The notes beneath the pieces were generated by a model. The model ran no database searches, had not been told where the DNA came from, and saw nothing but the letters and a program-made list of their open reading frames with translations. This document shows, piece by piece, positions 1 to 64,000 of a stretch of 64,000 bases of DNA (the stretch's first letter is position 1; each line of letters begins with the position of its first letter). The position numbers were made by a program, and so were the translations under genes. Source of the stretch: Lingula anatina (lineage: Eukaryota > Animalia > Brachiopoda); contig CM120646.1 in NCBI GenBank assembly GCA_051362555.1, forward strand, positions 13,020,001 through 13,084,000. Reading direction: 5' to 3'.

Positions 1-1189
1 CTGTTGTTTAAACACGAACACCCTGAACACTGTCCAAAGCTTCACTTGGAAAATGAACACCAATTTCTATGTGTAAGTGTGTGCAATAATGTGCCTGGAT
101 ATGGCAAACCATGTGCATCATCTCCAATGAAAGTTTATTTGATTAGAAAGTAATGGATTATTGAAAATCTATTTTGTCTTTACAGGAAAGTAGTGAAGGG
201 GGCAGCTGAACGCTGAGAAATCAGATCCTAACAGGAGGGAAATATTCGGGAAAAGGTCCACCATGAGCACTCGGGACATTCAGTCTGAAGTTCTTACAAC
301 ATGAACATTCAATAATAATGAGACAAAAAGATGATCAACCACTTGCTAATTTGCCGTACTTTTCAGAGCTACGAGTTTACTTTACAAAACAACACAGGAG
401 ATTGCCGAGCAACAGGGTTAAGAATTTTAATGAAAAAGATTAAAGGAAAGCAAGATTCCAGATAAATGTACAATTGATACACTTCTGCACATGTCGCACT
501 GTAAGAAACAGAATGTGTATAAAAAACCTGTCCATTGGTCGCTGTTTCATCAAAAATGGGACGGTTATAGGTGTGACAGTGTAACGACTGTAACAAAATA
601 ATCCTCAAAATTGTCCTGGACGACGGGACGACAATGGCTTTTAGGTTGGAGGTGAGTAACATATTTTTATACTTAAGAAAATTGTGAAATAACAGGTAGG
701 GTTACACCAAACTTTTATTAATCATCGTATGTACGTTTAGATCATTTAGTATGCAGTAACAAAGATCGGTTGTCTCTTTACATTTTATATTTTACCTTTA
801 CATATATTTACAGGATGAAGAGGCTGTCGAGGACTTTGGGGTCCTTGAATACGAAGATTACGAAGTGGTAGAGGTAAGCAGAAATATTTATCCACTAGTT
901 AAAAGGCAAACGTAGGGCAAAAATGAGGTGGTAAAGACTAGCATCTTATATTGACGATTTAAAAGCTTCCATAGACTAATAACCAGTATGTTTTTATATA
1001 ACAGGTCGCTTTACCAGAAGAGATGCAAGAAATGGACCAGTAAGATAAAAACAAGACAGGTGAGTTTTAGCATTTTGTTTACTGAGTCGAATTTTATCAG
1101 TGTCATGTAATGGACTCTCGTTTTACTGCGTGCTTAAATGTTTAAATGACATAGATGTTTTAATGGTCACTAGGTCCAGATAGTAGTCT

Positions 1190-1480
1190 ATTGTCCAAGG
1201 CAGGATTCATCAAGGTAGTGGCATATTTATAGAAGGAACTGCTGGCTCACAATGCACCTGTATGGCATTAATGGCACTTGTGTATAATGATGTGAAAAAT
1301 GTGAGGGAGTGGGATGCAAGCGATATAGACACTGCATGTCATCCTTGATTCCCATAGCCAAAAACAGCAATGGGCTTGGAGATCCAAATAAGAAAGCTTT
1401 AGATTTGGAATTGAATACACAAGCTGCTCTTGTACATTACTTGAGAGAACTGACAGTTTCTTTGAATCTCAGGAACAGTA
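1190..1480 (+). pseudogene. Herpesvirus tegument USP-like (peptidase C76-like) deubiquitinase fragment within the Helitron
   Basis: IVQGRIHQGSGIFIEGTAGSQCTCMALMALVYNDVKNVREWDASDID (1190-1330), then LDSHS and NSNGLGDPN in shifted frames; resembles the HQG..G-x-QC..W..D..D-x-H pattern. Confidence 0.6.
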
Positions 1481-2259
1481 GTGCTTCTGAAGTGATGCCT
1501 CTATCATAGTTCTATATTAGTTTTTATTTGTTATTTTTTCAACTTTATTCTCAAATATAATTCTCTTAACTGCAGTTGTGCCATGGCCACTTATGTCAGT
1601 GACATGGACACAATAAAAGTTAAAGGGATAATAACTCTTCGTATGAAATCTGTATTTCACAATAAAAACATTGTGAATGACTCATAAAAATATAATATAT
1701 TCTGTTTTCCCTCAAAAAACAGCTGTTATAGCTATAATTCTGATATCTGAGCTTGTCTTTAGACCACGTGACCTCCATTGATGGCTATAATCTGTTAAAA
1801 TCTCTTAAGAGATTTTAACAAAAAACCAAACTTTTTAGAAAAAAACCAGGGCCTAACTTTGAATGTAAAAATGGATTCATTAACCATTGGTAAGTATGGG
1901 AAAATTGTTGTTTACTCCAGGAAAATTCATTTTTTGGCCGAAACGAAGAGTTATTATCCCTTTAATTACAGGGGAGTAGGAGCCTGGCCAGACAGGCAGG
2001 TAGTTAAGGAGAGATATACAACAGCATAGTACCTTAGCAGAAGACACTCTTTCTGTCACTGGACACACTGTCCCCTTGAAGTTAGGTGTAGAGTAATGTT
2101 AGAATATATGTCATGTAGATTAGCATTAGAATTTATGTCGCTTTCAATAGTAATTAACCTGGAAGTCTTTTATATAAAGGTATGTCTTTGATGTTTCACT
2201 ATATAAGATCCTCTGAATCCCAACATCAGCAGTTTGATGCTGAGGAGGAGCTACAATAA

Positions 2260-2516
2260 GGCTTCATTCACATGCAATGTCTATTTTCTAAATTCTATTT
2301 TCTAATTGCGGTATGTCTTATGATCACGGTCTGTGGCCTGAATATCCCGCGGCGTAATTACTGGCAGCGCGAGCCAGTTACTATAAGTTACTATAAGTAA
2401 CTGGCTCGCGCTGCCAGTAATTACGCGGCGGGATATTCAGGGCACAGACCGTGATCATAAGATAGCGCAAATAGAAAATAGAAATTAGAAAATAGACATT
2501 GCATGTGAACGAAGCC
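2260..2516. mobile_element. PIF/Harbinger (Tourist-like) MITE, near-perfect 257-bp palindrome
   Basis: Ends GGCTTCATTCACATGCAATG...CATTGCATGTGAACGAAGCC, arms pair over ~120 bp, TAA on both sides (2257-2259, 2517-2519). Confidence 0.85.
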
Positions 2517-2983
2517 TAAAGGTCTCTCCAGTAACTCTCTGTGTTGAGTTGTATATTCAAGGTGATCTACCTCCAAGTGTTGGACCCTCATACCTTGTTA
2601 TGTTAGAACCTCTACTGAGGAAGTTATAATTAAGATTCTGAATACAAAATATTTCCTTGGATAAAATATATAAAAGCTGGACTTCCAGCAGATGAGACAG
2701 AACGAATAAAGGGTCTTAACCGAGGAGATATCTTGTTGTCCTATTGATTGTGAAACTGGTGGAGACCTGTGGCTGATCCTGAAGTAGAACCATGTCTAAA
2801 ACTCTAGTGCCAGGAAGACCAGGAACTCGCTTGCAGTCAGGACAGGGAGACTCCTCCCTCGGTAAGAAATATACCACCAGATGACCCAACCCAGGAAAGA
2901 AAATCAAACTTCTAGATTCTAGTATCTACCAGAACTTTTATATGCAAGCCCATAAATTAGATGAAGATAAGCCCCCCCCCCCC

Positions 2984-3016
<33 letters not shown>

Positions 3017-3149
3017 CATTTGAAAACAAGCCAGAAAAGCTTCAGAGAAACTGACAAAATTCACTATCGATGAAAAGAACATGTCCCTTTCAGCTCATCG
3101 ATGTTTAGAGCTAGCAGGAGGGCCTTGAATATTCAGGGGGCATTTTAGC

Positions 3150-3182
<33 letters not shown>

Positions 3183-5010
3183 ATGATAGTTTTAAAACAG
3201 GAACCAAGACAATGTTGGGTTAATCAGTATAACCCACATTTATTAGAAGCTTGGGATGGCAACATAGATATACAATATACTGTAGATGCTTATGCTTGCA
3301 TTTGCTATATAGTGTCCTATATCTCAAAGAAAAGAGAGTGAATGGGTAAACTTTTGAGGGCTGCTCAAAAGGAAGCTACGGAGGGAAATAGTGAAACTGT
3401 TACTGAGATTGAAACACTAGGAAAAGTATGTTATACTCACATAGAGATTAGTGTTATGGAAGCTCTATACAGATGCACAGGCATGAAACTGAAGTTTTAA
3501 GTCAAGAAATGTACTGTATAGCAGCAGATATAGAGGCAATGAGATTGTTTTTACCTCGTAATATCTTAAAACACAAGATAGGGAGAAAAAATTTGGATCA
3601 AATATGGACAAAGTCTGATTTAGAAAGGTATTGGAATAGGACCAATAACAGAACATTTGAGTTATGTCCTTTGGACATTTTGTTGACAATTATAGAATGT
3701 ATAGTTCAAAGCAAAGCAAAACAAACAAACTAACAAAGATATCTTAGATAGTGAAAATGATGATAGTGATAGTTAAAGTAAAGACATTGCCTTATTAAAC
3801 AACTATGGTTTATTAGTGTGCGCATCAGACCCATTGTTATTAGATATTTAAAAGGATTAAAAGACCATGACCCAGAAAGATATTTTAAAAATAGATTGTT
3901 TGTTTAATCCTCATAGAGGCCAAGACATCTTAAATTCTGCATTTACATCATATGAAAGAAATGAAGAAGCTCTTAAAATATGAACTTTCAAAAATGATGA
4001 GGCAAAAAGATGATCAACCATTTGCTAATTTGCTTAAGGCTATACGTACAATGAAAATCGAAGAAGATTGAAACCTTATGACAAAGCAATGGTTCTTACG
4101 TGTGAATGATCAAGTTACAGCAGATTCAACAGAACTGTATGTTTTCCCCAGGAACAAAGAAGTTGATGAACAAAACAAAGATTTGTAAGAGACACTTTGT
4201 AAGAGACAGCATTACAATAGAAGCAGCTGATATCATGAATTCAAGTTCAGGACAAATAAAAAAAAAAAAGAAGGTTCTTTTTGCTAAAGAATTTTTAGCA
4301 TAAAGACCATTGATAGAAATTGCTATAAATGCTTAAAACAGATCTTAATGTTGGTGATGGACTTTCAAATGGCATTATGGGTACTGTTGTGAAGATTGAA
4401 CAAGGTACAAAACCATTAAATCAACCCACAGTACATCTGGGTACATTTTGATAACCCCAAAATAGATACAAATACCGGGCAACAAACAGTAAGACCTGAA
4501 AATATCCCTACAAACAGTGTAAAACTTAAGCCATATGTAGAACTTTTTGAACAGCAGTCAGTAAAACTGTCTCGATACCAATACCCTCTTAAGTTAGCAT
4601 GGGTCTGCACTGTTCATAAAACTCAATCGAAAACTGTTACTGATGCAGTACTTTCATTGAAACATGTCTTTGCACCAGGTGTCAGGTATGTTGCATTTAG
4701 TCCAACAACTACATTATCAGGTCTGCAATTTTTAAATTTTGATAAAGCTGATGAAGCAGCCAGCCTCGGTCTTCCTCTGGAACAACAATGCCTTTGTCTC
4801 CGAGTTGTTAGATGATTGATTGAGAAGGATTAAAGGAAAGCAAGATTCCAGATAAATGTAAAATTGATATACTTGTCATATGTACACTTTATGAAAATCA
4901 AGTCTTGTAAGAAAGAAAACATGAACAATTTGTAAGGCAGCATATTTTTCTTGTATAATCCTTGAACTATGATCATCTACAAAGAAACAAAGAGGCAAGG
5001 ACTTCCGAAA

Positions 5011-5286
5011 CTGTTATTGTATAACCTCCTCAGTCATTGCATACAACTAATCAGACACTTCAAAAATGCTACTTCATTTTTTTTTCTTCTGGAACATTTC
5101 ACGAAGATTGATAAAAATGCAGAGTGATAACAATGTTGGTTTACATCACTGTTATTGCATAACCTCAGGGATTGAGAACAAAAAGCTCAGTCGTTGCATA
5201 CAGATAATTAGATAAGTTTCGAAAATACTATTATAATTTTTTCTTGTGAACCAATCCATGAAGATGGATAGCAATAAAGAGTGATT
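5011..5286. repeat. Diverged tandem duplication (~130-bp unit)
   Basis: ctgttattgYataacctc...ctcagtcRttgcataca...agagtgat at ~5011-5128 and ~5149-5286. Confidence 0.6.
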
Positions 5287-5583
5287 GTCATATTGTATCT
5301 GCACCAGTGAAGCAATAAATTAATATTACAACCACTGCTTTGTAGCACACATGTGATTGAGAACTTTTGCACAGCTGCCATTTTATGTCCTGTTGCAAGT
5401 TAGGTAAGTCTTTCTGTTTATAAGTAAGAACAATGCATGGATATTTTACAGAATGTGTGTCTCGTGTTAGTCCACATGGACAGAAACCTGTGATTTATAG
5501 GTTCTCACAGAGACCAAGATTGCTGGTTCACCCACTTAAAGAACTATGCATTATACAGACAGTTGTAAGATAATCAGCTCCTG

Positions 5584-7026
5584 ACTGCAATTGTTAGACC
5601 ATTACTTAAAAAGCAAGGGCTGTGTAAAAATGTCCTGAAAAACTATAGACCAATATCAAATCTACCCTTTTTAGGTAAATTTCTTGAAAAAATGGCATGT
5701 TCCCAACTAAGCAGCTATCTATCTGAAAATAAACTCTTTGGGAAATTCCAGTCTGCCTATAGAGAAGGCCACAGCACTGAGACAGCTCTACTTCGAGTCC
5801 ACAACGACATAATGCTTGCCCTGGATAAACAAAGAGATGTCATTTTAGTTCTTCTAGACCTTTCAGCGGCTTTCGATACCATAGATCATAATATTCTTCT
5901 TCACAGGTTGCAGCATCGTTTTAGAGTGAATGGACTTGCACTTAGTTGGTTTACCTCTTACCTGAAAAACAGAACACAAAGGGTTTCAATAGAGTCGGTT
6001 TTATCTCAGCCAGTTAACTTGGAGTACGGTGTTCCACAAGGGTCTGTGTTAGGTCCGATCCTATTCTCATTATACATGTTACCTGTAGAAGATATCATAC
6101 TAAAGCATGGTCTGAACACTGTTATTTTTGCAGATGACACACAAGTATATATTACATGCAAGAGCAGCCAGTCTGCAACAATCACTTCTATGGAGACTTG
6201 TCTTGCAGAGATTCGAGAATGGATGAAAGTGAACATGTTGGCTTTAAATGATAGTAAGACTGAGTTGATATGGTTTACATCAAGGTTCAAGGCAAATAGA
6301 AAAAATGTAGCAAATGCCAACATTTGCATAGGAGATGTTCTTATAAAACCATCTAGTTCTGTAAAAGATCTGGGAGTTACCCTCGATGAAAATGGCACTA
6401 TGGGCAAGCGTGTATCTGAAGTGTGTAAATCAGCATCTTATGCACTATGGCGCATTGGAAAAATAAGGAAAGTGTTAGATAACAAAACCACTGAAAAATT
6501 AGTACATGCATTTATATCATCAAGATTAGATTACTGCAATAGTCTCCTCTTTGGTATTTGTGACTATCAGATTAAAAAGTTACAAGTTATTCAAAACTCA
6601 GCTGCAAGACTGGTTTGTCAAATTAAGTACAATAGTACACACCATATCACTCCCATTCTGAAAGAATTACACTGGCTGCCTGTGAAGCAGAGGATTGATT
6701 TTAAAGTACTCTGTATTATTTTTAAGGCGATCCATTCACAAGGACCATTATATTTATCTGATCTTATCTGTTTTAACTTACCACGGCGGTCCACACGTTT
6801 TAATACTGAGAATGATTTTATTTTAGAACATTCTGTTTTAGAGAAGGGGTGCCTAAAAAGTTATGGAGATCGTGCTTTTATAATCTACGCCCCAAGAGTG
6901 TGGAATGGTCTACCAAATTTTATTAGGAAAACAGAAGACTTTGACAATTTTAAATCTCTTTTAAAGACCCACTTTTTTAATTCTGTCTATATCTCTTAGA
7001 TTTTATTTTAATATATATATGTTTTG

Positions 7027-7059
<33 letters not shown>

Positions 7060-7224
7060 AGATTGATTTTTAGTAGTGTAAATTTTAAATGGTTTCCAAT
7101 GAGAGTTTATGATTAAAATATTGTAGTCATTTTAATGATTTTAGTATATTAGCCATTATTGTAAGGCGCCTTGAGATAGAATGTAAGGCGCCATATAAGA
7201 ATCTTATTATTATTATTATTATTA
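5584..7224 (+). mobile_element. 5'-truncated non-LTR retrotransposon (L2/CR1-group LINE)
   Basis: RT frame open from 5584 (TAIVRPLLKK..NYRPISNLPFLGK) to 6999; 3' UTR with TGTAAGGCGCCTTGAG...AAGGCGCCATATAA and (TTA)n tail ~7204-7224, like L2-clade 3' ends; no endonuclease domain. Confidence 0.9.
5692..6999 (+). CDS. LINE reverse transcriptase (C-terminal part of ORF2)
   Basis: QSAYREGHSTETAL, LLDLSAAFDTIDH, GVPQGSVLGP, FADD, LHWLPV..RI, RAF..APRVWNGLP motifs. Confidence 0.9.
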   Translation: MACSQLSSYLSENKLFGKFQSAYREGHSTETALLRVHNDIMLALDKQRDVILVLLDLSAAFDTIDHNILLHRLQHRFRVNGLALSWFTSYLKNRTQRVSIESVLSQPVNLEYGVPQGSVLGPILFSLYMLPVEDIILKHGLNTVIFADDTQVYITCKSSQSATITSMETCLAEIREWMKVNMLALNDSKTELIWFTSRFKANRKNVANANICIGDVLIKPSSSVKDLGVTLDENGTMGKRVSEVCKSASYALWRIGKIRKVLDNKTTEKLVHAFISSRLDYCNSLLFGICDYQIKKLQVIQNSAARLVCQIKYNSTHHITPILKELHWLPVKQRIDFKVLCIIFKAIHSQGPLYLSDLICFNLPRRSTRFNTENDFILEHSVLEKGCLKSYGDRAFIIYAPRVWNGLPNFIRKTEDFDNFKSLLKTHFFNSVYIS

Positions 7225-7359
7225 CACATGAGCAAATGTATAAGGTTGCAATAAGGAAATGATATGAGTAGCCTTTTCACGTCGCTTTCAACCAGCAGAG
7301 AGCACCAAATAGGATTCAGTATCAAACCTTTTCCATAAAGGTTTCATGTTAAATTTGGT

Positions 7360-7492
7360 TAATTTTGGTAATTACAGGGCAGGGTCAGAAGTGACCTGCT
7401 ATGACACGCAGGGTCAGAAATAACCTACCATGACACATCTCTAGCATCATTTTGGTAATTACAGGGCAGGGTCAGAAATGACCTGCCATGAC
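7360..7492. repeat. Short diverged direct repeats (gcagggtcagaaRtRacctRcYatgaca x3)
   Basis: Three related copies at ~7379, ~7409, ~7465; two preceded by ttttggtaattacagg. Confidence 0.6.
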
Positions 7493-8466
7493 AAAAATTT
7501 AGCATTTATAACTGGACAGACAGAGACAGGTCGATAACACTGGCTGGGCACAAGGTGAAGGGACATGTTGTCGCCCTTACAGTTATCTTAAATGTATCTC
7601 TTTGATCACAGGAATGTCTTTGATATTTATGTATAAAATCCCCTGAATCCTCTCAGAAGGGACAGAGGGACAGGGAGAGAGAAAGAATAAACTCAGTGGC
7701 AACAGAAATCTTGCTGGTTGATTATTACTGATCCCACAGTCTTCCACTTCTATGAAGTCACAGTCATGATAAAGGACAAAAACACTTTCAGCCCGTTCAA
7801 GATATCATCGCAGATATGTGACTAGAGGCAGCCAGAGACCCCCTAACTGAGAAATGGCCGATTCAGGCCATTTCAAATGTATAACCAATCATAGTTACAT
7901 GTGACCACATATGCAGAGTTATTTCAGACAAATTGCAGAGTTCTTAATAAGTGTTGAGAAGATTTAATGGGCTTCTGATTAATCTTATGATAAATTGCCC
8001 TCTGGAAAAGGAAACTGATGGCACCCAAACCTAAATGTTCTCCAGAAGAGATGAGATAAATACTGTGGAAGAAAATAAGATACTAATGCGTAGTTATATT
8101 ACCTATGAACAATAAAATGAAGATGAAATTAAATATAAGGAAACTAAAGCTCCCCTGTGTATCATGACTGCAATGTTAACCTCCATAGCACAATGGAGCA
8201 AATGACATTAAACAATGTGTTTAGAGCCGTGAGCAATAGTAGCATATACCACACTGGTGATCAGACTACATGATGTCTAAACATCAAATAATGATGTACA
8301 TACTACAAACATCAAGTAAAATTTTGTAAAATAATAGTTGTAGTGCTATCCAACCAGTGATTAAAAAAACAGCCAATATTGCACTTAAATAAAGCTGACT
8401 AGCTTAGAAAATATTTTAGCACAACTCATAAATAAATAATGCACATGTGTGCATATGACTAATACA

Positions 8467-11400
8467 TCATCGTATATGAATTTTCTTGACCCTAGATGGC
8501 AGCTCAATTGCACTCACTGTGAGTGGCCACATTCCTCCAATAATACCTGCTTGTATAGAAACTCCGTAAGTTACTGCCAACTCAGGGTCTATAGATGTAT
8601 TGGGATCTTTATCAAAGTACTCTCTTATCATTTTTCTTACTTTTGGAATGCGTGTAGAACCACCAACTAAGACTATTTCATCTATTTCACTAGGTTCCAT
8701 TTCTACAGTATGCAATACAGCTTTAACTGGATCTAAAACTCTCTGAAATAAATCTTCATTCAATTCTTCAAATGTGGCCCTCATGATTTTGTCTTTGTAA
8801 AAGGCCATGTGACCTGATTTCCTAAAGGAATGTAAGGGGATGTGAATAAATACCGCATCCTGATTGGTCAAGTTTAACTTGATGTCTTCTGTCTGTTGTC
8901 GTAGTAACTGGAGGTCTTCTGGATCTTTGAGTTCACGTCCAAATTTCTGCTTTATCTGACGTAACAAATGGTTGAAAAGCCTCTGATTAAAGTCCTGTCC
9001 ACCAAGGTGGTTGTTCCCTAAACAAATTTTGAACTACAGTTAATACCTAATATTGGGGTAATTTATAAGCAGACAATTTGTTCCCATATTAATTTCATCA
9101 CATCTTATGTACAATAAGATCATTATCATTCTTAACAGATTAATCTAGAACTTGGTGCCTTTTCACAAACTCCAGCATGTAAACACCTGGATGATCACCA
9201 CAGTGTGGATAGTGTTAGAATTTGTATTAACTGACATTACCTGCCATTGCCTGTGTAGAAAACATCCCTCCCTGTATATTCAGCAAGGATACGTCCAGCG
9301 TTCCTCCACCCAGGTCAACCACCAGGACGTTGTTGGTACCTTCTTTTTTATGTAGACCATACGCCAGGGCCGCAGCTGTAGGCTCGTTGATGATCCTGAG
9401 GACATCAATCCCAGCTAGCCTGGCTGCCATCCTTGTGTAATTCCTCTGCATCTCATCGAACTCAGCAGGTACGGACATGACCGCCCTGGTCACAGGACTG
9501 CTCAGGTTGGTCTCCGCGCTCTGTTTTAGAGTGGTCAGGATCTGGGACCCTATATACTCTGGTGTCACCATGGTTACATTGTCTCTCTGCTGTATGGCGT
9601 ACCTTATCATGCCGTACTCATCGGGCACCAACTGAAACGTTATAATTTTCTTTCCTTACTGCACTGAAGCTGCCTCCGAGAGGCCACATTGTTAAGTATG
9701 TATTATGCAATTATAACCTAACATCTCAAATAATATCAAATACTGAAATCATACAGTTATGACTCAATCTTTTCGGTGGGGAAAAGTGTGAATTTTACAT
9801 ATACTGTACATATTAAGGTAATAAATACTATTGCGTGCATGTGGAAGCAACAAAATTGAAAAGCAGGATACCCTAAAGTTCTATTCTACACAGTAAAAGC
9901 AGGATACCCTAAAGTTCTATTCTTTACAGTGAAAGCACCACAAATGCTATACAGATATATATAAATTTTAATAATTTCGTGTTTATGTATCTGAAAAATT
10001 AATGATTTTCTCCAATGAAAAAAAAATTGGAATCATTACAATGAAAAAAAAATTGGAATCATTACACTAAGCATAACCACCATATATATCTGAAAAATTA
10101 ATGATTTTCTCCAATAAAAAAAATGGAATCATTACACTAAGCATAACCACCACATGTAGGAAAGGTTGCTGATCGCAGCCAACTTTAGAAGGAAGAATAA
10201 TCTGTAAAGCAAAATAACATATTCTGCTGATTTCTTGCCTACCGAGTATTTCTCACAAGATATGCAAATCATGCAATCATAAAAAAGTGTCTGGGATAGC
10301 GCTAACACTCGCCAATTCCGCCAAATGCTAAAACTTACTTAAATTGGCTAAAGGAAAAGGGCTTGATTCGACTTGTGTTAGTCAAATTGTAACCATTTTC
10401 ATAAAAAATTGACAAAAAAAGTGGTGATTTGGCTAAGAGTAAAAAAATGTTGTGCTACCCCAGAGCATCCATAACTTTGATCATTTTGATAACTTCACCA
10501 TAAAACTCACTTTGAACTGATACCTGCCTGCCTCTTTGGCCAGCTCTTCAGTGCTGAACGCCTTCCCTATGAATCTCTTCCCATCGTAGAAGGTGTTGGA
10601 GGGGTTGTGTTCGGCCTGGGCAACTGCCCTATGCCCCACCACCACAGCCTTCTCTCTGCAATTGAATACAGGACGTAAAGTTTACACATAGCCAACAGTC
10701 ACGTTAAGATGGTCACTATGAAAAGATTTACTGACACTGAGATTATAAGTATGACCTAGGGGACACAAAAGATTTATTGAAGCACCAACTGGAAGCTCAA
10801 TATCTATGAGATTGTCACTGAGTGACATTGTCACAAGCATCATAATGCAACAATGCCAATGCAACAGAGTTATGTATACATCCTGTGTAATTAAATTCAG
10901 TACATATGGCAGGTTGATTTAAGTTAATATATAAAATTTTACATGTGTGTCACACTTTGTTTGTGACAAAGCTTTATAGTAGCTTTATCAGAATTAAAGA
11001 GAGGTTTATTTGCCGTTCTTTAGTTGACCTCCAATTTTTTGTGAGAAAAACTAATTTGAGAAAATGGGAGCCGTTTACTCACTGAGAAGAAAAAAATTGT
11101 TTAAAGCAATTTGCTAGCTGGAACTAAGTCACTTATTACTAAAACTTTCATTTCTTACAGTGTAATCTTACACTTAATAGACTGGGATAAGTTCTTTGGG
11201 AACAGAGTCTGAAAAAATAACTGTGGGCATTCTCTTGGTCTTTACCTATGGCCAGACTTTTTTTGCGACTTCCACTAGTTTGGCTTTGTGACCACAAAAA
11301 AACAATATGTAGAAAATATAAATCTACAGACAAATGAAAAAAAACATTAACATTTACTTTTTCTACCCGTAACTATACAAATATACATATAAAATATCAA

Positions 11401-13421
11401 CTCACCTGAATGCCACTACACTTGGTATACACAGATGGTCTTCTTTGTCAGGTATCACCCTCACCTGTCCAGTGACTGCATGATACACACCTATACATGA
11501 ATATGTGGTCCCTGAAGTATAGATAGAACTTATCTTTAAAACTGCATCCTTTAATTTCACAGCTGTGTGGCTCCCAACTAAGATTTTATCTTTGTTACGT
11601 GCCTGGGGTTTAATAATGGTACAGCATTCTAAGCCTTTGTGTCTGATTCAAATGAGTCTGTAGATCCCATTGTGTAACATACGCCTCGAGATTTTATCTT
11701 TAATTTGAAGAATATACTAGTGATTGGCATGAGGTTTAATATGATACTCAGTCTCATATCCAATTCAAAGAGACGTGTGGTTGGTTGCACATGTAATTGT
11801 TCACATTTACCAAAGGTATATTTATGGTTAATTTATATACCAAGGGTTATGTAACACTTCCCAATAAAATTCTTTTTTTTTTCCTGTGAATGTTACACTT
11901 ATAATGGTCTACAAAATATACATCAAAAGCCCTGTAGTCAGCAAATATACTAATTAGAAACTGCTCGTCCTTTCAATGCTGAAGCATTGTTCACTGTAAA
12001 AATCTACCCAAACAATTTTTCTTTAAAATATATTTCAGTACACAATTAAACATTTCTAGATATTCTTAAATGCCAGGGTTTTCTTGAAATGATAAATAAT
12101 GTTAATTGTTTTGTCACAGCCTCTGTAACACTGTAAATACCTACCTAAATCTATTCCTACAATCTTTGGCTTTGGAGGTGGCATGAACTTCTGACCAAAG
12201 TATCCTGCCAGCAGGAGGGCCAGTATGGAAGTGCCTAGAACAGAAAAAAAATGCTTTTCAGACAACAGAAATACCAGAATGATGGAGACAACTAAGTTTT
12301 AACATAGTTTTTAAACTACAGTTGATATATGACATCACACTGAAAAAGATCACAGATGTGATCGAAAGCTCTGTCAGGTATAGCTCAATTTTTTAGTGTA
12401 GAAATTGAAAAGTTTAATACTTGAATCATATATACGAGAGAGTATGAATATTGTTTTTGACTTACTAGTAAGGGACTGTTTTATAATTATATTTCTTTTG
12501 GTCTGATTAATATCTTTATACATTTAATATACATAAGCATTATATTATCTCAGTCTGTGCCATAAACTTTCCATCCTACTGGTCATTCGGACCATCAGTT
12601 TCCTAAAATCTACTGGTCCGAATGTCAGGATTCACTAGTTCGAAAAAAAATCAATAAGCCTAGACATTTTCCCCTATTGCGCTAATATGTGTAATAAGAA
12701 GAGCTTGATTTTATCGAAATTTCATTTTTTCAAATTTTGATTTCTTTATTTTTTATTTACAGTCATCATGTCACAGTTACATTTCATGAGAGATTTTATC
12801 AACTCAAAGGCTTTTTTGAAAACTTTAATGAGAAAAAATCTAATGGCCATGGTGGACCACTAAATTCACACTTTCTGAAAACTCTCCTGGTCCAAACAAA
12901 TTTTTACTTGTTGTGGGCGTAGGACCAGAGGCTAACATCACAGACTGTTATCTTGTAGTTATATATTTGAAGTTGACATACACCAGTACTGGCACTAAAC
13001 TAATTAATATGAATAGCAAAGACATTGATCAGCCCCCACATAACTTAACTTTGATAACCATTAGTATTACGATTAAAAATCAACGAGTCCTTTATATGGT
13101 TGTGGGAAAAGTTCTATTCTAAGCTGTTGAAAAATACACACATTCAAAAAACATTTGAAAGTGATCCCAAATTTTTCAAATATAAAGTTATCAAAGTAAA
13201 CCGAAGTACAGACTGCGAATTTCGACTGCCAAGTTAACATATGGCGAATATGCGTCAGGCGGATATATTATTATTAAAATGAGCTGCTTATGTACAGCTT
13301 TCATGTTACCTGCAAACCGGTGCTTTTAAAAACGGTTACACTAGCCAATGGAATATCTAACAAATATTTCCTTATGCTCCCAATATTACTGCTTACCTAA
13401 TATTGTTATTGCTGTGCTCAT
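8467..13421 (-). CDS. HSPA13: Heat shock 70 kDa protein 13 (STCH), 6 coding exons, 435 aa
   Basis: Exons 13421-13397, 12234-12145, 11511-11406, 10655-10511, 9631-9241, 9017-8467 (1308 nt, all GT-AG, in frame). [20 protein letters not shown] signal, [40 protein letters not shown]-terminus [11 protein letters not shown] with no substrate-binding domain, as in HSPA13. Confidence 0.95.
9860..10152. repeat. Local tandem duplications in an HSPA13 intron
   Basis: aaagcaggataccctaaagttctattct x2 (~9860, ~9896); tatctgaaaaattaatgattttctccaat...ggaatcattacactaagcataaccacca x2 (~9988, ~10087). Confidence 0.75.
10290..10464. mobile_element. Possible short TIR element
   Basis: TCTGGGATAGCGC...GTGCTACCCCAGA imperfect TIR; no clear TSD. 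Confidence 0.4.
12551..12947. mobile_element. Non-autonomous DNA transposon, 9-bp TIR, 6-bp TSD (hAT-like)
   Basis: CAGTCTGTG...CACAGACTG flanked by TTATCT on both sides (12545-12550, 12948-12953); internal ctactggtc/ggacca subterminal motifs. Confidence 0.7.
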
Positions 13422-13559
13422 TGTCTTCTTCTTGTACAGTTTTTTATTGGGAGATTCATTTAGCGACACATCATGCTTATTTCAAACCGGAAATAAAAAT
13501 TAAACCGGACATACGTCATTGCGCGAGACTGACCTCGAAATCATATGACCTTCTGAAAG
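13422..13559. promoter_or_regulatory. Bidirectional promoter HSPA13/ATP6V1A
   Basis: 138 bp between divergent ATGs; contains CCGGAAAT (ETS-like), TACGTCA (CRE-like), GCGCGAGA and TCATATGA (E-box). Confidence 0.65.
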
Positions 13560-20816
<7,257 letters not shown>

Positions 20817-21738
20817 AGCCAGTTGCCTGTGGCCTTTATCTTACATGACATTTGACTGACCCTAGGATCACCCTGCTGTATATTGACCAACAATAGATAT
20901 ATGTTAACACACACATACACACACACTTACACACATAGACACACACTTACACACTTGTGAATACTATCACAACCTTGCACATGTAGAAATAATGATATAT
21001 CTGGTCACCAGGTGGCAGTCACTGTAGCAGACACGTGGGGTTAAGTTCACAGAGAAGGCGTAGTGGTTAGAAAAAAATTGTCTAGATTCTAGATAGATTA
21101 TTACCCTTTTTGGACGTTATTTATTGGTCATCTAATTGAAAAATGAAGATATTTTGAAACTAAAAGCGCCAAAGTGTGTCATGCACCAATATAAGGTCTT
21201 GATAGTGTTGTACAAAATTAAATGTGATACCCTGTAGAATCGGCATGAAAATCAAACTTTTCTGTGTATTTCTTCCAATGATGAAAACAACAGCAGCAGG
21301 ACTGAATCTTCTACTGACTGTTTTGAATTTCTTAGTCGATGGACTGTACGTCACATTGTTAAAAGGCCGCATATAATTAATGTGAGAAAGTGGACTGTCA
21401 GCAGTGATGTTTGTTACTTAATGTGTTATATGATATGCATAATTGTTTCCCCTCAACAGAGCATATTATATCTGTATTTACATGTGCGGCATGTTGTATA
21501 CACTATACCTTTTCACATCCCAATCACACCCTGAGTCGTGTGACACGTGCTACAGGCAGCTTTGTACGTCAAAGGTGAAGGAAATATTTATATATGTGTA
21601 TTTTTGAACTGTACATTGTGATACTGTAAAAATTACCGTAACTTGTAAATCATGGAATGTTGCGATTAGAGTTAGAAAACTTGCAGGAATTAATTGTGTA
21701 CCAAAACAATGCGATGGTTATGCTGGAGTACAAAGAAG

Positions 21739-21744
21739 AATAAA
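21739..21744 (+). terminator. Candidate polyadenylation signal of ATP6V1A
   Basis: AATAAA ~920 nt after the stop, followed by a GT/T-rich tract. Confidence 0.5.
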
Positions 21745-22247
21745 TAACCTGTACTCTGAATGGTGTCTGTTGTTATTAAAATTTATAATTGCATGATTTG
21801 TCAATGTGCAAATCTTGAGACGTAAATTTTCTTTGCGTGTCTAAAGCAGTTTTTTAAAGAAATTCATAGATCTTAGTTAAAATACTATTCTTTGTAACCC
21901 ATGTGTCTCAAAGCAGCAATAATGATAGGCTAAAACACGATGAAAGCTTTTCCCAATAAAGGAAATTCTGAAAACGATTCTTCTGTATGAAAAATTGCAG
22001 CATTATACTTTGAAAATACAAAAAGAAAAAATGAAAAGTCATTTTATTTCAAAGTACTGGTGGGCTGCGTCTTGAATATTTATCTTAAAATAATTGTAAT
22101 GAAAAGCTTAGTTTTATTTTCAAAAAGGTTGAGGTCTATCACCCTCAATTATATTATCCAGGTTGATATCTTTTTACAAACAAGGGCAGTTTCAGATGCA
22201 TTGCACGCCGTCCCAACGAGGCCGCACGTCATTAGGCACAGTGCTAT

Positions 22248-22809
22248 TAGTCCGTGGCTTAAGGAAAAAATCGTGACACGGCGGATAAAAGCACCAAATT
22301 TTGCATGTGGGTACCTTTTGACATTCTTAATCAAATTAGAGCCGTAGCCCAAGGAAAAAATTTACCGTTTGGCCAAAAAATCCAAAATGGCCGCCAATTT
22401 ATTGAATTCTTTACAAATATGTACATACCTATGTTCATTTTTATCAAATAAATTATTTTCTCAGAGTTTTCCACACCCTTATTACCCATTTAAGCCATCT
22501 TGGATTTTTCAATAAGTCCAAGGACACTAGTTTGTTATCTGATACATATGCATAATATGGGTAATAAGGATGTGGAAAACATTGAGAAAATACTTAATTT
22601 GATAAAAATCAACATAGATATGTATATATTTCTACAAAATTTCACAAACTGGCGGCCATTTTGGATTTTTTGGCCAAACGGTAATTTTTTTCCGTGGGCT
22701 ACGGCTCTAATTTGATTTAGTATGTCAAAAGGTACCCACATGCAAAATTTGGTGCTTTTATCCGCTGTGTCACGATTTGGCCATTTTTTTGCCCTAAGCA
22801 ACCGGACTA
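22248..22809. mobile_element. Non-autonomous foldback element with long TIRs, Academ-like
   Basis: TAGTCCG...CGGACTA termini, ~250-bp inverted arms, TAT on both sides (22245-22247, 22810-22812). TAG..CTA ends with 3-4-bp TSD match my recollection of Academ. Confidence 0.7.
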
Positions 22810-24280
22810 TATGCAGTGCGCTGTGACTTGAATTCACCCGCGTTCAAACTTGGTCCAGTCGCCTTCTGCCCACTGCCGGGGACCCTTTTCCCAGTTGTCA
22901 ATTAACTTCCATCCAGGGGCAGATCCAGGATTATTCAACAAGAACTTCAATTAAATTTTCAATTTAAATTTTACAATAAAGGACACCCATCCACAAATGG
23001 TTTGTCGGTCATATAGGTTAGTCAATTAATTCAAGGTCCCGGAAAAGACCATTTTGTTTCTTATTTGCAAGTAATGAAGAGGCCCCTTTTTGTATAGAGC
23101 TTATAATGTTGTCGCCCAAAAGGTTCTACGTGAGAAAATCGAATGTCATCAACCCACTTTTCTTTGCATCCTGTATACTGGTGTAAATTAGAATAAAGAC
23201 GCCCGCGGTGCGTTTTCCTTCATGTAAGTATCTTGTTGGTTTTGGGAGATAAATCTGAGTTATCTGCTAGGTAAGTGAACTTCAGTGGAAACAAATCTAA
23301 ATCATCACGTTTCGTATCTCTTATTAACGCTATTGCATTTTTAAAATGTAAATGTGAAACTATAATGGGGCGTTGTAGCATGAACAAAGTAGGCCTACAT
23401 CATGGCGTTAGTCTCTCAAAGGTGTAAGCTGATGTCAAACAGTACTTGAACAAATAGTTACACTTTGTGTAAGGCAGTGAGATGAATACACAATGCAGTT
23501 ATTGCTACATGTGGTATTTTCTTAAGCAATATCATTTTTTATATATTCACCACCTCCGATATTAGCAAATCCAATATTCTACTTATATGGCTTGTTCGTA
23601 GTATTATAAAAAGAAAAAAATAATTGTCATAAATATATATTTTACAATAACCACCCTTTAATTAGAAAAAAAAAACGTAAAACAAACCCAATGGTATAAA
23701 GTCAATATAGTCTTAATACCCCTGTCAGTACAAGTATACATGTTTATGGAGGGAGGTGTACTGATTATACTTATGGACCGGAGTTTAATTCGATCAAGAA
23801 CGGGTGAACTTAAAGATTTCTGCACTAAAATGGATGGCTTAACTGATGTGATGAAGAAAGGATAAATAATCACGGACAAAATTTAATGGAATGGCTGATA
23901 AAGACAAAAAAGTGTACCACGGAAGAAATCTAAAGGAATGGATTATTCCATAATGTGAACAGAGGAAAATCTGGAAGACTATTTCGTAAACCGTATTTAC
24001 ACATGTACTTTAAAGGCGTCCAAGCTGTTTTGTCGCAAAGTTGAATTTTCCTAAAAAAAAAAAATGCACTTCTTTCCTATAAAATAGAAAATAAAAAAAA
24101 ATGACCGACCTGTTCCTGCTTTGTACCTTCCGGCTTTGTGCCTTTTCTAATTAAATAATTTAGTTCTAAATGATGGGCAATCACTTAAGAATAATAAGAA
24201 GAATTAGAAAAAATTAGTATAGTAATTAAGAAAAAACAGGATAGCAATATGCATTGGCAAAATACCAAACCAGTTTCTTA

Positions 24281-24575
24281 GAGCGCATTCAAATCAAGTT
24301 AATCCGCGGACTAAGTCTATTCCACGGATCAAATATGGCCGACCCACTTAAAAGCAATGCCGATCAGTCCCCCTGATGGTCTCCCAGCCTCCACATGCGC
24401 CGTCTCTGCAGAGGCCTAGCAATTGAACCTCAGAGCAGAGATTAATACGGTTTAATGGCGCGTTTGGAGGCGAGGAGACCATTTTAGGGGATTAGGCGGC
24501 TTGCTTTAAAGTGGGGTCGGCCATATTTCATCGGTGAATCAGTCAATCTTCGAATCATCTGCTCTGAATGCGACC
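24281..24575. mobile_element. Palindromic MITE (PIF/Harbinger-like)
   Basis: GAGCGCATTCA...TGAATGCGACC ends, internal inverted arms (aaatatggccgaccc / gggtcggccatattt), flanks TTA/TTG; related partial copy at ~52850-52985. Confidence 0.65.
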
Positions 24576-26109
24576 TTGGGAGGTATGAAGAAGTGATGAG
24601 AATATCAGTAGAATCGGCCAAGTTGTGTTTTGATACTAGTTTCATACCCTAAGGGATGGAAAAAAAAGAACCCATTCCACCAGTTCCGAAAGTTAAAAGT
24701 CTTGACAAATCATTTCTTGACGAGATAATTTTATCGTATTTAGAACATATGTATTCATCGACAATTAAATTGGGTTAAGGCGAAATGATTCTGCCGAAAA
24801 AGAGAAAGATATTGTTAAGATACTAGCCTTCAGTGTCTAAGTTGGTCCAAATTCGGGAAAAAGGCCCTTAGGCCAAGGACAGTGTGGTCAGTTGATAACC
24901 GAATTGACACGTTGTGGAGTGTGATATTTTAGAACTAGATTTAAGTTCATTTTTTTACAACACAGTTACAGTTACAGAAAGAGAAAAAATGAAGGGCTTG
25001 ATATTTATAAGTGTTACATACATGATGACACCTACAAATAGCTGTACGCTTTTATAAGAGGAATTTATTTATGTACTAATAAATCAATGCGGATACCAAT
25101 GGGAAGATATATTAGGCTTTAATAGTTTATTTTACAATGCAGAATCATGTAATGCTGAATGTCAAGAACACTCCATGGTTACCAAGTAATAGTAGGCCTA
25201 TAGCTTATCATCTACGGTATTTGCCATGTATGATAATGATTCTCCTCGAGCCAATAGTGGCATCAATTTAAAGGAGTACTTCTCTATCTGATAAAAGTCA
25301 TTTGCTCAATTTTCTGCGCACTTTGATCACTTCAAAGGTTAAAACGAGAGAACCGGATTTTGCATGTCGTCCCTGTTTATTTGCACGTAGGCGTTAATCT
25401 TGTCAGCTACCTACTCGTACATATGCCATGTAAATCATTTTGTTTGTGGCCCACTGTAGTTATTGGTTACAGTGTGAATAATTAAGCTCTAAATTCTGTC
25501 GGCAACTTGTCCTAAATATGCCACGTACCGGACTTCATTTTTTTTTTTTTTTTTGTTAAATTATTTGTGAACCTCTCCACAAAATACGATAAACCCTTTA
25601 CCATCCAGACACATTGCCTGACACAGGGTTCCCCTTCTCTTACAGCGTGCTTGTATAGAACAATTTTCTCACCTGGCAACCTGACCAGCAAAGCAAGTTG
25701 GGTAACACAATGGGATACGTCACAGCAATCAAAACTACGTGTAGCCGAGTATGGAATAACAAATCGACTATACCGTAAATAAACCACCAATTTCTTTATT
25801 CTTATTTGCACATACACCTGATGAACGACGACTGACTAAAGGATAACGTAGACTAACGCCAAAAAGTATGGCGCGGGGAATTGATATTTTCAGCTCACGT
25901 GACTCACGAGACTGAAAAAGCGGGAGTACGTGACACAACTTGACATCTTGTCACAATCGAGGGGAGATATACGGTGGGGGGGGTTCAGGATTGATGGGGC
26001 AGAAAAAAACACATCCCGACGCATTGTCGTCACTAAATAAGCATTTTTACAAAAATGTAGATTATAAATGGATGGTAAAATATATCAGCCATTCACAGAC
26101 ATTGATAGT

Positions 26110-26294
26110 CTGAAAGGGGCCGTAGCAATAGTCCGAAGGTTCAATAGTCCGAAGGTTCATTGGTCCGAATGTTCACTACAGAACCTTCGGACCAATGAAC
26201 CCTTGATTAAAAAACCGATGAAAATGTTACCGTTTTTCGGACCAATGAACCTTCGGACCAATGAACCTTCGGACTATCGAGACGCCCCCGTCAG
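26110..26294. mobile_element. MITE with inverted arrays of 16-bp subterminal repeats
   Basis: tRgtccgaaggttcaW units on the left and inverted gaaccttcggaccaat units on the right; GGGGC/GCCCC-rich ends. Confidence 0.7.
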
Positions 26295-26523
26295 AAACGG
26301 TTTGCAACACTAACGTGCCAGGGGTATTTTCCGTCTCTTAAACACTGACAGGAGTTTCAATAGTTTTATATAGTATGATGTTAGGGTAGCGTAGAGTGGT
26401 ATATTACAGGACCCCCCTCCTTACAACATGACATGCTTCATGTGTGCCAATCTCATTTAACACTTGTAACTGAAGATTGTAATCATTCCACCAGACCCTT
26501 TTCAAATTGTTTTCCAGAACACC

Positions 26524-46240
<19,717 letters not shown>

Positions 46241-46621
46241 CTGAATACAAAACTCATCCAAATCAAAATAAATACTCCAGACGCGTTTGCCTGTACCTTG
46301 TATTACGGACAGTGGAATCAACATTCTGTCGGAATATGAAATTCCTGAGCAATACTGTAGCAGAAGAATTCCGTATATCTCATTCTAGATATGTACAACC
46401 GTATATAGTGGTTTACATGTATTTACAGTCCACAGAACAGAGGAATCAGGGAACTATGGTAATATTTAAAAACTGGTATACGCTCGAAGTGTAGGGTCAA
46501 AGTGTGATGAAGACCAGCATGGTCTATGGCGGATGAATGCCAGTGGAACTGGATAACTTTTGGTACTGCAGATATATTTTATCCCAGAGTAATATTCAAG
46601 ATTTTGATTGCCGTATCACAC

Positions 46622-46659
<38 letters not shown>

Positions 46660-48707
46660 CATTTACTTATTGTTAATGCTCTGATAAATTAGGTTACCCA
46701 TCTCATTATCGGTATAGAAATGGTGAAGTTTTTTCGTGGATTGTGATATGTGAAGTCTTTTTATACGTCTTGAATACATGAATGTGCCTTCTGGGAAACC
46801 AATCTTTGCGCATTGAAAACGTGCAGATAGTGAATTAGTATAACATACGTTAGATGTCGTTATTCAGTGTCTTTATTTAGAGGCCACGTCTGTATGTTAT
46901 GTATCTTTACTGTAATTGCTGATCCGCTGTAGGGTCCAGGCCAAAGTAAAGGTTTATATTTGAGACAAAAAGTTAAGTTATGAGTTTTAAACTTGTCTGA
47001 GAAAAACTGGAACAAAAATCAGACCAACGGTTTGAATATTTTATACACTGTGTCATCAAAATTGTAGAGTAAACAGAAACCAACTCGGATTAAGGGTAGA
47101 ATCAATCTGCTGTTGTGGTTGAAAATGAACATAGTCTCAAATAATAACTGCTGGTTGTTCAGCTATACAATCTATCAATAAGTAACAATCAGTCGGTATT
47201 TTGGAATGAAACGTATTTCATCATTGGGTTTGATACACGAGAAGCGAGTAATATTGGATATCTTTGCTAAACATTCATAATCCAGCTCTCTACTCGAACT
47301 TTGTTTGTGATAGATATGTGATGGGTCATGTTTGTACAGTTGCTATCCGTAACATTAAATGCATTTTCTTAAAATTCAAGCAAAAGAATCTTTTCAGAAA
47401 CTGCAAGTGTGATGACAAAATTTTTTGGTAATTTTATACGGCGTGGTGGATTTACATATTGAATTTTTCTACTTGGGAAAATATTTCCTACACAGTTTTT
47501 TTAGTTTGAATGATACACGTGCCCGTTGGTTAAATGACTTATCTTTTCATTCAAGGTGCCTATGAAATATTAAGCAGAATATACCTAAGATTTTTTTACA
47601 ATTTTACCGGTACTTAAATTCTGTAAACGGAAAAATATTATTTGAAATAAAACTACATTTTAAACATGTCTTTCTGTTTTCAATGTACAATGCTGCAATT
47701 TTTTCATACGAAAATACATTTTTTTCAGAATTTGCTTCATTTTGGAAAAAGTGTAATCATCCCAATTTGAATATTTCATATTATTTTTTTTATATATTTT
47801 GCTTTTTGTGCAAATTAAAAGAAAATATTATTATTACATAAATACATCGTGAGAGAAATATCTTCATCTTAACAGTGGTTGTCTAGATTTAAAGGATGGG
47901 CAATATATACCTCTGCATGTTGATATAGTATGCACATAAGGTACATTTTGATAACAATAGCACACTATTCACCGTACAGGGGATTCATATTTTCTATGTG
48001 CCCCTCACATCCAACATGATATACGCAATAAACAATTGTATTGTTCTGGTCCACAAGTAATTATTGCAAATTGGATATCTCTGACTTCAGTATCCCGTGA
48101 TTTACAAGGTGTGGGGGTGTTCACAGTATTATAATGCACAGTCCCAAAATGCGTCTATAAATATCCCCACACTTAGGCGTTAAGTAGCAATCTGTAGCAC
48201 GTGTTATCCGATGTTAAGTTTTTAAAAGATACGAGGGCCTCTGGTGGAGAGAAGTTATCAGTTTAAAAACTTTTACGAGACGAGCATCGAACAAAGAACC
48301 TGCCGTAAACAGTACGTAGGAGGAAGTGTTAAAAAATAAAATAAAAAAAAAACATAACGAAACAGTTGACGTTGAAAAAGATGACAGGACCAAGGCCGAA
48401 AACTGAGGTAATTCAACAAAGCAAGCACTTTTACGACAACTGAGGGAAATCTGGTTGTTGAGATACTGATACAAACCGGATGATAGAACTGTGGCTAAAT
48501 TAATGAGGAGGCTTGCGGATTAGTGATTTATTAGAGCCACGGAAACCATTCATAAAGCAAGGAAATGAAAGATTGCTAGGTCAATGCATGCAATCAAGGA
48601 GTAATTGGATTTCAATCCCGTGGAACATCTGATGTTTCCGATGTACAATTAGAATAAAAACGTGTTTATACTGCTCGTCTTTCCACTGGTACACAGGTTT
48701 AAACGGC

Positions 48708-49858
48708 ATGCTGAGATTAAAGCAGTCAATACGGCCGCCTTTGGCCCTCTTGTTAATGCTACTGAGTTTTAAGCCAGGGAATTGTGATGAATATGGTGAG
48801 TAGAAAACCGGAATTTAAAAGAAGTAATTAGAAATAAAAAGTTTAATTTGGTCTTTATTTTGTTAACTTTGCTGATGCGTTTGATAAATCGTACATTTTA
48901 AAATAATGCTACTTGTAACTCGGTGAGAACGAGTGAAAATATTACAGTGGTACAAAGGTTCTATTTTTTTTTCAATTTATGTTTGAGTTTGAATGAATGG
49001 CAACTGAAAGTCCGGTATTTTGCTTATTTATAATGCCGATTTTGGAAAAAAGAGGGTCTTTTTTAATCTACAGAGGCTTGTCATTCAAGTAACTAATATA
49101 ATTTTCACTTCTTACTTATCATGGAAATAAGAATTAAGCACAATGCAGCTGTAAGTGTCATAGTTTCAACCACTGTTATCGTATTTTATCACATTTTGTT
49201 TCAGCAAACTGCCGCAGTCCTCTAGGAATGCAGTCTGGCGACATTCCAGACTCTGCCATCACAGCGAGCTCATCGTATGAAGTGGAGACTGTAGGTGCCA
49301 AATTTGCCAGGTAAGGTGGTTTTTACTCGTTGGAATGCTATAATGAAAAAATAAGGGTTATGATCCCCCCTCCCCCTGAAAAAAACTTTCCTAGGGTTGG
49401 CGCCCGTCTGTTTATAACTTCATGGTGTCGGTGACATATAGAGGACACTGCTAGGGCCATATATGTATATAGATATTGAAAATAAGCTTCGAATAAATAG
49501 CATGCGAATAGGTACAAGGAAAATTTATGAATGCAATATTACCAATTCAAACCTGTATGAAGTGGGAGTATATTCTTTGTGAAAAAGACGGCTCAGTTAA
49601 TTGTCGAAGATTTTTTTATCAGCATTCATTGTAATTTAATCATATATATATATATTGTTACTGCATTTCCAGAATTCGTACAGAGGAGAAAGGGGGAGCA
49701 TGGTGCCCACGCCATCAGATTGCACCCAATGTGTACGAATATCTCCAGATTGATCTCCAGTCATTGCATGTGATCACAACGGTGGAGACCCAGGGACGGT
49801 TTGGAAATGGGCAGGTCAGTGGTGCATACATGTGCACACATGCGCACACGCGCACTGG

Positions 49859-49900
<42 letters not shown>

Positions 49901-52035
49901 CAGTCCCAGGAATGGCAGTTCGGAGCCCCATATGATTAGTACAGGTCAGGGTTTGTCGGATTATTGGGGTTAGTATATGGGACGAGTGTCACCTGTATAG
50001 TGCAAAGTGACGGGAAACGGACTACCTGGTTCTTTGCGGACTACCATTCCTGTCACACCGGTTGTTCGGTCCGTAACCATACCGAATCCAGTCATGCGCT
50101 ATGGTATAGTTGCTGTTGAAGCCAACATTTGTTCTTTTTTCCTCAATAAAATGTGTTGTTGATAATTACAATGCTATCCACCCATTTCTTCACATGTTCT
50201 GATTTTAGGGGCAGGAGTATATGGACAAATACCTGTTAGAATACAAGAGGGAGGAGGATGAACCCTGGACAAAGTACAGGGATGAAAAGGGACCCAAGGT
50301 ATGTCTATGGCAACTAGGTTCCCACTCAGCTACCAATGAACCACGGCAGGGGCGGATTTAGGCCGTCTTCTGGGTCTTCTGGAAGACGGTCAGATTTTCA
50401 AGTTTACATTGTCAGCCATCTAATGTTTTCTGTCGGAAGACGGTCAAAAATGGAACATGGATCAACAAAGATAATTTGGAAGACTGTCAGAAAATATCTC
50501 TGGATCCGCCCCTGCACGGTGCATATAACTTCTAGAATTTTTGAATCAACAATTGTCATAGAGCTAACAAAACGTTCTCTGTTTAAGCTAGGCCACTCGT
50601 TTGTCCTTGTTCTGCTTCAACAGTCACTGGAATAAGATTCTGTCAATGGGTGACCTTTGCATATCAAATATCACATTTTATAATTTGCCAAGAGGAGCTT
50701 GCCACAAGGGACACCACCCAGGTCGTTATTACAAGGATATAACTATGCCTGTGTCTTGGTCTCGACTACTGATAGTAAACATGACTAAATAATTCCTCAT
50801 GTTAAAAAAACAAGAATCATCCACCCAAGGGCACTTGCACCCCTAGGAATATTAAGGTTCTATAACTGTTTTCCTCTAAGTAAAACATGCAATACAAATA
50901 CTGTTACATATAAGATTATTCACCTATAAAAAATCCAACTATTAAGCAGCCCAGTGACCTCTCACCTAAGTGTTTTTCTTCAAAGTAAAACGTACATGAT
51001 AAAACTGTTTGATGAAACATTGATAAGTCCGAGAAAAAAACTAAATAAATGTAAAAAAAAGAGAAATTATTAAGCGCCCCCTGGACCCCACCCACATGGA
51101 TATCTTTATGCCACTGATGGGTCTTGCCTGAAGATAAAAAATAACATCAATATGTTTTGTCTTTTAGATCTTCCAGGGCAATACAAACACTTACCTAGCC
51201 GAGCAAAGGGCGGTGGATCCTCCAATTATAGCCAGGAAGATCCGTTTTGTACCGTATAGTGACAAACCCAGCACTGTCTGTACAAGGGTGGAGCTCTATG
51301 GATGCCCGTGGGGAGGTAAGAACGCGGGGAAAGGCCGGGGGTGTTGGGGGTGGGGTAGAAAGCGATTTCGCCTGAACGAAAAGTATGATGCATATGTAAT
51401 GCAACAGGTAACCTATGATTGAGTATTTGATGCTAGGAACGACTGTCGTGGAGTGGAATCCACTTGTTGGTGAGCCATTGATCTAGCTGATTGAAATCTA
51501 CTAGAGAGGAGTGGTCGCTGAAATTGTTGCGCTAAATGGTGTCATAAGGGTGCATATTAAGAGAAAAGGCAGATCAGTTCAATTTCTGGACGTTCCTCTG
51601 CAGAATGAAATGTTTGGCAACGCTTGCACGTTGAGGGCAAGTTGTGGAATGACTAAAAGACCTATCCTTTGGAGATATGGCATTACCAGCTACATCAAGA
51701 TTTCATTCATTACCCAAAGTTTTACTTCAGCTCCCTAAATTATTAAAATAATCACTTTTAACGGGTGCAAAATTTATGTTATTGCAACAAAGTTGAAGTG
51801 GATATGTCATCCAATATAGAATATTGACATTGTCTTAGAATTTTTATAATGTAATAATAGTAGATATGGTACACTTCTAAATCTTAAAAAGCGGGTGATC
51901 CTAACTTCTTTTGAGAAGTTGATTATGTAAATCTTGAGATCAGGTTAATATTGCTGTGTAGGATTTGTTGTCACCCCATTCGTGTAAGCAGATTATAATT
52001 CAGCACCCTTTTCAACTTTTCCAGGGTCCAGTTAA
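48708..52035 (+). CDS. DDR-like discoidin (FA58C/DS) domain protein: signal peptide + one DS domain, apparently ~194 aa and secreted
   Basis: Exons 48708-48795, 49205-49310, 49673-49814, 50209-50298, 51168-51315, tentative last exon 52025-52035. CRSPLGMQSGDIPDSAITASS, GGAWCP, EYLQIDL, ETQGRFGNGQGQEY, FQGNTNTY, DPPIIARKIRFVP, CTRVELYGCPW resemble the DDR1/2 DS domain. The 3' end is uncertain. Confidence 0.8.
50347..50514. mobile_element. Short TIR element with 5-bp TSD (hAT5-like)
   Basis: CAGGGGCGGAT...ATCCGCCCCTG flanked by CACGG on both sides; a half-site CAGGGGCAGATCCAGG also at ~22915. Confidence 0.7.
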
Positions 52036-52849
52036 ATACAAGCAGAACAAGATTGAAATAAACACCGCTTCAAAGAAGGACAGTTTTATTTCAAAAATTA
52101 TGTATTTTTGCATCTTTAATATGGCAAAGTTAGTAAAAGTATAATTGGACAAATTTATAAAAAAGTGTAACTTGGAGGATGTGCCAAGAGTTACTTGGTT
52201 AAATTAATCCCAGGGAATTTGTCAGTTACATGTTCCAAAGAATACAGTTAACAAAATGTCAAACCTACTGTGGCAATAACATATATATTATCAAAAACTT
52301 TAACTATTAAGCATAGAATTTAATAAAATCCAATGATGAAAAATTACGATTCTGACTTTTAGTCTTGGACAACTGGAATGTATCATTTTTAGTCTATGTT
52401 CACCTTTGATCACAACAGTGGATTCATTCCGTCCCTGATATGATCCAAGTTGATTTTCTACTACAGTTATGATGACACGTTGGATAGAGCATTCAAACCG
52501 TCGCTCATGCAAGATAAGATTTAAAAACGTTATTAACAGCCTGTCTCACAAAAGATATATCAGCACGTCCACGATACTGGGTATGGGCAACATGGCGCCG
52601 ATCTTGTGAGCACGCTTTCCGCTTAGAATGTGCATAGTATTTTCCTTTATATATCCATAAATTTTGGAAAATGTAACATAAAACTCACAAAAATAATTAG
52701 GAAAGAGTTCACTTAACTTCACAGAGTTGAGATGCGATCCTGAATCGGCGGTTAAAAAGCGATAACATGAAATTGTCTCTTGTGTGCACGTAATTCGGTT
52801 ATATAATAGACCCCATCCAGGATGGATGATCCCAGCACTTACTGATCCG

Positions 52850-52985
52850 CCGATTAAATATGGCCGACCGCATTTCAAAAGCGATACCGCCGATTCCTGA
52901 TGGTCTCCCCGCCTCCACATGCGCCGTCGCTGCAGGGGCCTATAGCAAATTAAACCTCGGAGCCGAGATTTAATCCGTTCAAATG
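52850..52985. mobile_element. Partial copy of the 24281-24575 MITE
   Basis: aaatatggccgacc...cctgatggtctccc..cctccacatgcgccgtc.ctgcag.ggcct..aacctc.gagc.gagatt shared. Confidence 0.7.
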
Positions 52986-53715
52986 AAAACATAATATGAA
53001 AAAGGGAATAGAGGTACATTTTAACCCCTATTGATAGTTAGCAGGCGATAATAATTAAGCATATGGAAATAGAACAAAAAGACAAGACAATGAGAGATGG
53101 TAAATACTAAATATTGACTGTTGTTTAGTATGAATTAAAATACAAAGACAGTAATGTTTATAAGCAGCTGAAATAATTGGGTTATTTAAAGAAATATTTA
53201 TTTTACTATTTAATACAATATTGGCACAAGAATTGTTTTAATTGCGTTAAGGATATGAAAAATGTTGTTTACAAATGTATTACGTTTGTAAACAGTTATA
53301 CAGTTATACAGTATGTATGTCTTTGCAGGTCTGACAGTTCTCAATTTGGAGTACATTAAAAACTTTAATTTAACACTTGTATTTGACGATTGTTTAGGTA
53401 TCCTACAACATAAATGTTTGTGAACTTATGATTTCGATAAAACGATTCCATGTTGACGTAATTTAAATGTTTTGTAAAACAAGGGGCCAGTTTGTGAACT
53501 CTCAGCACAAAATTACCTTGCAATAACAGTATATAGGTGAGTGAAATTCCATTTCGTTTACGTTGCAACCGATTTCGTAAAGAATGTCACTGAGCGACTA
53601 CATGTTGGAAAAAATCTTATTAAAAAGAAAACGTAAAAGTGCGGCAATTTCAGCCTGTCTATTGTCACGGCATTTGTTATGTTTCTTACACAATATCCCA
53701 CACCTAAAACACTTG

Positions 53716-56700
53716 CTATGCATCGCATTCGTTAGACAAGTCATATATCGGGTTTTGGAAACCGACTTGGTCGCCGGCCTTGCCGCTGGATGACGTTTTC
53801 TTTGAGCGTATCTTGGGAGGCACATTAGGCGAATCGCTGTTATCTAGAATTAAAACTTTATCCTCTGGCCCACTCCGTCTGCGTCTGCAAGGTAAGCAAC
53901 TCAACTGATATTTTCCAAGTTACAAGTCAAACAAGATGAAATATTTGCATTATACTTGTCACATCAAGTTCATAGTTTTCCGCTACAAACTATATCCCCA
54001 AGTGGTCCATTTCTAAGAAAAAAAAACGAATGAAATTCAAATATTAAACATACGTTATGGAAGTATATCTGACGAGAATGAAAAAAGCTCGCAATACAAC
54101 TCATTCAGTTTATCCCAACTACTCACCGACATATTACAACGGTGACTACTATTAACACGATAATAGCGACCAACCCTGCCGCGCCGCCTCCTATAAATGT
54201 CGCATTTTCTGAAACAATACAAACCTATGTGTATTGATTGCTATAGCATTTACTTGGATATGGATTGTACTTGCTGGGCAAGGGGTGGTTGTACAGGAGG
54301 GAAGAGTTATTAACTGTCTCGAATATTGATATTGCCAAGAAACATCAACGGTGGTTTCTGCGCATTGAATTGCATCGCAAAATATATATTTTATTAACAA
54401 TTACCAAGTACTGTTGATGTTTACTTACAGAGTTTCAGAGAATCCGTGTGTAATTCAAATATTGAGATAGGACTTGTATACAAACTCTTGAATTGATGAA
54501 CAAAGACACTGGTTACGGATCTAGTAAGCTGACTGAGAGTGTTGCTTTGAAATGTGAACCACGCATGCTCACAACTGTCCCCTCACCTTTCAAAACGGAT
54601 ACAACTCCACTCCCAGTTTGCCTCTCCACGCCTGGCCTCGAAGGGGGAACGATCGGAGTCGATGATTTGACTGGTGTGGACTTCCCCGGTTTAGGCGAAA
54701 CTGTTTCCCTCGACTTGGAAGTGTTTGGGATATTTGTAGGCGAAGAGGTGTCATCAGGCGTTACAATTTGCTTGCTGATAGTTATGCCAGGATCCGTCTT
54801 CTTTGATGGTTTTGAATTTAGAGTAGTCACCTTGGTTCCAGGAACCGTTTTTGAAGTGATGGGCCTGCTCATTGTGGTAGACCTAGTAAACGCTGTAGGT
54901 GTTTCGGTGGTGGTAGTACTTATTGGTATTGTGGTTGTAAGTATGGGGGTTGTTGTTTTTGGTGTTGTGTTTTTTGCTGTGAGGGTTGTAGTTGCAGTTG
55001 TTAGGGATGCGGTTGCAGTCGTAGAAGTTGTGGTTGGAGGGATTATAGTGGTAGTTGTTGGTGTTGTAGTAGAAGTTGTTGGGGTTCTGGTTGTTGATGG
55101 CGTTGTGGCTGTAGTTGTGGGAGTTGTAGTGGTCGTTGTAGTTGTTGGTGTTGTGGTTGTAGTTGTGGGAGCTGTTGTTGTTGTAGGTGTTGTAGTTGTA
55201 GTTGTTGGTGTTGTGCTAGTAGTTGTAGGTGTTGTAGTTGTTGGTGTTGTGGCTGTAGTTGTGGGAGTTTTAGTGGTTGTGGAAGTTGTAGTGGTTGTTG
55301 TTGGTGTTGTGGTTGTAGTTGTGGGAGTAGTTGTTGTAGGTGTTGTAGTTGTAGTTGTGGGAGTTGTTGTTGTTGTAGATGTTGTAGTTGTAGTTGTTGG
55401 TGTTGTGCTAGTAGTTGTGGGAGTTGTTGTTGTTGTTGGTGTTGTTGTTATAGTTGTTGGTGTTGTGCTAGTAGTTGTAGGAGTTATAGTAGTAGTTGTT
55501 GGTGTTGTGGTTGTAGTTGTGGGAGTTGTTGTAGGTGTTGTAGTTGTAGATGTTGGTGTTGTGGTTGTAGTTGTGGCAGTTGTAGTGGTAGTTGTTGGCG
55601 TTGTGGTTGTAGTTGTTGGCGTTGTGGTTGTAGTTGATGGAGTTGGAGTTGTAGATGTTGGTGTTGTGGTTGTAGTTGTGGGAGTTGTATTGGTTGTTGT
55701 TGGTGTTGTGGTTGTAGTTGTGGGAGTTGTAGTGGTTGTAGTTGGTGTTGTGGTTGTAGTTGTGGGAGTTGTAGGGGCAGTGGTTGTCGTTGTAGTTGTA
55801 GGGGTTGTTGTTGTTGAGGGCATCGTACTCGTAGTGATACATTGACCTTTGACCACGCTGACGTCATCAATAGCAATATCACTGTAGGTGCTGTTTCCAA
55901 CTTTTGCCTCAAATACTATCTGGTGCCGGCCGCCAGGTATGTTAATTTCAGCTAATTGCCACTCCTCTTTGCCGTACGCTGGTAATGAAATGAAACAAAA
56001 GATATACGAGGAACTTTAGGGCAACATATTCCAAAACCTAACCGGCAAACTTTGTACTCATCTGAACACTCAGTATGGTACGTTCAAATGATTTGAGCAG
56101 AGAACAATGTACTGTCAATTTCAAAGAGCAGGTGCTTGATTGTAATTACCTGTGATTCGTATTTTAGGGATCAACACGATGATCGATGGGCTGTGAGATG
56201 ATGAATTATAAATATGACTCAATGGGTCTAAGACGTTCAGTCGCAACTATTTCTGATAGAAATCGTTTCCCCAGGGGAGGTTCACTTAAATCTGGATTTG
56301 TTGACTTTCTTTATCTCAACCCTACTTTTTTGTCTTCTCAACTCTCAGACCGTGGTTTTGTATTCTGCGCCTCTTTAACCGCGGTTTTAAACAAGAAAAA
56401 TATCCGAACTAACTTAAATCTAATTTTGTTAAATATGTCATCCGACAACAGCATTCGTTAACATATAAAAACAAAATCCGTTATGCTATCTGTTCACTCC
56501 GAGGCGTGGGGCAAATGATTATTATAGTTAGCCGTGTTGTTATAAACACTGATGTCCTTTCAATATGCCTTGGCAATTAAGGGACAAGTTCGCGAGGCTA
56601 CCTACGTAAGCAGTATCCAGCGAGAAAAGTTTTGTCACTAGTTAGACACCACGGTAAGCCGGTGAAAGTGTCATCCAAGGTACAGGTGGAGTACCAGTGA

Positions 56701-59700
56701 CCATTATACTGGAAGGGGAAAAGACAGGCCGCACCATTTGCTCTTCCACCATAAGTTATATTTGTACTCACTAAAAAAAACGATATATGTCATGATTTGC
56801 ATAGCCTGAATAATGCTGTTGAATTACTGTCTTCACATATGTGTGTCTGAATCATGAACACCAGCATTCAATTATTTCAACAGAAACGAAAATAATGTGC
56901 ACTGCCATTAAACTGTTTCATTTCTTTCCAAAGAAGTGACCATGGTTGCGGTGACTGTAAAATGCTGTGATTTGGTACTTTGATCAGTTTTATAGTCATA
57001 ACACAATTCCCAAGGGCAAAATTAAAGAAGTACAAAAGAAAGAACAGTAACAGGCTCTCTTTACATTCCTTACCTGTGCCAGTAATTTCTATCACATTAT
57101 ATTCCCTGTTTCCTGTAACTCGATATACCTGAAGTGTCCCAACATCAATACCGAACATGTAGAAGTAGAAGCGCAGGCACGTGGGTCCAGAGTGAGAAAA
57201 CTCCGTTGATATCACACGCCCCTTTCTATTGCCAATACCAAGCGCAGAGTCGATGTACAAATAATGTCCTGAAAAGTATACAAGTGGAGTATTCCTGGTG
57301 AAAATTCGCTAAAATCGACTCGCTCCGCTTTTTCTGTAAGGAATTAGTGCGTATTTACAGGGGCTAAGTTCACTTGGGCAGATTCACTGTGTTTTTGGAA
57401 CACATTTATTGTTATCAAACTTGAAATTTTTTGTCACTGCCCATGCCTAACATAAACGAGATACAGAGGCTAGAAACTGTATGAAGACAAATGTGCCCTT
57501 TAAGACTGTGTTCCCATAAGCCCATGATACCAGCTGGATCGATCTTCTCGCTAAAGCGTTTTTACTTTAATAATCTCAATTGTCTGGCACGCCCCCTTGG
57601 GTAACTAGGGGTAATTTATTATCGCTAATTACTCCCTAGCAGATTGAGTAGGCGTGCCAGACATTTAAGCCGCTCACACTGAATGCAATTTAGCGAGAAT
57701 CCCAGTAGAGTGAGATCGATCCAGCTAGTACGATGGATTTTTCCGTCATAACAGTAGCCAGTACCTGAAGTGCTGTTAGTAAAACCAATGGTATTATCCA
57801 GCTCTGGACCCGTATACAAGTTCTTTGTGCCACCGCTGGCGAGCGTCCAGTTCTGGCCATCTTGACCGTCCATTTTAAAGCCACACATAGGGTCAGCCTG
57901 GCCCTCGAAATTGCACTGAAACAAGAGGTCATTAGGGGAAGGTGTGGGTGCCACTGGAAACACTGGAATGAAAAATAATTAAATCCAATTAAGATAGAAG
58001 CAGAGTATAATTTAATATTTCCATCGTATTTTATATGATTTTAATGACTTAAAAGTCCCGAACGCGTGCATTTCAATAAATTCTCACATGCATTTTAAAT
58101 AGTCAGCATGGCCTTAGTATTCCTAAGTCTAAATGGCGTTATTTGATGAGATGGGACTACAATGTGTTGTGAAGAAATGATAAATTCGAGGTAATATATC
58201 AGACCTGGGCATCCTCCCTCCGAGACCACTAAATCATCGATGCCATATTCTCCAAACTTGCTGGCTGACAGGGACACCTCAATGATAAGGTCGATCACGC
58301 CTTTGTCGAGGATTTCCGCAGAACCTTTTACCCATGATTTTGTACCAGAGGCTGGAACACATTTGAAGATATTAATCATCGTTCTTTTTAGTTCTTACGA
58401 AAACAATTCTTTACTTTTCTTTCAGATTAATTTTATGCAGAAATAACAAACATTCTTCTTGTGATAAAATAATATTAAAAATGTGTAAAACATTTTGCCT
58501 TGAAACATTTCATCAAAACGAGCATGATAGCGGAAGTATTTTATTTACATTATCTTAGGCATACAAGGCCAGAAAAGTCACACATTTAGACACCAGGCAC
58601 TAAGTAAAGAGGGTCCCTTTCCCTATTAAAAAAAACCTTGTCGGTAGAAGCAACAATTTCGCTGCCCAAGCTGCTCTCCGCGAAAGTGTGGTACGGTCCG
58701 CTATAAGGTCCATACTTACTGTAACACCGACCGTGGCTGAACTTTTCACGGGGTTTGCTGGTGGCGCACCATGGTCCGGCGACGGAATCCTCCAGCGTAC
58801 ACCCATCAACAGTTCTGTCTCTGTAATGGAATGGAAACACGCAGGGTGGGCCATGTTGGTTGCCCTGATCATCATACGTCCTGTGTGTTGAGACTGAAAC
58901 AGGAAAAACAGACAAATAAAACGATGAAAAATACAGGTTATTATTAGTGAAAGAAGGAAAAAAAGACAACCAATTTTAAGGGAATAATACATAATACATT
59001 AAAAATGCCACAAAGAGACCGATGTATGTTTGTATAGTATTCACAATATACGTAGGCCTACTGCAAATTCTAGCTTACTTTCACCGGTTTTCTGCCATAG
59101 CAGCTTCGGGTTACGCCCTAACGTTCGCGTGAAGAGAGTCAGGTTCCCCATATCTATTCCATAGGCGTGGTAATAGAACGTTGCACACCGTCTTCCGGTT
59201 CCAGGAATGTCGGGTACAACAAGCCTCGCTTTGGCCCCCAACACGGCAGTGTCCGTTTTCACATACACGAAGCTTCCTGTAAACAAGATTGGCATCTTAC
59301 TTCTGTTGTCTTGGTTTGATAAGATGTATCAAGTATGGAATGTCCAGCCGAATGCCAGATGAAAATACATCGTAAATCACCGTATAGATCTTGTATAAAA
59401 TGTAATAAGTATTAGTCAGATATAAAAAAATCTACTAGCGCTGTTTGGTACAATGCTCAAGCTTTCGGTTTGCTGCTAACTCCAGGGACTCAAGTTTGAA
59501 GAAGCCTGAAGAAAGCAGCAAACCGAAGGCCCTGACATTGTTCCAAACACAGTATTATCTTTAAAGATGCATTTAAATCTGACTTATTACTTTAGGTAAA
59601 AATACAAACACGTTCGTAAATTGAGAAAAAATTTACAATCTGTTTACAATCGGCCCTTTCGGTTTGTCAGAAAAACGGACATAACAATGTTTTTCATATA

Positions 59701-62700
59701 GGTAGTGTCAACTGTCCTGGCCGATGGCGTTCATTTATAATGAATGAACAAAATACACTTTTTATTTAAATAATCATATCTGGTGTGTTCATTGTGTACA
59801 TAAGCAAAATACCATACTTCAGGGACATATGGCTGCATGGCTACTCCTCTCTTACCCGAGCCTGTGGTGTGGTCGTACATAGGCCCCGTATACGAGCTAC
59901 CGGTGGTGCCGTACACCCACGCCCAGTCAAAGTCATCTGTGTTGTCTTGCTTTATGCCGCAGAGAGATTTTTCGTCAAAGTTACAGGAGAAAGGCAACCC
60001 AATTGGGCCACCCGATGGTGGGATATTCGTGGCCGCTGAAGGTGACACTTGCTTGGAAGTCAATGCTGGAGTTGTTAGTTCAGCAGGACTGGTCCCAGGG
60101 CAATTCACAGGCAATGGGGTCGTTTGAACGCAGGTGCCCTTTACAATAGATATATCATCTATTGCAATGTCACTAAAGATACTATTCCCTGTGGCAACTT
60201 CGAACAAAACCCGTTGGCGGCCAGCTGGGAGGTCAATTTCGGTCATTTGCCAGGTTTGGTTTCCATACGCTAAATACAGTGACGAAATTGGTATACGTAG
60301 TAAAAGGAGATCAAGTGATAGTTATCGGAAAGATGCCACATTTATGCAACACATTTAATTTCACTTCAGCCTTTAGTCTTTTTTCAAATAATAATGATAA
60401 TAATAATAATAATGATAAAAACACATTTCGGTTGCCCTCAACTTTAACTAAATATTAACTAACCAATTAATTTCAATGCGAGCTCGAATGTTTTCCTACA
60501 AATTCGCTGTCTGCTTTAATTATCATACTATGAACTGTAATTAATATATAGTCTTTCAAATAATATTTGCTTTTTGTGCCTTGTATGAGAAACATAAGAA
60601 ATAATAATCTATTTGAGAAGGGATTCTCGTTAGTGGTACTTACGCAAGCAGTAACCGTATTTGAAGCCGGCTGTGTCTGCCATGCACCATGGCAGTCCAT
60701 TGCTTGTATCCCGTAATGTACATCCGTAGTGGTCAACATTGACGTACGTAAAGGGGAAGGCACATCCAGCCCCTCCTGCATTGCCACCATATGTTAAATG
60801 TGTTGTAACTGAAATGATATCGATAATATGATAACACAGACGGTTAAGTGTTTTAATTTGAAATGAGTATAATGTTAGGTGTTTTAAACGAAATAAGGAT
60901 AACTACATGTATTTTAGGGTTGACTTATTGCCGTTCACGAAATACTGCTTCCCTTTTTGATCAGGCCCCTGTTTCATAAAAAAAAAAAAAAAAAACTTAA
61001 GTCAGGTTCCCTGGCTAAGAACGTAATTACCAAAGCTAAATGGGCACATCTCACCCTATCAGGAGTAGTGTAACAGCACTCTCATAGAAATCTTAGTCAA
61101 CTTAGCCAGGGGACTGACTTAAGTTTTTTAGTGAAACTGGGGCAAGGTGCTTAATTTTAAAGTTGACTTTATGTAATCAAATGCCACACTTCATGCTATT
61201 TTTGCCTCAATTGAAGAAACTGCTATTGTTCAGCCCTAAGTAGGAGAGTTAAAACGAACTAGGTAAAGAAAAACGCTGCGTTTGTGCCAAGAGTGTGCCC
61301 AATACCTTTTCCAGTGGTTTCCCACAAAACATTCTCCTTGGAACCCGTCACACTGTACACCCGTAAAGTTCCGACATCTATGCCGAAAATGTAGTAATAA
61401 AATCGAAGGCACAGATTTGACGTTTGACTTAAGGTACCGGAGACCAGGCGGCCTAGAGAGTTCCTCTCTCCATCGCCAGCGTTGGCATATATGTAACGGC
61501 CTATTTTATGTACAACAAAATATACAAAAATAATGAAGAAAAGATTAGAAAAATACGACAAAACAACAAAATGTAAAGAATAAGTGAATAAATCATACAT
61601 TCCTGTACAAGTACACTGAAAAGATGTGTTTGCAATTACAAATTACACATATTCAAGTCATATTGAACTATTTACTTGTATAGATGCCTGATGGCCAACA
61701 GACGGATGTATTTTAAGGGTGTGTTGGCGGACAAAATCGTGACAGATTCAAATGTCATAAATTGTATCAGGCTACCTGTACTGTACAGAAGTTTAACAAA
61801 GAGATATTTATTGTGTAGTAACATGTACATGTACCTTTGGCATTCCCACTTTTCCCACACGTGTTATCTGTCTCTGGCCCAGTGTAATCTGTATTAGTAG
61901 AACCGCTTGCCACATTCCAACCGATGGAATTTCTACCTGAAACCGACTGGGCCAGTCCGCAACTAGATGGTTCACTTGAGCTTTCAAAATCGCAGTGATA
62001 AACTACTTCATTCGGCGAATACGTTGGACCTACCGCCGGGACTGAAAATACAAATTGTGGACGAGTGTGTATGATTCGTGCCAAGTTAAATCTTAATGGA
62101 TCCATCTTGTACATGTACTGAAGGTCTTCTTGAAGCATTTGTGGAACATTTATCATCTGCACAATGTTTTCAAACCTACATTCCTCAGAATCAAAAGTAA
62201 AAACTTCCACCAAAGAACATCTTCACAACCAAAATTTAAATGTTGTTTTAACCAAGTCTAATGTAAGCCAAAGAAAACCCCGCCACAATGCTGATCAGAA
62301 TTATGTATCATAATTACGTGGACATTTTCCCTCAGTGATAACAATGTCGTCTACTGCCAGGTCTCCAAAGCGACTGTCCGACAGCGTGGCCTCTATAACA
62401 AGATCGCCAGCACCGGGTGGGAGATCAACACTGCCTTGTAACCAGGCCCTACTGCCACTAGCTAGTGAAAAAATAATGCCCATGAAATAATCATTTAACA
62501 TAAGCCCTGCGAAGTGACCATGTACCTTAGAAGAGAAACAAGTAGAAATGTATATAAAGTGGCAATCATACTTATTTCTTCTTCAATGCAAATAACATGG
62601 ATTTATTACAGGCAAAGAAACACATTTTCGCTTACAAGTGGTATACAAAAAGTACGAGGGCAGCATTTAACTAAGGGATACGCTATTTATCTTTGCATAT

Positions 62701-64000
62701 ATTTTACACAAGAAGTGATTGGCCGAAGGAGAGAAAAGTGAAACACAAACGCCGGGCTGTACTACAAAAACACATGCAAATTAACTGTAACTGGCGTAAT
62801 ATTTCAAGAAACATTCATTCGATTCGTACACCCGTGCATTTACTTACTAAAACATCGTCCAATTTCAAGCTGAGGGTCAAAGCGGATGATACACCAAGGT
62901 TTATCATTGAGCGACTCTTCCAATGTACAACTATGGTATATTTGATTCTTATATGTGAATGGAAAGATACACGGAGGACCGTTCATATTGCCAGCATCGT
63001 CATACGTCTTGTTGGCCACTAAAACATAAACACAATTATAGGTTAAGCATCAATAAATCAATTCAAACGTCAATGATGTTTAATGGCAAAAAAAATATAA
63101 AATTATCATTTATGAATGGTTAAGAATATGTAAATTAATGGCATTTTGATTTTAGAATACTTAAATAAAAAAGAGAAGACGTACAACACTAAAGAGATTA
63201 CCTTCTCCGATTTTTTGCCATAAAAGAATACGTGATTGGCCCTTTAGCTGATAGTAAATGGACAGGTTCCCCATGTTTATACCAAAAGCGTGGTAATAGA
63301 AGGACAGACACCTGGAGCCGTAGCCTGGCACATCATGTAACACCAGGCGTGATTGGTCACCTTCTGAATGGCCGTCAGGCTGTACAAAGACGTAGCTACC
63401 TGTGCACAAAACGACGTTTGCAGAATTACTCCTCAAGCATAGTAAACTACATGTATGTCTTTCTTGGACTTACAAAATTAATGAGAATAGAACAAACGTC
63501 ATATTGAACAGCATAGGGAGCTGTTTATTTAAATATTTGTATTTTCTTTATCTTATCAACTACATATTCGGGTTAAATGGACTAACAGATATACCATCAG
63601 ATCAAGGAGAGACCGCGTAGCTTTCAAAGATTAAAGAAGATAAGCTCAAGGAAAAAGTCCCTTATCCAATTGCGTACCTCTGCCAATTTAAAAAGTAAAG
63701 CATACTTCTGTAAGTATGACATATGACATAGAGACAACTTCAAATGGTAATACAAGATAATGCCGCCAACGACAATAAACCCACCAGAACCGCTGGTATG
63801 GTCATACATTGGGCCTGTCAAATGCATGTATTGAAAGTCTGCTGGACCCTCTTCCCTTATCCAGTCGAATTCGTCTGTCTGATCTTGAACTATCCCACAG
63901 AATGTTGGGTCATCAAAGTTACAAGAAAACACCTCCGCCTGTGGCGCTAATGTCGCCGTTGTAATCGATCCGGTAGACGTCAGCACTGCTGGGGTCACGT
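53716..64000 (-). CDS. Type I membrane receptor (5' part outside window): 4 x [MAM with inserted FN2] - Thr/Pro mucin stalk - TM - FxNPxY tail
   Basis: Exons >64000-63785, 63399-63202, 63018-62848 (FN2), 62461-62318, 62041-61835, 61500-61306, 60808-60644 (FN2), 60269-59856, 59276-59085 (or 59079), 58893-58720 (FN2), 58351-58205, 57962-57765, 57268-57074, 56770-56606 (FN2), 55978-54587, 54190-54127 (TM GGAAGLVAIIVLIVVTVVICR), 53884-53716 (..GFQNPIYDLSNECDA*). Confidence 0.85.
55020..55835 (-). repeat. Coding Thr/Pro-rich mucin-type tandem repeat (PTTTTTT-like units)
   Basis: ~270 codons of mostly Thr with periodic Pro; degenerate (ACA/ACT/ACC)n with variable unit length. Confidence 0.9.
57504..57727. 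mobile_element. Second member of the 39732-39959 MITE family
   Basis: TAA|GACTGTGTTCCCAT start; cagctggatcgatct...agatcgatccagct and tgtctggcacgcc/ggcgtgccagaca arms. Confidence 0.6.
59405..59593. repeat. Imperfect inverted repeat in an intron
   Basis: aagtattagtcagat..tgtttggtacaatg..ttcggtttgctgct / agcagcaaaccgaa..cattgttccaaaca..atctgacttattactt. Confidence 0.65.
60965..61143. mobile_element. Hairpin MITE (Harbinger-like)
   Basis: GCCCCTGTTTCA..AAAACTTAAGTCAG..CCCTGGCTAAG / CTTAGCCAGGGGACTGACTTAAGTTTTT..TGAAACTGGGGC; flanks CAG/AAG. Confidence 0.65.

Follow-up and report, generated by a model that had tools for sequence, protein, structure and literature searches.

To our knowledge, the textbook insertion of a fibronectin type II (FN2) module inside another domain is found in the gelatinases only. 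Can MAM domains also host FN2 modules and, if so, what would a receptor built in this way capture? These questions are raised by a minus-strand gene of the brachiopod Lingula anatina, which lies in a 64 kb stretch of DNA (the window). Here, 17 exons join into one frame with no internal stops over 1475 codons, which encodes four MAM domains and, after them, a Thr-rich stalk, a single transmembrane (TM) helix and a tail with FQNPIY (Table 1). The 5′ end of the gene and the N-terminus of its product lie beyond position 64000, and the architecture is read for the part inside the window.

Table 1. Exons of the Lingula gene inside the window, in the order of the minus strand.
Feature	Position	Strand	Matches and remarks
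Unit 1 MAM N-exon	63785..64000	-	PF00629 1-38, E 1.5e-5; donor GT, phase 1; runs off window edge
Unit 1 MAM middle exon	63202..63399	-	PF00629 44-107; present in XP_023932859.1 (P0040)
FN2 exon 1 (A-type)	62848..63018	-	PF00040 E 2.2e-11; phase 1-1; both flanks joined in RefSeq model P0040
Unit 1 MAM C-exon	62318..62461	-	PF00629 112-158
Linker and unit 2 MAM N-exon	61835..62041	-	PF00629 1-44, E 0.002
Unit 2 MAM middle exon	61306..61500	-	PF00629 45-109
FN2 exon 2 (B-type)	60644..60808	-	PF00040 E 1.5e-8; phase 1-1
Single exon: unit 2 MAM C-part, Pro/Thr linker, unit 3 MAM N-part	59856..60269	-	PF00629 in two stretches, E 1.2e-14
Unit 3 MAM middle exon	59079..59276	-	PF00629 44-109
FN2 exon 3 (A-type)	58720..58893	-	PF00040 E 1.5e-8; phase 1-1
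Unit 3 MAM C-exon, divergent	58205..58351	-	No Pfam match at E 0.01; 50% identity to C-exon 1; in frame
Linker and unit 4 MAM N-exon	57765..57962	-	PF00629 1-38, E 0.0022
Unit 4 MAM middle exon	57074..57268	-	PF00629 44-99
FN2 exon 4 (B-type)	56606..56770	-	PF00040 E 2.8e-10; phase 1-1
Unit 4 MAM C-part, then mucin-like Thr-rich stalk	54587..55978	-	PF00629 112-157; donor backed by 8 RNA reads
Transmembrane exon	54127..54208	-	Kyte-Doolittle peak; acceptor backed by RNA reads
Cytoplasmic tail exon, FQNPIY (FxNPxY) at 53760-53743, then stop	53716..53884	-	Predicted phase-compatible join to TM exon

The first-pass annotation had placed an FN2 exon inside every MAM domain, in the order N-exon, middle (M) exon, FN2 exon and C-exon. 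This order holds in all four units, in a frame without internal stop, and the boundaries proposed for the four FN2 exons match exactly, with AG at the acceptor and GT at the donor site of each exon. In addition, every FN2 exon has a length divisible by 3 and is of symmetric phase 1-1 (4/4), and all four score between 34.9 and 44 bits with PF00040, for which the gathering cut-off is 22.2. Across the six reading frames of the whole window, the FN2 motif is present four times and is always flanked by an M exon and a C exon, and the four Cys and the C-x-F-P-F and W-C core are invariant in the four modules. The modules had also been called complete, which is right for the four Cys but overstated otherwise. 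They are not fully canonical: the Pfam match covers only positions 1 to 29 or 31 of 42, and the segment between Cys3 and Cys4 has 11-13 residues, the mode being 14 (308/453 fetched modules).

As expected, the MAM matches are split, with PF00040 in between. In unit 1, the N, M and C exons cover the PF00629 profile in order (1-38, 44-107 and 112-158), as do those of the other units, except for C3, which has no match at E 0.01; exons M2-M4 cover 44/45 to 99/109, and C4 covers 112-157. The insertion point lies between profile positions ~107-110 and 112 in all four MAMs. The MAM loops of the neighbouring + strand gene are indeed uninterrupted (SGNQGNAW at 32667-32690 and NGDQGNTW at 38602-38625). 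Between units, the FN2 exons are 38-54% identical and the MAM exons 26-63%, with flanking introns at shuffle level. Thus, the FN2 exons are as conserved as the MAM exons and are under selection. In effect, the nesting of FN2 in each of the four MAM domains is a genuine variant of FN2 domain insertion.

Whole units are most alike in alternation: identity is 51% for units 1 and 3, 50% for units 2 and 4, and 34-36% for the cross pairs. Perhaps a class 1-1 FN2 exon was inserted into a phase-1 intron within the MAM loop, and an A-B pair arose and was then duplicated to give A-B-A-B. Of all domain gains, less than 10% are reported to come from exons inserted into introns (PMC2926785). In this gene, the insertion falls within a domain, with intron phases preserved and an uninterrupted control gene adjoining.

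Two predicted Lingula RefSeq models carry the same insert. XP_023932859.1 (P0040), a 190-residue predicted fragment from Lingula anatina that runs into the intron after C1, is identical to unit 1 at 177/185 residues and has the same joins, while XP_013414005.1 (P0097), a paralog from a second gene, has the architecture MAM, MAM[FN2], MAM. RNA was mapped from 4 of the 9 listed raw-read runs, and an intron was accepted at three or more reads. The stalk-to-TM intron is the only one above this threshold, most reads coming from intronic repeat elements. No read junctions are listed across any FN2 exon, the depth over MAM and FN2 exons being 0 to ~1 in all four runs, and the junction between the TM and tail exons was not seen in these reads. 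For FN2 exons 1, 2 and 3, the bins containing no other exon have depths of 0.21, 0.1 and 0.63, which are ambiguous between exon and intron and are not evidence.

As no direct junction reads cover them, the FN2 exons might be an artefact, coming from a nested gene or from some decayed copy and not being spliced into the MAM gene. Nevertheless, the position in the MAM is the same for all four, with phase 1-1 sites and no stop, their conservation matches that of the MAM exons, and the insert recurs in the paralog, all of which makes this reading highly improbable. They might instead be optional cassettes, with a plain four-MAM receptor as the usual product and minor variants arising from FN2 inclusion. 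Because all four exons are symmetric, skipping would keep the frame, and no junction reads exclude it. However, the W-to-W spacing of every unit would be 12 after skipping, compared with 10 in 221/223 ordinary MAMs, and both RefSeq models contain the insert. Moreover, a G-I-[DN]-[MV]-G signature is specific to insert-bearing MAMs (5/5, compared with 0/698 ordinary MAMs), although the motif was picked after viewing those five; it suggests adaptation of the host MAMs to a constant partner. Optional cassettes are thus improbable.

The first-pass annotation also expected an intact MAM sandwich with FN2 protruding from a loop. The model of P0097 232-456, for which alignment rows were chosen so that the MAM halves lined up across the gap, has a pLDDT of 82.6 and is predicted to keep the sandwich intact. 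It aligns with the MAM of a class C scavenger receptor (SR-C; 8yt7), tied as its best structural match, with Z 20.0 and rmsd 2.3 over 163 residues in the range 3-225, the aligned residues sitting on both sides of the insert. A first alignment (A3) was set aside; it had aligned the Trp of MAM with that of FN2. The insert itself is modelled as four short strands with a pLDDT of only 51-84, and a single-sequence model of FN2 exon 4 reaches 48.8. The listed fold matches are filled by MAM-like folds, with no FN2 chain among them, and the ESM Atlas has a model of P0040 of its own, of which residues 1-190 align with MAM clusters. The MAM jelly-roll would stay intact, with FN2 hanging from the loop that links the W-x3-G strand to the following W strand. 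The composite module, MAM[FN2], proposed at first is supported by split Pfam matches, two RefSeq models and an intact predicted MAM fold, and no description of it was found in the literature searched.

L042, an intronless metagenome contig, also has FN2 nested within a MAM. The site differs (profile 40-42) but is again a phase-1 intron position, and the case is apparently an independent repeat; thus, the nesting likely arose at least twice, and two MAM loops able to accommodate a 55-residue domain are now mapped. The five insert-bearing MAMs of Lingula did not come out as a single clade, yet such a clade was not rejected either (p-AU 0.147). Among 685 candidates, none was a longer homologue of P0040; a search with P0097 281-456 gave 3/222, both non-self matches being plain MAM proteins. 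No listed ESM Atlas cluster contained both MAM and fn2 among the clusters of 50 or more members that were searched, and a phage collection gave no match. Tentatively, and at somewhat less than even chances, the MAM jelly-roll may be a recurrent FN2 host, with separate events at two phase-1 intron positions (107-112 in Lingula, 40-42 in L042) and an unrecognised family of nested receptors. The Lingula module would have co-evolved, through its MAM loop signature and a re-cut FN2 pocket, toward a new ligand. Further cases would be hidden because split domains escape annotation, a blind spot illustrated by P0097, which Pfam annotates as MAM only.

What the Lingula receptor might bind depends on the FN2 pocket. 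Uptake of collagen in the manner of uPARAP/Endo180 (MRC2) had been suggested; on this reading, collagen or gelatin would be bound, with avidity from the four FN2 modules. The FN2 identity of the modules is firm, their best solved sequence matches being MMP-9, MMP-2 and fibronectin; a TM segment and an NPxY tail are present, and collagen is reported in Lingula shells (PMC4595640). In Endo180, mutation of the FN2 residues Y193, R206, D208 and Y219 is reported to have abolished gelatin binding (PMC4635314). When pocket positions are mapped by offset from the Cys residues, Y193 is kept in 4/4 Lingula modules, but R206, D208 and Y219 are each kept in 0/4, compared with 22-23 of 23 fetched MMP2/9 modules, R206 being rare outside the MMPs (50/401). 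Similarly, units 1-4 keep only 1, 3, 1 and 2 of the four pocket aromatics, all of which are present in 22/23 MMP modules and 197/401 others. The W225 position is aromatic in 1/4 modules and the F227 position in 2/4, with Tyr in units 2 and 4, which would suit collagen, and Arg in the A units. An aromatic five residues ahead of Cys4 in units 2-4 might replace a lost one. By contrast, DEC205 is reported to lose collagen binding with such changes (PMC10914487). With three determinants gone and no CTLD or ricin domain seen in the gene part inside the window, the uPARAP-like collagen idea is weak, and we regard collagen uptake as unlikely.

The membrane-proximal part bears on how the receptor would act. 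The stalk includes a 312-residue stretch that is 91% T/S/P, and the TM segment has a Kyte-Doolittle 19-mer peak of 3.0, with no further peak above 1.6 upstream. A candidate exon at 54012 was excluded from the model; it yields just a short tail with a stop. NPxY motifs serve adhesion receptors too. MAM repeats with a long Thr-rich stalk could belong to a protein like zonadhesin or the transmembrane mucins, with a role in adhesion or in the surface coat, whose MAM[FN2] units would bind cells, mucus or matrix, with FN2 blocking or redirecting MAM oligomer contacts and NPxY serving PTB scaffolds and not uptake. MAM-mediated oligomerisation is reported for neuropilin and meprin (PMC5222524), and NPXY motifs for integrin tails (PMC6912373). 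However, no VWD or EGF domains are seen between stalk and membrane. Moreover, the FxNPxY of the tail, with its upstream Phe, matches the LDL-receptor-type signal, and we consider an adhesion or coat role rather doubtful.

Our preferred reading, with a probability of about 0.5, is a type I membrane receptor that carries its nested MAM[FN2] units on the Thr-rich stalk and uses them to capture a non-collagen ligand for NPxY-driven uptake. Probably, it is an endocytic receptor of the scavenger type in which the ligand site has been remodelled. The endocytic role proposed in the first-pass annotation remains plausible, the TM segment and FQNPIY together suggesting it. An O-glycosylated stalk would likely raise the MAM[FN2] array above the cell surface. 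The FN2 pocket was apparently remodelled by a shorter last loop and by Arg at the F227 position in the A units. PTB adaptors of the Dab2/ARH type would likely internalise the receptor, and both ARH and Dab2 are reported to be bound by NPXY (PMC6912373). In SR-C, the MAM domain is reported to bind ligand and the receptor to be internalised via clathrin (PMC5222524). The mode of action would be like that of a class C scavenger receptor or a MAMDC4-type cargo receptor with an extra binding surface, unlike that of uPARAP.

In zonadhesin, too, a mucin-like stalk and a TM segment come after the MAM repeats, and FN2 inserts are not known there; compared with zonadhesin, no VWD or EGF domains are seen in the Lingula gene. 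MALRD1 and MAMDC4 (MAM and LDL-receptor class A proteins), after which both Lingula RefSeq models are automatically named, are likewise large membrane proteins with tandem MAM repeats. Nevertheless, the Lingula exons scanned have no LDLa match, the linker-bearing exons N2, C2N3 and N4 matching PF00629 alone, and the MAMs of MALRD1/MAMDC4 are uninterrupted in the fetched set. With uPARAP/Endo180 (MRC2) and the mannose receptor family, the Lingula protein shares a type I membrane topology, the presence of FN2 and an endocytosis motif in a short tail. However, the single FN2 of MRC2 stands in series with its neighbours, the ricin and C-type lectin domains, and in its family FN2 is followed by 8-10 C-type lectin domains, whereas the Lingula FN2 is nested in MAM and followed by the MAM C-part and, later, by stalk and TM, with most collagen-critical residues missing. 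SR-CI has a Ser/Thr-rich stalk. In class C scavenger receptors (Drosophila SR-CI, shrimp MjSRC, Spodoptera SR-C), MAM is reported in an internalised membrane receptor (PMC5222524), as proposed here. They combine N-terminal CCP domains with a single uninterrupted MAM, whereas the Lingula gene has four or more split MAMs. Finally, MMP-2 and MMP-9 have FN2 modules inserted inside a host domain, and these are the best solved sequence matches of the Lingula FN2s. In these enzymes, three tandem FN2s sit in a zinc protease domain and the gelatin pocket is intact; in the Lingula gene, by contrast, a MAM jelly-roll hosts one FN2 per domain, four times over, with a remodelled pocket, and the MAM[FN2] gene offers a natural test for the re-purposing of the FN2 pocket.

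The minus-strand gene that carries the four MAM domains (units 1-4, each composed of N, middle, FN2 and C exons) comprises 17 exons within the window, which join into a single frame of 1475 codons with zero internal stops. From the first middle exon through the stalk exon, all exons have AG/GT ends, lengths that are multiples of three, and phase 1-1. The positions assigned to the four FN2 exons in a first-pass annotation proved exact; all four exceed the PF00040 cut-off of 22.2 bits (34.9-44 bits), and a six-frame read of the whole window contains the FN2 motif four times, each between MAM middle and C exons. In unit 1, the flanking exons match PF00629 at 1-38, 44-107 and 112-158, and this split coverage places the FN2 exon inside the MAM domain. 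The expected pattern of split MAM matches around PF00040 is complete in unit 1, and units 2-4 have the same exon order, although the C-exon of unit 3 has no Pfam match at E 0.01. The MAM loop is, as had been annotated, uninterrupted in the plus-strand SRCR/MAM neighbour, whose intron sits further on. Conservation of the FN2 exons matches that of the MAM exons, with flanking introns at shuffle level; the probability that they are an artefact is close to negligible. Their use as optional cassettes is highly unlikely: skipping could occur in frame, but would leave an atypical loop with a W-to-W spacing of 12, where 221 of 223 ordinary MAMs have 10. In effect, the gene structure is real and well supported, with FN2, by predicted splicing, inserted into a new host fold and an independent repeat of this event probable, and we give the nested architecture a probability of roughly 85% of being both real and translated. 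The signal peptide and any additional N-terminal domains are outside the window.

Other features accompany the two genes (see the table). The additional cysteines of unit 2 and its linker may form an added disulfide. The L. anatina RefSeq fragment XP_023932859.1 (190 residues) ends with the read-through behind C-exon 1, so that it represents a short isoform or else an artefact of the model. The intronic repeats are probably MITE-like; most of the RNA reads with loose ends fall on the copies at about 57.6 kb and 61.1 kb. Reads in the Thr-rich repeat show either an arrangement that differs among individuals or a partial origin from other mucin-like genes. Read as separate exons, the neighbour region resembles a mosaic receptor of scavenger or lectin type, and the discoidin exons possibly belong to this neighbour or to a DDR-like gene of their own.

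Coordinates of the features within the window
Feature	Position	Strand	Remark
SRCR/MAM neighbour	26470-46240	+	SRCR, four ordinary MAM domains
TM-like segment	near 26850-26950	+
CBM_14 exon	44562-44888	+	chitin-binding
C-type lectin exons	45216-46237	+
F5/8 type C (discoidin) exons	49138-51419	+	PF00754 E 5.4e-5 at 49635-49970
MAM[FN2] gene, part within the window	64000-53716	-
FQNPIY	53760-53743	-	in cytoplasmic tail
Possible alternative short tail	53970-54012	-	AG at 54012, correct phase; could lack NPxY
Thr-rich repeat	54900-55850	-	RNA reads with go-back joints
Intronic repeat	57522-57736		inverted arms
Intronic repeat	59442-59549		inverted arms
Intronic repeat	~60970-61150
Linker after unit 2	59856-60269	-	one unpaired Cys
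Unit 2 MAM N-part	61835-62041	-	one extra Cys
Intron behind C-exon 1	62300-62318	-	read-through; stop after four residues

Relatives with the insert were found within Lingula. A profile built from the four FN2 exons selected 64 proteins among 246 candidates, and XP_023932859.1 alone of these has both PF00629 and PF00040; it is identical to unit 1 at 177 of 185 residues, with identical joins. When this fragment was used as the query of an exhaustive HMMER search, the best 150 of 2208 matches included one other single-stretch match across the insert, the L. anatina paralog XP_013414005.1 (650 residues; MAM, MAM[FN2], MAM), whose FN2 is missed by Pfam and scores 25.1 bits with a profile built on 345 external FN2 modules. 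These two are also the only proteins with FN2 at the middle-to-C junction among 852 junctions in 132 MAM proteins (217 fetched), a set weighted to long multi-MAM proteins that therefore does not show FN2 to be absent elsewhere. Full-text searches in which MAM was combined with FN2, insertion or Lingula returned no title or abstract opening that describes FN2 inside MAM. The terms "MAM", "fibronectin" and "FN2" are absent from the main text of the Lingula genome paper (PMC4595640), one supplement of which has "MAM" at four places and no "fn2", and from that of PMC13425148. Since subscription journals and InterPro architectures were outside this search, the architecture may be a database entry without a published description.

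Residues 232-456 of the paralog were modeled by AlphaFold from a 28-row alignment (pLDDT 82.6, pTM 0.76). MAM strands lie on each side of the insert in this model, and both MAM halves match the solved MAM 8yt7 (Z 20.0, rmsd 2.3, 163 residues, range 3-225), with meprin and enteropeptidase MAMs tied with it. The rows, 28 of 47, were picked so that MAFFT held the MAM halves in register, which biases toward an intact MAM. In the Atlas models, which are independent of that alignment, the match to MAM clusters likewise extends across the insert (TM 0.67 for the paralog segment, 0.61-0.63 for the fragment). The anticipated intact MAM is supported at the level of models; the insert, whose FN2 fold is putative, has four short strands (pLDDT 51-84).

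Units 1 and 3 (A-type) share 51% identity and units 2 and 4 (B-type) 50%, versus 34-36% for cross pairs, which suggests an A-B pair that was then duplicated. A 29-row tree with inserts removed places units 1 and 3 with the middle MAM of the paralog (99/97) and pairs unit 2 with unit 4 apart from them (100/100). It does not unite the five Lingula insert-bearing MAMs in a single clade, but the AU test does not reject such a clade (p-AU 0.147). All five carry G-I-[DN]-[MV]-G, a motif defined post hoc that is found in 0 of 698 ordinary MAMs; its first-position Ile occurs in 9 of 319.

The annotation had proposed, as a possibility, collagen/ECM uptake like that of uPARAP/MRC2. In Endo180, gelatin binding is abolished by Y193A, R206A/D208A and Y219A (PMC4635314). 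When these residues were mapped by offset from Cys, all four window modules kept Y193, but R206, D208 and Y219 were missing from every one; an aromatic was present at W225 in one and at F227 in two, the latter position being Arg in units 1 and 3. Each of these residues is kept in 22-23 of 23 fetched MMP2/9 modules; among 401 other fetched FN2 modules, R206 is rare (50) and the four aromatics are all present in 197. These losses and the reduced pocket aromatics make a collagen receptor unlikely. The pocket instead appears remodelled, perhaps in A units for anionic ligands.

Downstream of unit 4 are 312 residues that are 91% Thr/Ser/Pro, then a single strong hydrophobic segment and a 56-codon cytoplasmic tail. 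The stalk-TM intron is confirmed by 8 RNA reads in two of four runs, and the TM-tail join is a prediction from phase. Of the functions considered, a scavenger-type receptor is the most likely, at about an even chance: a glycosylated stalk would lift the nested units, these would bind ligand, and FxNPxY, together with PTB adaptors, would drive their uptake. It is rather unlikely that the protein serves in adhesion or as a coat. For comparison, shrimp SR-C binds ligand through its MAM domain and is internalised by clathrin (PMC5222524), and NPXY recruits ARH and Dab2 (PMC6912373).

A metagenome scan with an FN2 profile gave 46 loci, of which one contig locus, L042, alone encodes MAM; more than 20 marine loci (L011-L036) share a common 51% match to query FN2 positions 8-44 and lack MAM. 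The frame of L042 is intronless, opens with a signal-like segment and encodes six MAMs within 3515 bases. Its MALRD-like protein is 40-45% identical to the best fetched matches; the named ones checked among the top eight are also MALRD-like and come from hemichordates, lancelets, echinoderms and molluscs. Its first MAM (219-941) matches PF00629 1-40, a complete PF00040 1-42 (63 bits) and PF00629 42-158. Thus, FN2 lies at the N/middle boundary (profile 40/42), the only such case among 829 N/middle junctions; this site differs from that of the window gene and is a phase-1 intron position in both window genes. From this one contig, we infer an insertion probably independent of Lingula's. The insert-bearing MAM of L042 lacks the Lingula motif, and its FN2 is identical to those of the window at 20-22 of 57 positions and keeps the equivalents of Y193, Y219 and W225.
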